Virus record (IMG/VR): IMGVR_UViG_2786546475_000032
Span: 39,048 to 103,047 of that record
Strand: one strand, 5' to 3'
Length of the DNA: 64,000 nt
Source: a virus
Lineage: Duplodnaviria > Caudoviricetes
In this document: positions 1-64,000 of the stretch, one piece after another
Numbering within the stretch: position 1 is the stretch's first letter
Layout of the letters: each line of letters begins with the position of its first letter
The notes under the pieces: generated by a model
The model's input: only the letters and a program-made list of their open reading frames with translations
What the model was told of the DNA's origin: nothing
The model's database searches: none
Position numbers and translations under genes: made by a program

Positions 1-401
1 CCATAATCAAATCCAAAATGGTTCGCGAGGAATACCGAAATCTTTACAAGATCCTCATCTGCAAAACCAGTTAATGAAACTGCTGAAGAATAGTAATCCA
101 ACGCGATGTTATAACCTTCACTTTGAAAATGATAAGTTATTGATTGAATATCTTCTTGTAAAAGATGTAGGTAGTAGTATTCCTTGAGGTAATAATCTAC
201 CTCATCTTTTGTAACGACTTGAAAATCATCTGGTATCGGGCGACCAACAACATCATACACCGGATCAACCATTAGAGCGCTGGTGTATCTTTTGATGATC
301 TCATCAAACTCATTCGTCTTTTTAATAGACGCTTCAGCGTCAGCTTTAGCCCTATCCCTGATAGTCTTTAGCAGACCTTGTGCGAAAGCATTTCCATCCA
401 T
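1..401 (-). CDS. hypothetical protein, partial (runs off window start)
   Basis: ATG at 401 preceded by GAGGAG SD; frame MDGNAFAQGLLKTIRDRAK... read open toward position 1. Confidence 0.7.
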   Translation of the reverse strand, partial: MDGNAFAQGLLKTIRDRAKADAEASIKKTNEFDEIIKRYTSALMVDPVYDVVGRPIPDDFQVVTKDEVDYYLKEYYYLHLLQEDIQSITYHFQSEGYNIALDYYSSAVSLTGFADEDLVKISVFLANHFGFDY

Positions 402-402
402 T

Positions 403-624
403 TTATCTCCTCTTATTTTTATGATTCCTATAAAGGACCAAACAGTAAGTGTGAAAAGTATCAATAGCATTCACAACAAACACCATCATACAAACAACTT
501 CCAAAGAAACGAAGTTGCAAATCAAAAGCGGCATTGCTAACAAAAAGATTCCAATAGTAACAATAAGAATCTCGTGTACGATACCACGTCGTCCATTTTG
601 GATGTAGTTTAAGAAAGCTAACAT
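403..624 (-). CDS. small membrane protein
   Basis: 73 aa, two hydrophobic stretches, GAGG SD. Confidence 0.6.
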   Translation of the reverse strand: MLAFLNYIQNGRRGIVHEILIVTIGIFLLAMPLLICNFVSLEVVCMMVFVVNAIDTFHTYCLVLYRNHKNKRR

Positions 625-684
625 ATCAAACCTCTTTGTTTGTTAGTGAATAACATCATGTTCCATATTTCAGAATATGGAACA

Positions 685-836
685 TTGCTCGGGTAGGATT
701 TGAACCTACATTAAGTCAAGCGAATTAATATTGTTGGAAGATGTAGAAAACAACGATATTAGATCCGGTTAAAATAACCGCATATTCTTTATCCATAGAA
801 GAACTATGATAGCAAAATAAAGATGTTCCCGAGCAA
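685..836 (-). ncRNA. about 150-nt tRNA-like RNA (acceptor stem plus T-arm, expanded interior)
   Basis: Ends pair TTGCTCGG/CCGAGCAA; T-arm GTAGG-TTCAAAT-CCTAC next to the 3' strand; directly follows tRNA-Leu. Confidence 0.6.
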
Positions 837-875
837 TAGCCTAGATGGGACTCGAACCCATACTGAGTAGATTTT

Positions 876-1579
876 CTTACCACTATAACTTTCGTTACCG
901 CTATATGCGTTTGTGGTCTGGACTATATCATCACCCTCGACTATACGTTAGGGTGCCGGAAGCTCTAGCCTGTATTCAGGTAGTCTCTACACCTTCCCCA
1001 TCCTTGGGGCTTGGATCGGGATCGCCATCGTCTTTAACCGTTAAGGTTTCCCCGAATTCATCCGGTTCAATATTGAAGTTTCCCTCAATACGCTCAATTT
1101 TGAGAGTTGTGTAATCACGCTCGAAAATTTCTTTAGCCGGAGGCAACCTCTCCATACCGTTCTGAACTTTAGCACCGTAAAGACCTGCGCACTTTCGTGA
1201 ACAAAACGGGCCAGCCTTATCTTGGGTTAAGTTCTTACTAAATGTGCGAAGTCTATCTCCCTCCAAAGAAAAAGAGGTTGAACACATAGGGCATTCAAAC
1301 TCAACAGGTTTCAACCTTTTCACATCTTCTCTCGAATGTTGTGAACGATCCATAACTCGTAAATTTGAAATTGCATTATTCGTGAAGTCACAATCTATAT
1401 GATCCACAGTTTCATCGTCTGTCAGGAATCTCCTAAGATGATTCTCCATCAGATATTTGGGATACGAAACTGTTTTTCTTTTACCAGTTTCTTTATGGAC
1501 TAAACAAACATGTTTACGACCATCTTTCCTAGTGTAAGGACCATATAATTTGTAATCTTCATACATAACTCTCTCCTAA
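876..1579 (-). mobile_element. group I self-splicing intron (trnL/IC3-like core) carrying a homing endonuclease ORF
   Basis: Inserted after U34, ends in G; core elements GAATTCGGGGAAACC, GGCGATCCCGATCCAAGC, GGTGTAGAGACTA, GATATAGTCC resemble P/Q/R/S of trnL introns. Confidence 0.85.
976..1566 (-). CDS. intron-encoded HNH homing endonuclease with C-terminal zinc finger
   Basis: VDHIDCDFTNNAISNL HNH motif; CPMC...FCSRKC; lies within the intron. Confidence 0.85.
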   Translation of the reverse strand: MYEDYKLYGPYTRKDGRKHVCLVHKETGKRKTVSYPKYLMENHLRRFLTDDETVDHIDCDFTNNAISNLRVMDRSQHSREDVKRLKPVEFECPMCSTSFSLEGDRLRTFSKNLTQDKAGPFCSRKCAGLYGAKVQNGMERLPPAKEIFERDYTTLKIERIEGNFNIEPDEFGETLTVKDDGDPDPSPKDGEGVETT

Positions 1580-1650
1580 AAGTCTACTGCCTCTGCCGTT
1601 GGGCTACTAGGCCAAAGAACAGTTTTAAATCATGTTCAGGATTGTTTTGG

Positions 1651-2262
1651 TTAGCGTGGAAGATGAATCTTGTAATTGAATTCATCATCCTTCATATCAC
1701 GATCGTACAAAGCGACTCGATTCGTCATGTTATCAATCGTGAAGGTTTGATCCTTGTCCGTTCGGATAAGACCAGATGGTGTGACACGTTGAACGTGAGC
1801 AACGTACTTGTTAACTCGTGTGGAACCATTGAACACGTTGATGTGCAATTCGTCACCTTCACGAACTTGAATCTTGGGATGGTTTGGAACGTTCTTGACG
1901 CTCTTGTAAACCTTACCCTTTTTGTTCTCGAACTTACTAAGCTGACGTTTAGTAGGATGTTCGAAAGATTCGACACCTTTCACCTTGTGACGAACATCAT
2001 GTTGAATGGTCAGGCGATCTTTATGATCATCTGACAAATCAACGTCTTCACACTTACGCTGAAAGTCGGTTGACGACGAACGCACACGAAGTGTTTCATC
2101 ATCTTGTCGGTTATACTTATCTTCAAGGTCTGGATGAAGACCATTGAGTGGTGGTGTAAAGAAGTCGCTAGACAAGCGACCATCTTTAACAGCAGCACTA
2201 ACCCACTTTTGAGCACGCTTTTGACGAGTAGCGAGAAGTTGTTCAGGAGTCATTTTACCCAT
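1651..2262 (-). CDS. hypothetical protein
   Basis: Long ORF; probable start MGKM at 2262 after AAGGA SD. Confidence 0.7.
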   Translation of the reverse strand: MGKMTPEQLLATRQKRAQKWVSAAVKDGRLSSDFFTPPLNGLHPDLEDKYNRQDDETLRVRSSSTDFQRKCEDVDLSDDHKDRLTIQHDVRHKVKGVESFEHPTKRQLSKFENKKGKVYKSVKNVPNHPKIQVREGDELHINVFNGSTRVNKYVAHVQRVTPSGLIRTDKDQTFTIDNMTNRVALYDRDMKDDEFNYKIHLPR

Positions 2263-2341
2263 TTTGTTTTCCTTTTGTTTGTTAAGAACCACTAGCACCA
2301 TGCCAGTATGTTAAGGTTTGTAGCACACTTTTAAGAAGCTG

Positions 2342-3478
2342 TCAAGCCGAGGCAGCTTCTTGAAGCTTTTCAGTCAAGATTTCTTCAATCTCTTCAAAAG
2401 CGTCTTCGATAGAGAATGAAATGAGAAGCTCACGGTTTTTGTATTCCTCCACTTTCTTTTTGATAGCGTCGAATTGTGAAGTCCTATCGATCCAGGTATT
2501 CAAACGAACACCTCGCGCTTTATCATCTGCCTGAGCCTCTTTATCTTTCTCGACAAACTTATAAAGATCATCGAGGAGACTTTGAGTATCTTGCAGAATA
2601 GAATCACCGAGCATCGTTTGTACGTTACCAAGTGATTGATTCAAGACTTGCTGTTGTTGAACAGGAACGTTCTCAAACTTCACGATTGGTGTAATGAAGA
2701 TGCTAATACCAGGGTGAACACTCTTCAACACATTCGCCAGTGTGTAAACATCATTGAGACGTTCGACTGGAACGAAGTATGTACCACGGTGAATGTTATC
2801 AGCTTTCAGCTTGTTATTCACAATGTCAGCGAGCCAGCTTCTAACTTGTTTGGATGTAAAGGTTCCTTCCAACTTCTCGTTATACACTCGTTCAAGAGTA
2901 CGGATGAAAGGTTGGAACACATCGAGATCAACAGGTTCGTTATCCTCGTTACGAGCGACACAAGTAATCTCGAATTCGGAATCACCCGAATCATCATCCG
3001 CTGAAGTACCTTTAACCCTTTCGAGGATAAAGAGTACTGAGTTATCGAAACTCACATCTGCAAGATCATCATGCATCTTACCGTTGTCATCTTGAACACC
3101 AGCGTTATTCACCTTACGCTTATGGTGTACACGATGTTTAGCAGGTTCCTGTTCATGCTTGGCACCAAACACCTTGGTAACGGTGTATGTATCATGCTCT
3201 TCAACATTGAAGTTGTCAGAAGGTTCGATATCGAACTTCTTGATAGTGGTGTTGCCAAGCTCTCGAATCGTCGAGAGGTAAAGGCTATAACCATTCTTCA
3301 AGGTTGGTGCCCAGTGATCGGGTAGAGTCGAAGAGATAATTGCATCTCTAAGGTCTTTAACCTTGACCTCATTCCCGAGAGGAATGTTAACCGAGAGTTG
3401 GAAGGTAACACCCAACAACTTCGCACTGTTTTGTTTCCATGCTTCAACCCACTGATTGCTATTCTGTTGAACAGACAT
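2342..3478 (-). CDS. hypothetical protein, likely partner of the AAA+/VWA module (C-terminal coiled coil)
   Basis: About 378 aa; start MSVQQ after GGAG SD; has its own copy of the repeated promoter. Confidence 0.7.
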   Translation of the reverse strand: MSVQQNSNQWVEAWKQNSAKLLGVTFQLSVNIPLGNEVKVKDLRDAIISSTLPDHWAPTLKNGYSLYLSTIRELGNTTIKKFDIEPSDNFNVEEHDTYTVTKVFGAKHEQEPAKHRVHHKRKVNNAGVQDDNGKMHDDLADVSFDNSVLFILERVKGTSADDDSGDSEFEITCVARNEDNEPVDLDVFQPFIRTLERVYNEKLEGTFTSKQVRSWLADIVNNKLKADNIHRGTYFVPVERLNDVYTLANVLKSVHPGISIFITPIVKFENVPVQQQQVLNQSLGNVQTMLGDSILQDTQSLLDDLYKFVEKDKEAQADDKARGVRLNTWIDRTSQFDAIKKKVEEYKNRELLISFSIEDAFEEIEEILTEKLQEAASA

Positions 3479-3514
3479 AACTTTTTCACTCCATTGTGAA
3501 AGGTGAAATAGACT

Positions 3515-3590
3515 CGGGAACCATCCCGACACTATTAATTTTAATCGCCAAAAGTACGAAACAAGGCGATTGAACTAATTTTTCGTACAT
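3515..3590 (-). promoter_or_regulatory. repeated early promoter cassette, copy 1
   Basis: CTTGTTTCGTACTTTTGGCGAT-TAAAAT; near-identical to 6408-6483 and similar to 8845-8905. Confidence 0.7.
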
Positions 3591-3621
3591 AGCAATCCAG
3601 GGAATCGAACCCTGAATCACT
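3591..3621 (-). ncRNA. tRNA minihelix element A
   Basis: 12-bp stem AGTGATTCAGGG/CCCTGGATTGCT closed by TTCGATT. Confidence 0.7.
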
Positions 3622-3628
3622 TGGTTAG

Positions 3629-3802
3629 TTAGTTTGAAATCAGGTGTATAACAAGATCTCCTAGAGACCACCCGATACTAATAAAGAAAACATCAAAGAT
3701 AGCATCCTCATAGTCTTTATCATGTCTATTGGACGCGATAAACATGAAGCATATCAAAGCTACCATAAACCCGAATGCTGGAAAAACTTCAAAGAAAATC
3801 AT
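3629..3802 (-). CDS. 57-aa membrane protein (not in ORF track)
   Basis: MIFFEVFPAFGFMVALICFMFIAS...; start overlaps VWA stop (ATGA). Confidence 0.6.
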   Translation of the reverse strand: MIFFEVFPAFGFMVALICFMFIASNRHDKDYEDAIFDVFFISIGWSLGDLVIHLISN

Positions 3803-5031
3803 ACCACCTCTTCCATAAACTTGAAGAATCCATCGTCGTTAGCTAGCATGTAAGCATCGGAGATAGGTTCGACAAACTCTTTAGTCTTGAGATAGCTGGT
3901 GATATGACACGTACAAATACGCTTATCACCTTTCTTCTTATTGACCAAATCATGACGAACCATATCTTCAGCGTCAGTAACCAACATCAAATCAGCATCG
4001 CTTTTACTAACCTCGATGTTTTCGAGGGTATATATCAACGCTGTTTCAAGATGTGTGCCACCACCAGCGGTCAGCTTCAACAACTTATTCATCAATTGAG
4101 GGAAAGAATCTTTGTTCGTCCCGAATAATCTAGTGACTGAAGAGAAGACAAAGAGATTAAACCCTCTATTATCGTTAGAGAGAGACTTCATCATAGCCAG
4201 GGTTGCACCGATAGCTACACAAAACCTCTTGTGCTGTTTGTTGTTAAATGACATGTAAGCATCCATCGACCCAGACATATCCAGAAGAATATCGACGGAA
4301 CCTTTACCAACAGGTTGCACACGCTCACGCTTGTATTGTGTGATTTGTTTACTGGCTAACCTGTAATAGAAGAGATCTTCCATTTCAGGAACGGCCATAT
4401 TCACAACCTCGCCAAAAGTCATACTCTTCAAATCATTACCAAACGTTATCTCAGAACGGTTAGTAGGATCTGGAAGGACTTGGCTACGTTTGATAGCGTT
4501 GATGTGTGCGTAAAGAGCGCCGAAACAATCCATAATAGATTTAACATCTGGACTATCCATCTTACGCATCAACTCTCGACGCGCTTCAAAATCCTCATCG
4601 CTAAAGTTTTGAGCAGGATCGTTTTCGGCATACTTTCCTGCTGCGGTTGTCATGAGCAAGTCATCCACATTGTCTTGTTTAGACTTGAGATTCTCCTCAT
4701 CGGCCTTGTATGAATCCTCCTCATACAATGCTTGGATAACCTGTTTTGCCTTGTAGTCATCACCGCTATCAAAAGAATCATCGGTATCAACATCCTTTTT
4801 ATCAGCGTGATTGATCATCATATCAGCCTGTTCAATACACTTGATGATGTTATTCGAGATAGCATCACGAGTCATTTGAACGCTGGAGATTTCATCAATT
4901 GTTTCTGTGAAGTCATTCACTTTCTCACCAGTGTAGAAGTAGTGAACAACAGGCTTCAACTTATCAGGAGATGATTTGGTATCACACTTATCAATGTAAT
5001 AATCATAAATCATCTCTTGGTATTTATTCAT
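3799..5031 (-). CDS. VWA (MIDAS) domain protein, ViaA-like
   Basis: LLDMSGSM (DxSxS), GGGTHL, LVTDAED; downstream of a MoxR-type AAA+. Confidence 0.85.
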   Translation of the reverse strand: MNKYQEMIYDYYIDKCDTKSSPDKLKPVVHYFYTGEKVNDFTETIDEISSVQMTRDAISNNIIKCIEQADMMINHADKKDVDTDDSFDSGDDYKAKQVIQALYEEDSYKADEENLKSKQDNVDDLLMTTAAGKYAENDPAQNFSDEDFEARRELMRKMDSPDVKSIMDCFGALYAHINAIKRSQVLPDPTNRSEITFGNDLKSMTFGEVVNMAVPEMEDLFYYRLASKQITQYKRERVQPVGKGSVDILLDMSGSMDAYMSFNNKQHKRFCVAIGATLAMMKSLSNDNRGFNLFVFSSVTRLFGTNKDSFPQLMNKLLKLTAGGGTHLETALIYTLENIEVSKSDADLMLVTDAEDMVRHDLVNKKKGDKRICTCHITSYLKTKEFVEPISDAYMLANDDGFFKFMEEVV

Positions 5032-5248
5032 CCTCGATTACCTCCAAGTCTTCATCTGTTGGATAGATGAAACCGTAGTGGTGTCCATCTTTAGGATTGT
5101 ATTTAGGATCGTCAGGTACGAAGATCCAGTATCTATTATGCTTTGGATTGCGATAGAGTTTACCAACTGTACCAACGGGTGGTGTACCAGCAATCCAAAC
5201 ATCTTCTCTAAGAAGGCGAACCTTGCAACCGTGTTTAAATTCAGGCAT
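5024..5248 (-). CDS. hypothetical protein
   Basis: 74 aa, translationally coupled between the AAA+ and VWA genes. Confidence 0.7.
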   Translation of the reverse strand: MPEFKHGCKVRLLREDVWIAGTPPVGTVGKLYRNPKHNRYWIFVPDDPKYNPKDGHHYGFIYPTDEDLEVIEDE

Positions 5249-6384
5249 TACATACTCCTGTAGCGACGGGAGATTTGACGAAAACCAGCCTTGAATTCCG
5301 CCATAATATCTTTCAAGTGATGAGCTTTATCAGGATTGTTTTTAATCTTTGATTCAAGCTCATCCTTACGCTCTTTAAGTTGGACAAACAGTTTGCCCAA
5401 CTCTTTCTTATCATCCATCTTGTTAGCAATAGCGATAAGAGCAACCGACTCGTTATAGAGTGTTTGGAACCTATCGACTGTAGCGCTAACAAACTCGCTA
5501 TGAGTAAGCAACTGTGCGATAGCTTCACGATCATCAGGATTATCCCAAAGACAATCAGTAAGGTATCGAACATGATCCTTATCCAGTTTGTCAACGCCTT
5601 GCATCCACGCGATAGCTTGAAGAAACTTCACACACGCTTTCCAACGCCTATCAGACACATAGACCTTATCATGTAAGCCAAACTCAGGAACCTTCAACAT
5701 GGTTCGCAAAAGAGTAAGCGGCTCGATAATATCTGTAATATCCACGTTAGCAGCTTGTTTACCAGCATCTTCGAGATCTTTGATAGACAGCTTGTCGCCA
5801 TCATCGAGATCATCAACCTTGCTAGCTGTCAGCATAGCAGCGAATGAAGAATCAGCCTTCAAAGGTTGAACATGCATTCGACAGATGAAGCGGTCATACA
5901 ATGCGCCGAGTGATTCATCTTGCGGCAATTCGTTAGAAGCGCCGAACAAGCTAATCAATGGAGCTTGAATGTTTTGATTGCCATTCGCAAACTTGCGCTC
6001 CTGCATGATGGTGAGGAGCGCGTTCAAGACTTGAGAGTTAGACTTCCAAATCTCATCGAGAAACGCAACGTGAACATCTGCAAGGAATCCTTCAGTGTTG
6101 TACTCCAGTTTATCATCATCGCGCAACGCTTTGATAGAGACTGGACCGAACACTTCACTAACATCTGTGTGAGCAGTCATGAGCTTGTCAAAGTATTTCA
6201 CTGTATCGAAACACTTGAGATACTCAGTGATGAGATAGCTCTTACCAATTCCTGGCAAACCTAGCATAAAAGCGTGTTGCCCACTAACTGTACAAGCCAG
6301 CATGTTGCGAATTTCTGTATCACGTTCCAAGACAATCGTGTTAAGACGATCTTGAACCTTTGCAAACTTTGCTTGTGTACTCAT
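5248..6384 (-). CDS. MoxR-family AAA+ ATPase, RavA-like
   Basis: Walker A GLPGIGKS, Walker B FLDEIWK, ASNELP, LYDRF, SDRRWK; real start MSTQAK at 6384. Confidence 0.9.
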   Translation of the reverse strand: MSTQAKFAKVQDRLNTIVLERDTEIRNMLACTVSGQHAFMLGLPGIGKSYLITEYLKCFDTVKYFDKLMTAHTDVSEVFGPVSIKALRDDDKLEYNTEGFLADVHVAFLDEIWKSNSQVLNALLTIMQERKFANGNQNIQAPLISLFGASNELPQDESLGALYDRFICRMHVQPLKADSSFAAMLTASKVDDLDDGDKLSIKDLEDAGKQAANVDITDIIEPLTLLRTMLKVPEFGLHDKVYVSDRRWKACVKFLQAIAWMQGVDKLDKDHVRYLTDCLWDNPDDREAIAQLLTHSEFVSATVDRFQTLYNESVALIAIANKMDDKKELGKLFVQLKERKDELESKIKNNPDKAHHLKDIMAEFKAGFRQISRRYRSM

Positions 6385-6407
6385 TTTATCCTCTCGTGTG
6401 ATAGATA

Positions 6408-6483
6408 CGGGAACCATCCCGACACTATTAATTTTAATCGCCAAAAGTATGAATCAAGGCGATTGAACTAATTTTTCGTACAT
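6408..6483 (-). promoter_or_regulatory. repeated early promoter cassette, copy 2
   Basis: Near-identical to 3515-3590. Confidence 0.7.
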
Positions 6484-6514
6484 ACCTACCAAGGGAATCG
6501 AACCCTTGATAAGT
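6484..6514 (-). ncRNA. tRNA minihelix element B
   Basis: 12-bp stem ACTTATCAAGGG/CCCTTGGTAGGT with TTCGATT loop. Confidence 0.7.
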
Positions 6515-6522
6515 TTTATAGA

Positions 6523-6897
6523 TTACTCGCTCAAGTTGTAGTAAATCGCGACATAGTAATGAATATCGTCATTATCCATAGCTTCGACGATCTCATCTTC
6601 ATCATAACCATTACTTCTCAAGTAATCGTCATAATAAATTTCGGTAAACTCTTCAAAGTCTTCTTTGATAGATTCGTCGATAGCCGTCGTGTCATACATA
6701 CACGAGAGATGATCAATCGCGGTGTTAAGCGCTTCACCCTCATGCGAACCACAACCGAGCACAAAGTGCTGATATGCAGATTTAGCATAACACTGAATCA
6801 TTTGTGATGAATACCAACCTTTCGAGACGATCTCGAAGTCAGTAATCTTTTGTTCAGATTTACGTTCCAAAGAACGCATCAAACTTACCATACTCAT
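6523..6897 (-). CDS. acidic hypothetical protein
   Basis: 124 aa, D/E-rich C-terminus, GGAGG SD. Confidence 0.75.
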   Translation of the reverse strand: MSMVSLMRSLERKSEQKITDFEIVSKGWYSSQMIQCYAKSAYQHFVLGCGSHEGEALNTAIDHLSCMYDTTAIDESIKEDFEEFTEIYYDDYLRSNGYDEDEIVEAMDNDDIHYYVAIYYNLSE

Positions 6898-6998
6898 TAT
6901 TAACCTCCTACAAGGCTTGAAATCTCTAAGGTAGACGCTGGTATAGGTCGATACCTTAGAGCGTCTACACGTTGTTAATACGGTTTAACACGGGGTAT

Positions 6999-7466
6999 TC
7001 AGGACTCTAACCAATCATTGAAATCAGACAGGTTAGCGGAGATAGCTTGGGCCATCCTTTTGTTCAACTCTTCAACATCATCCGGGGTAGGGATGTCATT
7101 GAAACGCTGATCCGTCCAATGCTCATCGATTCGCTCGACACAATTCGCCAAACGATAAACAAGGTTCCCATATTCCTTAACATCGTCAAGGTTGGTGATG
7201 TAAACACCTTGTGGTTTCGTTTGAAGAATCGTTCCTGAAAGATTGGTAATCAACCAGTACACTTTGTTATCTGCTGCTACGGTTTTGCGAAAGATGAGAT
7301 TGATAGCTGCCTTCTCATCCTCAAAGATAACATTCAGATGAATATCATCCTCATCAAAACCATCCCAATAAACATCGTACCTACATTTACTTCTAGTAAT
7401 ATTCACTCGACTTTGACAATCGAGATCAACCATCATGAGAGAAAGAACCCTGACAAAATCCTTCAT
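6999..7466 (-). CDS. hypothetical protein
   Basis: 155 aa, GGAGG SD. Confidence 0.75.
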   Translation of the reverse strand: MKDFVRVLSLMMVDLDCQSRVNITRSKCRYDVYWDGFDEDDIHLNVIFEDEKAAINLIFRKTVAADNKVYWLITNLSGTILQTKPQGVYITNLDDVKEYGNLVYRLANCVERIDEHWTDQRFNDIPTPDDVEELNKRMAQAISANLSDFNDWLES

Positions 7467-7481
7467 TTACTTACCTCCTAG

Positions 7482-7638
7482 AACTTTTTTCACTTTTTCC
7501 CAACTTTTTGGGAAAATTCTTCGATCGTCTCCGTTTATATGTATAAGAAAGCTTTGAAAGGCTTTAGTTATATATTGGGAGATTTTTGTTGGATTACCTT
7601 TAGAGAGGGATAGAGTTACTTATTCGATGATATTGTCA
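7482..7638. repeat. about 157-bp dispersed intergenic repeat, copy 1
   Basis: Shares exact blocks AACTTTTTGGGAAAATT, CTCCGTTTATATGTATAAGAA and TATTCGATGATATTGTCA with 36381-36538. Confidence 0.85.
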
Positions 7639-8082
7639 AACCCTTTTGCGAGGCAGCTTTTCAGCTTGCTTATTCAGAAACCAGTGAGCGAGGTATTCAT
7701 CACCTTCTAGATGTTTTGGTGTGAAGCTGTAGACCTCGGCGTCATAGTATTTAAACCTCGTGTGTCGAGATCCGTTAGACAACACCTTTGTTTCCAGAAC
7801 GGAAACATTGCTAAAGTCACGCTGGTAAACTCTTTCACTGTTGTTGAAGTGGAAATTCATGAGGTCATGAAAGATGCGTTCATCAGTCGTGAACCAATCT
7901 TTATCACGTTCCTCATAGACAACCTCGACAACATCATCTGGAGTCACTTGAACAACTTTCGTTTGCGAGTAGATGAATGATGCGAACATCACACAACAGA
8001 TGAAGAATGTTGCGCTAACCATGATGGGTGCAACAGTTTTAATAGCGATGACAGAAGAGAGGATGATGATCAATGCTTCCAT
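7636..8082 (-). CDS. membrane-anchored hypothetical protein
   Basis: 148 aa, hydrophobic N-terminus. Confidence 0.7.
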   Translation of the reverse strand: MEALIIILSSVIAIKTVAPIMVSATFFICCVMFASFIYSQTKVVQVTPDDVVEVVYEERDKDWFTTDERIFHDLMNFHFNNSERVYQRDFSNVSVLETKVLSNGSRHTRFKYYDAEVYSFTPKHLEGDEYLAHWFLNKQAEKLPRKRV

Positions 8083-8160
8083 TGTGGAACCTCGTTTTTT
8101 GTGCGTTTTGCGATTGCGTTATAGCGAATTTTACAGTGTACACCGAAGTCGGTGACGAAT

Positions 8161-8200
8161 AGCCTATTCAGGATTCGAACCTGAATAACTCTACCATAGT
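8161..8200 (-). ncRNA. tRNA-like element C
   Basis: TTATTCAGG-TTCGAAT-CCTGAATAG stem-loop, preceded by TATGGTAG. Confidence 0.6.
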
Positions 8201-8201
8201 T

Positions 8202-8549
8202 TTAGAGATAGGCTTGTGGGAGTCTCATACCATCGTTAGAGTATGAGATGAGGATTTTGTTGAATGTTGTCTTCTCGAAGAAACCTTTTGACCTTAGAAA
8301 GCTATAAACCTTGTAAGGAAAACAGTGTCTTGAAAGATAACTACGATTGGTTTTAGTAGCTATGTCATCTCGCCATTTACAGCTTAATGCAGGTTCGTTA
8401 TCTTCAAACAACTCTTCATAACTCCACATGATGTCAACAACCTCATCGAAGTCATTATTACCAAACATATGATGATCGTTGTGAAGTTGGATAACAACCG
8501 TTCGTCCAACTGTAAAGATTTTACTCTTCATCTTGCGATAAGGCATCAT
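8202..8549 (-). CDS. hypothetical protein
   Basis: 115 aa, coupled to upstream ORF. Confidence 0.7.
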   Translation of the reverse strand: MMPYRKMKSKIFTVGRTVVIQLHNDHHMFGNNDFDEVVDIMWSYEELFEDNEPALSCKWRDDIATKTNRSYLSRHCFPYKVYSFLRSKGFFEKTTFNKILISYSNDGMRLPQAYL

Positions 8550-8794
8550 TTAACCTCGATGTGATACAAGAGTCTATCTCGAATAAACTCCATTTCATAC
8601 TGGTCAACCAATGCAACTTGGTCATATTCAAAATACTTATCGAGATCTTGATCTCCAAAGTATCCATCACTTACATCGACCACGTTATATTTAGCGTTCA
8701 GAAAGGCTATCTCGAAAAGATTACCTTTCATCAAACAACTCATATAACGATCGAGACCAGCTTTTTGGTTCTTTCGTCTAAAGAGAAGTCTCAT
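8546..8794 (-). CDS. hypothetical protein
   Basis: 82 aa. Confidence 0.7.
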   Translation of the reverse strand: MRLLFRRKNQKAGLDRYMSCLMKGNLFEIAFLNAKYNVVDVSDGYFGDQDLDKYFEYDQVALVDQYEMEFIRDRLLYHIEVK

Positions 8795-8844
8795 GACATA
8801 TTCCTACCTTTTGCTTTGTAGTTTTATTAGCACGTCCCTTCCTT

Positions 8845-8905
8845 CACTATTAATTTTAACCACCAAAAGTAAGAAACAAGGTGGCTAAATTAATTTTTCG
8901 TACAT
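8845..8905 (-). promoter_or_regulatory. repeated early promoter cassette, copy 3
   Basis: CTTGTTTCTTACTTTTGGTGGT-TAAAAT-TAATAGTG. Confidence 0.7.
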
Positions 8906-8948
8906 ACCTACCCAGGGAATCGAACCCTGGATAACTACCATAGTAGGT
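8906..8948 (-). ncRNA. tRNA-like element D
   Basis: ACCTAC/GTAGGT plus CCAGGG-TTCGATT-CCCTGG (6+6 bp), linker TATGGTAGTTAT. Confidence 0.7.
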
Positions 8949-9214
8949 TATTGACTGGACATATATGCATCATATGCATTTTTCATGTAAGACCAACAAC
9001 CATCGAGATAACACTCGATATATTTAATCTCATCATCATTTAAAGATGTATTATTGAGAATCCATTCACCTTCATGAATACATTCTCTAAGTAACGTCTC
9101 AACCTCTTTCGCGTCAGTCTTTTCAACTGACTTTCTAACCTTGTTGCCAAAGTCTTTGATAGCAGTCGAGACGTTTTCAGGGTTGAAACAAAGGCCATCA
9201 TCTTCTGGATACAT
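8948..9214 (-). CDS. hypothetical protein
   Basis: 88 aa, GGAG SD. Confidence 0.7.
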   Translation of the reverse strand: MYPEDDGLCFNPENVSTAIKDFGNKVRKSVEKTDAKEVETLLRECIHEGEWILNNTSLNDDEIKYIECYLDGCWSYMKNAYDAYMSSQ

Positions 9215-9360
9215 GATTTAGCTCCATTGTTTATAGTTTAGGTTATTCGTGATTTAAGGTGTTAGAGCGTGACTAATCGACTACCCTAGCACGGGGTTAC
9301 ATCGACGCTAAAAGTCTTAACCACCGTCTTAATATGGATTAACACGGGGTAATTATAGGC

Positions 9361-9555
9361 TTAGAACGCTCCAGCAATTGAGGTCACACACCAAACAATT
9401 GCCCAGATACACAATGCAATCATAGCTGCAATTGGAGTAGCAACTATTACGAACACAATTGAATACCCGACAAGGTAAACAAGGAATGCTCCAATAGCTT
9501 GTAATCCATTGGAGATAAAGTTTGCGATTTTACTTGCATAACTATACTTTTCCAT
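9361..9555 (-). CDS. small membrane protein
   Basis: 64 aa, about 45 hydrophobic residues. Confidence 0.7.
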   Translation of the reverse strand: MEKYSYASKIANFISNGLQAIGAFLVYLVGYSIVFVIVATPIAAMIALCIWAIVWCVTSIAGAF

Positions 9556-9564
9556 AGCTTTCTC

Positions 9565-9660
9565 TTATACAGGATTGATCATCGCCATGATAGCGAAGAA
9601 TGAAAGGACTCCCAAGATAGTCAAGGAAAATCCGAGAATAAATTCAGCTAATTCTTTCAT
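9565..9660 (-). CDS. 31-aa hydrophobic peptide (paralog of 9669-9764)
   Basis: MKELAEFILGFSLTILGVLSFFAIMAMINPV, AGGAG SD. Confidence 0.6.
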   Translation of the reverse strand: MKELAEFILGFSLTILGVLSFFAIMAMINPV

Positions 9661-9668
9661 AGCTACTC

Positions 9669-9764
9669 CTAGATAGGTTGGAACATTGCCATCATTGAGA
9701 ACAACGAAAGCAATGTGATCATGATGAGTGTGACACCGAAGATCATGGTTGTGAGTGGATTCAC
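9669..9764 (-). CDS. 31-aa hydrophobic peptide
   Basis: GTG start, MNPLTTMIFGVTLIMITLLSLFSMMAMFQPI, GAGG SD. Confidence 0.6.
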   Translation of the reverse strand: MNPLTTMIFGVTLIMITLLSLFSMMAMFQPI

Positions 9765-9774
9765 TTTTTACCTC

Positions 9775-10002
9775 TTAGTAAATCAAACTTGGAACGAATT
9801 TGCGAACGATACTCACATAGACATTTATCATACGGATAGGATCGACCTTACCGTTTGTGTATGTCATGAGTGATTCGCGAGCGTTTTGCAAACAGGCTTG
9901 AAAGACAAGCGATTGCTTATAAATGTCAACCGTTTTACCATCAACATAGATCTCATTGATAGTCATGTTGTTGAAGATCATTACATCAATTCGTTTTCCC
10001 AT
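9775..10002 (-). CDS. hypothetical protein
   Basis: 75 aa, AAGGAG SD. Confidence 0.7.
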   Translation of the reverse strand: MGKRIDVMIFNNMTINEIYVDGKTVDIYKQSLVFQACLQNARESLMTYTNGKVDPIRMINVYVSIVRKFVPSLIY

Positions 10003-10036
10003 CTATCTTTCTCCTTAGTTAGAGATTATTAAAAAG

Positions 10037-10102
10037 AGGATAGCAAGGAATCGAACCTTGTTAGAGCTAGAACCTTTTGCAAGGCATCCACTAGCCTATC
10101 CT
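10037..10102 (-). ncRNA. tRNA-like element E
   Basis: 7-bp acceptor AGGATAG/CTATCCT, 5-bp T-arm CAAGG-TTCGATT-CCTTG, internal GCTAG/CTAGC arm. Confidence 0.75.
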
Positions 10103-10108
10103 TAATGT

Positions 10109-10339
10109 TCAGATAAAACCAAGTTGGCGCAATTCCTTACGCAAGGCGCGAGTTTCGAGAAGATCCTTTTCAGTAAACTTCTCTTCTTCTCTCACTTGAC
10201 CTCTACCTAAACAAACCGTGCAAGGTTTGCCGAAGTTGGTAACAAGGTTGCCATCACAAACCGGACACAGAACGTATCCATCATCGCAAGGCTTGAGAAA
10301 CTCGACACGACCATAACCAAGACTCATAGCTTTCTCCAT
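10109..10339 (-). CDS. small zinc-finger protein (DnaJ-type CxxCxGxG repeats)
   Basis: CPVCDGN...CTVCLGRG. Confidence 0.7.
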   Translation of the reverse strand: MEKAMSLGYGRVEFLKPCDDGYVLCPVCDGNLVTNFGKPCTVCLGRGQVREEEKFTEKDLLETRALRKELRQLGFI

Positions 10340-10383
10340 TGTTAGCTATGTTATTGTTTCGTACCCAATGCTACAAGTAGCTA

Positions 10384-10656
10384 TCAAAAGAAGAATGAAT
10401 ACATGTAAGCATCCATTTCATCCATTTGTTGCATCTTGTAGCTTTCGAGATCTTGACGCCATAACTCTATTTCGCAACAGAGTTGTTGTTCGAGATCTCT
10501 TATCTCACTCAAAACCTCATCGACAAGACTTTCAGCCTCATCTTGAGAATCTGCACAAGAGGTGTTGTCACACCACCATTGCAGATTTGAACGAGCATCC
10601 TCTAGACGCCTGTTAGCATCTTCTAGCGCAAGCTCTAACCTAAGCAATTCACACAT
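10384..10656 (-). CDS. acidic coiled-coil hypothetical protein
   Basis: 90 aa, GGAG SD. Confidence 0.7.
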   Translation of the reverse strand: MCELLRLELALEDANRRLEDARSNLQWWCDNTSCADSQDEAESLVDEVLSEIRDLEQQLCCEIELWRQDLESYKMQQMDEMDAYMYSFFF

Positions 10657-10685
10657 ATTTACTCCTATGTGCTAAAGGTTTAAAG

Positions 10686-10737
10686 AGAACAGTAGGGAAT
10701 TGAACCCTATAAAACCTGAAACCTTACAGGCTGTTCT
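10686..10737 (-). ncRNA. tRNA-like element F
   Basis: AGAACAG/CTGTTCT acceptor, CCTG/CAGG arm with AAGGT loop, TAGGG-TTCAATT-CCCTA. Confidence 0.75.
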
Positions 10738-10746
10738 AAGTAGTTT

Positions 10747-11010
10747 TCAGTAACCGCAACCACATCCACAAGAGAAGTCAACAGGATCATCTGGATAGAG
10801 ATGGTTCCATTTCTCGTAAACTGACATACCATGCCATTCGTCATGCCATGTCGATTCCAATTCTTGGATGAGACTCCACGCATCATCCAAAGTGTCCTTG
10901 TCGATACCAGGGACACGAGAGAGTTTCTCATAGTCAACCCTTGCTTTTTCAGCAAGGGTTTCTATCTCATCCAATGAGAGATCTTCAGCGTTGAAGGTTT
11001 CAACTTGCAT
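10747..11010 (-). CDS. acidic hypothetical protein with C-terminal CGCGC
   Basis: 87 aa, AAGGA SD. Confidence 0.7.
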   Translation of the reverse strand: MQVETFNAEDLSLDEIETLAEKARVDYEKLSRVPGIDKDTLDDAWSLIQELESTWHDEWHGMSVYEKWNHLYPDDPVDFSCGCGCGY

Positions 11011-11037
11011 TTGTTTTCCTTTAAGGAAAGGGTTAAA

Positions 11038-11196
11038 TCAACGATCGAGAGCGTACGAACATTCCCACTGCCAAGCATCCTGTAGACGTTTGACGAGAAA
11101 GGGATACATGTTTTCCAACAATGTATACATCTCACTATCATCACGCTCACAGAAATGGAGCCAGATGTTATAGATCAATTGTTGTTGCTTAGTCAT
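11038..11196 (-). CDS. 52-aa hypothetical protein (not in ORF track)
   Basis: MTKQQQLIYNIWLHFCERDD..., GAGG SD. Confidence 0.6.
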   Translation of the reverse strand: MTKQQQLIYNIWLHFCERDDSEMYTLLENMYPFLVKRLQDAWQWECSYALDR

Positions 11197-11284
11197 AAAA
11201 TACCTCATGACTTGGAGCGTTTTGCGCTCGCGTTTATAGGATTGTGAATTTTTTCATGACGTACCGAAGTCTATACATCGAAAA

Positions 11285-11335
11285 AGAACAGTAGGGAATC
11301 GAACCCTATATACCTAGAACCTTCTAGGCTGTTCT
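11285..11335 (-). ncRNA. tRNA-like element G
   Basis: AGAACAG-CCTAGA-AGGT-TCTAGG-TATA-TAGGG-TTCGATT-CCCTA-CTGTTCT. Confidence 0.75.
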
Positions 11336-11342
11336 AAGAGGA

Positions 11343-11852
11343 TCACTCCTCTTCAGTCACCGTATTGTCCAGATCTTCGCTATCATCCTGTTGGATAGGT
11401 GCGAAAACATAGATGCTACGGTTTTCGAGAGTTTCGCCGGAATCAGCGATCCAGTTCTTGATCGCTTGAAACGCGCTACCAGGGCTCGCGTATTCCACAC
11501 CATTCTCACAAAGGAAGGTGTGAATATCGTCCTTTGTCATCGGATTGTCGGCACATTGCTTGCGCAACTTATCGACAACCTCTTGTGTCAAGCGTGACCG
11601 AGATCCCGATCCGCTGCTATTGCTCTCGCAGACAGCTTCGAGAGAGAAGTTGGAGGCGACATACTCGCCAACTACCTTGTTGAACAAGGATTGCGAGAAC
11701 ACTTGCTCACCAGCATCATCCATCACATCGAGAGGGTTAGAACCTTCCTTCAGAAGAGCGAGGATCTCAAGCCTATTCGATGCGTATGCACCAACCTTGC
11801 CTTGAAGCTCACGGATCTCTTCAGAAGACTGCTGAATCATGTTACCAATCAT
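11343..11852 (-). CDS. hypothetical protein, possible C-terminal winged helix
   Basis: 169 aa, GC-richer codons. Confidence 0.7.
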   Translation of the reverse strand: MIGNMIQQSSEEIRELQGKVGAYASNRLEILALLKEGSNPLDVMDDAGEQVFSQSLFNKVVGEYVASNFSLEAVCESNSSGSGSRSRLTQEVVDKLRKQCADNPMTKDDIHTFLCENGVEYASPGSAFQAIKNWIADSGETLENRSIYVFAPIQQDDSEDLDNTVTEEE

Positions 11853-11919
11853 GGTATTCCCTTTTTGTACTGTGGACTTTTATTAGTCCGTTTGTTGAAA
11901 CGTTCAAGAGACCATCCCT

Positions 11920-12040
11920 TGAACACTACTAAATGTAGGCTCGAAAAGTATGAAACAAGTCGAAAAATCAACTTGCTCGATTTTACTCACTCGCCTATCC
12001 CGCACCATAAACTTAAGCTCCAAAAGTATGAAACAAGTTT
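11920..12040 (-). promoter_or_regulatory. two tandem early promoter units
   Basis: AAAGTATGAAACAAG cores at 11945 and 12023 (78-bp spacing). Confidence 0.7.
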
Positions 12041-12070
12041 ATTTTCCGATTCATGAATTGAATCAGATAT

Positions 12071-12121
12071 AGAACAGTAGGGAATCGAACCCTATAGAAC
12101 CTGAAACCTTCAGGCTGTTCT
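12071..12121 (-). ncRNA. tRNA-like element H
   Basis: Same architecture as F and G. Confidence 0.75.
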
Positions 12122-12132
12122 AGTTTTCAGTA

Positions 12133-12534
12133 TCAGTAATAGTAACCAGCCTGACGAGCAAGCTGACGTTGACGATGATAATAGGCGTTCTCTCTTTCTT
12201 GGCGAGGAAGGTTTGAAGCAACCTCGAAACTAGGAGAACACCTAAAAGTATGCTTATCATTCTTCAACACTGTCAGTTGCGAAAGCGTTACATCGACCTT
12301 GACAAGCATCATCCCTCGATAATCCATCAGGACACCTTGTAATGAAGCAAGGTGAGGATCAGTCGTCCACACATATCTTGTCAACTTTACAGTATCCTCC
12401 AGAGAGTCACATGTGACATCGAACCCATGCCGATGTCGCAACTTTCTAAGGCATGTGCGAGCCTTTTGTGCATTCCCATTTTCCATATGGTCAACAAAGG
12501 ATTGCAACAGAACTTTGGCAGATGAAGTAGTCAT
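12133..12534 (-). CDS. hypothetical protein
   Basis: Start MTTSS at 12534 after AAGGAG SD. Confidence 0.7.
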   Translation of the reverse strand: MTTSSAKVLLQSFVDHMENGNAQKARTCLRKLRHRHGFDVTCDSLEDTVKLTRYVWTTDPHLASLQGVLMDYRGMMLVKVDVTLSQLTVLKNDKHTFRCSPSFEVASNLPRQERENAYYHRQRQLARQAGYYY

Positions 12535-12584
12535 TTTAGACTCCTTATTTTTAGTGCGTTCGACACCCACTGTATCGAACATTG

Positions 12585-13040
12585 TTTAATTTAAACGCCG
12601 AAAGTATGAAACAAGGCGTTTTTTCTAGAGTTAGCGTCAACCCGGTTTCCCGAGCCGACACTATAAAGTTAAGCGCCAAAAGTATGAAACAAGGCGATTT
12701 TTCAACCGCTCAATCTCACCCGCTCGCCTATCCCGCACCATAAACTTAAGCTCCAAAAGTATGAAACAAGCGCTAAATCAATTTCTCAATTTTTACGCCG
12801 TTTCCTTACCCCGTACCTTAAATGTAGGGGCGGAAAGTATGAAACAAGGATTTTTTCTCAATCCCTGTAACCACCCGATCCCCTTTCCCGTACTCTAAAG
12901 TTAACCGCGAAAAGTATGAAACAAGGCCGATTTTCAACCGCCCTTTTCCGTCCCTTCCCTTTTCCCGTACTCTAAATGTAGGCTCCAAAAGTATGAAACA
13001 AGTTTTTCCTCCTAAGCACAAAAAGTATGAAACAAGTTTT
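12585..13040 (-). repeat. tandem array of 77-78-bp promoter-like units
   Basis: AAAGTATGAAACAAG at 12601, 12679, 12756, 12834, 12911, 12988 (plus 13022); the first six have TAnnnT at fixed distance on the minus strand. Confidence 0.85.
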
Positions 13041-13677
13041 TTCTTCATCTTTTTAAAATAATTATATTCCTTTTAGAAATAAATTCATGATATATATTTA
13101 TATATATCACTCAAAAAACCCCACCCAAAAAGAAAAACAAAAAGAAACCCTACTCAGATAGATAAAGAGAATCCAGATATAGAGAAGGAAGATATAGTAT
13201 TAATAGATATGTCTAAAACAAATACACACTAAGACAATACCTAAATAAAGGATACCGACACACATATAACACACAAACCTAGCTCATATTGATACACCTT
13301 TGAAAACCTCTATGTTTTAGATTGTTGTAAATCACCCATATTCAGAAGATTGTTGTAAATTTTGGCTACCGAAAAACGATATCTCAAACTTATACATAGC
13401 TTATAAAGGGGTTTTACACTAATAGGGGTCATATTGATACCCTTAGTTAGATATAGGGGCCATATCGTGTTAATATGGGTTAAAAAGAGGTGTTTAAGGT
13501 TGACTTAGGTCTAAAAGAGGCATGTTTAAGGGGTAGGTCAGAATGATATGGGTTTGTTAGACATATGATAAATGAAGTTTACATAATGCCATCCCCGCAT
13601 ATCATCTGGCGACAGGTTTAAAAGATATGGGTCAGGGTTGGTTGTATTTAAAAGATCTGATATAGATTTGATATATC

Positions 13678-14017
13678 TTACAGCAGGTTCTCAAGCGGCT
13701 TTAGCCGCGTTTTGACCCCTATTTAAAAGATATATGTAGAACGATGATAAAGGCAGTTTACATAATGCCTTCTGAACTTATTCTATATCTCTTAGACATA
13801 TATCTTTTAAATAGGGGTCAAAAAGCTGTCTTACCCTAGGGCCAAAAAAAACGAACAACTATATCTCACCCGCATATATAGCTATCTTTAGGCAATCGTC
13901 TAAATGTACCATTTTTTGATATAGGTCTAAAAAAGTGTAACAAGTTTGGAGTTTTTCCTAGATGCGGATCATAAAATGGCAATTTTTACAGCAGGTTCAC
14001 AAGCGGCTTTAGCCGCG
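13678..14017. repeat. 32-bp direct repeat (13678-13709, 13986-14017) and 28-bp perfect inverted repeat (13710-13737 / 13796-13823)
   Basis: TTACAGCAGGTTCWCAAGCGGCTTTAGCCGCG twice; TTTTGACCCCTATTTAAAAGATATATGT and its reverse complement. Confidence 0.85.
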
Positions 14018-14162
14018 ATATGTAGGAAATAGATATAGGCTATATCAAAAAGATAATGGTCGAGTCCGATAAGTGATATTATGTAAACCAGGCCCCCAGG
14101 GGGTAGAAGGTCCGATAAGTGATATTATGTAAACTCGTTTCACAAGGGGGTCGCAAGCGATT

Positions 14163-14279
14163 TTTTAGATAGGGGTAAAAATGATATACTTCCTTCTCTA
14201 TATCTGTATTCTATATCTTCCTTCTCTATATCTGTATTCTATATCTTCCTTCTCTATATCTTTTTACCCCTATCTAAAA
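14163..14279. repeat. 19-bp inverted repeat enclosing a 29-bp tandem repeat
   Basis: TTTTAGATAGGGGTAAAAA / TTTTTACCCCTATCTAAAA around (CTTCCTTCTCTATATCTGTATTCTATAT)n; inverted copy of part of the unit at 13175-13197. Confidence 0.85.
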
Positions 14280-14319
14280 CAAGGTCCGATAAGACCGCAT
14301 TATGTAAACTTGGTTTAGA

Positions 14320-14600
14320 TGCAAAATATGTGCCAAAAAATTAGGCATGACTTTTGCATATGGAAAAGCTGATAAACCAAGTTTACATAATGCGCGGCTT
14401 GCAACCCCCGTGCCAACTATTCAAAAAATGGTAAAATAATTCAAGGTCCGATAAGTCGTGTTATGTAAACTAGCTGAGTTTACATAATACCCGCAAGCCG
14501 ATCCACAAGCTGGCGGAAATGTCAAGAGAAATTTGTAATTATTTTTATGCAGGAGCCTTTCAAAATCCGTGCCAACTTTCGGTATGCAATCCCTATGCCA
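14320..14600. promoter_or_regulatory. cluster of five sigma54 (RpoN) -24/-12 boxes
   Basis: TGGCACATATTTTGCA (14320,-), AGGCATGACTTTTGCA (14343,+), TGGCACGGGGGTTGCA (14400,-), TGGCACGGATTTTGAA (14559,-), TGGCATAGGGATTGCA (14585,-). Confidence 0.75.
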
Positions 14601-14630
14601 ACTTTTTACACAAATTTCGACTTGCACCTA

Positions 14631-14770
14631 ATTATACCATACTCCGAATATGAATTACAAGATCTTTTTTCAACTTTTTTCAGCGTCCGATAAGTTGTGT
14701 TATGTAAACTTCGGGTTCACAGAATTCGAGCAAGCGATTTTACCATATTGATTTATGGTTTGTCAAAGGG
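14631..14770 (-). promoter_or_regulatory. two sigma70-type promoters with extended -10
   Basis: TTGTAA-N18-TATAAT and TTGACA-N18-TAAAAT, both with TGn before -10 and upstream A-tracts. Confidence 0.7.
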
Positions 14771-14835
14771 TTTTTTCAACTTTTTTAGCGTCCGGTAAGA
14801 GGCATTATGTCAACTTGTCGGGTAGGTCAAAAAGA

Positions 14836-14857
14836 AAGCCCTCAAAAAGAGGGCTTA
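14836..14857. terminator. intrinsic terminator
   Basis: AAGCCCTC-AAAAA-GAGGGCTT hairpin, T-tract on the minus strand after ORF 14887. Confidence 0.6.
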
Positions 14858-14886
14858 TTTAAGATGGGTTGATTTGATATAGATTT

Positions 14887-15222
14887 TTAGATGAGTGCGC
14901 ACTTGATGCGCTCTGGGCGAACCCTCTCTCTTATATCATTGTAAACCATATACATCTCAAAAATGGTCTCTGGAGGGTTAGGGGGATTATTATTACTCTC
15001 ATATTGATACAGGTCGAAACGATACCTATTTCCATTGTTGATCACAGTGATAGTATCACCAGTAATATAAACTTTATTATCCCCCTTGACATAATCATAG
15101 TTCAAGGTGAGCACCTTTCTACCATGCGTAGTTTTGTGACGCTTGCTAAGGGTGTAACCTTCAGCTTTGATCCAATTGTGAATGTCGTAGAGAGCGCTAG
15201 CGATAAGATTAGCCATTTTCAA
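14887..15222 (-). CDS. hypothetical protein
   Basis: 111 aa, between the two dif clusters. Confidence 0.7.
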   Translation of the reverse strand: MKMANLIASALYDIHNWIKAEGYTLSKRHKTTHGRKVLTLNYDYVKGDNKVYITGDTITVINNGNRYRFDLYQYESNNNPPNPPETIFEMYMVYNDIRERVRPERIKCALI

Positions 15223-15283
15223 AATCCTTTTTTGGATTAGGGTTAAAACAAGATAGGTCGGAATGACCTATCTCTATGTGCAA

Positions 15284-15322
15284 TACCCCTTGAGGAATCG
15301 AACCTCGTAACCGGTAGGGGTA
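15284..15322 (-). ncRNA. tRNA-like element I
   Basis: TACCCCT/AGGGGTA acceptor, GAGG-TTCGATT-CCTC T-arm. Confidence 0.65.
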
Positions 15323-15338
15323 AAAGATATATCTCTAT

Positions 15339-15725
15339 TCAGTAGGGTTTGGGATAGTGGTGCTTATTGGTGCCAGTCAGATAGTGTTTAATCTGGCCTT
15401 CCTCATCTACCATCCAATTCCAGGGATGGAAAAACTCGCTACCTGGCTTGTCGCACTGGTAGACCATCATGAGGAATGATTTACTCTGTTTCTTCTCGCC
15501 ATCAAACTTCCACGCGAGGGTATCAGCGTAAGTAACGTAGGCGCTAGGATTGGAGCAGTATTCCTCACGGTTAGCAGCGCTAGGACTACTAACCATCGCG
15601 GTGTACCGCGCGAATGCTTTCTGAGTGTCACTGACCCCTAAGTCAGCGATAGCTTGGGTGGCATACCAGAAGGTGGCGCACGCGAGAAGAATTCCAGCCA
15701 CGATCGTCAAGTCAGCTTTCGTCAT
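15339..15725 (-). CDS. exported or membrane-anchored hypothetical protein
   Basis: Start MTKADLTIVAGILLACATFWYA at 15725 after GAGG SD. Confidence 0.7.
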   Translation of the reverse strand: MTKADLTIVAGILLACATFWYATQAIADLGVSDTQKAFARYTAMVSSPSAANREEYCSNPSAYVTYADTLAWKFDGEKKQSKSFLMMVYQCDKPGSEFFHPWNWMVDEEGQIKHYLTGTNKHHYPKPY

Positions 15726-15974
15726 GTTCGTAACCTCATGTTCATGTTTCAGTGTGTCGCTCTCGTTCAGTACACCCTGAGTGTACATGACGATTGATGA
15801 AAAAACAATACCCCAAAGTAAGAAACAAGGACTTTTTTGCATAGAAAATCCCGAACACCAGCTATGCATCATTCGCATATTTCAAAGGTTGGAGAATGGT
15901 CGTTCGCCAGGGGCATAGGTCAATTTGAGGTATATCTTTTTGAAGGGGGTCGATTACACGGGGGTGCCAAGCCG

Positions 15975-16006
15975 ATTATACCATACCTCAAATATGGTTG
16001 TAAAGC
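15975..16006 (-). promoter_or_regulatory. sigma70-type promoter
   Basis: TTTACA-N18-TATAAT with TGn extension. Confidence 0.6.
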
Positions 16007-16056
16007 ATTATTTCAAACTATTTTCGCACCGATTATGTCAACCCGCGTTATCACTC

Positions 16057-16084
16057 AGTTGACATAATACCGCTTATCAGACTT
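16057..16084 (-). other. dif-like Xer site
   Basis: AAGTCTGATAA-GCGGTA-TTATGTCAACT. Confidence 0.75.
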
Positions 16085-16695
16085 TCTAAAAGATAGGGTA
16101 AGGGTGATATAGCTCTTAAAGAGGTAGGTCGATTCAGCTATATCATTTAGGGGTAGGTCAGAATAGTAGGTGGGAGATTGCTGTATCTCTTTAATAGGGT
16201 TAACGAGAGTGTTCTTACAAGAGGTAGTGTAGAATGATGTGGGTTTAAAAGAGGTATGCTGAAAAGGTGGGTCAAACAAACCCACCTCATCTGATACCCT
16301 CTTTTGGATATGTTGAATCATCTTGTTCAATCCAAGTGTTCAAAACGCTTTTGTATATAAGCTTTCAACACTTCATTTCAACATAAGCTAAAATCCTTAT
16401 ATGCAATTCAAGTGTTGAAAGGCTTATGTTTAGTTGTAAAAATAACCGTAAAAATAATTCTGTTAGTATTAAGTGCAAAACTTGCGAGAAGGGCTCTAGA
16501 AGGCTCGTGAGAGGACGCTATTTCGCTACCCTTGTCAGTGTATTGACCTATCCTTTCAAATGGATTCTGAGCCAATCTGTGGACCCCGTTTCACCCGCAT
16601 AGAATGCGGACTTCCGGCATTATCTAATAGATTTCATGCCTGGATCACAGTTTCAAGAGTTTGTCAAGCGATCGGCCAAAATAGCTTAATTTTCC

Positions 16696-16864
16696 TGGCA
16701 CACACCTTGCATACACTACCTCATCATTACCTATATCTATTTAACCTATCCCTTTTTACACCCATAGCGACTTGGATGCAAAACCTGTGCCAAGCCTGTT
16801 TGTCAACAAAAATCCTGAAGTTGACATAACGCACCTTATCGGACCTTTTGCAAGATCAGTGCCA
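16696..16864. promoter_or_regulatory. cluster of three sigma54 boxes
   Basis: TGGCACACACCTTGCA (16696,+), TGGCACAGGTTTTGCA (16777,-), TGGCACTGATCTTGCA (16849,-). Confidence 0.75.
16819..16846 (-). other. dif-like Xer site
   Basis: AGGTCCGATAA-GGTGCG-TTATGTCAACT. Confidence 0.8.
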
Positions 16865-16986
16865 AGCCTGTTTTGCAAGCTGTTTTTGAAATAAGTTGAG
16901 TTGACATAATCCACGCATACCGCGTCCCTCGTTTCTGATCTACATGCTCGAGTTTTTGTCAAGGGAAAAGAAAGTTTAAAAAAATG

Positions 16987-25841: not shown

Positions 25842-26020
25842 CCTGACTGAAGAATCTCTAACCTATGATCGCATACCAAGACTCGAAAACTGGTAAGCTC
25901 ATCATCAATAACGATATCCAAATTATCATTATTTGAAGGGATAAGATCCAGAACGATGTCTTGACAAACAGACTCATTAGTTACATATTCTACAATAGAA
26001 ACTCTAACCATCTTATTCAT
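25799..26020 (-). CDS. hypothetical protein
   Basis: Coupled ORF. Confidence 0.65.
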   Translation of the reverse strand: MNKMVRVSIVEYVTNESVCQDIVLDLIPSNNDNLDIVIDDELTSFRVLVCDHRLEILQSGCVQHSVKILVTRL

Positions 26021-26367
26021 ACCTTATCCGGGTTTGGCAACTTAACTTTTACAGGATCGATGTAATAAAAACCTCTCGTAATAGGTTTGGCATCGAATTG
26101 TTCCTCCTCATTCAAAAACTTAACATTTTCAGGACGCCACCAAATATCAATCCCACCTGAATCATTACCTGTAATCCCGCTAGTTTGAACAACTGCAACA
26201 ACTTTATTACGAACCTTAAACCAGATACAGGATGAGTGTCCGAATTTGGTTGGGTTTCTAGAAAAACTCCAATAAGCATATTGTTCACCAGGATCGCACT
26301 TATCATTAAAGAAGTGCTCTTCTTGAGCTTTTGGAATGTGAATACAAATATCTAAAGGTAGCTCCAT
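26017..26367 (-). CDS. hypothetical protein
   Basis: Start MELPL at 26367. Confidence 0.65.
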   Translation of the reverse strand: MELPLDICIHIPKAQEEHFFNDKCDPGEQYAYWSFSRNPTKFGHSSCIWFKVRNKVVAVVQTSGITGNDSGGIDIWWRPENVKFLNEEEQFDAKPITRGFYYIDPVKVKLPNPDKV

Positions 26368-26368
26368 A

Positions 26369-26671
26369 TCAATACCCCACCGTTGAACAAAGAAGAATTG
26401 GCATCTTAGCTTGACCAACTTCGACCAGATTCGAGTAATGGTTTGCTAGCTCATCCAATGTCCATTCGTTATCATCTTCTGTGTAAACGTTGATTTCAGC
26501 AGCTTTGTCATATGTTAATGTAGCAATAATCAAAGAATCCCCTTCGGAAACCATTTCAATACTAGACAATAACGCTACAGCAGATCTAGCATCTCTCGAC
26601 AAGAGGTAAAAGGTTTCAACCCCACCCACAACAATTTCGTACAAGTAACCAGTATTCATATCAACAGTCAT
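26369..26671 (-). CDS. hypothetical protein
   Basis: GGAGG SD. Confidence 0.7.
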   Translation of the reverse strand: MTVDMNTGYLYEIVVGGVETFYLLSRDARSAVALLSSIEMVSEGDSLIIATLTYDKAAEINVYTEDDNEWTLDELANHYSNLVEVGQAKMPILLCSTVGY

Positions 26672-27197
26672 TACGTACCTCCAACCACTTTTGTTCTTTT
26701 AACCAAGTTCCCACATTCATTATAGATACTTCATTCATATCCGTAATGATATCTTTTAGTTGTAATACAGCAACATTAAGATTCGCCATATGAGAGTATA
26801 TCGTCTTTTGAATAGTAAGCCCCTCCCTTTGTAACCGCAACATCGTTCGTCCAACTTCCACGATCAATTCTTCAGCTTTGTTGATGTCCTCTTCAACCTG
26901 TTCGAAAACATCAACCTTCACCTTGCTAAAATATTTGTAGTCATCTTCGATGATATTGTAATAAAGCCTTAGTTCATATTTATATTCACCAGGACCAGTT
27001 TCTAGCTCTACGACCTCAAATCTCGAATAGGTTTGATCAAGCGGCATCTCATCTATAACACTATAGAAATCCGAACCATTATTAAACCTTTCCTCTCTAA
27101 AAAGCGTAAACCTATCAAATGACTCATTAGTATCGTACTTGTAAACTTTGGGAAACTGACTTAGGAAATAATCAATTTCTTTTGCAGAATAACTCAT
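26661..27197 (-). CDS. hypothetical protein
   Basis: 178 aa, coupled. Confidence 0.7.
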   Translation of the reverse strand: MSYSAKEIDYFLSQFPKVYKYDTNESFDRFTLFREERFNNGSDFYSVIDEMPLDQTYSRFEVVELETGPGEYKYELRLYYNIIEDDYKYFSKVKVDVFEQVEEDINKAEELIVEVGRTMLRLQREGLTIQKTIYSHMANLNVAVLQLKDIITDMNEVSIMNVGTWLKEQKWLEVRNDC

Positions 27198-27574
27198 TCT
27201 TCACCTTTCTCTTTGATCTCAACCTCAGATACCCTTAGTGTGGCTTTGGCCTCTACTTCAATGATCGCTTTTGTTCTCTCATCAGCTTTCACATTGATAT
27301 CTAGAACCTTGACGCCATCCACGTATTCTCCATTGTAATATGGGTACGTTTCTTTGCCGTGTTCTCCAATCACAAAAAACCACCCATCATCTGACCATAG
27401 ATCTTTTTTAAAACCCCTTACACTATTGATAAGCTCATCAATAATCTCTTTTTCCTTATTAGAGAGGCGTTCATACTCCTCTTCTAAATAAGTGTCGAAG
27501 TTGTTATTATTAAGTTGCTTATCAATGTAGTCCTTGACAAATAACAAACCTCTTAAATAATTTTCTTCACCCAT
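27194..27574 (-). CDS. hypothetical protein
   Basis: 126 aa, coupled. Confidence 0.7.
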   Translation of the reverse strand: MGEENYLRGLLFVKDYIDKQLNNNNFDTYLEEEYERLSNKEKEIIDELINSVRGFKKDLWSDDGWFFVIGEHGKETYPYYNGEYVDGVKVLDINVKADERTKAIIEVEAKATLRVSEVEIKEKGEE

Positions 27575-27815
27575 GTCTCATAACCTCCAAAGCTTTCTTC
27601 ATTTCTAGATCATTTTTTTGAAAATACGCTGTTGAAATAGTTCTAAAGTATTTCATAACCCTTTCTAAATTTTGATCTGTAAAATCTATTGCAGCATCCG
27701 CGTCTCCATCATCTAGCCAGATTTGCAACATCGGTACTCCAGCTAAATTATGAAAGTCTAGCTGAACTGCTTTACCATCGAATTCGTCATAGTAGTTTAC
27801 TTTTGGCATATTCAC
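27567..27815 (-). CDS. hypothetical protein
   Basis: 82 aa, coupled. Confidence 0.7.
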   Translation of the reverse strand: MNMPKVNYYDEFDGKAVQLDFHNLAGVPMLQIWLDDGDADAAIDFTDQNLERVMKYFRTISTAYFQKNDLEMKKALEVMRHG

Positions 27816-27975
27816 CCTCTATTTCCAAAGATCTTATTTCTTGCCTAAGAGCTTCACAAAGTAAGTTGATTGTTTTAGCTTCCATTTTTATAGTATCGTA
27901 TAGAAGACATTTATAACCTTCATCAAATTGATGAATAGAAACTCGCGCTCCTCTTATAAGACATTCGAAAGTCAT
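27787..27975 (-). CDS. hypothetical protein
   Basis: 62 aa, coupled. Confidence 0.6.
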   Translation of the reverse strand: MTFECLIRGARVSIHQFDEGYKCLLYDTIKMEAKTINLLCEALRQEIRSLEIEGEYAKSKLL

Positions 27976-29441
27976 AATATAACCCCATCTTTAATAAGCT
28001 TTCTATATTCTCCAGTTTCTAGATAATCACTAAACTCCGCAATATTAATCCTATTAGGTACAAAATCAGGATCGAATAAGAATTTAATAAGCTCCCTCAT
28101 GCCATCCTCATCGAGATATTTACCATCTTCTAAATTCTCCATAGGATTTGTATGAGGGCAAAATATCACCTTCTCACATTTGTACTTGTGATGATAATTC
28201 CAAATGTCTTTCTCATCAACTTCCTCTTCTTTGAAGGAGAACTCTTCGTAGCACATTTGAAGGAATAATTCAAAATCCTGATTCACAGTTTGTATGTTAT
28301 ACCCTTCAAATAACCTAGCAGGTGTTGTTTTCCAGAAACAATTGGTCATGATCACAAGTGTTTTGCAAGATAAGCCATGTTTCCAATCAGTAGAACCAAA
28401 AAGATAACCTTCATTTCGATTGAAAAGATTACCTAAGACATCAGTTTTAACCATCAGGTTCTCAACCGAAACTGCTTTATAATCTCTATATCTATCATCT
28501 AACTCTGTAAGATGGCCAAAGTTATTAATATCCCAATATTTAACCACTGAAGTAAGTTTTTGTGTGATGGTTTTTCTATTGGTATATCTTTCAGTATCCT
28601 TATAAGCTCTCCCCAAATTCTGTTCTATATAGATCCTGTGACTTTCATTCTCAGGAATTTTATCATAAAGATGAATAAACTCTTTGAAAGAAATTAAATC
28701 ATCATCGTTTCCTTTTTGAATAATAGATCTCAAATCTCCAAAGTTGATCTTATTTGGGTTGCCTAACCAACGAATCTTGGCGAGAAGGTCTTTAAATTCG
28801 CTCCGAGTGAAACCTAACGGACTAGATGAATCCTGGTAATAATGATATCCTGCATTCTGATATGGATTTTGGAAGTTACCCATACTAGCTGATACAGACT
28901 TTAGAAGTCTTTGAGATTTACAAAGAGAAATTTCATTCAAATATACACACTTCAAAATATTATTGAATAAGAAAATCCTAGTATTTGGTTTATCATTACT
29001 TCTAAAATCAGATAGAAGGTATAATTCTTCTTCAACACTGATCAAAAATTTCAAAACTTGATCACGTCTATCATAACGAATTTCTAAACCATCGAAGGTG
29101 AGATTATTATTGATCAAATCTATAAAATCACCATGATCTCTATTCGCTTCGAAACTATCATAAAGTTCATCGACAGAATAGGAGGCGACTTTTGCGGGGT
29201 CTAAAAACATTTGAGGAGAGAGTAAGCTTCTCCCTTTAAAAATTTCACAAGCTCTCTCTACAAATTTAATTCTAGAGATTCTATCTTCAAAATTCTCGTA
29301 AAAATCGACCCCAAAATGATCTAACAAGGTTTTCTTTGCTTGCCCCCGCGTTAAGGGATCTGGGGTGAAATTATACCAAGTGTGTAAGCGGTTATAGTAA
29401 TCGTGTAGAAATGTTTCAGCATAATTTTTGTATTCACTCAT
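27972..29441 (-). CDS. hypothetical protein
   Basis: 489 aa, no motif recognised. Confidence 0.75.
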   Translation of the reverse strand: MSEYKNYAETFLHDYYNRLHTWYNFTPDPLTRGQAKKTLLDHFGVDFYENFEDRISRIKFVERACEIFKGRSLLSPQMFLDPAKVASYSVDELYDSFEANRDHGDFIDLINNNLTFDGLEIRYDRRDQVLKFLISVEEELYLLSDFRSNDKPNTRIFLFNNILKCVYLNEISLCKSQRLLKSVSASMGNFQNPYQNAGYHYYQDSSSPLGFTRSEFKDLLAKIRWLGNPNKINFGDLRSIIQKGNDDDLISFKEFIHLYDKIPENESHRIYIEQNLGRAYKDTERYTNRKTITQKLTSVVKYWDINNFGHLTELDDRYRDYKAVSVENLMVKTDVLGNLFNRNEGYLFGSTDWKHGLSCKTLVIMTNCFWKTTPARLFEGYNIQTVNQDFELFLQMCYEEFSFKEEEVDEKDIWNYHHKYKCEKVIFCPHTNPMENLEDGKYLDEDGMRELIKFLFDPDFVPNRINIAEFSDYLETGEYRKLIKDGVIL

Positions 29442-29448
29442 AAAAACC

Positions 29449-29820
29449 TCAAGTCAATACCCAATTTTGAAAGATGTCATCCAAAATCTCTCTATTTTGA
29501 GTAAGTTCTTTTTTAATATCATCAAAACAGCTTTCTAATTGTAATTCTACATCTTCAGCCGATACACAACCTCCAAAATAAAATCTTGGACTCGCCAGTC
29601 CTAAATTCATATTGTAAGATCTGAATGAAACGCTCGCCCATCCCCACCAGTCAAAAGAAATGATAACTTGTGTTCCAAATCCACAATCTCGTGTGCAGGC
29701 TCTTCTAAGTGGTTTCTGGTTCCCGTACTCCAAACTGGATTCTACAATGGGTCTGTAACCTTCTGTTAACGTGAGGAAGCGATTTAAACTCTCTTCGGGG
29801 TGCGTGGTTGGTCCAGGCAT
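29449..29820 (-). CDS. hypothetical protein
   Basis: Start MPGP after AAGGAGG SD. Confidence 0.7.
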   Translation of the reverse strand: MPGPTTHPEESLNRFLTLTEGYRPIVESSLEYGNQKPLRRACTRDCGFGTQVIISFDWWGWASVSFRSYNMNLGLASPRFYFGGCVSAEDVELQLESCFDDIKKELTQNREILDDIFQNWVLT

Positions 29821-29861
29821 ATAACCTCCTTTAAAATTGTTAAATGAGACAATATCAAAAA

Positions 29862-29905
29862 ATAGGGCCGTTGTCAAGAGAAAATCTCCCACACAACGGC
29901 CCTAT
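29862..29905 (-). terminator. hairpin terminator overlapping a TTGACA promoter
   Basis: ATAGGGCCGTTG...CAACGGCCCTAT followed by T-tract on the minus strand. Confidence 0.55.
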
Positions 29906-29906
29906 G

Positions 29907-30509
29907 TCAATCATCTTCTTTTTCCTTATCTTTAAGCTCTAAATTATCAGTCCTGACGTTATCGTGATTCAGGTAACTATCTTCTTTCAAACGCATCGTG
30001 TAGAAATACAAACCATCAATCTTTTTACCACCAATTGGACTACCTCTCATCTTGTTAGAAAAGTATTTTGGCCCTAGCGCAGCAACATTCTGGAATTTAC
30101 AATACTCCTCATAAATTTTGTATAACTTATTGAAGTCAATCCCTTGATTTGTATTTTTAGGTGGTTTTCGAGATCCCATCCAATGATCTTTGATAAACCG
30201 ATCGAAGTGATTAGACTGATTAACCCCATCGCCACCAAAGTATTTTATAGTATCCTCACCAAGTACCAAGTTAACCACAACCGCGAATAGCCTCTCATAA
30301 TTCAGGTTAAACCATTCACCGTGAATTCTATAAGGTTCTAGTACCTCATGTAGTCTAGCCTCATCAGCAAGCTCACCTTCGAAAATATGGATTGCTTTGA
30401 TAGGATAAGGACACCCGGTTTGCAACTCTTTCAAGCGATCTTCAGGGTGTCGCTTTGTATATCCAACCTTCCAAAGAGGTTGGCCCGCTGCTCGAATTAT
30501 GTAAATCAC
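29907..30509 (-). CDS. T5orf172/MUG113 GIY-YIG-like nuclease with C-terminal winged-helix-like domain
   Basis: IYII...KVGYT..PEDRLKELQTGCP...EARLH...GEWF. Confidence 0.8.
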   Translation of the reverse strand: MIYIIRAAGQPLWKVGYTKRHPEDRLKELQTGCPYPIKAIHIFEGELADEARLHEVLEPYRIHGEWFNLNYERLFAVVVNLVLGEDTIKYFGGDGVNQSNHFDRFIKDHWMGSRKPPKNTNQGIDFNKLYKIYEEYCKFQNVAALGPKYFSNKMRGSPIGGKKIDGLYFYTMRLKEDSYLNHDNVRTDNLELKDKEKEDD

Positions 30510-31011
30510 TCAAATAACCTCCGTAGTGATGTTCTTCTATAATATGTGTAATCCTCGCTAATGCTGTATAAAGATTCATATCGAATGCTAAATGATAGTT
30601 ATTAGTGAGATTAGTATAGTTCGACAAGATCATCTTGAAAATATCTTGATTAATTCTACCAAAAACACCTCTCGAAAGATCTGTTGGAGAGACCTTACAG
30701 ATACGGTGGATCTCTTCGGTTTGAATTTCTTTCTCACAAGGCTCCATATAGAAGCAATGTAAAACTACATCTTGTTCAGCGTCATGAAGCACAAGAAGTT
30801 TTTCAAGCTTATTAGGAAACAAACCTATCTCCTCATAGACCTCCCTAATAACACCCGCCAAAGGCGTTTCACCATCTTCTACCTTACCACCGGGGAATCC
30901 AAAATCATCCGGGTTATCCTTACGAGAGACAGCTACAAAGCCATCCTCGTAAGGAATAATCGCGATAGCAACCATTGTTAATGTATCGCCTGTTAGTGTA
31001 TCATCTTTCAT
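30442..31011 (-). CDS. NUDIX hydrolase
   Basis: GGKVEDGETPLAGVIREVYEEIG Nudix box. Confidence 0.9.
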   Translation of the reverse strand: MKDDTLTGDTLTMVAIAIIPYEDGFVAVSRKDNPDDFGFPGGKVEDGETPLAGVIREVYEEIGLFPNKLEKLLVLHDAEQDVVLHCFYMEPCEKEIQTEEIHRICKVSPTDLSRGVFGRINQDIFKMILSNYTNLTNNYHLAFDMNLYTALARITHIIEEHHYGGYLSDLHNSSSGPTSLEGWIYKATP

Positions 31012-31020
31012 CGATCTTCC

Positions 31021-32379
31021 TTATAGTAGTTTAGCACCAAGTTCAGCAATCTCACTTCTTTCAGTTTTGTGTAGATTAACAAACCCAACAATCCTATTGA
31101 ATTTCATACGATCTGTAGCATATGATAAACCGTTAGACCGCGAATCTACATAAGCCAAGTCGATTTGGTGAGGATCTCCCATAAAAACCAATTTAGAACC
31201 TTCACCCAATCGAGTGATAAGAGTTTTTGCAACCCTGGGAGTTGTATTCTGGAACTCCTCACCGATGATGAAAGCTCGTTGCATACTTCGACCACGAACG
31301 TGACTCAAAGAATCAATCTCGATCATACCCAAATGTTCTAACTCCTCTAAACCATTGACATTTTTCATCTTGGAATCAGCGTTAGGCATGATGACATCGA
31401 GGTTATCCGCAATAGATCTAACCCACGGACCAAGCTTCTCTCTCAAAGAACCGGGTAGAAATCCAATATCTTCACCAACAGAAACAGCTGGTCGGAAGAT
31501 AACAACTTTATCATAAACCCCTTGATTTACAAGATGTAAGCCAGCGGCTAGCCCCAAAAGGCTCTTTCCAGTCCCCGCCGGACCAAGTAAAGAAACAAAT
31601 TTCAACTCAGGATCTAGAAGTAAATCCATCGCTAACATTTGTTCCTCATTTTTTGGTGAAATACCGAAGATATCACTGTTTGCATACTTATGGACAATCT
31701 TGATATTTCCTTTAGAATCCTTCCTTACAAAGGTAGGCTTGCAATCGTCACCAAAACCTTCTGGAACAAGATTGATATGCTCGTTAAAGTGATAGGAATC
31801 AATATCATCAGGCTTCACAGGAATAGAATTACCATAATCATCTTCTACTTCGGTATTCAGAAGAGATAAGTAATCTGAGGTCACTACTCTTGTAGGAACT
31901 TTTAATGTCAAAAAATCTGTATTGACTTTGGAGTTTTCATAATCCATCGCCTCAAGACCTAGAACATCAGCCTTGATCCTCATATTAGAATCTTTGGAGA
32001 TAACCGTGATAGATTCCCCAAGTTGATCTTGAAGAGCCTTAGCCATCGACAGGATCATATTATCGACTTTCTCACTCTCCAAAATCTTTGGGAGGTATTC
32101 ATCTGAAGGCGCATCCACCAGAATCCTGAGTAGACCTCCGCTATCGAGTTCCACACCCTCGTGCAAAGAGGTTTCTTCATTGAAAGCCTTCTCACGCAAA
32201 TTATCTAAGATTCTATTAATCTCTCGTGCTGCGTAACCCAAATCACCATCAGCTTTCTTCTTGGAATCAACCTCTTCAATAACAGGTAAGGGGATAAAAA
32301 TATTATTATCCTCGAACGCAAAAATAGCCCGAGGATCATAAAGTAAAACATTCGTATCGATCACAAAATTCTTCGTCAT
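31021..32379 (-). CDS. phoH: PhoH-family ATPase with N-terminal PIN domain
   Basis: VIDTNVLL PIN start; GPAGTGKS; RGRS; EEFQN; GDPHQID. Confidence 0.9.
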   Translation of the reverse strand: MTKNFVIDTNVLLYDPRAIFAFEDNNIFIPLPVIEEVDSKKKADGDLGYAAREINRILDNLREKAFNEETSLHEGVELDSGGLLRILVDAPSDEYLPKILESEKVDNMILSMAKALQDQLGESITVISKDSNMRIKADVLGLEAMDYENSKVNTDFLTLKVPTRVVTSDYLSLLNTEVEDDYGNSIPVKPDDIDSYHFNEHINLVPEGFGDDCKPTFVRKDSKGNIKIVHKYANSDIFGISPKNEEQMLAMDLLLDPELKFVSLLGPAGTGKSLLGLAAGLHLVNQGVYDKVVIFRPAVSVGEDIGFLPGSLREKLGPWVRSIADNLDVIMPNADSKMKNVNGLEELEHLGMIEIDSLSHVRGRSMQRAFIIGEEFQNTTPRVAKTLITRLGEGSKLVFMGDPHQIDLAYVDSRSNGLSYATDRMKFNRIVGFVNLHKTERSEIAELGAKLL

Positions 32380-32390
32380 TTCATTCCTTA

Positions 32391-32708
32391 TCAGTCTACA
32401 ACAATTCTAGGGTTTAGTCCGTTCTCTTTCAAGGCATCCATAATGATTTTAGAATGCTCTCTCATATTAGCTTTCAAATCTTCAAGTGAGGAATAGGGCT
32501 CAGTCCTGTTTAATTCTTGATACAAGTAATTGATCACACTATTCAAAGAACCATACTTGTAACCTGTAAGAATCTCCTCACCCTTTTTATTTTTACGAAC
32601 TTTAAATAAAATGTAAGAGTTGGTATCAGAACCAATCGCCCACTTCTTATTAATCTTGAAATTCGTCGTCTTCACATCATGCTTCGCCATCTTCAAACCC
32701 CAATTCAT
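32391..32708 (-). CDS. hypothetical protein
   Basis: Operon context. Confidence 0.7.
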   Translation of the reverse strand: MNWGLKMAKHDVKTTNFKINKKWAIGSDTNSYILFKVRKNKKGEEILTGYKYGSLNSVINYLYQELNRTEPYSSLEDLKANMREHSKIIMDALKENGLNPRIVVD

Positions 32709-33570
32709 TTACAAAATCAAAACCAAGTTTCGTACCAAACTCTTTCTTCCTGCTATCTGACCAATCCTCAATCAACTCTTGAATATCTAAAACACTACCA
32801 CCTAAAACTTCATTTAAAACTCGATGTTCATCTTGGGTGTAAGTTGTCGAGTTTCTATAATGCTTCACAAAGGCTTTATAAGTCGCCGGGAAAGCTTCAG
32901 CAAAAAATCCCTCGATAATCTTAGCAAGCTCTTGAATCTCCCATTGGGCGTGAGGATCATTCCTCAACGCTAAATAATTCATCAAGTTCTTCGTATCGAT
33001 CTTCCAACAAAGAGTGGAATAGAAATTGGTTCCGAGAATAATCCTTGCCAACTCTTTGGTAAGAGGAGGCAAATCATCATGCTCCAAAGGTTGCCCATTA
33101 TCAGGATCTAGCCTAGCAAGCTTACAATAAGTAGCCCACTGGCTTTCGGACTGTTCTTTAATCAAAGTCCGGTACGTTTCTGCCAGATGAAGTGGGAGGT
33201 TATCTCCACTTCCTTGTTTATTCCATTTATCATTAGTCTTGAATCTATCTAACTCAGGAATATAATAATCCCCGTCGTGAGTAGAATATCTCAATGACTG
33301 TTCGTTAAGAGATGCCATCCTATGGCGCATATGCTGGCGAAAAACAAAGATGGGAGCTTTCATCTCTACCCAAAGCTCCCCAGCTTCTAAAGGGCTGGTG
33401 TGATGGTGTCTGATAAGATAATCAATCAATCGGGCATCTTGTTTTGCCGTTCTTTGTTCATCTTGATTTTGAAATGAACATCTCGCAAATTTAGATATAA
33501 AAGCGTCACCACCACCAGTATCAAGTAACTTAACATATCCATGATCTAAATAACTCACTGCCTCGTTCAA
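32677..33570 (-). CDS. thyX: FAD-dependent thymidylate synthase
   Basis: HHHTSPLE, RHRMASLNEQSLRY, HAQWEI. Confidence 0.95.
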   Translation of the reverse strand: MNEAVSYLDHGYVKLLDTGGGDAFISKFARCSFQNQDEQRTAKQDARLIDYLIRHHHTSPLEAGELWVEMKAPIFVFRQHMRHRMASLNEQSLRYSTHDGDYYIPELDRFKTNDKWNKQGSGDNLPLHLAETYRTLIKEQSESQWATYCKLARLDPDNGQPLEHDDLPPLTKELARIILGTNFYSTLCWKIDTKNLMNYLALRNDPHAQWEIQELAKIIEGFFAEAFPATYKAFVKHYRNSTTYTQDEHRVLNEVLGGSVLDIQELIEDWSDSRKKEFGTKLGFDFVNELGFEDGEA

Positions 33571-33869
33571 GAATTCACCTCCCTAAGTAACTCTTTATAT
33601 TCTAAAACCAATTCCCGAGCAATCCTTTTGGTAGTCAACTGTTGTAGCTGTCCAAGAGTCATCCAACTTTGATCACCATCATGAGTTACCAAATATTGGC
33701 GAGTAGTTTTAACTCGGGCAGACATAACACTCCGAGGTCTAAAACAAGGCTTACCAAAACGGTCTAAAACTAGAGAACCATCCTCATTGACCATCTTTAC
33801 ATGACTCATATCCAAAACTGGAGTCCTCTTCTTTTTATCAATATGTGTTAAAATCATTGTCTGGACCAT
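33567..33869 (-). CDS. hypothetical protein
   Basis: Coupled ORF. Confidence 0.7.
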   Translation of the reverse strand: MVQTMILTHIDKKKRTPVLDMSHVKMVNEDGSLVLDRFGKPCFRPRSVMSARVKTTRQYLVTHDGDQSWMTLGQLQQLTTKRIARELVLEYKELLREVNS

Positions 33870-33870
33870 A

Positions 33871-34539
33871 TCACTTCCTCCTTTTAACTTTCACAATAAC
33901 TTTATCGAGTTCATCGTAAAACCCTTGTTCTTTGGAAATTCTTACAAAATATTCAGTATACCACAAAGTACCAAAAACCGTTACACAAACCAACCCTGTT
34001 TCACTCAATCGGTTGAATGCATCTGCCACCTCTTGCTTGAGTTTTAAATCACGTTTCAGGTATTTTTTACGATTCGGTTTTCCGACCTCCCAAACGTCAT
34101 AAGTATTGGGGTAAATAAGCTTTGTTAACCTGTTGAGGCTCACCCCAGTCTCATACCTTATACCATCCCCCTTCGAGCCTGTCAAGGCTCTCAGAATCTT
34201 TAATTCGAGGTCAGATAAAATCACTTGATTAAAGTTGAAGTTAGGATAAGTGAAGCTATCCACAATCTCATAACCAAAAGTTGGGTGCTTGTCTTTAAGC
34301 TCTCTATCAATCTTATCCAATTTATAAGGAAGTTGCTGGAGCTTCGATTTATATTCTCTTTGTCCTCTATGGATCAATTCAAAATAAATCTTTTTGTCAG
34401 AAACGCCTTCCAAGACCGTCTCGTAATTGTAATAAAGCAACACAACCTTTTTAGGATCTAGTTTCCTAGAAATCAAATAACATTGTTTAGCAATCTTCTT
34501 ATAAGGCCCTAACCTCTTTTGAATTTTTCTCTTACCCAT
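33871..34539 (-). CDS. basic hypothetical protein, possible winged-helix regulator
   Basis: LSDLELKILRAL...LSETGLV pattern. Confidence 0.55.
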   Translation of the reverse strand: MGKRKIQKRLGPYKKIAKQCYLISRKLDPKKVVLLYYNYETVLEGVSDKKIYFELIHRGQREYKSKLQQLPYKLDKIDRELKDKHPTFGYEIVDSFTYPNFNFNQVILSDLELKILRALTGSKGDGIRYETGVSLNRLTKLIYPNTYDVWEVGKPNRKKYLKRDLKLKQEVADAFNRLSETGLVCVTVFGTLWYTEYFVRISKEQGFYDELDKVIVKVKRRK

Positions 34540-35018
34540 CTTCTAAACCTCCATCCAAATGTTCTATTTCTCATCTCCTCGAATTCAGTTTCTTCAATAT
34601 CCTTGTTGAAGTAGATATGAGGATCTTCAATATATTGTTCGCCAATAGTGAAAAAGAAACTACCAACATCTTTATCATTTGGATCGTAATTCGTAAGCTC
34701 TCCACAAAACTCACACTCAGAACCATATAGAAGTAAGGATTTTAGAGTCTTGGATATATTTACATCCTCTTCTTTTTTATAATTCGGTGTGGCGCAATGT
34801 TCACAAATACATCTATAGTACAAATCCAAGTGGCCAGAGTTAACAGCTTCCATAGCAGAAAGGCGGAGTACCTTTTCCGTAAAGAAGTTATTCAGGATTA
34901 GCCTTCTAACTTTTGGATAATCCATATAGTCAGCCCTTTGGTATTTAGAAGAGCAAGTCTCAATCTTGGCTCTCAAGTATACCAAAGCCTCACGTACACG
35001 TCCTTCAGTCTCCATCAT
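34509..35018 (-). CDS. hypothetical zinc-ribbon protein
   Basis: CEHC...CEFC. Confidence 0.65.
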   Translation of the reverse strand: MMETEGRVREALVYLRAKIETCSSKYQRADYMDYPKVRRLILNNFFTEKVLRLSAMEAVNSGHLDLYYRCICEHCATPNYKKEEDVNISKTLKSLLLYGSECEFCGELTNYDPNDKDVGSFFFTIGEQYIEDPHIYFNKDIEETEFEEMRNRTFGWRFRRWVREKFKRG

Positions 35019-35412
35019 TCACCTCTCTAACTTTAGGTAGTAACTCTTTATTAAGTTTACCAGCCTTGGGATTGATCACATACTTGTAAGCACCATCTTT
35101 ATCGCAAACAAGCTTTACATGTTCTTTAAGTAGGTTCTTAGGGATATCAAAAGTGATATAAACATTCATCTCGATATCAGCTAGGTGAGCGGGATCGAAA
35201 TAATCTTCGAAAATCTTCTTAAACAATCCACAATGAACATTGAGATACCATTCTGAATCCGAATCCAATTCGGCGTGATGCGAGATACCAACGGTTCTAG
35301 CACTAACTGTCAAATTATCTTCTTTAGATGTAATCCTCGCTTCTTCACCAACGAACCCAACTCTGCTCTCACCAACACCATACTTTTCTGAAATCTTCTT
35401 TGAATCTGTCAT
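35005..35412 (-). CDS. hypothetical protein
   Basis: Coupled ORF. Confidence 0.7.
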   Translation of the reverse strand: MTDSKKISEKYGVGESRVGFVGEEARITSKEDNLTVSARTVGISHHAELDSDSEWYLNVHCGLFKKIFEDYFDPAHLADIEMNVYITFDIPKNLLKEHVKLVCDKDGAYKYVINPKAGKLNKELLPKVREVNDGD

Positions 35413-36038
35413 ATTTTAATTCCTATACTTTTTAAAATCTTATCCAAGAGAACTGGAGCGGCATTATCGTCATAATAAATAAGATGACCTTTGACATCAT
35501 TTAGTTCCTTTAAGAAATCTAAAATGTTGAACTTGTTGATATCTTGAACAAGCCACTTTGCTATAAAAGGTTTAACTTTATTATCGTAATCCTCTTTAAT
35601 AGTCTTTATAATACCTTCTTCATCATAATCATCTACATTAGTTATATCTTCAAAAGAAGGAATCGTGTATTTTAACTCATTATTTGCTAAATCATTAACA
35701 CCAACCCTTCTCAAACATCTTTTAACAGCGCTGCATGTATGATATCTATTTCCAAAGTTATCAATAAATACCTTATGCTTCTTCTGTACAATATTTACAT
35801 CCCTACTTTTTACACCCTTAACAGGCTCAACTTTATAAAGGTCTGTATCACAAATTCTACATCTGTGAAGATTTTTACCGCTAATATTTTTTAGCAGTCT
35901 AGATCTATCAGACTCATCTGTAAACTCGTACCTGACGATATTTATCCCTTTGGTAGAAAAATATCCCTGAGCCATTGTGAGTATCCTTAAAGATTTACCA
36001 TCTCTATAAACTGAGCCAAAAAGATTTCTATCCTCCAA
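35409..36038 (-). CDS. hypothetical protein
   Basis: 209 aa, CRIC...C..C. Confidence 0.7.
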   Translation of the reverse strand: MEDRNLFGSVYRDGKSLRILTMAQGYFSTKGINIVRYEFTDESDRSRLLKNISGKNLHRCRICDTDLYKVEPVKGVKSRDVNIVQKKHKVFIDNFGNRYHTCSAVKRCLRRVGVNDLANNELKYTIPSFEDITNVDDYDEEGIIKTIKEDYDNKVKPFIAKWLVQDINKFNILDFLKELNDVKGHLIYYDDNAAPVLLDKILKSIGIKI

Positions 36039-36039
36039 G

Positions 36040-36264
36040 TCACTCCTCCAACAAGTCTAAAACTTCAACCTTGAACCTCTCCCAATAAATACTTTCTTTA
36101 GAATCCAACTCTTCATAATCACCATTTCCACCAATTAAAAAATCTTCTTTCTCGAAATGATTGTTGATGACAAGATCGGCGTAGTCATAAAGTAAATTTG
36201 TAAAAATCTCACCAATCTCATATTCACGCTCTTCTAAAACTTTTAAAAATTCGTCCAAACACAT
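36040..36264 (-). CDS. hypothetical protein
   Basis: First gene of the leftward operon, GGAGG SD. Confidence 0.7.
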   Translation of the reverse strand: MCLDEFLKVLEEREYEIGEIFTNLLYDYADLVINNHFEKEDFLIGGNGDYEELDSKESIYWERFKVEVLDLLEE

Positions 36265-36380
36265 CCGTCATTACCTCCTACACCTATATACGGAGTCGAT
36301 CCCGTTTTTTTCCCAAAAAGTGGCCGCCAAGCGAACTTTTTTCAATACCATCGAATAAGCTCCTTTTCTACCCTCCCCAA

Positions 36381-36538
36381 AACTTTTTTCACTTTTTTCA
36401 AACTTTTTGGGAAAATTTCCAATTTGACTCCGTTTATATGTATAAGAATGTTCCAAAGGTGTTAATTAGTATATTAGGGAAATTTGAGATCATGGATTAG
36501 AGAAGGGGGTAGAGTAGAGGTATTCGATGATATTGTCA
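36381..36538. repeat. about 157-bp dispersed intergenic repeat, copy 2 (partial inverted copy at 36285-36321)
   Basis: See 7482-7638. Confidence 0.85.
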
Positions 36539-36638
36539 GAAGGATTTGGGAAGTGGGGTGGAGAATGGAAAAATCGGCGGTCGCGGATTTCAAGATTTAA
36601 AAAGTAAATTATCGTATACCTACGGAAATTGTCTATAA

Positions 36639-36680
36639 AGTTTGCTATCGAAACTTTTATTTGATATAGTCTCACTATCG
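36639..36680 (+). promoter_or_regulatory. candidate late promoter
   Basis: AGTTTGCTATCGAAACTT-N19-TATCG, same motif at 50631-50672. Confidence 0.65.
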
Positions 36681-36745
36681 ATTCACAAAACGTATACAAA
36701 ACTACATTGTTTCTCCCTGGTCAACAAAGGGGGTCGAGGTAATTC

Positions 36746-37516
36746 ATGAGTGACAAGCTTGAGAAGAAATCCAACCTCCCAGTCCCTTCTTCTGGCAAAG
36801 AAGAGGTCAGGGTGGATATGGAGCTTGTAAATAAAGTTTCAGCGCTGGAACAAAAGGTAGCAACCCTTAAAGCAAACTCTAACCTTACTGATCGACAAAT
36901 CGCGAAGGCTTGTAAACTCTCCATGAGGAAGTATAACAAGATCGTTGCTGGTGAAGGCGTTCAAGAGGTTATCAAGTTTTACCAGTCGGAACTATTAAAG
37001 AACGACGTACAAATTTCTAAAAGACAGAATAATGAAATAAGGAATAAATTATATTTAGAGCTACAGTCTAGATTTGACGAACCTGATATGGAAGCTGATT
37101 TACCAGATGATGCATCTATCACAGAAAGAAAGATGTATTTACAAAGGTTTATGAAATATGCTTCAGCTAAAGATATTATGAAGATGTTCGTGGATCATGA
37201 TAAGATTGTTAAAGAAGACCAGAACATTACATCTGGTGTAGACGATCGAGATGATCTTGTCAAGACGGTTTTCTCACGCGCTGAAAAAAGGCGTATGATT
37301 CGAAAGAAGAGAAATGCCGAACTTGAGAAGGGTGGAGTCAAAGAGGAAGAGTTTTACGGTAAGGTATTGGATAGACAACCTGATGGAACATTCAAGATGT
37401 CTGAAGATGAATATTACCAACCTGCCTCCCAAGAGGATTTCTATGAAGTCCTCGAAGAGGTCGAGACTGTAGAGAAAGTTGAATTCTTAACTAAAGGAGA
37501 TAAAAAAGATGAGTGA
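36746..37516 (+). CDS. probable terminase small subunit (N-terminal HTH)
   Basis: LTDRQIAKACKLSMRKYNK; position upstream of the large subunit. Confidence 0.55.
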   Translation: MSDKLEKKSNLPVPSSGKEEVRVDMELVNKVSALEQKVATLKANSNLTDRQIAKACKLSMRKYNKIVAGEGVQEVIKFYQSELLKNDVQISKRQNNEIRNKLYLELQSRFDEPDMEADLPDDASITERKMYLQRFMKYASAKDIMKMFVDHDKIVKEDQNITSGVDDRDDLVKTVFSRAEKRRMIRKKRNAELEKGGVKEEEFYGKVLDRQPDGTFKMSEDEYYQPASQEDFYEVLEEVETVEKVEFLTKGDKKDE

Positions 37517-37880
37517 AGGTAAAAAAGATTCAAAAATGCTTATGTTATCAGCTTCAGAAAAAGCTAAGGCCCCAAAAGGCGTCAAAACTCTTTCTGTAGA
37601 TCCTACTACTAAAGAAGTTGAAGAGCTTAAAGAAGAAGAGGATAAAGAGGAGGAGGCTTCGAAAGCTAAACCTAAAAAGAAGTCTTCGAAGAAGCAGAAA
37701 CGTAGTGAGGTTAAAAAAGCTGAACGCGCTGCAAAAGAGGATAAAGAAGAAGTTGTTGAAGAGGAGGTCGAGGTTAAAGAGTATAACCAACCTTCTCAAA
37801 CAGCGGCTAAACTTTCTTCAATCCGTAGAGAGACCCCAGACAAAGCTCGAAAGTACATTGGTACACGAACGAGGTGGTAA
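37509..37880 (+). CDS. K/E-rich hypothetical protein
   Basis: 123 aa, low complexity, coupled. Confidence 0.7.
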   Translation: MSEGKKDSKMLMLSASEKAKAPKGVKTLSVDPTTKEVEELKEEEDKEEEASKAKPKKKSSKKQKRSEVKKAERAAKEDKEEVVEEEVEVKEYNQPSQTAAKLSSIRRETPDKARKYIGTRTRW

Positions 37881-39761
37881 ATGGAGATTAAGGATCTTGA
37901 CGCACCTGATAGGGCTCCTGCTGGTTGGGTGAAGAGAGATCCTGAACCAGAAGAGCTAGAAGGGTTATTTGATTTTATAGCTACAGAACTAGGTTTTTTG
38001 GAGAATGTTTTAGATCCAGATAAAATGGATCAGCTATCCCCAACTGGAACATGGGAGTGGGATAAGTATCAGGAAGATTACTTTATGTGCGACACCTCTT
38101 TCATCTGTAACAAATGCAGACAAAGTGGTGGTTCAGCTATGCTAGCTGCGAAAGCTTTTGCTAGAGGGATGTTGGCGCAAGGTAACTTCTCTTCAGTCAT
38201 GACTTCATATAAGAAGGAAGAGGCTGTTAACAAGATTCACTATGTTAAACAGTATTTGGATGCGCTACCTCCCAAGTTTAGGAAGAAGATTATTAGAGAT
38301 CCTCTTCAGTTAATCGAGTTTGAAAACTACAACGGGACACGCGCTAAAATATTTTCTCACGCTCAGAAACCTATTCGTGGGGTTCCTGCGGATCAGGTTG
38401 GGTTGGATGAGTTAGCCTTCTATCAGTGGGCTGAAGAGGTTTACGCATCGGCGCTACCAGCTATCGCGATGGTTAGAGGAACGATTGATATTATTTCTAC
38501 TCCATTCGGTATGTCAGGTAAATTCTTCGAGATTTTTGATGATGAGAGAAGATATCCTTTCTACGCACGCCTACCTATTTTCTGGTGGATGTGTAAGAGA
38601 TACTTGAAAGAAGAGAATTATGAATTCATGGCTAAGGCTGTGAGACACGCTCCTTTCATGTCTACAGAAGAGAGAGTCCACTTATTTGGTGGAGCTTCTA
38701 TCGTTCAACAGTTTCAGAACGCTTCTGACCTAGAAACATTTCAACAGGAATTCGAAGGGTACTTCGTTGATGAGCAGTCAGCCTTCTTTCACAAAAAGCT
38801 GATTCTTAGCTGTATGTATAATAAGGTTTCTAAAATTGATGATTTCGATCCCAAAGAGGACGAGTTCTACGAATTGGTTGATGGTGTCAAAGTTCAGGTT
38901 TCTCCAGAAGACGCCCTAAGTTCTGAGAGTTATCCTATCCTTGAGAAGTATAGGGGTAAAAAGGATATTCATGGAAAACCAGTTAGATTTAAAAAGTACG
39001 ATACGCTTCAAGAGCTTTACAGTGCATTCCGAACTGGCGAAATTGGTCGCAATATTATTGCTGGAGTCGATTTGGGCACAACAAGACACTCAACAGACAT
39101 CCGAATCTTAGAGGAGATTGTTTTCGAAGATGGCTCTACATTACAGGTAGAAAGGTTTAGTAAGAATGTTCAAAGATGGGATTTACCCAGTCAACAGAAT
39201 TACTTCGAAGCCTTATTACGATCTGGAATCATTAGAAAGATGTTGATGGATTGTACTGGACCTGGAACACAGATGGGGCAGTATTTAGCTAGAAGGTTCC
39301 CTTCAACATTTGTTGATGTTCAGATGGGTGGTAACAACGGTAAACAAGAGCAATTTATGGTCAACCTGAAGAACAGGCTTGAGAATGGTGAATTAGCTTT
39401 GGAGTTCGATAGACAACTTCTGGAGGAATTATATTCCATCGAGCGAGTTGTTGGTGACAACCGTTCTATCCGTTTTAAAGCTGAGGAAAAGAAGAGACAC
39501 CACGCTGATGGCGCGTGGGCTTTAGCTTTTGCTTGTTTCGCTGGTACACCTGCTGGAAAAGCTACTGACAAATTTGTTAACAACTTTTCAGTCGGGAGCA
39601 TCAAATCCTTTTCTGTAGAAGCTCATAAAGAAAGAGCTTTGAACAGGAAGAATTTAGATCGCTCATTCGAGTCATCGAGTTTCGCTGTTTCTTTAGAAGA
39701 GAAAATGGCGTTACTCGATTTGCACGGTATAGATAATTTTATTGGAGGTTTTGAGGAGTAA
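37881..39761 (+). CDS. terL: terminase large subunit
   Basis: NKCRQSGGS, LDELAF (Walker B), ISTPFG, FQQEFEG, GVDLG and HHADGAWALA nuclease motifs. Confidence 0.92.
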   Translation: MEIKDLDAPDRAPAGWVKRDPEPEELEGLFDFIATELGFLENVLDPDKMDQLSPTGTWEWDKYQEDYFMCDTSFICNKCRQSGGSAMLAAKAFARGMLAQGNFSSVMTSYKKEEAVNKIHYVKQYLDALPPKFRKKIIRDPLQLIEFENYNGTRAKIFSHAQKPIRGVPADQVGLDELAFYQWAEEVYASALPAIAMVRGTIDIISTPFGMSGKFFEIFDDERRYPFYARLPIFWWMCKRYLKEENYEFMAKAVRHAPFMSTEERVHLFGGASIVQQFQNASDLETFQQEFEGYFVDEQSAFFHKKLILSCMYNKVSKIDDFDPKEDEFYELVDGVKVQVSPEDALSSESYPILEKYRGKKDIHGKPVRFKKYDTLQELYSAFRTGEIGRNIIAGVDLGTTRHSTDIRILEEIVFEDGSTLQVERFSKNVQRWDLPSQQNYFEALLRSGIIRKMLMDCTGPGTQMGQYLARRFPSTFVDVQMGGNNGKQEQFMVNLKNRLENGELALEFDRQLLEELYSIERVVGDNRSIRFKAEEKKRHHADGAWALAFACFAGTPAGKATDKFVNNFSVGSIKSFSVEAHKERALNRKNLDRSFESSSFAVSLEEKMALLDLHGIDNFIGGFEE

Positions 39762-39765
39762 TATT

Positions 39766-41370
39766 ATGGATAAAACAAATGTAAATAGAGTTTTGAAACT
39801 CGCTATGGAAGATCCTGACATTTCAGATTTTTCTTCTTTTGAAAGCTATGTCTCTAAGAACTCTGATTTAAAGCCTCTAACAAAATCAAAAACCGATAAA
39901 AATAATTTCAAAAGTTTTTCAGTTGGTGACGAGGGCGATATCAGAGGTCAAACGGTTAGACCGGGATTTGGTTCTAGCTTGGTAAATGGTAGAGATAAAC
40001 TTAGGAATAGAGTTCACGAACTAGAAAATGAGTTCGAGGTTTATAATACAGATAACATCCCATTATCCACCTATCAGAAAATGTCGGTAGATCCGATGAT
40101 CAGGCTTGCGACAAATCTTATTGTCGGCTTGATCTCGGGTTTAAAGTTTACCATCGCTCACCCCGATGAAAAGGTTCAAGCTGTAGTTAATGATATCTAT
40201 AAGATACATCACAACTCGACTGTAAGAAATATGCTTACATCGGGTTTGAAATACGGCTTCTCTTTTGGTGAGAAGGTTTGGCAAAGAGAGGAGATTACAT
40301 CAACCTCAGAAGCTAAAGGCGAAAAGAACGTCGTGTATTCTGGTAAAGTTGCATCACTCAAAAAAGTGAAGTGGTTAGATCCGAGGCAAAACTTTGAATT
40401 CTATGTGAATAAGTCTGATGAAATTTCAAAAGTTGTTCAGGTCCAGAATTCTACAAGAGTTGCTGTGAAGAGAGATAAGATTGTTTGGTTTATCCTAGAC
40501 AGGGAGTTTTCTTCAGTCTTTGGTAAGTCCAGATATAAGAGTGCTTATATAGATTGGTACTATAGTAAGATTGCTAGACAATATATGTTGAAGCATCTTG
40601 AGAAAACTGGCTCGCCCCACCTGGAAGTGAGGTATCCGCTCGGTGAAAACTTGCTGGATGGGCAAATGGTCTCCAACGATCAGATTGCTCAACGGATGGC
40701 TCAATCCTTACTCGTACATGGGTCTGTAATGGTGCCGTCTGAGGTCGATGAAACCAGTAAGGAGCCACGCTGGAGCTTGGAGTACAAAGAACCTAAGAAC
40801 ACATCTCTAGACGCTTATATGGATTACCTGCAACTTGCTGATCGAAGAAAGGTCCAAGCGCACGGTATCCCAGATTCGATTTTAGTAGGCGATTCTAATT
40901 TCTCAGAAACGGATGCTAAAACAGATCTTTTATTGATTATGGCTGAAGACTTGGTTGATCAATTAGAAGAGTCTATTAAAACAGATCTTATTGATGTTAT
41001 CGCAGCTTACAATTTTGGACCAAAGATTATTAACGATCTTGTCTTTACGATTGACAGATCAGGCTTAGGAAGAAGAAAAGCTATCAAAGAATTCATGACT
41101 GCTATGCTTAGAGTTGGTACAGCTATGAAGGGTCGCAAGATGACCTTCTGGCCAGACATTAGAAAAGGCTTCAAGGATCTTGGTATTCCTACTACAACCT
41201 TTGATGAGTTATTCGTTGAAGATGAATTGGAAACTAAGAGACAAGAGGATCTAATGAAAGCTAAAGAAAAGCAGGATGCTGGAAATGATAAGGATAGAAA
41301 TCGCCCCGGTGGAGATAATAGATCTCGAACTAGGGATGCAAAAGATGATAGCGCGACAGACAATAATTAA
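39766..41370 (+). CDS. portal protein
   Basis: Follows terL; LKYGFSFGEKVW, FGKSRY..AY..W motifs; about 534 aa. Confidence 0.85.
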   Translation: MDKTNVNRVLKLAMEDPDISDFSSFESYVSKNSDLKPLTKSKTDKNNFKSFSVGDEGDIRGQTVRPGFGSSLVNGRDKLRNRVHELENEFEVYNTDNIPLSTYQKMSVDPMIRLATNLIVGLISGLKFTIAHPDEKVQAVVNDIYKIHHNSTVRNMLTSGLKYGFSFGEKVWQREEITSTSEAKGEKNVVYSGKVASLKKVKWLDPRQNFEFYVNKSDEISKVVQVQNSTRVAVKRDKIVWFILDREFSSVFGKSRYKSAYIDWYYSKIARQYMLKHLEKTGSPHLEVRYPLGENLLDGQMVSNDQIAQRMAQSLLVHGSVMVPSEVDETSKEPRWSLEYKEPKNTSLDAYMDYLQLADRRKVQAHGIPDSILVGDSNFSETDAKTDLLLIMAEDLVDQLEESIKTDLIDVIAAYNFGPKIINDLVFTIDRSGLGRRKAIKEFMTAMLRVGTAMKGRKMTFWPDIRKGFKDLGIPTTTFDELFVEDELETKRQEDLMKAKEKQDAGNDKDRNRPGGDNRSRTRDAKDDSATDNN

Positions 41371-41381
41371 GGAGTTAAAAT

Positions 41382-42893
41382 ATGGATGACGATAAAACAT
41401 TCTATTTCTCCGGCGATTTATTCGATACTAACCTCTCCGGTGGTAAGTCAATTATTGAATTGGCTGAAGCTGGAGAGTTTATCGAGACAGCTATTTTTAG
41501 AGAAGGTAAGTTTAACCATCGTTGGTATGGACAGTTGGATTTCACCAAGGATTATCTTGGTAAGATTGTTAACAACTTCAACGCTGGTACAAATCCTCAA
41601 GCTATTTCGGTAAACAAGCATCACGAGCCAGAACATGGAGCTTACGGTTGGGTCGAGCAAGATGCTGGAAATCTTTTCACAAAAGAACTCACTTTTACAG
41701 ATCCTTTAGGTAGGGAAGTTACAAAGAGTTTCTTATTTGCTAGATGGAAACCTACTCCAAAAGGTATCGAAGCTATTAAGAATAAAGAGTTCAGGTACTT
41801 CTCAGCTGAGATCAGTGATGAGTTTACCACGAATGAGATTCACAAGGTCGCTGGTAAGAAAGAAGAAGATGACGAAGCTATTGTAAAGAGTGGTCCTACG
41901 ATGACTGCTTTCGCGATTACTAATACACCTTTCATCCCCAATTTACCAGGGATGTTCTCTAAGGGGTTAAGTAAGGAAGAAGCTGATAATATTGAAGTTG
42001 ATAAGTATTCAGAAGATGGAATCCCAGGCACCTTCGTTCTGGTGAAACCTAATACAGAAGAGAATGGAGAAGAGGGTGCTGAGGGTGAAGAGCCTGAAAC
42101 AAACACTCAATCTTTTTCTACAAACCCAACACAAAAACCAAAGGAGAATAATAAAATGAAATTTTCAAAAGCACTACAGGATCTCCAAGGGAAGGAAGGC
42201 GAGGCTCGCTATTCTTTCTGTAAGGAAATTCGAACTAAAGTTAACGCTGGTGAGATCGAGGCTACAGAAGTCGAGCAACTTGTTTTTTCAGAACTAGAGA
42301 AGGCTATTGAAGCTGATCATCAAAAAAGCATCGCTCTTAACGCATCAATTAAAGAAGCTGAACAACTCAAGAATAAGAATAAAGAGTTTTCAAAGCAGCG
42401 TGCTGAACTTGAGATTGAACTACGCCGAGCGCGTGAAGGTTCTTATAACAGCCGAGTTAAAGCTTTCTCAGCCGAGCTTGAGAACAAGAATCACTTCCCA
42501 TCTGTTGTAAATAAGGTTACTGAGATTCTTAATGATGTTACTGTTGAAGCACGAGAGCAGAAGTTCTCACTCACTTCAGCTGGTGACGATGGAGATAAAG
42601 TAGATCTTTTCCATCTATTTAGTGAAGTTCTAGAAGCTATTCCAGAAGAGGCCCGCTTTGATACCAGTCAGCAGTTTTCAGCTAATAGTGGCGAAGGTGA
42701 GGGGAATGATACCCCGGTTGCTCCAGAAGGTGGCGCGCAAGGTGGAAACGCTGGTGTTGATAAAGCATACGCCCGCTTTCCTGAAGAGCTTCGAGATCGT
42801 GTGAGGAAGTATTGCGAAGCTAACAACTATAATCCAGAACTAGTTACTGACGCTTCAATCTTTGATGAAGATGGCAATATTAAGTTCGACTAA
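41382..42893 (+). CDS. capsid maturation protease / scaffold
   Basis: H..AYGWV, WKPT..G..AIKNKEFRYFSAE, AITNTPF (Mu I-like), coiled-coil C-terminal half. Confidence 0.85.
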   Translation: MDDDKTFYFSGDLFDTNLSGGKSIIELAEAGEFIETAIFREGKFNHRWYGQLDFTKDYLGKIVNNFNAGTNPQAISVNKHHEPEHGAYGWVEQDAGNLFTKELTFTDPLGREVTKSFLFARWKPTPKGIEAIKNKEFRYFSAEISDEFTTNEIHKVAGKKEEDDEAIVKSGPTMTAFAITNTPFIPNLPGMFSKGLSKEEADNIEVDKYSEDGIPGTFVLVKPNTEENGEEGAEGEEPETNTQSFSTNPTQKPKENNKMKFSKALQDLQGKEGEARYSFCKEIRTKVNAGEIEATEVEQLVFSELEKAIEADHQKSIALNASIKEAEQLKNKNKEFSKQRAELEIELRRAREGSYNSRVKAFSAELENKNHFPSVVNKVTEILNDVTVEAREQKFSLTSAGDDGDKVDLFHLFSEVLEAIPEEARFDTSQQFSANSGEGEGNDTPVAPEGGAQGGNAGVDKAYARFPEELRDRVRKYCEANNYNPELVTDASIFDEDGNIKFD

Positions 42894-42921
42894 TTTTAAT
42901 TAAAACATAAGGAGTTTAAAA

Positions 42922-43311
42922 ATGGCAGGATATAGAAACGAAGAGTATGCCGATACCCAAGTAGATGATCTCTTGGCGCATACAGATTTCCAATCTCTAC
43001 CTATCGTTATTGATAAGGATGCTAGAGATCAAACAAACGATACTACTACAGAACTGAGGAAAGGTTTGGTTCTTTGTAAAGTTACCGCTACTGGTAAGTA
43101 TAAAGAATATGATAATGATGCGAGTGATGGTACAGAAGATGCATCCACCGCCGTTATTTTGATGCAGCCTATTTCTTTGAATACAACTGACGATCAGCCT
43201 GCTACCGCTCTTGTTAGAGCGATTGTGAAAGCTGATGCGCCTATTTTTCATGATTCCGCTGCTGCGACAGCTTTCACTTGGGGCGATTGTCAATTAATTC
43301 GCCAGTGGTAA
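42922..43311 (+). CDS. head decoration protein
   Basis: LRKGLVLCKVTATGKY..YD..ASDG.E motif; precedes the major capsid gene. Confidence 0.8.
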   Translation: MAGYRNEEYADTQVDDLLAHTDFQSLPIVIDKDARDQTNDTTTELRKGLVLCKVTATGKYKEYDNDASDGTEDASTAVILMQPISLNTTDDQPATALVRAIVKADAPIFHDSAAATAFTWGDCQLIRQW

Positions 43312-43336
43312 ACAATAGACTAAAAGGAGTTTAAAA

Positions 43337-44620
43337 ATGAGTAATTATAGTTTTACAGATTATGATCGCCACCCTCTATTGAGGACTGACAAGATTGATG
43401 GGGTTTTAACACTCTTCCCAATCATGGCAGCACAAATGGAATTGGCGCGTCATATCCCACTTGTTAATATTAACGCTGATAAAATCCAAATGGATATCGA
43501 GAAGACGATGGTTGGTGGTATGACACCCGCGTCAGCCATTGGTTCGCCCGCGCCGATTTACGGTCTTCATGGTCGAGCTTACCGAGAGTTCGAAGCAGCT
43601 GAATGGAAAGAGAAGGTCATCCTTCTTGAGCATGAGCTTGTTGATTTTCGTAAACTCGGTACAAAGAATGAGCTAATGAGTGCGCGTGAGCGTCTTGCTC
43701 AAAAGTATCGTCATATTGAAGAGCGCCTCGCGTACCGACTTGAGTACATGCGTCGCCAGATGATTTTTGATAGTACTGTTACTGGGGTTATCAACGGTGT
43801 CGAAGTAGATCTTGCTACATACAACCACCCTAGCTATCTCGAATTCACAGCTGGTACAGCTTGGAGTAACACCGCTTCAGCCGATCCTGTTGGAGATCTT
43901 CAGCTTGCTGCTGAAACCTATATGGATTACTCCGGGTATGAAGTGGCTGAGGTAACTCTTCCATTCGGTACAGCGCGTAAGCTAGTGAAGAACAAAGAGT
44001 TTCGTGACATCATGGTTAACTCTTATGGGGCTTACCACAATACTCAAAACAACGCTATGAGTATGCTTGCTGAACACCTTGGCCTTGGTAATGTTCGTGA
44101 GAGTAACGCGAAGCTTCCTCACGTCACCGAGCTAACTGCTTCAGCTGCCGCTGCTCAAGCTGATATCACTGTTCGTGATACAACCTTTATTGCTGCCGGT
44201 ACTACAGTTGTTCTCAAGAAGATCGATGGTACGAGTGAGTCAAAGGTCGTCGCTTCTGTTTCAGGAAAGACTATCACCTTTACTGAGAATCTTGTTAATG
44301 CTTACGTTGCCGGTGATATGGCTCGTTGGCATCTTCGTACAATTCCAGATAACACTGTCTTGATGGTTGGTCGTCCTATGGCGATGAACTCTTTGGGTAG
44401 CAATGAAGGTCTTGCAGATCAGGATAAACGAGTTCAGTGGGCGGATGTTGCATCTACTTACTCTCGTTACGAAAACCTTAATAACCCTCGCCCCGGTGTT
44501 TTCCGTAAGAACATCGACAAGCTTGGTGACGATCCACCTCGTCTTGAGCAGGTTATTGGTATTCGCGCTCTTCCACGACTTCACTACGGTGAAGGTTGGG
44601 CGACTCTCGACATTGGTTAA
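43337..44620 (+). CDS. major capsid protein (lambda E-like) with an inserted beta-rich domain
   Basis: RLEYMRRQ, WSNTASADPVGDL, C-terminal RALP; followed by a strong terminator. Confidence 0.85.
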   Translation: MSNYSFTDYDRHPLLRTDKIDGVLTLFPIMAAQMELARHIPLVNINADKIQMDIEKTMVGGMTPASAIGSPAPIYGLHGRAYREFEAAEWKEKVILLEHELVDFRKLGTKNELMSARERLAQKYRHIEERLAYRLEYMRRQMIFDSTVTGVINGVEVDLATYNHPSYLEFTAGTAWSNTASADPVGDLQLAAETYMDYSGYEVAEVTLPFGTARKLVKNKEFRDIMVNSYGAYHNTQNNAMSMLAEHLGLGNVRESNAKLPHVTELTASAAAAQADITVRDTTFIAAGTTVVLKKIDGTSESKVVASVSGKTITFTENLVNAYVAGDMARWHLRTIPDNTVLMVGRPMAMNSLGSNEGLADQDKRVQWADVASTYSRYENLNNPRPGVFRKNIDKLGDDPPRLEQVIGIRALPRLHYGEGWATLDIG

Positions 44621-44634
44621 TAGATAGATGAATT

Positions 44635-44661
44635 CCCCACCCTTCGGGGTGGGGTTTTTTT
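44635..44661 (+). terminator. intrinsic terminator
   Basis: CCCCACCC-TTCG-GGGTGGGG then T7. Confidence 0.9.
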
Positions 44662-44670
44662 GGAGGTTTT

Positions 44671-44964
44671 ATGAAGGTTACAGAAATTTCTACCATGCAG
44701 ATTGTTGGTAGGCCAAATATTATCGCGAATTCAAAACTTATTTCTTCAGGAAGGATTTTAAAATCTGAAAATGAAAAGGATCTCGAAGATATCAAAGCAC
44801 TTCTAAATTCACGATTTGATTGCGTGACAGATAAAGAAGCCGCAGATAAGCAGAATTGTTTATTTGTTGTCTTGAAAAAGAAAGAAGAACCTAAAGAAGA
44901 AAAGAAAACAACAACTAGAAAGACTTCTACTAGAAGAACTTCAAAAGCCAAGTCAGGAGATTGA
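44671..44964 (+). CDS. hypothetical protein
   Basis: 97 aa, basic tail. Confidence 0.7.
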   Translation: MKVTEISTMQIVGRPNIIANSKLISSGRILKSENEKDLEDIKALLNSRFDCVTDKEAADKQNCLFVVLKKKEEPKEEKKTTTRKTSTRRTSKAKSGD

Positions 44965-44965
44965 G

Positions 44966-45349
44966 ATGAGTAATACACTGGATAATATTGTTCAGGTTCA
45001 TACCATCGCTTCTCAGATTGTAGGTTTTGAACTTTACTTGATGATCCCAGTATTCGTTCTGGTTTCAGTGTTATCCAGGGTGTTGAAAATAAGATCTAAA
45101 TATCCAAATTCTAAAAGTTGGATGTTAGGTTTGTTATGTCTTTTAGTCGCTATTATTGTAGCTTATTTTAATATTGAAAAATTAGATTACAAGACGCTCA
45201 TGAAAATGTCTATAAGCCTGGGTGCTACTTCAGCCTTAACTTATCAAATCTTCAAAAAGTTCTTTAAATCTATCATTCTTAGATTGGCTAACCAGTTTAA
45301 GAAGAAGACTGGTCAGGGTGTGGATATAGTAGATGAGGATTTCTTATGA
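44966..45349 (+). CDS. putative holin
   Basis: Three hydrophobic segments, basic C-terminus. Confidence 0.55.
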   Translation: MSNTLDNIVQVHTIASQIVGFELYLMIPVFVLVSVLSRVLKIRSKYPNSKSWMLGLLCLLVAIIVAYFNIEKLDYKTLMKMSISLGATSALTYQIFKKFFKSIILRLANQFKKKTGQGVDIVDEDFL

Positions 45350-45756
45350 GTTTTGAAGAGGGTGTTAAAATTATGGCCGAGAAAAAAGTCGATGTTGGTG
45401 AGTTCCAACAATTATTCGAGATTTTTATTGATAGGTTAGAGAGCGATTTAGATCAGGTAAAGATAAAGGTTGACAAAGTTGATGCTACAGTAAACAGTAC
45501 GAATACATCTCTTATGTTTTTACAAGACTCTATAGTCGGGTTAAAGACTGATTTGAAAGAGTATAAGGATTCAACCGTGACTTCTAAAGATTTAGAGACT
45601 ACTATCACGCCGATTAATGATAAGATTAAAAAACTTGAAGAGGATGTAGATGTAAACAAGACTGCTAGAATCAGATTGTATGGCGCATTCGGCGCTGCAA
45701 TGGTTCTATGGCCTATTATTATGTACGCTCTTCAATCTTTCGTTGCAGCGAATTAA
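45346..45756 (+). CDS. coiled-coil protein with C-terminal TM (lysis-associated)
   Basis: Heptad pattern then LYGAFGAAMVLWPIIMYAL. Confidence 0.55.
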   Translation: MSFEEGVKIMAEKKVDVGEFQQLFEIFIDRLESDLDQVKIKVDKVDATVNSTNTSLMFLQDSIVGLKTDLKEYKDSTVTSKDLETTITPINDKIKKLEEDVDVNKTARIRLYGAFGAAMVLWPIIMYALQSFVAAN

Positions 45757-45757
45757 A

Positions 45758-46093
45758 ATGAAAAAGTTTATATTAAAATTTAAGTGGCAACTACTTTTCG
45801 TGGGTTTTGTAATAGCTACTGTATTGATATACATCGCAACCTTGGATAATGAAATTGAAGAAAGAGAGGCTAATGTAAAAGAGGTTGAAGATTGGTTTTT
45901 GGAGGAAAGGAAAAAGGTTATTAAGGAAGCTGTCGAGAAGACGGCTACCGAAAATAAACGAGTACAAAAAGAGATCGAATCTAATGACAAGGAGATAGAA
46001 GATATCAGGAAGGATATGGAGGTAAAGAATGAAGAAATTGATAAGATGGACCTCGAAGAGCTTTCTGATCTTTTTATTGATCTTGGTTATTAG
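45758..46093 (+). CDS. putative i-spanin (Rz-like)
   Basis: N-terminal TM then coiled coil; overlapped by next gene. Confidence 0.55.
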   Translation: MKKFILKFKWQLLFVGFVIATVLIYIATLDNEIEEREANVKEVEDWFLEERKKVIKEAVEKTATENKRVQKEIESNDKEIEDIRKDMEVKNEEIDKMDLEELSDLFIDLGY

Positions 46094-46496
46094 TTTACCC
46101 GCGAGGGCTTACTCTCAGACTTGTGAATACGTCTACAAGGATGATGGCTCGCGAGTTGAGAGAGTGATAAAAATAGATGGAGATGATTATTTTTACTTCC
46201 CAGAACATGTAGCCAGACGATTAGCCAAGACTGCGGTAGAAAACGCCGCACTCAAATCTGAAAATGAAGTGCTTAAAAAGTCTAACAAGACACTGGTTGC
46301 CAATCATATTTTTAACGTGGAGATGGCCGAGTATTACAGGAAGATGTCTGAAACCAACTTCGAGTATATGGTTAAAAGGCTCGAACATACTCAGAAACCA
46401 GATCCGTTTTATAAGAGGTTTTCATTTGGTTTTATCAGCGGTTTTGGATTGGCCGCTGCTTCGTACTTCTTTTGGGACTATGCTAGAGATAATTAA
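46029..46496 (+). CDS. putative spanin partner (signal peptide, C-terminal Gly-rich hydrophobic segment)
   Basis: Overlaps the 3' end of the Rz-like gene. Confidence 0.45.
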   Translation: MKKLIRWTSKSFLIFLLILVISLPARAYSQTCEYVYKDDGSRVERVIKIDGDDYFYFPEHVARRLAKTAVENAALKSENEVLKKSNKTLVANHIFNVEMAEYYRKMSETNFEYMVKRLEHTQKPDPFYKRFSFGFISGFGLAAASYFFWDYARDN

Positions 46497-46509
46497 GAGG
46501 AGGTTTTGA

Positions 46510-47385
46510 ATGCCTACATACACAACATTAGAACAGGTTAAATCAAAGCTTACTTCTACGAGAGGAGATCGGGTTAGATTTTCTCAAGAGTCTCTTGTTA
46601 ACGTTACGGTCAAGAGCCAGCTTTCGAGTAGGAAGTTTACCGAGAATACAGATTTAATCTTTGTTTATGATGATATAGTATTCTCATCATCTTTTTCAAG
46701 GTCTATGAATCTTGTTATAAAGTTTGACAATGGAAATAATACAGATTATTCTATATACGAACAATACTTGAGGACAGATCGAAGAGAGATGAAAATCGGA
46801 ACTTCAGACACCTCATCAAACCTTTCATTGTTTGGTGGGGATGTACAAATTCCAGCATCTTGTTGGTCAGGCGCTATCGCTGAAAATGATCAGGTTGAGC
46901 TGGAGATCGATACTCACATTTCCGAAGATTTGGCTGAGGATTATATTGATGAGACCGAAGATGAGATTGATAACATGCTTATTCAGGCTGGTATAGGCTA
47001 TCAAATTTCAGATGGCAAACTTTTTACAGCTTTGGATGTTCCAAACTTGATAGCGACCGCGACAACTTATTTAGCAGCTTATTATATCTATACCGATATC
47101 TTTTACGATAAGATGCGCGAAAAGTCCAAAGATGGTTATACAAGCTTCGCTGATAGATGGAAGAAGCGTGCCGAGAAATTAGTAACTTCTTACGCCAAGG
47201 CTAATTTGGTTTACTCAACCCCCGTAGTTATCTCTTTCCCGAGCGAGATAACCAAGTTTGGCGTCAAGGGTGTTCCTGAGTGGGATACAACCCAGGAAGG
47301 GGCTACAGATGATTATACGACGTTAACTGAGGATGAGGATAAATCCCAACTCATCTGGCGAGGAGAGGATTACATAGGTGATTAA
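46510..47385 (+). CDS. head-tail connector (neck) protein
   Basis: YTTLEQVK start, IDNML...Y..P..IATAT.YLAAY adaptor pattern. Confidence 0.6.
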   Translation: MPTYTTLEQVKSKLTSTRGDRVRFSQESLVNVTVKSQLSSRKFTENTDLIFVYDDIVFSSSFSRSMNLVIKFDNGNNTDYSIYEQYLRTDRREMKIGTSDTSSNLSLFGGDVQIPASCWSGAIAENDQVELEIDTHISEDLAEDYIDETEDEIDNMLIQAGIGYQISDGKLFTALDVPNLIATATTYLAAYYIYTDIFYDKMREKSKDGYTSFADRWKKRAEKLVTSYAKANLVYSTPVVISFPSEITKFGVKGVPEWDTTQEGATDDYTTLTEDEDKSQLIWRGEDYIGD

Positions 47386-47387
47386 AT

Positions 47388-48128
47388 ATGGCTGAGATTC
47401 AATTAGAACTAAAGCTCACGTCTGGCTTGACGGGTTTAGAACGTGGCTTGAGAAGATTGAATAAAGAGCTGGATTCTAAACTTAGAGATTTGTATACCAA
47501 AACATTTGGTACTTCAACTTCTTACGATGATTGGAAGAAGGGGAAGATAAATACAACCAAGAGTAAGTTAAAGAATGAAAGCCGTTTAGCCACATCTTTT
47601 TCTCAATCTTCTAGTATTGGTAAGCAACTTACAAAAATGTATGTTGATGCCTGGAAAAATAAATATGATAAAATCAGGCAGGATTACAAATCCGCTGATT
47701 CAGGATATAGAGATAAACAATGGTCCAAGTGGAAATCGAGAGGTAAAGGAAAATATCGAACGCCTCACTATCCAAACAGGCAGGTTAGATATTCAACCTG
47801 GGGCCTTACATCTGGTTATCTTCGCCAGTCTATCGAGCGGGGTTTTCAAAGCGGTGGCAATCGTCATCTCAAACTCGGTAACTTGCTAGTTCAGGGTGGT
47901 TTCGAACTTGATTGGGATTCATACCCAAAGCGTTCGGATGGTAGAGTTCACTATAGAGAATTCGTAGATCACCTTGTTAGATTGGGTGTACTAGCTGATG
48001 AGGAAGAGTTTATAAATTTCTTACCTTCAGATTGGCAACGAATAGCTAATTACATGTTTTATCTTATAGAGAATAACTTTGTGGATAATATTGATGATAT
48101 TTTAGATACTATCTCTATAAAGATTTAA
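47388..48128 (+). CDS. virion morphogenesis / neck protein
   Basis: SGYLRQSI motif; position. Confidence 0.5.
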   Translation: MAEIQLELKLTSGLTGLERGLRRLNKELDSKLRDLYTKTFGTSTSYDDWKKGKINTTKSKLKNESRLATSFSQSSSIGKQLTKMYVDAWKNKYDKIRQDYKSADSGYRDKQWSKWKSRGKGKYRTPHYPNRQVRYSTWGLTSGYLRQSIERGFQSGGNRHLKLGNLLVQGGFELDWDSYPKRSDGRVHYREFVDHLVRLGVLADEEEFINFLPSDWQRIANYMFYLIENNFVDNIDDILDTISIKI

Positions 48129-48137
48129 GGAGGATGA

Positions 48138-48698
48138 ATGGCTAGACACCTTAGAGCAGAAGATGTATTTAACTATGAAGAAACTCATAGAGGTATCTTT
48201 AATAATATAGAAGCTAACTTAATTTCGGTGATTCGAGAGGGGTTTGAGGAGAATGAGCTATTACAGGGTTTAACCCCTAATACTTATATCAATGATAACC
48301 CCAAACACTTATCACTGAGTTTTTCAGATCTCCCAGCTTGTTGCGCTTGGACAGACGGTAAAACTGGTACTGTCAAAACAGCTGGTCAGGGAAGATCTGG
48401 TAAATCACATAATGAAGAAGAGAGTTTTTACGCGAATGTAGAAATTGTTCATTCTTCTATCGACGAAAGAGATTCTAGGATGGATGTGAAAACTATAGCT
48501 GCTGGTTTAGACCAAGTGCTTAGAGAAAACAGTACACTCAATGGGTTATTTAACGCTCACTGTGAGATTGTTGAAAGTACCGTGCTTCCTACTAACCATA
48601 TCATAGACGATCGGCTTGAGCCGGTTAACTGTGTAACCTTTAGAATAATTTACAGAAAAACTAGAAAAACAGTTACCGCCAGTCATATAAGGAGGTAG
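48138..48698 (+). CDS. tail terminator-like protein
   Basis: DLPAC, LRENSTLNG; precedes tail tube gene. Confidence 0.55.
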   Translation: MARHLRAEDVFNYEETHRGIFNNIEANLISVIREGFEENELLQGLTPNTYINDNPKHLSLSFSDLPACCAWTDGKTGTVKTAGQGRSGKSHNEEESFYANVEIVHSSIDERDSRMDVKTIAAGLDQVLRENSTLNGLFNAHCEIVESTVLPTNHIIDDRLEPVNCVTFRIIYRKTRKTVTASHIRR

Positions 48699-48717
48699 CT
48701 GAAAAGGAGAGTAAAAA

Positions 48718-50568
48718 GTGGCATATTCAACTAGTCCGGCGACTGGTGCTCGTGGTCAAATTGCTATTGGTGAGCAAACAGACTTTCGAACATTTGTTCA
48801 GCCAACGCATATTATTGATTTCTTATCAGAATCATTATCGGCTTCCGAGAACGTACTACAGTCGGAGGCAATTCGTTCTGATAGGGGTAGACACAAATTA
48901 ATTCGTGGTACTCTTGATATCCAGGGTGATATCAACTTTGAACATAGCGCCGAAGGTTATGGTATGTTGCTTAGACATGCTCTCGGTGATTATGTTAAAA
49001 TTTCTAATGTAGATGGTGGTATCCATGCACGTTGCGCAACCGCTGAAGGTGGGGAGCAAATCTTAGACGCCGCTGAACACGCTAATGATGGTGCTGAAAT
49101 TATCGTTCTAGCGAATGAGACTAACATCTTATTCCCTATGGAGGGTAGTGATCTCATGACGATGGTTTATCGTGATGATGATGATGTTTTGCAATCTACT
49201 ACAAGTATCGGTTATGATGGTCATGATATTTACAGTGTTTCTTATGTAAGCGCTGCGCCAACCGATCCTGATAATACTTATACGGGCTACTCTTCAGAAT
49301 CAGTTGTTTCAATTGTTGTTGCGCCTGTTGTTGATGGTGATGGTAACGAAACTAACCTACCATTCAACCCTGAAGGTGGTGTGATTCTTTATGGTCAGTC
49401 TCGTACTTCAATGAGATACTTTGAACCTACCGATCTTGGCGCTGGTAACGGAACAAGACTTTACCTTGATCCTTCACAAGCAACCGTTGGTGATTCTTCT
49501 ACATACCCTGCCGAAGATGATGTGATTATTGGTTTACCATGTTTCACAAGTGTCGCGGGTTTTGGTTCACCTACTGGTCTTAGAAAAGGTGCTTTCTTCT
49601 ATCACGAGTCAACCGATTACACATCTGGTGGGGCAACAGCTTATGTTCACCACTTGGAGCGTGGTCGAGAACTCCCTACTTCTGGTCTAACTGTTGAAGT
49701 AGATAGGGATGCTGCAATCTTCCTCTACGGTGGTTGTAAGGTTAACACTCTTACAGTTAACTTTGAAACGAACAGTTTTGTGACTGGTACTTTCTCACTC
49801 GTTGGTCGAGAAGAGCTTTCAATTGCGGAGCTAGCTTATGATGTAATCCCTGGTGCTACAGAAATCTATGTTGATGATTCTCAAGCTCCATTATTCAATA
49901 CTTCTGGTGGGGAGATCAGTATTGGTGAGCGAACAGGTATTACGTATACGACTGTTGAAGAGGATTACTCATCAACTGGAAAAACCAGGATTTCAGGTAT
50001 CCCCGCAAGTGGTGCAGCCGCTATCGACCGTGTTGCTGTAGCTGGTACTAACGTTGATGTGAGAACTTCAACAGCTGTATCTAGCCCGTACAGTTCAGAA
50101 GCATCACCTCTTACATCATTCGAGACTTTGGTCTACATTGATGGTGCATACGAGGAGGCTCTATCAGGTTCCGTAACACTTAACAACAACTTGAACACTG
50201 ATAAGTTCGGTTTGGGTTCACGTTATCGTTTGGGTCTTGTTGAAGAGCAAGCTGAAGTCGAGGCTTCACTCAACTTGGAATTTGATGATGGTAAGAACTA
50301 TGTTAAATTCATCAATGGTACTTTCTTCACTCTAGAATTCAAGTCAGTTTCTACTGCCTCCGATTCAGAGATTGGTACAACTGGTGTTTTGAAGCAGGCT
50401 TACTACTTCCTTCCCAAGTGTAAGTACGATGGTACAACTCCGAACATCGAAGGTGTTCAGTATATCACTCACGATAACCCGATTACGGCGATTGTCGATG
50501 ACGAACTTTCTACAAGGGATCTTATCGTTATCTTGTGTAACGAAGAGACCAATGATGTAGAAGCTTAA
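48718..50568 (+). CDS. major tail tube protein with inserted accessory domains
   Basis: FLSESL..SEAIR..R..GDI, YGGCKVNTL, LNNNL motifs; 616 aa; followed by terminator. Confidence 0.8.
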   Translation: MAYSTSPATGARGQIAIGEQTDFRTFVQPTHIIDFLSESLSASENVLQSEAIRSDRGRHKLIRGTLDIQGDINFEHSAEGYGMLLRHALGDYVKISNVDGGIHARCATAEGGEQILDAAEHANDGAEIIVLANETNILFPMEGSDLMTMVYRDDDDVLQSTTSIGYDGHDIYSVSYVSAAPTDPDNTYTGYSSESVVSIVVAPVVDGDGNETNLPFNPEGGVILYGQSRTSMRYFEPTDLGAGNGTRLYLDPSQATVGDSSTYPAEDDVIIGLPCFTSVAGFGSPTGLRKGAFFYHESTDYTSGGATAYVHHLERGRELPTSGLTVEVDRDAAIFLYGGCKVNTLTVNFETNSFVTGTFSLVGREELSIAELAYDVIPGATEIYVDDSQAPLFNTSGGEISIGERTGITYTTVEEDYSSTGKTRISGIPASGAAAIDRVAVAGTNVDVRTSTAVSSPYSSEASPLTSFETLVYIDGAYEEALSGSVTLNNNLNTDKFGLGSRYRLGLVEEQAEVEASLNLEFDDGKNYVKFINGTFFTLEFKSVSTASDSEIGTTGVLKQAYYFLPKCKYDGTTPNIEGVQYITHDNPITAIVDDELSTRDLIVILCNEETNDVEA

Positions 50569-50585
50569 TTTAACACTTCCTCCAT

Positions 50586-50621
50586 CCACCCTCTAGGATT
50601 AATTTCTTAGGGGGTGGTTTT
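50586..50621 (+). terminator. intrinsic terminator
   Basis: CCACCCTCTA...TAGGGGGTGG then TTTT. Confidence 0.7.
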
Positions 50622-50630
50622 GTTAGCGAG

Positions 50631-50672
50631 AGTTTGCTATCGAAACTTAGTTTTGGTAGAGTAATCTTATCG
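50631..50672 (+). promoter_or_regulatory. candidate late promoter, copy 2
   Basis: Same as 36639-36680. Confidence 0.65.
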
Positions 50673-50720
50673 TGAAAATCACGAATCGATTGTTTTGAAA
50701 ATTTAATTTAACTAAGCAAA

Positions 50721-51140
50721 ATGGAGGTTACGATGTTAAAGGTTGTCAGAAAGAAAGGTCCAGAAAGTTACGTTCCCAAGTCAGAACGAGATCTACCAAA
50801 AGAAGAGCAGACTGTTATTATTATGAAGCCCCTTGGTGTTCGTAAGAGTAAACAGATTGAAGACTCCGCTATCGTCGTCGATGATGGAAAGGTGGCTGGT
50901 TTCATGGCTAACACGATGCAGCTAGATAAAGTTCTAGCGATGATGTCTGGTTGGCATAACGTAGCTATTGAAAGCGCTGAAGGGCTTGTTCAAGTTCCCT
51001 TCGATCCTTCTGAGAAAGAGGAGATGTTTGAGATGTTGCCTGAAGAGTGGCAAAAAGAGCTTATTGAAGAGTATGGTTCCGATTCTAAAAATAGTGACAA
51101 AAAGGTAGCAAAGCCTGAATTGGTCACGACTGGTCAATGA
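50721..51140 (+). CDS. tail assembly chaperone
   Basis: Between tube and tape measure genes; MSGWHNV motif. Confidence 0.65.
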   Translation: MEVTMLKVVRKKGPESYVPKSERDLPKEEQTVIIMKPLGVRKSKQIEDSAIVVDDGKVAGFMANTMQLDKVLAMMSGWHNVAIESAEGLVQVPFDPSEKEEMFEMLPEEWQKELIEEYGSDSKNSDKKVAKPELVTTGQ

Positions 51141-51144
51141 TTCA

Positions 51145-51178
51145 AAAGCCGCTACCAAATTTGGTAGCGGCTTTTTTT
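51145..51178 (+). terminator. intrinsic terminator
   Basis: AGCCGCTACCA-AATT-TGGTAGCGGCT then T-tract. Confidence 0.85.
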
Positions 51179-51189
51179 ATTGGTGTTTT

Positions 51190-51243
51190 ATGAGTAATAA
51201 ATTAGGAGATTTTGTAATGAGTAATAAATTAGGAGATTTTGTA
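51190..51243 (+). repeat. 27-bp perfect tandem duplication at gene start
   Basis: ATGAGTAATAAATTAGGAGATTTTGTA twice. Confidence 0.95.
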
Positions 51244-52059
51244 AGAGAGTATAACTACCGAGATTTAGGCATCTTCTATCTAAGAGGTTTAACTGTCGGT
51301 GAGTATATGGATTTATCAGATGGTGGATTTCTTTATGATAAAACCATCGGCAACAATATTTTTATAAAGATAGCTCTTTCGTGTATTGTAGGTTGGGAAG
51401 AGTTGTATTACGAAGAAGATGGAAGATATTTGGAATACGAATACTCCGAAGAGAATAAAGAGTATTTAGAATCGGAATGGCTTATAGAAATTGGTCAGTA
51501 TGCTTATTATAACTTGAGTACTATTACAGAAGAAGAGCTTAATTATCTAAAAGGTTATGTCAGATTTATGCATTATCTTTCCGATGATAAAAACAAAGAA
51601 AAATCTAAATACTTTGAATGTGAGACTTGTGTTCAATTTAATGCTTACGCCGCTAAAAAGTGTGGTCGTTCAACCGAAGAGATAGAAGCTATAAAGAAGA
51701 AACTCGGGAAGGTTGATTCTAACGGGGAGAGTAAGAATGACGTTGTTGATAAGCTAAATAAATACAAAAGATCTAAAAATAGATCATCAACAAATAAAAA
51801 ATCGAAACCAAAAGAGACCACACTCTATCTGGAGAAGTTTGATTTCCCAGAATGCCCGGTTTCATGGATTCCCAAACACCTACAAGATTGGGGTAGTAGA
51901 TTATTCCACTGTGATAAAAATGATGTGTTATTTTTCTCAGGTGGTTTAAAAGATCAACAAAATAGAATATTCGAGATGCAAAGACTTATCACTTCTGAAT
52001 CCAATATTATAGAGGGTGAGAAGATGAAAGAGGATATGAAGAACAACAAAAATAAATAA
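51190..52059 (+). CDS. second tail assembly chaperone-like protein
   Basis: IVGWEEL, CxxC, CP, GGLKDQ motifs; precedes tape measure gene. Confidence 0.6.
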   Translation: MSNKLGDFVMSNKLGDFVREYNYRDLGIFYLRGLTVGEYMDLSDGGFLYDKTIGNNIFIKIALSCIVGWEELYYEEDGRYLEYEYSEENKEYLESEWLIEIGQYAYYNLSTITEEELNYLKGYVRFMHYLSDDKNKEKSKYFECETCVQFNAYAAKKCGRSTEEIEAIKKKLGKVDSNGESKNDVVDKLNKYKRSKNRSSTNKKSKPKETTLYLEKFDFPECPVSWIPKHLQDWGSRLFHCDKNDVLFFSGGLKDQQNRIFEMQRLITSESNIIEGEKMKEDMKNNKNK

Positions 52060-52070
52060 GGAGTTTAAAG

Positions 52071-55000
52071 ATGGCTGAACAAGTTCAGGTAGGAGTAATC
52101 CTAAATCTTCAAGGTATTGAAAATATTGATGAGGCTCAGAAGGAGCTTTCCAAGTTTTTCAAGGATATCAATGTAGGCGATGGTCTCAACATTGGTATTG
52201 ATAAGAATGCCTTGAAGCAGTTTCAAAAAGTAGTTCAGCAGTTCTTAGAGAGCATTAATAAATTCCAGAAGACGGTCCAAAAAGAAAAGCTAGAAGTGAG
52301 TATTGCTGACGGTGATATTCAGAAGATGAAGCGAGCTATCGAGCAAGCTTTCCAAGAGGCTCTTTCTAAGATTGGAAAATCGACTGGGAAAATCGCTGCC
52401 AAGACTGCGCCGGTAAATGCAACAACCAAGCAAGGCTTAAATCAGGTTAATAATAGCCCTAATGACAAGGTGGCGACCGCTCAACTAGAGCGCGTGGCTG
52501 ATCAGGTGAAGAGAGAAATTGCGACGCTTCAGCGGGTTACTAGAGAGATAGGGGTCGAGCAAGATAAAGTCATTCAGGAAATTTCTACAGCTTTGGGTCG
52601 TGATGTATACGATGGCTTCGCATCATTCACGAGAGAAGCTTCAAAGAAGATCACTGAAGATCTAGCAGGTGTCCAAAGATCCGCTCTAGAGCAGTACACC
52701 AAGATCTCACAGGCTCGTGAAAAAGCTTTCGCTGAGATTAGAGGTGGTGCAGATCGAGAAACGACGAAAGTTTTGATGGCGGAGATTGATCTACTGGATA
52801 ATAGTTATTTACCAGTAATTAAAGATATCATCTCTCAAACCGAAGTTCAAAGACGCGCTATCAAAAGAAGGGACGAAGCAGCCAAAGAGTCTCTCAAGAT
52901 TGATGAGCGTAGGACTGAGCGCCTAAAAGAAGTGAGAGCTTTTAATAACCAAGCGGCTCAATCTGTTAAACAGCTTGTTGATTCTTTTGACGCTAACGCT
53001 GCGGCACAAACTACTCAACAGTTTGCTAGGTTAGGCGACAAGATTAACAATGATATCAAGTCTTTACAAAGATTTAAATCATTAAATGAAGAGTTTCTAA
53101 AGTCTTCATCGGGTGAGATTGAGAATCTCGGTAGAGCTTTAGGGTTGAGAGGTAAGAATCTCGAAGCTTTAAAGAAGATTGAGGATGTGCAGGGTTCTAT
53201 TGCTAAATTAGCAAACCTTGCTAGGGAAGGTGGTGGTTCCGCTCCTTCAAGAGAGCAGTTCCAAACATACAAACAGTTAGTCGCGTCAATTAATTTTTAC
53301 CGTGATGCGATCGAAAGGGCCGAACAAGATACAGAAGAGTTCGTTGCTAATTCGAATAAGGTGAGAACTCTAACTGGTCAATTCAGGGACTTCACAAAGA
53401 TTTCAAAGGATCTCGCTCAAGCTAGAAGTGAATTCGGTAGATTTACCGCACAATTGAACGGAACTGATGAAGAGGCTAGAGAAGCTGCTATCTCATTGCT
53501 AAAGTTGGGTAACGATACTCAAACAGCGAATGATAAAATTCGTCGTATGGTAGCGAGCATCCAACAACTAGCTGCCACAGAAGGCCACCTATCATCTGAA
53601 AACGAAGATCTTTTAAGAGGTCTAAAGCAGATGGAGAAAGAGTTTACCTTTATGGGTAACTCGGTGAGAAACGTTCGTGGTGAGATGAAGAATCTCATCA
53701 ATAACGTCGATCTTGCAGGTAAGAGATTCAGTCTTTATAACGAAGACCTTGCTAAGTCCATCGTTCAACAGTTTAGGTTTATTAACGCGCTCACAATCGT
53801 ATCTTCTGTGATGTTCGGTTTGAGGACAGCGTTCTTCGAGCTAAATGAAGAATCGAGAGTTCTCGCTCGTACATTCACGGTTATGCAATCTTCAGCACAA
53901 TCATTCGCTGAAGTACAAGCAACAGTTAGGAGAGAAGTTCAACAGACAGCTATTGAATTTGGTGAGTCAGTAGAGACTACGGCAGAAGTTGTCAAGCAGT
54001 TGGGTTCCGCTGGTTTCTCAGCTGAGACTTCTTTAGCAGCTTTACGTTCAACGATGCAATTGGTTATCGCTACACAAGCTGATGCCGAAGCTTCAACTAG
54101 AACTATCGCTGGTATCTACAGAATCTTTGGTGATCAAATCCGTGGTACAGGAAACGATCTAACAGCTTTCCGAACTATTAACGATGTATTGATTTCAGTC
54201 TATAGAAATCACCAAGTCGAATTAGATGAATTAAATCAAGGTTTTAAATTCTCGGCTGCTGCTGCTCAAGCTGCTGGTTTCACATTCCAAGAGACTGCTG
54301 CATTCCTAGCTGTTCTCAATGATAACATGATCAAATCCGGTACAGCTGGTAGAGGTCTTCAGGTTATCTTTGCTCAGTTGGCGAATAAGACTGATCAGTT
54401 TGCTGAAGCGTTTAACATCGATATTGATAAAGACTCTCCATTGAACGAACAATTCGTATCCATTCTGGAGCAAGTTAATCGTCAGATGGGTAACGGTGCT
54501 TTATCAGTTGCCGAACTTGAAAAGCAATTTAAAGTATTCGGTCTTCGTGGTGCACGCTCATTCATTACTCTTGCAAAGCAATTCACACAAGTTGAAAAAG
54601 CGCTTACTGAGTTAAATGATGAAGCTGATGGTACAGCGGATAGACTATCAGGGATTGTTGAGAACTCTCTTAACAAACAGTTTGAATCAGCTAAACAGGC
54701 GTTGATCGATATCGCTCGTTTAGGTGTTGAGCCTCTCACTGACGCATTATCTATCGCGGCGAATACATTAAAAGGTTTCTCAGAATTCTTCAGGAATTTT
54801 GAAGGTGCTAATGTTATTGTTGTGTTAGGTTTAGTCACGGGTGGTTTGGTTGTTATGATCCAAACGATTTTGGCTGTCTTGAGAATTTTTGCAGCTATGG
54901 GTGCTGAATTGCGCGCTGTAGCAGTTGCTAGTGTTGCTTCAGCCGAAGCTATCGAAGCTTTGGGGAATGAGCAGTTAGAAGCTGCTGGTAAAACAGCTAT

Positions 55001-58000
55001 TAATAACGCTGAATTAGCTAAACAAGGGGCTATCCTCGAAAAGACATCGAGTCAGACTGGCAAGCTAGCTTCTGCTAGCGGTTTCTTAGCTGGTAAAGGT
55101 GGTCTATTAACTGTTTTAGCTGGTGCGGTTGCTTTGGGTACTATCGCTTGGACATCTTACAACAGTTCCTTGCTAAGAACTAGAAAGAATTTAAGAGAGT
55201 TAGGTACTCAAGTTCAGGATATAAATAATAGTACTAAAAAGCTAACAGAATTTACGAATGAACTTAATGATATTCAAAATAAGCTCGACAACTCTGCTAT
55301 TGATACTGAAGTAGCGGGTCAAAAGATTGTTCAGGCTTATAATAAGGTTGGTAGCAATCTTGTTTCGGACGCCAAGATCGTTACCAAAACGAATTCTGAG
55401 ATCGTAGAATCTTTTAGAGAGCTTAAAGCTGAGGCTGAAAGTTTAGCTAATACTAAAATAGATTTAAATAATCAAAGTTTGGAGAGTTATAGAATTCAAT
55501 TACAAGCTTTGACTTCCGAAGAATTTTCTAAAGAACTCGGGATTGATACTAATATTTTTGGTAAAAGAGATACTGCCAATATAGCCCTATCTATCGAGAA
55601 TATAGATGATTTGGATGAAGCTGCTAACGATATCCAAAGAATTGAAAATAGAATAAATGATGTCATCGCAACAAGGAAGTCTGAAGATAAGTTATTTGAC
55701 AGACCACTTTTTGATAGAGATTTCGATCTTCTTGAGAATGAGTTGGCGGAGGCTCGGAAGCGTTTTGAGTTTTTAAGTCAAGGTCAAGGTACGTTAAGAA
55801 AGTTTAATGAACAAATTGATAAAGCTATATTGCAATTTGGTGATGTTAATGAGGCTGTTGAGTTTTTAAGAGGTAATGTTAGAAGGTTAGCCTTGGATGG
55901 GGACGAATCGTTAGCTGCTGCTTTAGATAAGGTTTTAGATGCTAGATTAACGAGGTTCGAGACGAAAGGTTTAAACTTGGTTAATCCTGAAGATGTCGAT
56001 CTTCTAAACCAAGCTGTCGGTCCTATGCAACAGATTGTTCTTTTAGCGAATGCACCATTCGATAATAGTGTGTTTAATCAAGCTAGGGAACAAATTTTAG
56101 ATGCCGCTGAAGCGGCAGAACAAACCCGTCAAGAGTTTGTAAGCTTGAATGAAACCCTAGATCTTCAAACCAATGAAGGTCGTTCTAGGGAGTTTAAGAA
56201 GATTTTAGAGGATCAGTTTGATCTTTCAGATTTCACTTCTCTAGACGGTTTCACCAGATTACTTGGTACAGCTGCCGATTTTGAAGCTGAACTCCAAAAG
56301 GACATCGCTTCAGGTTTAAATAAGAGAGTTCAATTCACCAGCCAAAGCTTCGCTGAGACTTTAACTGCTTCACTAAAAAGCACTTCACCATCAGAACAGG
56401 CTGCGGTATTGAATGCTCTTAATGACTTGCTCCCTAAGAAGCTCAAGTTTAGCAAGGCTGAAATTCTAAAGCAATTAGAAGGTGGTATTAGTGAGTCCGA
56501 AGCTAGAGAGATTTCAAATAGACTTTTCGAAGGGGTAAACCTTCAAGGTTTAGCTGATAGCTCTTTCAAACTCTTGACAGCTGATGGGAACCAGTTCTTG
56601 AAGGTTGTTTCCGCTATTGCTGAATCAACTGGTCAAGGTGCTGCGTTTATGAAGATCTTTACGAATAACGTTAAAGATGATACGGTTCAAAGTAAGTTAG
56701 ATCAGACGAATCAGAGTTATGAAAAGCTTGTTGATAATATCAAGAGTGCTATTTTCGCTCTCAACAACTTCAATGAGATTGGTAATCTTAGAGCGCAAGC
56801 TAGACAGATTCGTCAGGTATTCTTGGTTCTTAGCGATTCTACGGGATCGACTATCGAAGAGTTACAGGCGAAGTATGTAACCGTTTTGGATAAACTCGGA
56901 AAGCGTAGGGAAGCATTAAAGGCGACTGGTGAGTCTCAAGCTGACGATACTCAAATCAAAAACTTACAGTTGGAGTCTCAACAACTTCGAGAGCAACTTC
57001 AAAGACTTGCTGATATCAATAAGATTTACAAGCAAATCACTGATAAGATTACTGCTAGCGCGACAGCGTTGAGGAGAACTAATCAGCAAACGATTTTCCT
57101 TGCAAAACAATATCAGGCTCAAGGTGCGGAGTTAGCTTACCAAACTGAGGTTATCGCTGAAAACTTAAATCTAGAAATTCAACTTCTAAAAGAGACCGAG
57201 GCTCTAAATGGGTCTTATGATGAATCTCTAGACGCTTTAAATTCATTATCCGAAAAGTATAATGAAATTCTAGAAACAGTAGCTCAGTTGAGAGAGTTGG
57301 AGTTTGATTTAGCTCAGACTAGGTTCGATACTTTAGCTACTTTGGAAAAGATTATTTCAGCTGATAACAAACTCGCTGACGCAGAATTCAGAATTCTATC
57401 AGCTAGTAACACCATCGCTGACGCTCAAGCTAGAATCAATGCTTTGAAAAGAGACTCTCTACGTGATTCTACAGAGTTAGTCGAACAACAGAATAGGCAG
57501 GCTCAAGCTCTCTTGGATATCTTCGAGATTTTTAAAGATATTGAGGAGAAAGAGAAGAAGATTGCCAAGTTTGCAGACGATCGTTTGAACACGTTAAAGA
57601 GTATAAGAAACATTGTATCAGAACAGTCCGACTCGTTCGCTGATACTTTGAAAGATATTCTCAAGAGTGAGTTCGATACGAACAAGTTGGAAACAGCTTT
57701 GAAGATCGCTGATAAATTAGGAGTGTCTTATTCTGAAGTCCTCGCTAAACCAGATCAGTTCATTGATAGGGTTGTCGAGGGTGTGGAGGCTGGAAACATA
57801 AGATTGGATAACTTTGGAAACAGGGTTACGAAGATCGGTGATGAACTCACGAAGGTTTCAGCGTCTACAAGAGACTTTAACAAAAACATCAAAGATATCC
57901 AAACCGCCAAGTATGAAGGTCTTGTTGTTCTAGCTCAAGACTTGATCAGGAGGGGTAATCTAGAAGAGGCTTCAGGTTTGTTCAGTCAAATCGATCAGTC

Positions 58001-60749
58001 TATCAAGGATGCTTTCTCTAACGATCCACAAGGTTTGGAACAGGCTTACAAAACCCTCTTAGATCTTCAAAACCAGTATGTCGATAATGTCGGTGAACAG
58101 GTATTGAGGCTCAAATTGGAATTCTTTACTGACGAACAATTTAAGAATGTTCTAGAGGCGGTTAAGGATAAGGCTGTTACATTAAAGCTAGATGTTCTCA
58201 CTCAAACAAACTTGAATGAGTTTAATTTCGATCAGATAGTTGAAGTTATCAAAGGTTTCAAAGATATTGATGATATAGCCTTCTTCACTAGTGAGGATGA
58301 GTTAGGTAAATTCAATGCTGCTTTTGATAGATTACGTTTGGCTATGGGGCAGATTGAAACTCTATATGGGGAACACACAAAAAGGCTTCAAGATCTTAAT
58401 GGTGAGATCGATCAGTCCAAGATCCAATTTGATGGACTGAGTAAAGCTTCATCGAAAGCGACCTTAGCTTTGGCAGGTATGGCTGAATTCATTACTAAAA
58501 ATATCATTAATGAAAAAGGTCAAATCGGTCGCAAAGAACGTGCTGAAGTTAAGAAGAGATTTGGTGGGTTCATCTCGGGTTATGGTGGCGGAGATATTGT
58601 TCCAGCTATGTTAGAGCCGGGTGAATATGTTATCCCGAAAGAGGCTGTGCGAAAGTATGGCACAACATTCTTCGAGAATATCCGTTCGGGCCGTATCAAC
58701 GGCTTTACATTGGGTGGTGCAATTCCCGGTGCTATTGGTGGTGGAGCCCCCGGTGTCTTCAGATCTCCTAGTTCATCATTGGGAAGTCTTGTAGATGTTG
58801 TTAGAACGCAGAGTTCAGATATATCCAAGTTGTTATCAGCTAGTTTTGTCAGAATTCAAGGTCTCGGTGATGTCTTAATAGAACTCGGTGGTAAATTAGA
58901 TGAACAAGAGGCGGCTCTAAAAATTGCTGAAGAGCAAAGGAATATAGCCAAGAAGCAAACTGATGTTTATGAAAAGGTTTCCAAACAGCAGACTCAATCA
59001 GCTAGTAAAGATTCCGAAGAGCAATCCAAGGAGTTTGCTAGTAATTTAAAACTGCTTACTGACGTATTAGAGCGTAGAGCGGCTAGGGCTCAAACTGGCG
59101 CTGATATAAGATCGGTAGCTCCAGGGTTAGATATTGGTTTAACTCTATTCCAAGATTCCCTTGAGCAAGCTCGTGGTCAAGTAGCGACATTCCTATCTGG
59201 TTTCTTTGTCCCAGAATTTGCCAAGGCTAATACCGAGGTTTATGAAGGGTTCATCGAAAACATAAGAGGTATCAACGCCGCTTACGCTGATTCAGTAAAT
59301 CAATCTCAAATTGGTTTAAAGAGAAATGAGTCTTCTTACTATGATTATCTAAACGCGATAGAGGATGCTGAGAACCAGCGTATCAAATCACGTCTGGATG
59401 CTGAAAGACAATATAGAGAATCTCTAATCAAGACCGAGGATGTATTTAGAAAGAAGATAGTCGAGGGATCTGATTTGGTTTTCAATCAATTCAATGAGAG
59501 AATATCGGCTATTCAGAATACTATCAACGAAAGGTTGTTCGGTAACTTGGAAGAGAATATTAACTCTTTGGTCACTGAGATCACGTCAGGTTTAAAAACG
59601 GCCTTCCCTGGATTCCAAGATCTAATCTCGGGTGATGGAAAGTTGTTTACCAAGATCACAGACAAGTTAGGAAATACCTTCGCGGATATTACTGCCGAAC
59701 TAACCGAAAACACACCCAAGCTTCAAAAGTTCTTCGGATCGTTTGAAGGTGATGGTTCCTTGTTAACGATTATTGGTAGCGCGTTTGCGGGTGGTGCTGG
59801 AGCCCTTGTCGGACCTTTGGTTAAGGGGATTCAGTCAGCCTTGACATTTGCTCTACAGGGTGATAACGTCAAGGTTCTAACTAGGTTCATAAAGAGCTTC
59901 GCTACAGATTTGGCCAAGGGCGCACCAACGTTTATTGATGAGATGGTTCGTAATGTTGAAACCGTTGTAAGCGCCTTGATCGAATACGTGCCGGATATTG
60001 TTGATAGCTTGTCGAAGTCTCTACCGGATGTGGTCGATGGTTTGCTCGCGCAAATCGAAAAGGTTGCACCAGTATTGGCGGAGACGATATCGAAGCAGTT
60101 ACCTACTATCATCGGCGTTTTGGTAAGAGTTATAGCTACGCTTCTAAAGGTGGTTATAGATTCGCTACCATTTATTGTTGAAGGGTTAGCGGCTTCTATA
60201 CCAGTGTTGATCGTGGAAGTGATCAAGGGGGTCTTTAAGATTCTACCTTCTCTTTTCCAGGCTATTGTTACCATCCCTACAAGATCTCTCTTCGGAGGAT
60301 TGGGAAGAGGTATTCAAGGTTTGGCTAGAGGAACTTTCCACGAAGGTGGCTTGATTCCTGGCAACTCTAATGATATCCCGATTATCGCTCAAAGCGGTGA
60401 AGGAATTCTATCTAGAGATGGTATGAAAGCTCTCGGTGGTGTAGGAATTTTGGATCAGTTGAATAGAGGAAATGGTATTCAAGATATTATAAGCAACTAT
60501 CATGAAGGTGGTATCGTTTCACGTTCATCAAATAGATTCGAGAGACCTAATAGAAGTTCTAATAACTCAACAACTAATAACTATAACAATCGATTAATGG
60601 TTAACGCTAATGTCGTTACAGACGGTAAAACATCTAGAGCAGATGCCAGAAAGCAAGCCAAAGAGCTTGTTGATGAAATCGAGCTAGAGATTTCCAGAAG
60701 AACGAAGGATGGTAACTCATTAATTTCTCGTAATTTCAAGAGAGACTAA
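52071..60749 (+). CDS. tail tape measure protein
   Basis: 2892 aa helical; TP901-type core AAAQAAGFTFQETAAFLAVL..GTAGRGL. Confidence 0.92.
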   Translation: MAEQVQVGVILNLQGIENIDEAQKELSKFFKDINVGDGLNIGIDKNALKQFQKVVQQFLESINKFQKTVQKEKLEVSIADGDIQKMKRAIEQAFQEALSKIGKSTGKIAAKTAPVNATTKQGLNQVNNSPNDKVATAQLERVADQVKREIATLQRVTREIGVEQDKVIQEISTALGRDVYDGFASFTREASKKITEDLAGVQRSALEQYTKISQAREKAFAEIRGGADRETTKVLMAEIDLLDNSYLPVIKDIISQTEVQRRAIKRRDEAAKESLKIDERRTERLKEVRAFNNQAAQSVKQLVDSFDANAAAQTTQQFARLGDKINNDIKSLQRFKSLNEEFLKSSSGEIENLGRALGLRGKNLEALKKIEDVQGSIAKLANLAREGGGSAPSREQFQTYKQLVASINFYRDAIERAEQDTEEFVANSNKVRTLTGQFRDFTKISKDLAQARSEFGRFTAQLNGTDEEAREAAISLLKLGNDTQTANDKIRRMVASIQQLAATEGHLSSENEDLLRGLKQMEKEFTFMGNSVRNVRGEMKNLINNVDLAGKRFSLYNEDLAKSIVQQFRFINALTIVSSVMFGLRTAFFELNEESRVLARTFTVMQSSAQSFAEVQATVRREVQQTAIEFGESVETTAEVVKQLGSAGFSAETSLAALRSTMQLVIATQADAEASTRTIAGIYRIFGDQIRGTGNDLTAFRTINDVLISVYRNHQVELDELNQGFKFSAAAAQAAGFTFQETAAFLAVLNDNMIKSGTAGRGLQVIFAQLANKTDQFAEAFNIDIDKDSPLNEQFVSILEQVNRQMGNGALSVAELEKQFKVFGLRGARSFITLAKQFTQVEKALTELNDEADGTADRLSGIVENSLNKQFESAKQALIDIARLGVEPLTDALSIAANTLKGFSEFFRNFEGANVIVVLGLVTGGLVVMIQTILAVLRIFAAMGAELRAVAVASVASAEAIEALGNEQLEAAGKTAINNAELAKQGAILEKTSSQTGKLASASGFLAGKGGLLTVLAGAVALGTIAWTSYNSSLLRTRKNLRELGTQVQDINNSTKKLTEFTNELNDIQNKLDNSAIDTEVAGQKIVQAYNKVGSNLVSDAKIVTKTNSEIVESFRELKAEAESLANTKIDLNNQSLESYRIQLQALTSEEFSKELGIDTNIFGKRDTANIALSIENIDDLDEAANDIQRIENRINDVIATRKSEDKLFDRPLFDRDFDLLENELAEARKRFEFLSQGQGTLRKFNEQIDKAILQFGDVNEAVEFLRGNVRRLALDGDESLAAALDKVLDARLTRFETKGLNLVNPEDVDLLNQAVGPMQQIVLLANAPFDNSVFNQAREQILDAAEAAEQTRQEFVSLNETLDLQTNEGRSREFKKILEDQFDLSDFTSLDGFTRLLGTAADFEAELQKDIASGLNKRVQFTSQSFAETLTASLKSTSPSEQAAVLNALNDLLPKKLKFSKAEILKQLEGGISESEAREISNRLFEGVNLQGLADSSFKLLTADGNQFLKVVSAIAESTGQGAAFMKIFTNNVKDDTVQSKLDQTNQSYEKLVDNIKSAIFALNNFNEIGNLRAQARQIRQVFLVLSDSTGSTIEELQAKYVTVLDKLGKRREALKATGESQADDTQIKNLQLESQQLREQLQRLADINKIYKQITDKITASATALRRTNQQTIFLAKQYQAQGAELAYQTEVIAENLNLEIQLLKETEALNGSYDESLDALNSLSEKYNEILETVAQLRELEFDLAQTRFDTLATLEKIISADNKLADAEFRILSASNTIADAQARINALKRDSLRDSTELVEQQNRQAQALLDIFEIFKDIEEKEKKIAKFADDRLNTLKSIRNIVSEQSDSFADTLKDILKSEFDTNKLETALKIADKLGVSYSEVLAKPDQFIDRVVEGVEAGNIRLDNFGNRVTKIGDELTKVSASTRDFNKNIKDIQTAKYEGLVVLAQDLIRRGNLEEASGLFSQIDQSIKDAFSNDPQGLEQAYKTLLDLQNQYVDNVGEQVLRLKLEFFTDEQFKNVLEAVKDKAVTLKLDVLTQTNLNEFNFDQIVEVIKGFKDIDDIAFFTSEDELGKFNAAFDRLRLAMGQIETLYGEHTKRLQDLNGEIDQSKIQFDGLSKASSKATLALAGMAEFITKNIINEKGQIGRKERAEVKKRFGGFISGYGGGDIVPAMLEPGEYVIPKEAVRKYGTTFFENIRSGRINGFTLGGAIPGAIGGGAPGVFRSPSSSLGSLVDVVRTQSSDISKLLSASFVRIQGLGDVLIELGGKLDEQEAALKIAEEQRNIAKKQTDVYEKVSKQQTQSASKDSEEQSKEFASNLKLLTDVLERRAARAQTGADIRSVAPGLDIGLTLFQDSLEQARGQVATFLSGFFVPEFAKANTEVYEGFIENIRGINAAYADSVNQSQIGLKRNESSYYDYLNAIEDAENQRIKSRLDAERQYRESLIKTEDVFRKKIVEGSDLVFNQFNERISAIQNTINERLFGNLEENINSLVTEITSGLKTAFPGFQDLISGDGKLFTKITDKLGNTFADITAELTENTPKLQKFFGSFEGDGSLLTIIGSAFAGGAGALVGPLVKGIQSALTFALQGDNVKVLTRFIKSFATDLAKGAPTFIDEMVRNVETVVSALIEYVPDIVDSLSKSLPDVVDGLLAQIEKVAPVLAETISKQLPTIIGVLVRVIATLLKVVIDSLPFIVEGLAASIPVLIVEVIKGVFKILPSLFQAIVTIPTRSLFGGLGRGIQGLARGTFHEGGLIPGNSNDIPIIAQSGEGILSRDGMKALGGVGILDQLNRGNGIQDIISNYHEGGIVSRSSNRFERPNRSSNNSTTNNYNNRLMVNANVVTDGKTSRADARKQAKELVDEIELEISRRTKDGNSLISRNFKRD

Positions 60750-60754
60750 CACAC

Positions 60755-60793
60755 AAATCCCCACCTCTTTTTAGGGGGTGGGGATTTCTTTTT
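60755..60793 (+). terminator. intrinsic terminator
   Basis: AAATCCCCACC...GGTGGGGATTT then CTTTTT. Confidence 0.8.
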
Positions 60794-60805
60794 AAAGGAG
60801 TTTAA

Positions 60806-63800
60806 ATGACCGTAAGAAGTTTAGTTTATCCTAAAACAAATAAGATCCCCATTGATGGCTCGACTTTCGAGGTTGTATCTGATTTAATCACACAAGATGG
60901 GGATGACAGTTTTTTAAATGGCTATGACTCTAATATTTGGAGCTTGAATACAGCATCGAATGTTACAGTAACTAATGAACCTTTATCTATTCAATTCGAC
61001 ATTGGTACGGGTGGAGCTTTATACCAGCTTGATCTATTATCTTCAAGAGATCAAACAATGCCGTTTTGTATGGAGTTCGGATTCGATTATCTAAAGGACT
61101 CGTCAACATCTGGCGAAGTCGTTGCTTTTGGAGTTCTATTAGATGATACATCAAATTCTTATTTGTTAGAGTTTGCATACGATGATACAAATCCTAATCC
61201 AGTTATTAGAGTTACGAAAAATGGTTCGACTTCAACAGAATATGATTACGACTACACCACCGCTAAAATCAAGATTGTTTCAGTGGGTGGTTATATTCAT
61301 ACATTAGTCAAGAGTCCTGATGATTATGACTTTGTTTTAATAGACTCTTTGGCTATCGGTTTTGATTCAGCGTTTCCAGTAAGCATCTTCGCCAGTGATC
61401 CTTCCGACACAGGCGTTGTGGTATTTAAGCCGTTCAAGCAGCTTCCCGTAACAAGTGGGGCACAGGTATTCGATGACATTTCTACGCCCGTACCTTTGTT
61501 AACACGAGATAATACAGCTAGGTTTAGGTGTGAGCCATCCTTACCGGGAACGTTCGAGTTAACCTTGTATGGAAATGGTTCAAATTTCGGTTCGAGCGAG
61601 GTTGTGGGATCTTTACAGGTTTTAGACAAGCCTTTGAAAGAAGCCTCCCTGAAGTTTATGGTTTCAGATATCGAAGCTTTCTATGATGACGCTACAGAAG
61701 TTACGTTATGCCCCTCGTTTGGTGTATCAGATGCGGAAAACAAAGGCGACTTATCATTAGAGACACAGTGTTTTTGTGATGGGAGTTTGAGGGATTCTTC
61801 TTCAGTAGATATTGAAATCGCGAAGTATGGAAAACTAGATCAGTTCGCTAACAGATTTAATACACCAGAATTCTTATTCAAGGATGAGAGTGATAACTAC
61901 TACGGTCACAACTTCGACTTTAGTAGACTTTATCAGGATTCAGCAGGAGATCTCCTACTAGACACTTCATCTGAAAGATTGTCTATTTTGAGGACTAAAA
62001 TTCTATCAGATGGTCGGAGGGTTTTTTACGGTGTGGCGCATGATCCGCCCGCTGCCGAAGATATTCACTTCGATCTCACCTACGATTGGTCAGGGATTCA
62101 GGACTTGGATCTATTAACTGATTACGATGAATTCGATTGGTTCCTGATTGACGAAGAGAGGAATATCATTGATCAATCTTCAACAACAATCACTATTAGC
62201 AACTATACAGATCCAGGGAATGTTCCAGGGACATCGAACTTAGATCCTGGGAAATACTCTTTAAAACTAGTTTCTTATAAGTATTCAAATTCAGAAACCG
62301 CTGAAAGAGAAGCTTTAAACCAGGGTGCTAAAATCTATGGGGATGTCTATAGAGGAACGAGCACCTCAGATCCACTTATCGTTTCTGGATTTGCTGAAGG
62401 AGAAGCTATCGAGGGTGGGGAAGCTTTTCAAACGTTCGAGATCAACCAGGGGACTTGCTACATCAATTTTGAGGTCGGTGCTCCAAGAGGTCATCTCGTT
62501 GTTTTCGTCCATGATATCTGTAACGATACGATGGTGAAGTATGAGGACGCTAATAACTATGTAAATCTAGATACAAGATCTATTTCATGTTTCGAATACG
62601 ATGATGATAAAATCATGCTCGTTTACAAAAAGGCAACCTCAGATGATTTAAGATCAGTCAGGTCTAATGATTTAACTTGTAGAAGTTTTGATTTATCTAC
62701 TGAGACATTTGGTAGTGAAATTACTTTACAGGTTCCCAATACAAAGAGTACAGATTATATTCATGCATTCGATTGTGAATTGGACGGGACTGATTTATAC
62801 ATCTTTTACTCCATCGAGAATGATGATCTATACATAGCTGATGATTTAAGGAATTTTAATAATCCAAATCCTAGATCTATCAATCACAATAATTACACAG
62901 GTTCCGAAAGAAGATCTATCCCTTTTGCTCCAATTGGACCAAAGGGTTTTAAGGTTTGTAAGATTGATACTAGAATTTGGGACTTTGATAATAATGACAA
63001 TTTCTTCGCGATAGATTACGAGGATTCAAACGTTGATTTAAAATCGCTATCTAACTTTCTTTATAAAGAGGCTGATGCTCGTTACAAACCAGATGGTCAG
63101 GCTTATTTAGGATCTCATTACTCTTACAAGAGGACTTTTGCAGGTTCCATCAGGGTTAACAAAGATCCTTCTACAAACCTATTTGTCGTGTCGGTGTTGG
63201 ATTCTAACACGAGGATGCCAGTTGTCCTATTAGGTAATGATCTGGAATACAAAGAGGTTGCGATTCCTTATCACTTTGATATAAGAGATACGTTAAAATC
63301 TTCAATTTCTTACAACAACAGATCTTGGAGTAACATTGATTCATTCGCCGCTTGTTTCGGTGTTGATGGATTTATTTACTCAGTCGCCACCCGAGGGGAA
63401 TTGATGGAGTTGGGTGTAATCGATCCTAACTTCTATTGGGAATCCAGGCAAACGCTGGCGAAGCCTTCTTTACTAGAGGGTAATCAGTATGAGGATGGAG
63501 ATCTTTTTGTTCCTGAATTCAGGTTCGATGCGGTATCATGCTTATCCTTTGGTAAGGATGGTTTGACAACGAACGAGATTCTTGCTGATATTGTAAGGCA
63601 GAAGCAGTACATGATCTTGAATCATCAATCGTTAGAGTATTCGAAGCAACCGCTGATTCACCAGAATGGTACGATCGATAGGTTGCCTTTTGAAACCTTT
63701 TGCGAGAATATTTGGACGCCAGAATACGGATCTAACACAGACATTTATTCGTCCGGCGCGACTTTTGGGGATACTTACGCCGAGTTACAAACAACTTATC

Positions 63801-64000
63801 CTGTAGCTGGATTATTCGGCGCAACCTTAAATGAAACAACGACTTATAAAAACCGCTATTATATGCTAGATAGGGGTTATAAATTTTATGCAAGATTGCA
63901 GGTTGTGCCTGATGGGGTAGACGACCTCACAGATCCTTATTATTTCTACGCTTATCCGACGGTAGGGTCGGGCGAGTTTAAATTTGACACTCCATTATAC
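60806..64000 (+). CDS. large tail/baseplate protein, partial (runs off window end)
   Basis: AAGGAG SD, MTVRSLVYPKTNKIP...; its absence from the ORF track is consistent with no stop before 64000; follows tape measure gene. Confidence 0.75.
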   Translation, partial: MTVRSLVYPKTNKIPIDGSTFEVVSDLITQDGDDSFLNGYDSNIWSLNTASNVTVTNEPLSIQFDIGTGGALYQLDLLSSRDQTMPFCMEFGFDYLKDSSTSGEVVAFGVLLDDTSNSYLLEFAYDDTNPNPVIRVTKNGSTSTEYDYDYTTAKIKIVSVGGYIHTLVKSPDDYDFVLIDSLAIGFDSAFPVSIFASDPSDTGVVVFKPFKQLPVTSGAQVFDDISTPVPLLTRDNTARFRCEPSLPGTFELTLYGNGSNFGSSEVVGSLQVLDKPLKEASLKFMVSDIEAFYDDATEVTLCPSFGVSDAENKGDLSLETQCFCDGSLRDSSSVDIEIAKYGKLDQFANRFNTPEFLFKDESDNYYGHNFDFSRLYQDSAGDLLLDTSSERLSILRTKILSDGRRVFYGVAHDPPAAEDIHFDLTYDWSGIQDLDLLTDYDEFDWFLIDEERNIIDQSSTTITISNYTDPGNVPGTSNLDPGKYSLKLVSYKYSNSETAEREALNQGAKIYGDVYRGTSTSDPLIVSGFAEGEAIEGGEAFQTFEINQGTCYINFEVGAPRGHLVVFVHDICNDTMVKYEDANNYVNLDTRSISCFEYDDDKIMLVYKKATSDDLRSVRSNDLTCRSFDLSTETFGSEITLQVPNTKSTDYIHAFDCELDGTDLYIFYSIENDDLYIADDLRNFNNPNPRSINHNNYTGSERRSIPFAPIGPKGFKVCKIDTRIWDFDNNDNFFAIDYEDSNVDLKSLSNFLYKEADARYKPDGQAYLGSHYSYKRTFAGSIRVNKDPSTNLFVVSVLDSNTRMPVVLLGNDLEYKEVAIPYHFDIRDTLKSSISYNNRSWSNIDSFAACFGVDGFIYSVATRGELMELGVIDPNFYWESRQTLAKPSLLEGNQYEDGDLFVPEFRFDAVSCLSFGKDGLTTNEILADIVRQKQYMILNHQSLEYSKQPLIHQNGTIDRLPFETFCENIWTPEYGSNTDIYSSGATFGDTYAELQTTYPVAGLFGATLNETTTYKNRYYMLDRGYKFYARLQVVPDGVDDLTDPYYFYAYPTVGSGEFKFDTPLY

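Follow-up and report, generated by a model that had tools for sequence, protein, structure and literature searches.

The window analysed here is a 64,000-nt stretch of a 103-kb record from a marine, lytic-type (virulent-type) phage of about 140 kb. With the remaining 37 kb, which were walked, the record covers a genome closed at 140,359 bp that encodes its own replication genes. A tyrosine recombinase (PF00589) was found neither in the 103-kb record nor in the remaining 37 kb, and the sequence-only reading that the window encodes none thus extends to the entire 140-kb genome. The region of interest had been described as non-coding, which applies to about 2.5 kb to the left and about 1.2 kb to the right in which no genes are called, but not to the two small genes between them. 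G+C is slightly raised and the skew is atypical in this region. The gene unit comprises:

14887–15216, minus strand: orphan gene, 109 aa
15339–15725 or 15842, minus strand: orphan gene, 128 or 167 aa
14836–14856, minus strand: intrinsic-terminator-like hairpin that ends the two-gene unit, directly upstream of site F6

Compared with 1.84 billion representatives, the 109-aa protein remains an orphan, neither it nor the 128-aa protein has a phage match, and the DNA of the region resembles no plasmid or phage. A candidate regulator gene was not found beside the array.

The pattern GTCYGRTAA-N6-TTATGTMAAC has seven exact matches in the window (0.00 expected from 100 dinucleotide shuffles), starting at 14064, 14110, 14446, 14685, and 14790 in forward orientation and at 16058 and 16820 in reverse. 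These exact 9-6-10 sites and one site with a longer centre (14282–14310) make up eight full sites with the Xer core layout (XerC arm, 6–8 bp centre, XerD arm; 11-6-11), seven of which have 6-nt centres and one a 7-nt centre. Six partial copies in the same region are further XerD-type arms that lack a XerC arm. The sites are:

14062–14089, plus strand: full site F1, GAGTCCGATAA-GTGATA-TTATGTAAACC
14108–14135, plus strand: full site F2, AGGTCCGATAA-GTGATA-TTATGTAAACT, sharing its centre with F1, from which it is 46 nt away in direct orientation
14282–14310, plus strand: full site F3, 7-nt centre GACCGCA, overlapping the predicted start of sigma-54 promoter P1
14444–14471, plus strand: full site F4, centre GTCGTG, covering roughly -55 to -82 relative to sigma-54 promoter P2
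14683–14710, plus strand: full site F5, centre GTTGTG, covering roughly -59 to -86 relative to sigma-70 promoter S1
14788–14815, plus strand: full site F6, GCGTCCGGTAA-GAGGCA-TTATGTCAACT, covering roughly -58 to -85 relative to sigma-70 promoter S2
16057–16084, minus strand: full site F7, AAGTCTGATAA-GCGGTA-TTATGTCAACT, upstream of sigma-70 promoter S3
16819–16846, minus strand: full site F8, centre GGTGCG, covering -55 to -82 relative to sigma-54 promoter P4 and overlapping the predicted P5 start
13566–13586, minus strand: composite half-site L1, TTATGTAAACT-N4-TTATCA
13745–13765, minus strand: composite half-site L2, TTATGTAAACT-N4-TTATCA
14370–14390, minus strand: composite half-site L3, over the predicted start of P2, starting 34 nt upstream of P1
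14477–14487, minus strand: lone XerD-type arm L4, inverted, 5 nt past F4
16033–16053, plus strand: composite half-site L5, TTATGTCAACC-N4-TTATCA, its start 28 nt upstream of the S3 -35 hexamer
16899–16909, minus strand: lone XerD-type arm L6, its start 34 nt upstream of P5

All 14 coordinates given by the sequence-only reading hold, its full-site pattern has seven exact matches against none in shuffles, and its list of eight spacers was reproduced as given. Its six "lone" arms are where it placed them, but four of them (13576, 13755, 14380, and 16033) carry a fixed TTATCA partner in a geometry unlike that of dif; this second bipartite element, TTATGTMAACY-N4-TTATCA, has four matches where none is expected. 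Both arm types are concentrated in the 3.3 kb between 13566 and 16909, which hold 14 of the 16 copies of the XerD-type arm (TTATGTMAAC) and eight of the nine copies of the XerC-type arm (GTCYGRTAA) in the 103-kb record. F6 and F7 form the only inverted pair and bracket the two small genes; the remaining sites repeat in direct orientation with non-coding DNA between them.

The same region holds a cluster of predicted promoters. Sigma-54 boxes of the form TGGCAC-N5-TTGCW have six exact matches (0.11 expected), and the 103-kb record contains no others. The sigma-54 boxes and sigma-70 promoters are:

14320–14335, minus strand: sigma-54 box P1 (-24/-12 type), TGGCACATATTTTGCA
14400–14415, minus strand: sigma-54 box P2, TGGCACGGGGGTTGCA
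14585–14600, minus strand: sigma-54 box P3, TGGCATAGGGATTGCA, adjoining P3' (the pair spans 14559–14600)
14559–14574, minus strand: near-consensus sigma-54 box P3', TGGCACGGATTTTGAA
16777–16792, minus strand: sigma-54 box P4
16849–16864, minus strand: sigma-54 box P5
16696–16711, plus strand: sigma-54 box P6, the only right-facing box, towards the genes at 17080–18246
14631–14660, minus strand: sigma-70 promoter S1, TTGTAA-18-TGnTATAAT with an A-tract ahead
14737–14766, minus strand: sigma-70 promoter S2, TTGACA-18-TGnTAAAAT, spacer palindrome ACCATA-N6-TATGGT
15975–16004, minus strand: sigma-70 promoter S3, TTTACA-18-TGnTATAAT, spacer palindrome ACCATA-N7-TATGGT

S3 is the predicted promoter of the two small genes. 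A sigma-54 activator (PF00158, enhancer-binding AAA+) is absent from the whole phage genome, and a host activator is possible. Seven of the nine leftward promoters have a dif-like element that starts 21–34 nt upstream of the -35 (sigma-70) or -24 (sigma-54) element, a count reached in none of 5000 random placements, with the limit that the nine promoters are not independent because duplicated modules (S1/S2/S3 and P4/P5) pass on some of the coupling. The near-fixed offset points to a role within the early transcription zone, and this membership of the sites in promoter modules was absent from the earlier note. Sites and half-sites fall between successive leftward promoters, often on or just past the start point of the previous one. 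Their orientation varies: at S1, S2, and P2 the arm nearer the promoter is that of XerC, whereas at P4 and S3 it is that of XerD. A promoter-coupled position is equally expected of ordinary transcription-factor operators.

Matching the consensus against bacterial dif, the check that the sequence-only reading had proposed, showed that the arms are those of the delta-proteobacterial type of chromosomal dif. The phage pattern finds single-copy sites in more than 119 bacterial genomes from Desulfobacterota, Acidobacteriota, Nitrospirota, and Myxococcota. Both arms of the published dif of Myxococcus xanthus, AGGTCCGATAA-CATGCG-TTATGTAAACT (Carnoy and Roten 2009, PMC2731167), are identical in three or four phage sites (among them F2, F3, and F4). 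The 11-6-11 layout is common to both, and the Y and M positions of the consensus vary in bacterial dif too. This comparison of sequences supports the phage 28-mers being genuine dif-type XerC/XerD core sites, and the arms predict the dif type of the marine host. The phage differs from the chromosomal case in copy number and setting, with fourteen copies attached to promoters in a lytic-type genome as opposed to one copy at the replication terminus.

It also differs in the centres, which are non-canonical and mutually different. A canonical centre (TATATA, GATATA, or TGTATA) occurs in 48 of 119 of the bacterial sites and in none of the phage sites, which have six kinds of centre among eight sites and thus not the shared centre on which completed strand exchange depends. 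While the centres vary, 70 of 72 XerC-core positions agree with the consensus, and between the paralogous modules of S1 and S2 the arms are identical at 10/11 and 10/11 positions, the centre at 2/6, and the flank at 63%. The array is 99.99–100% identical in four other assemblies that cover it partly or wholly, F1 and F2 are both present in every assembly covering them, and no deletion or inversion between sites occurs in any of the five assemblies. These differing, non-canonical centres and unrearranged arrays favour binding over recombination, as the sequence-only reading had supposed. In the closest relative (sample SRR17478310), the contig breaks on either side of the array region, and more distant relatives have no such sites within the parts seen.

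Similar elements recur in other phages. Escherichia coli phage rV5, likewise a lytic phage (~138 kb) without a recombinase, has one dif mimic whose arms are identical to E. coli dif at 22 of 22 positions and whose centre is not that of the host, differing at three of six. As in the present phage, an exact sigma-54 -24/-12 box stands in non-coding DNA beside the site, here at a distance of 63 nt within the same gene-free zone; neither element is annotated in the records, and the segment with the mimic is conserved in 119 rV5-like records. The rV5 locus differs in having one site and one box, compared with eight plus six sites and six to seven boxes in the present phage, and the TerL and MoxR of rV5 are unrelated to those of this phage. 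Unrelated large phages without a recombinase have 14–24 exact XerD-type arms adjoining strong promoters, and in one of the IMG/VR phages (G006) five parS-like palindromes share a zone with 21 XerD-type arms. The sole explanation for one motif common to unrelated phages would be a protein conserved across hosts, e.g., XerD.

The reading that we tentatively prefer, while holding it to be somewhat short of probable, is that the sites are host dif mimics built into early promoters, at which XerC and XerD dock and act by occupancy rather than by strand exchange. The proteins would be those of the host, given that the phage itself encodes no recombinase. Docked between successive leftward promoters of the early cluster, they may assemble into stable complexes and in this way insulate, block, or somehow tune transcription of the zone, and 6-bp centres that differ from one another and from that of the host would keep the sites from crossing over with host dif or among themselves. 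Both the binding and its effect are inferred from sequence, and we know of no case in which XerC/XerD act as transcription factors or promoter roadblocks. On mobile DNA, Xer sites are known for recombination, in plasmid resolution, IMEX integration, and pdif modules; here, instead, a recombinase-less virulent-type phage has many host-type arms with centres seemingly unfit for recombination, wired to sigma-70 and sigma-54 promoters. There is a parallel in the virulent Bacillus phage phi29, which carries binding sites for host Spo0J (parS) and Spo0A that couple it to sporulation and which likewise does not encode the host chromosome or regulatory proteins concerned; the host proteins differ, and a logic of coupling to sporulation is not known for the present phage. 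Together, the array and the conserved dif mimic with its sigma-54 box in rV5-like coliphages suggest that lytic phages repeatedly make use of the universal XerC/XerD proteins, a use of which we found no earlier description, and with rV5 in E. coli the idea is open to direct test.

A different reading, which we consider unlikely, takes the sites as address-coded joints, so that host XerCD would exchange only copies with the same centre, the partners being sister genomes in a concatemer, terminal repeats (circularisation, as with Cre-lox in P1), or co-infecting relatives (module swapping), and different centres within one genome would prevent self-deletion. Six different centres among eight sites suit this design, as do the inverted pair around a two-gene unit in the fashion of pdif modules and the cut of the circular assembly within the same gene-poor zone, near which the genome ends could therefore lie. 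However, most of the would-be modules are 46–240 nt of non-coding promoter DNA rather than genes, the direct pair with a shared centre (F1/F2) is kept in all covering assemblies, none of the five shows a recombinant joint or variant order, half-sites are unable to recombine, and XerCD at dif needs FtsK at the septum. In pdif modules, genes are bracketed by inverted Xer sites whose orientation alternates along the replicon. The modules of Acinetobacter plasmids resemble the present array in that a single replicon bears many Xer-type sites whose centres differ, but here the replicon is a virulent-type phage, six consecutive sites share an orientation, and the enclosed 109-aa gene is an orphan without a second context. 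The pdif-like cassette that the earlier note offered as an alternative is without support, neither gene having a phage match and the region no plasmid match. The plasmid sites cer and psi are single core sites accompanied by some 180 bp of accessory sequence to which PepA binds together with ArgR or ArcA, as opposed to fourteen sites here. The attP sites of small, integrase-less IMEX (CTXphi, VGJphi, and TLCphi types) integrate at host dif through a compatible centre; we rejected this identity for a 140-kb genome with its own replication genes and centres unlike canonical dif.

It is likewise unlikely that the sites are operators of another protein, such as an early phage regulator or a host factor, with a dif likeness that is convergent or irrelevant. 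Operators typically keep a fixed position upstream of promoters, the form with the TTATCA partner has a non-dif geometry, and the XerD-type arm holds promoter-like hexamers (TTGACA/TTTACA plus CATAAT), so that two lone arms score as plus-strand promoters. Yet nineteen specified positions, the 6-nt spacing, and the asymmetry of the arms match the chromosomal dif of whole phyla, rV5 exactly tracks the dif arms of its own host, the identical XerD-type arm is common to unrelated phages, and no regulator gene offers itself beside the array.

We give little credence to the physical models of the sequence-only reading, in which the XerCD-loaded array would act on host DNA machines rather than on transcription, by stopping FtsK-type translocases, by unloading or blocking SMC-type loop extruders, or by titrating scarce XerCD from host dif. 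A brake on the entry of DNA, proposed in the same reading, is likewise speculative. In favour of the models, FtsK is reported to halt at XerCD-dif (PMC2800217), and phages are reported to inhibit MukBEF (preprint 10.1101/2024.10.02.616235). As in the preferred reading, the sites would be of a binding type, and phage G006 combines parS-like palindromes with its XerD-type arms, but the present phage has no parS-like site, and the models leave the fixed offset between site and promoter unexplained. The XerD-only arms resemble the XDS at the Bacillus subtilis terminus, in which a conserved XerD arm, lacking a functional XerC counterpart, binds XerD, does not recombine, and unloads SMC; the present arms differ in lying on a phage, beside promoters, four of them with a TTATCA partner. 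To our knowledge, XerD-driven SMC unloading is known from Bacillus only. Very doubtful is a specific version in which the array, loaded with XerCD and with sigma-54 polymerase in closed complexes, would be a cis-acting barrier or unloader against loop extruders of the SMC/MukBEF/Wadjet type and FtsK. If true, this would be a DNA-encoded counter-measure that uses only borrowed host proteins to keep translocating machines off the phage genome, and other phages would share it, through XerD arms with parS-like sites or, in rV5, a dif mimic with a sigma-54 box.

Finally, that the sites are inert scars, now functionless, left by past Xer insertions of an IMEX- or pdif-like kind or by the capture of host or plasmid DNA is highly improbable: the slightly higher G+C, the atypical skew, and the direct orientation, as in IMEX arrays at dif, would fit, but the region is without plasmid or phage similarity, the segments are too short for elements, the arms are near-perfect though centres and flanks diverge, and the promoter offsets are fixed. 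In all eight full sites, the first base of the centre is G.

The pattern GTCYGRTAA-N6-TTATGTMAAC has seven exact matches in the window and none in shuffled sequences, and an eighth dif-like site has a centre 7 nt long. In the 103-kb IMG/VR virus record to which the window belongs, 14 of the 16 XerD-type 10-mers and eight of the nine XerC-type 9-mers fall inside window 13566-16909. The sequence-only reading, whose coordinates were all correct, had described six additional XerD-type arms as lone. All six are present, but four of them form a second bipartite element, TTATGTMAACY-N4-TTATCA (four matches, none expected). The region called non-coding does have DNA without a called gene on both sides, but two small genes occupy 14887-15842 on the minus strand within the array. 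The flanking and enclosed ORFs had no match in Pfam or PHROGs, and the DNA of the region had no blastn match in phage and plasmid collections.

The XerC-core positions agree with the consensus in 70 of 72 cases and the XerD arm varies at one position only (A or C), while the eight sites carry six different centre words, none of them canonical. Comparison of two diverged paralogous modules, those of the sigma-70 promoters S1 and S2, gave the same picture: the arms are kept at 10/11 and 10/11 positions, the centre at 2/6, and the flank at 63%. Judged from the sequence, this combination of near-invariant arms and a free centre is the signature of two putative protein-binding arms with an unconstrained centre. 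That the sites are inert scars is hardly credible beside such arms.

The proposed likeness to bacterial dif was borne out. A degenerate form of the consensus matches single-copy sites in at least 119 bacterial genomes, which, among the matches listed, are mostly Desulfobacterota ("delta proteobacteria"), Acidobacteriota, Nitrospirota, Myxococcota, Ignavibacteria, and Brevibacillus. These matches are not due to chance, because 48 of the 119 listed sites carry the classical centres TATATA, GATATA, or TGTATA. The published dif of M. xanthus is AGGTCCGATAA-CATGCG-TTATGTAAACT (PMC2731167), and three phage sites (F2, F3, and F4) are identical to it in both arms. By sequence criteria, the phage sites are thus dif sites.

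We found the same phage in several Tara Oceans assemblies, including one scaffold of 140,523 bp. The part outside the 103-kb record was recovered by walking with exact-protein look-ups, and the circular map closed at 140,359 bp. The phage has a G+C content of 40%. It codes for a terminase, Mu-type portal, HK97-type capsid protein, and tail proteins of very large size; for a DNA polymerase III alpha of its own, with helicase and primase-like, SbcCD-like, and RuvC-like proteins; and for RNR, ThyX, PhoH, and a MoxR/VWA pair. The 103-kb record has neither a tyrosine recombinase (PF00589) nor a sigma-54 enhancer-binding protein (PF00158), and precomputed Pfam hits and our own scan revealed neither in the remaining 37 kb; the reported absence of a tyrosine recombinase from the window therefore extends to the full 140-kb genome. 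Given this gene content without a tyrosine recombinase, the phage is of lytic type. Among 50,697 phage records, none matches its TerL at more than 29%, so the phage has no cultured relative. Candidate hosts would be marine members of the former Deltaproteobacteria, Acidobacteriota, or Nitrospinota-like groups, which fit the arm type, sigma-54 use, and 40% G+C. The dif of the host is predicted to read GTCYGATAA-N6-TTATGTMAAC around a canonical centre. A 37-kb piece of the phage is binned in the Tara Oceans MAG GCA_002715285.1 (contig PAYU01000075.1, loci L458/L459), whose taxonomy could hint at the host. The early region also contains a group I intron (window 906-1114, minus strand; Rfam RF00028, 64.8 bits, model matched full-length).

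Four other assemblies that cover the array partly or fully are 99.99-100% identical to the window, with neither deletions nor inversions between the sites at the contig level, where rare events could escape. The sole variant contig differed by a scaffold gap of Ns. Sites F1 and F2, which are directly oriented and only 46 nt apart, have the same centre, and both are retained. Crossover with a host dif would be hindered because the phage centres differ from canonical host centres. As far as these contig-level data go, the differing centres, the persistence of F1 and F2, and the unrearranged assemblies favour binding over recombination, as had been proposed. Addressed recombination joints, acting only between copies with the same centre, are accordingly unlikely; F1 and F2 are such a pair. 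The suggested pdif-like cassette is without support, since the 109-aa gene within it is an orphan. The assemblies differ only near window 13319-13360 and 9173-9207, where alignments break, probably because of small indels or differences in repeat copy number.

Promoter elements are concentrated in the same array:

14320-16864: all six sigma-54 boxes that match TGGCAY-N5-TTGCW exactly in the 103 kb, with 0.11 expected
14559-14574: a near-consensus seventh sigma-54 box
14660, 14766, and 16004 (starts), minus strand: the three best sigma-70 promoters within 11.8-18.4 kb (S1-S3), each with an extended -10 and an upstream A-tract

The sigma-70 promoters constitute a repeat family whose members adjoin the half-site L5 and the XerC arms of F5 and F6. 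For each of the nine leftward promoters, we determined how far upstream of the -35 or -24 element the next dif-like element lies. In seven of the nine the gap is 21-34 nt (34, 28, 22, 21, 28, 26, and 34), and the maximum in 5000 random placements was five, although the nine cases are not independent in that some modules are duplicates. Relative to the next promoter, the full sites by S1, S2, and the sigma-54 boxes P2 and P4 are positioned at about -55 to -86. F3, L3, and F8 overlap the predicted start of the preceding promoter, and site orientation relative to the promoter varies. The dif-like sites belong to promoter modules. The -35/-10 spacers of the strong promoters S2 (14742-14759) and S3 (15980-15998) hold an ACCATA-N6/7-TATGGT palindrome, of which the S1 spacer (14636-14654) has a degenerate copy; it looks like a repressor operator.

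Similar arms recur in unrelated phages. Scanning IMG/VR for inverted XerD-type arms identified large phages in which 14-24 exact copies of GTTKACATAA are grouped within about 5-6 kb, without the XerC arm. Phages of this set (G006 and G007; loci L310, L314, and L317) are of low G+C and 118-144 kb, their arms GTTTACATAAT adjoin strong promoters, and in several the motif precedes UP-element plus TTGACA promoters by about 38 nt. G006 (UViG_3300031867_000007; 144 kb, 97% complete) has 21 of 22 arm copies in 6 kb, in a zone at 64.6-71.9 kb that also holds five chromosomal-type parS-like GTTTCAYRTGAAAC palindromes. G007 (UViG_3300031555_004349; complete, 118 kb, with terminal repeats) has 13 of 14 copies at most 4.5 kb from its ends. 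Neither encodes a tyrosine recombinase. The phage studied here has no parS above chance, and the XerD-type arm is absent from the SPO1 early region.

The E. coli phage rV5 (DQ832317) carries a dif mimic, GGTGCGCATAA-TAGGTA-TTATGTTAAAT, whose arms are identical to E. coli K12 dif at 22 of 22 positions and whose centre differs at three. The mimic is accompanied by an exact sigma-54 box at a distance of 63 nt, within a 2.6-kb gene-free zone, and the unannotated segment 105041-105201 (161 nt; locus L463 1400-1560) is at least 90% conserved in 119 rV5-like records. TerL and MoxR comparisons rejected kinship with the present phage, so the same combination arose independently; in each phage the arms follow a real bacterial dif type. 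A literature search of limited extent found no description of dif-like sites in rV5 or of arrays of them in lytic phages. The feature is real, striking, and apparently undescribed, and rV5 offers a tractable experimental stand-in for phage dif mimics.

Binding by host XerC/XerD is the most economical reading, because the arms equal those of real dif sites, no recombinase is encoded by the phage, the XerD arm is common to unrelated phages, and rV5 copies the arms of its own host. We consider such binding of the putative docking sites, taken by itself, reasonably likely. The fuller proposal, that host XerC/XerD occupy sites within an early promoter cluster and act by occupancy, is more tentative. 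Occupancy might insulate tandem promoters from read-through, repress or time the preceding promoter, or bend DNA for the next one. That the sites are operators of another protein is quite unlikely given the identity of their arms with dif arms. The barrier, unloader, or sponge first proposed also presupposes Xer binding, and we regard it as improbable for sites that are part of promoter modules.

Array-bearing relatives were not found in IMG/VR with the 295-aa neighbour or TerL as single queries. A TerL profile search gave 34 loci, and five of these records scanned whole (most of them fragments, one a complete genome with 40% TerL identity) have no dif-like site. The contig of the closest relative (96.5 kb; run SRR17478310) runs from TerL to 460 nt short of MoxR, so the array region falls outside it; in a relative with 45% MoxR identity, small genes are densely packed and the motif is absent. 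Just three homologues of the 337-aa neighbour were found, all of them weak. Scanning IMG/VR for AAAGTAWGAAACAAG returned single chance matches only, and a search of metagenomes for two sites separated by 65-95 nt returned only two small unrelated contigs. Loci L194 and L131 were promising at first and proved unrelated. Another small dif-like array is present on a 1.5-kb metagenome contig (JGI Ga0307377_10217266; locus L465 422-543; G+C 0.38), with two direct delta-type sites 94 nt apart and centres TAAACA/TAAGTA.

The window contains other repeats:

12588-13046: seven tandem copies of AAAGTATGAAACAAG, period 77-78 nt
8859, 11938, 12016, and 15808: further copies of AAAGTATGAAACAAG
16988-17001: inverted copy of AAAGTATGAAACAAG
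10681-10737, 11280-11336, and 12066-12122 (also 8914 and 10033), minus strand: 57-nt repeated elements
14189-14272: 28-nt unit, three times in tandem, with inverted TAGGGGTAAAAA words at both sides
13168-13209: inverted copy of the 14189-14272 repeat, 86% complementary, 1 kb leftward

Eleven copies of AAAGTATGAAACAAG lie in 8.8-15.8 kb and five to seven more elsewhere in the genome. The copies checked are directly upstream of genes in reading direction, some are bordered by covarying short stems, and the repeat probably serves as a phage-specific promoter. ARAGORN detected no tRNA anywhere in the window; the 57-nt elements combine a perfect tRNA T-arm (GGTTCGATTCCCT) with an acceptor-like end.

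Follow-up and report, generated by a model that had tools for sequence, protein, structure and literature searches.

Sigma-54-type promoter boxes interleaved with dif-like Xer sites in a control hub of an uncultured tailed phage

Sigma-54 transcription is usually seen as a tightly gated bacterial system that needs an ATPase activator, and we know of no use of it by a phage. A stretch of 64,000 nucleotides from an uncultured tailed phage (the window; positions 39,048 to 103,047 of IMG/VR record IMGVR_UViG_2786546475_000032) therefore raises a question, as a first-pass annotation described eight -24/-12 boxes and a weak ninth there, interleaved with dif sites and mostly lacking a downstream gene, and proposed that they form a docking or decoy platform for tightly binding host proteins, which might titrate RpoN-RNA polymerase, coat the DNA that enters first or anchor ejection. 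Are these boxes genuine sigma-54 sites, and if so, what would a phage do with them?

All eight boxes were found where they had been placed (Table 1). As described, GG-N10-GC is retained in seven, box 14559 has GA in place of GC, and both orientations occur, with six boxes on the minus and two (14343 and 16696) on the plus strand. The pattern TGGCAY-N5-TTGCW has six exact matches in the 103,047-bp record (five TGGCAC-N5-TTGCA and one TGGCAT), all lying within 2.5 kb, whereas 300 first-order Markov simulations of the record averaged 0.15 matches, with 2 at most. The strict form TGGCAC-N5-TTGCW, in which GG and GC stand 10 bp apart as in sigma-54 promoters, has five matches in the record, all in the hub described below, with none for the reversed control. 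When the whole record was scanned with a weighted consensus, seven of these boxes, all in 14320-16864, took the seven highest scores, which bears out an enrichment confined to this region. Chance matches in a repeat-rich region are a negligible explanation; if one mismatch is allowed, the pattern is no more than about twice as frequent over the whole window as expected from shuffling (12 vs. 6.1), but six clustered exact matches where 0.15 were expected, with unrelated spacers, effectively refute it. The -24 and -12 elements are kept across the boxes while the spacers are wholly different, and the boxes are thus not copies of one repeat. Judged by their sequence, the boxes are well supported as genuine sigma-54-type sites that are restricted to this region.

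The weak ninth box (15954..15969, minus strand, TGGCACCCCCGTGTAA) did not prove credible. It is not counted as a site, as it has no -12 element and sits directly behind a sigma-70 -10 hexamer.

Table 1. Features of the control hub (window coordinates).
Feature	Position	Strand	Remarks
Sigma-54 box TGGCACATATTTTGCA	14320..14335	-	Exact match; predicted +1 at ~14309
Sigma-54 box AGGCATGACTTTTGCA	14343..14358	+	GG/GC retained, first T replaced by A
Sigma-54 box TGGCACGGGGGTTGCA	14400..14415	-	Top score of the whole record
Sigma-54-like box TGGCACGGATTTTGAA	14559..14574	-	-12 GC replaced by GA; 26 bp downstream of box 14585
Sigma-54 box TGGCATAGGGATTGCA	14585..14600	-	GG-N10-GC retained
Sigma-54 box TGGCACACACCTTGCA	16696..16711	+	Faces rightward operon, first gene 17080
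Sigma-54 box TGGCACAGGTTTTGCA	16777..16792	-	Same-strand XerD arm 27 nt upstream
Sigma-54 box TGGCACTGATCTTGCA	16849..16864	-	Predicted +1 at ~16838
Six dif-like sites	14064..14814	+	Starts at 14064, 14110, 14284, 14446, 14685, 14790
Two dif-like sites	16058-16082 and 16820-16844	-	
Six lone XerD-arm decamers	13577..16909		13577(-), 13756(-), 14381(-), 14478(-), 16033(+), 16900(-)
Palindromic module, ~100 nt	14296..14394		XerD arm, box(-), box(+), inverted XerD arm
Two strong sigma-70 promoters, extended -10	14631..14766	-	14660 to 14631 and 14766 to 14737
Sigma-70 promoter unit, third copy	15975..16004	-	Leads to gene 15725 to 15339
Iteron-like block	14163..14279		28-bp repeat, three copies, inside a perfect 19-bp inverted repeat
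Seven tandem units of ~77 bp, each with CTTGTTTCATACTTT	12601..13036	-	Directly upstream of operon starting at 12582

The boxes lie in a 4.5-kb gene-poor divergent control hub, which also holds eight dif-like sites, six lone XerD arms, strong sigma-70 promoters and iteron-like repeats. The dif-like sites have the XerC-arm, 6-bp centre and XerD-arm build of chromosomal dif, the six on the plus strand taking the form GTCCGATAA-N6/7-TTATGTMAAC with differing centres, and 14 of the 16 XerD-arm decamers in the record fall within the hub. The interleaving of boxes with Xer sites is non-random, and the closeness to Xer arms that had been described for some boxes was confirmed, with gaps of 10 bp (14309 to 14320), 9 bp (box 14400, from the lone XerD arm 14381-14390) and 4 bp (box 16849, from the XerC side of the dif site that ends at 16844). 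Two of the boxes are enclosed in the palindromic module, whose outer arms of 22 nt are perfectly complementary; folded as single-stranded DNA, 14280-14400 gives -31.9 kcal/mol (z = -9.1).

Two sigma-70 promoters (14660 and 14766) each lie 23-24 bp downstream of a dif site and point leftward through the sigma-54 boxes, box 14585 being located some 25-40 nt downstream of the start of the former. The iteron-like block is downstream of the four leftward boxes, and an AT-rich stretch spans 13040-14280. A search of Rfam over 12000-18500 gave no credible family, and none downstream of the boxes; weak tRNA-like matches were seen in the same interval, outside the boxes. No Pfam or PHROG family was found for the ORFs flanking the hub.

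The hub DNA has no match among 50,697 cultured-phage records, and neither the hub-flanking proteins nor the large terminase subunit (TerL), whose identity to cultured-phage proteins does not exceed 29%, has a close relative in IMG/VR. The stretch is present in eleven marine DNA runs, and none of the listed runs is RNA. Wherever contigs from four runs of two other studies overlap the window, they show no difference from it, and so offer no variation from which selection could be read.

The boxes form two sub-clusters 2.1 kb apart. Boxes 14320(-) and 14343(+) stand back-to-back with 7 bp between them (spacing 23 bp), 14559 and 14585 are a minus-strand tandem pair (spacing 26 bp), and the other four are isolated from such pairs, with 16696(+) and 16777(-) convergent at 65 bp. 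The predicted start of box 14320 coincides with the outermost base of the XerD arm in the dif site 14284-14309, and that of box 16849 falls in the centre of the dif site 16820-16844. Such tandem, back-to-back and convergent pairs and starts inside Xer arms cannot all be productive, which fits with docking of stable closed complexes. As to the claim that the boxes mostly lack a downstream gene, it holds insofar as no gene lies within ~370 nt of any box, but not beyond this, as for seven of the eight the next plausible gene is co-oriented at 0.37-2 kb. The four left-hand minus boxes face gene 12582(-), boxes 16777 and 16849 face 15725(-), and box 16696 faces 17080(+), leaving only 14343(+) to face the end of a gene. 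The intervals between the boxes and their co-oriented genes contain other promoters and many protein-binding sites, and no upstream activator site or motif was recognised near the window boxes. Within the record, which is 73% complete, no match to the enhancer-binding ATPase domain (PF00158), no tyrosine recombinase and no sigma-54 domain was found; the lack of PF00158 leaves room for a host activator.

Such boxes are not peculiar to this phage. Tandem sigma-54 boxes were found on at least 120 IMG/VR contigs, as against 42 contigs with the reversed control, and a tandem pair in 5 of 301 Desulfobacterota genomes, counts from which no density ratio is drawn. Most of the viral loci (53 of 80) have arrays of at least three boxes, vs. 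8 of 42 control loci. The record likewise has at least three boxes in one non-coding control region and none elsewhere, a pattern also present in five complete phages. At the unconstrained positions of 314 distinct boxes from 80 loci, T precedes TGGCA in 62%, G follows TGGCAY in 73%, the next base is R in 76%, and W follows TTGC in 89%. This is the extended sigma-54 consensus, and it is seen likewise in 27 loci sharing no protein with other loci. Neither a sigma-54 DNA-binding domain (22 phage records) nor PF00158 (21 further records with arrays, of which 12 are at least 90% complete) was detected, and the arrays are thus a class with no phage-encoded activator or sigma-54-like DNA-binding protein in the records searched. 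The recurrence, the extended consensus in protein-unrelated loci and the lack of a phage sigma-54 DNA-binding domain point to a conserved host factor as the binder.

In the 80 other loci, the next gene (of at least 90 aa) runs in the direction of the box for 184 of 271 boxes; 87 face gene ends, and just 8 of 325 boxes lie inside ORFs. Locus L053 has a box ~55 nt ahead of a gene that carries a ribosome-binding site, and in L266 13 of 16 boxes are on the strand of the small genes that they precede; in L408 the boxes face gene ends. Spacings peak at 26-29 bp (same strand), 18-22 bp (convergent) and ~25 bp (divergent), and the 26-bp tandem and 23-bp divergent pairs of the window fall within this distribution. 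Within 250 bp of the arrays the sigma-70 -35 hexamer TTGACA is enriched, as expected for early control regions, and a k-mer search for a shared activator-site motif near them gave only A/T runs and TTGACA. No single protein family is shared by all of the array loci; in one large phage group the array lies beside the terminase-portal operon. A full-text search of the literature turned up no account of clustered sigma-54 sites in phages, while one paper reports a weak sigma-54-like phage protein and nothing further on the topic (PMC7693777).

At least 120 bacterial assemblies have one copy per contig of the exact dif pattern GTCCGATAA-N6-TTATGTAAAC. They come from many phyla (among others Acidobacteriota, Desulfobacterota, Myxococcota, Ignavibacteria, Fibrobacter, Brevibacillus and Bacteroidota), and the pattern is also present in 61 viral contigs. 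It is too widespread for the host to be named from it. Chromosomes with the pattern include those of phyla known to have RpoN, and the boxes may reasonably be taken to imply an RpoN-containing host. On viral contigs the density of sigma-54 boxes is 5.6 times higher within 1 kb of dif-like sites, and no such enrichment is present at bacterial chromosomal dif. Most other phage sigma-54 arrays are without a Xer arm. Two geometries recur: a full dif with an inward-facing box 4-10 bp beyond it, in at least four unrelated lineages as well as the window, and a XerD-like decamer exactly 6 bp upstream of a box, in unrelated phages. The coupling is phage-specific and statistically strong, and this density difference and the two geometries are new here. 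No link between XerD and sigma-54 was found in a full-text search of the literature, and to our knowledge such a coupling of arm and box is not known from any Xer system.

How might the phage use these sites? Sigma-54 holoenzyme forms stable closed complexes and fires only with an active enhancer-binding ATPase. The reading that we favour, tentatively and at somewhat less than even likelihood, is that host sigma-54 polymerase docks on the boxes as poised, activator-gated promoters. The boxes would be binding sites for the host holoenzyme in a divergent early-control hub, where it would sit as stable closed complexes until an enhancer-binding ATPase, encoded by the host or in the missing 27% of the genome, became active. 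On firing, six boxes would send polymerase leftward and two rightward, across adjacent Xer/dif sites, sigma-70 promoter units and the iteron-like block toward two early operons. The product could be a leader or non-coding RNA, and the transcription may clear or remodel Xer-bound sites, so that the boxes would act as poised promoters gated by the state of the host. What was seen is that the sites match by sequence, have the orientations given, are confined to the hub, recur in other phages and are coupled to Xer sites; to this the reading would add holoenzyme binding, activator gating and a role of the transcripts. Counted for promoters were the co-oriented boxes here (7/8) and elsewhere (184/271), the positions in L053 and L266, and the TTGACA excess. 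Counted against them were the lack of PF00158 in this record and 21 others and of a recognised activator site, the distance of 0.37-2 kb to the genes, the unproductive spacings, the starts inside Xer arms and the boxes that face gene ends.

Much of the latter would suit a platform where XerC/XerD stand beside sigma-54 holoenzyme (or free sigma-54) in stable complexes that never fire, either as a roadblock or insulator against DNA translocases, loop extruders and read-through transcription, or as a sink for a small host sigma-54 pool. This is possible though doubtful. No activator gene is present in the record or in 12 near-complete array phages, the spacings of the arrays resemble close packing, the dif-plus-inward-box arrangement recurs between lineages, and boxes face gene ends in L408 and in one third of cases; moreover, XerD on a half-site is a strong roadblock to FtsK on its outer face (PMC2800217). 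However, a pure decoy would not be expected to show a bias toward downstream genes (184 vs. 87, and 7/8 here), a genome would offer few sites with eight if its copy number is not high, and the L053 and L266 boxes are at normal promoter positions. The docking or decoy platform first proposed keeps the unproductive geometries and the missing ATPase in its favour, but sits poorly with seven of eight boxes being co-oriented with operons, and its suggested uses in RpoN titration, coating of entering DNA or anchoring of ejection are conjectural. Given these boxes and the co-oriented, promoter-distance boxes of other loci, promoters gated by an activator are no less likely than a decoy. A rather improbable reading is that holoenzyme and XerD or XerCD form a built nucleoprotein device that does without a classical enhancer-binding protein. 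The -12 side of the polymerase would lie 4-10 bp from the outer face of a XerD arm, or a XerD-like decamer exactly 6 bp upstream, and gating or replacement of the activator would fall to a host motor stopped by XerD (e.g., FtsK) or to the Xer proteins; in another version, the pair would bar translocases and loop extruders from the control hub.

Transcription opens or primes the lambda ori, T4 and ColE1 origins, and the leftward boxes and two sigma-70 promoters could similarly activate a replication origin by firing into the iteron-like block and the AT-rich stretch. Four of the five left-cluster boxes and both promoters aim at the three 28-bp repeats in their 19-bp inverted repeat, with the AT-rich tract further along the same direction. 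This is nevertheless unlikely, as no replication initiator was identified adjoining the region, the region lacks DnaA boxes and any origin signal in its GC skew, and the right-hand cluster is left unexplained. It is slightly less probable still that the boxes are operators of a phage-encoded DNA-binding protein whose site merely resembles that of sigma-54. TGGCA and TTGCA 11 bp apart form a direct repeat that a tandem-binding protein could read, and many phages have palindromic, operator-like arrays, but the extended consensus with its sigma-54-typical flanks occurs in phages sharing no proteins, and neither a protein family common to the array loci nor, in 22 records, a sigma-54 DNA-binding domain was found to supply the binder.

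With this phage and at least 120 viral contigs, textbook sigma-54 sites are placed in phage control regions with no activator in the records searched. Either host activators would be tapped, timing the early programme to host physiology, or the stable closed complex would be used structurally. The coupling also joins two host machineries, sigma-54 and Xer, between which we know of no connection.

Bacterial sigma-54 promoters such as glnAp2 and pspA have the -24/-12 consensus YTGGCACGR-N3-TTGCW, with activator sites some 80-150 bp upstream and a transcript that begins 11-13 nt past the -12 element. The phage boxes resemble them in having GG and GC exactly 10 bp apart, a match to the extended consensus at textbook level, and an intergenic placement mostly co-oriented with downstream genes. 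They differ in that eight sites lie in 2.5 kb with no adjacent genes, in the lack of a recognisable activator site or activator gene, and in their pairing at 23-26 bp or convergently with starts inside recombinase sites. The sigma-54 arrays of other uncultured phages are similar, with one control region, mixed orientations, sigma-70 promoters nearby, no activator, and the same 26-bp tandem and ~23-25-bp divergent spacings, although the window cluster is looser and threaded through 14 Xer arms. ChIP studies in enterobacteria have found sigma-54 holoenzyme sites that are intragenic or non-productive, and repression through occluded promoters; binding without an obvious transcript and possible interference with nearby sigma-70 promoters are common to both cases, but the enterobacterial sites are single and scattered in chromosomes while those here are clustered in a phage hub. 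As in XerCD-dif and Xer-exploiting elements such as the CTX phage, both arms match chromosomal dif base for base, and the palindromic module could fold like a single-strand attachment site; unlike those elements, there are fourteen arms with differing centres in a large tailed phage without a recombinase gene. Virulent phages are known to carry sites for host proteins on their DNA, for example the parS and Spo0A boxes of phi29-type phages and the tandem host-polymerase promoters at the leading end of T7. The hub similarly has putative sites for host DNA-binding proteins in an early region, with sigma-54 and Xer as the factors instead.

The eight sigma-54 (RpoN) boxes of the window were recovered at the positions and on the strands given by the first-pass annotation. 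Six are exact copies of TGGCAY-N5-TTGCW, 14343 has its first T changed to A and, as had been stated, 14559 carries GA in place of the -12 GC; a ninth, "weak" box proposed at 15954 has no -12 element and was discarded. A strict pattern search of the entire record gave five matches, every one in this region, with none for the reversed control, and in a weighted consensus scan the record's top scores were seven of the boxes. In first-order Markov simulations exact matches averaged 0.15 for the entire record (maximum 2 in 300), compared with the six observed within 2.5 kb. The box spacers have nothing in common between copies, so the sites are separately maintained and not one repeat copied. These sites form two sub-clusters, 14320-14600 and 16696-16864, threaded among the Xer arms.

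The boxes lie in a divergent control hub (12600-17080) flanked by genes that run away from it, to the left from 12582 and to the right from 17080, and containing only two genes, both small and on the minus strand (15725 to 15339 and 15222 to 14887). The proposal that most boxes lack a downstream gene holds for adjacency, with no gene within approximately 370 nt of any box, and fails for direction, as seven of the eight are aimed at distant co-oriented genes. In the left cluster, the four leftward boxes face the leftward operon 1.7-2 kb off, 16777 and 16849 face gene 15725 about 1.1 kb away and 16696 faces the rightward operon at 370 nt, leaving 14343 as the only box directed toward a gene end.

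Features of the control hub and its surroundings (window coordinates)
Feature	Position	Strand
Sigma-54 boxes	14320, 14400, 14559, 14585, 16777, 16849	-
Sigma-54 boxes	14343, 16696	+
Six dif-like sites	14064-14814	all +
Two dif-like sites	16058 and 16820	both -
Six lone XerD-arm decamers (14 of the record's 16 such decamers fall in the hub)	hub	
Three units of dif/XerD arm, 23-24 bp, then strong sigma-70 promoter with extended -10	promoters at 14631-14660, 14737-14766, 15975-16004	-
Terminator closing the two small hub genes	14856 to 14836	-
28-bp direct repeat, three copies, enclosed in a perfect 19-bp inverted repeat	14163-14279	
Seven tandem 77-bp units with CTTGTTTCATACTTT, immediately upstream of the leftward operon	12601-13036	-
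tRNA-like minihelix (T-arm and acceptor-like stem), directly after a gene	18260-18305	+
tRNA-like minihelices (as above), directly after genes	12071-12121, 15288-15330	-

The orientations of the dif-like sites mirror the divergent gene layout, and their centres all differ except for the first two, one being 7 bp long. The sigma-70 promoters of the three duplicated units are near-consensus, and two of them lead into the next kilobase of binding sites without a gene in between. The 28-bp repeat block has an inverted copy 1 kb leftward (13168-13209) with an AT-rich tract beyond (13040-13110), a layout that looks like a replication origin; no initiator gene was identified for it. The 15-nt motif CTTGTTTCATACTTT has 12 copies in the 103-kb record, always near early gene starts (others being at 15815(-), 16988(+), 8869, 11948 and 12026), some flanked by short complementary GC arms, and is a candidate promoter or operator specific to the phage, or else a candidate 5'-leader element. 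Two of the three tRNA-like minihelices gave weak Rfam matches of the mascRNA type (E = 0.02 and 0.2), and these elements may mark the junctions between early genes for RNase P/Z processing. An HAD domain of "Swiss Army Knife" RNA repair proteins (PF18143, E = 2e-16) is encoded at G000 37716-38285 (locus L188:17716-18285, minus strand), which fits a phage investing in tRNA/RNA repair beside tRNA-like elements.

The virus is a tailed phage, with TerL, portal, major head protein and a 2,892-aa tail protein at 37.9-60.7 kb of the window. It also has genes for PhoH, HNH nucleases and nucleotide metabolism, most of its proteins being without a family. The window covers bases 39048-103047 of a linear 103,047-bp IMG/VR record rated 73% complete. 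The sequence derives from marine metagenomes and is present in 11 runs from three studies (2014-2020), with contigs from four of these 100% identical to the window over all covered parts. No relatives were found among cultured phages or in IMG/VR.

Box arrays are present in other viruses. Two boxes 5-35 bp apart were found in at least 120 IMG/VR contigs, compared with 42 for the reversed control, and 53 of 80 fetched loci had at least three boxes (16 at most) versus 8 of 42 control loci. The extended sigma-54 consensus of bacterial promoter compilations is mrNrYTGGCACGrNNNTTGCW, and positions left free in the search match it: T before TGGCA (62%), G after TGGCAY (73%), a purine next after the TGGCAYG position (76%) and A/T after TTGC (89%). 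This was seen equally in 27 loci without any protein common to other loci. Each of five complete phages has its boxes confined to a single region, with none for the reversed control. Both the AAA+ domain of the activator (PF00158) and the sigma-54 DNA-binding domain are absent from 21 array-bearing records (12 at least 90% complete) and from the window's record. Given the consensus match across unrelated loci and the lack of these phage domains, a conserved host factor is the simplest reader of the sites. On sequence, the boxes are predicted with high confidence to be true binding sites of the sigma-54 holoenzyme. A TerL gene is common to at least 29 of the 80 array-bearing loci (L190, L192, L195, L198, L208, L211, L219, L222-L224 and others); in the three examined, L190, L195 and L224, the array occupies a divergent region immediately upstream of a small-ORF/endolysin/TerL/portal operon. 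Several arrays of TerL-sharing loci sit at contig ends, which may be true genome ends or assembly breaks.

The coupling of sigma-54 boxes to Xer sites is the new element of this analysis; no description of phage sigma-54 site clusters, nor of an Xer-sigma-54 link, was found in the literature. In the window, 14296-14394 is a palindrome of XerD arm, box(-), box(+) and XerD arm, and the stretch that contains it, 14280-14400, has a single-stranded DNA fold of -31.9 kcal/mol (z = -9.1). With distances taken from the -12 GC, transcription from box 14320(-) is predicted to begin at 14309, on the outermost base of an XerD arm, and from 16849(-) at 16838, within a dif centre. A same-strand XerD decamer stands 27-62 nt upstream of five of the eight boxes. 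One copy of the dif pattern GTCCGATAA-N6-TTATGTAAAC is present in each of 61 other viral contigs, and bacterial assemblies from many phyla (at least 120) have it too, marking it as a real chromosomal dif type. Around the viral sites, the density of sigma-54-like boxes is 5.6 times higher within 1 kb of dif (0.173 versus 0.031 per kb farther away; p = 2e-6), boxes occurring near it in 11 of the 61 loci, and these 11 have no protein in common; 80 bacterial dif loci had no box excess near dif (0.013 versus 0.014 per kb).

Two geometries recur. In one, a full dif is followed after 4-10 bp by an opposite-strand box with its -12 end beside the XerD arm, which places the predicted start within the arm (the window at 14284/14320, L053, L365, L375 and the L201 group); XerC-side ATAA stands at the correct distance in 11 of 30 pattern matches versus 0.15 expected. 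In the other (28 of 41 matches, at least five unrelated lineages), a co-directional box follows a lone TTATGTAAAY decamer after exactly 6 bp. This composite, with an A/T-rich 6 bp before TGGCAC-N5-TTGCA, often recurs two or three times at intervals of about 85-90 bp (L386, L388, L391, L392, L393, L396, L397, L403, L404, L406, L408, L410-L413), some with an inverted TTACATAA 14 nt upstream. The box-bearing element is immediately upstream of the terminase-portal operon in the L201 group and a large array-phage family; in the window phage 21 kb separate it from TerL. Among otherwise unrelated viral dif loci, L023, L029, L040 and L052 have 42-59 nt in common (about 85% identity) and L023, L029 and L052 an ATTACKAC flank on the XerC side, so the phage dif-like element may be longer than its 28-bp core.

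Sigma-54 holoenzyme stays as a closed complex until an ATPase acts. The reading ranked first, though tentatively, is that the boxes are poised, activator-gated promoters, which would hold such complexes until the ATPase acts and then fire through the Xer sites toward early operons. Evidence for promoters is that 184 of 271 boxes from the 80 loci run in the direction of the gene that follows, counting genes of 90 aa or more (8 of 325 lying inside ORFs), a gene with a ribosome-binding site begins about 55 nt after a box in L053, 13 of 16 boxes in L266 are on the same strand as the small genes they precede, and the sigma-70 -35 hexamer is enriched around the arrays. Ranked a close second, likewise tentatively, is a platform that does not fire and on which sigma-54 holoenzyme, together with Xer proteins, would dock or form a roadblock. 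Box spacing argues for it, with peaks at 26-29 bp (same strand), 18-22 bp (convergent) and about 25 bp (divergent), and one 26-bp and one 23-bp pair in the window, as boxes this close could not fire independently; so do the third of boxes aimed at gene ends, such as the three of L408, which face 3' ends, and the absence of an activator gene from all the array phages examined. Ranked behind both are a role in origin activation, which is improbable, and a phage-encoded look-alike binder in place of the host factor, the least probable of the four. XerD bound to a half-site stops FtsK strongly and in an orientation-dependent way (PMC2800217), which makes a combined Xer/sigma-54 barrier or gate conceivable, as an inference only.
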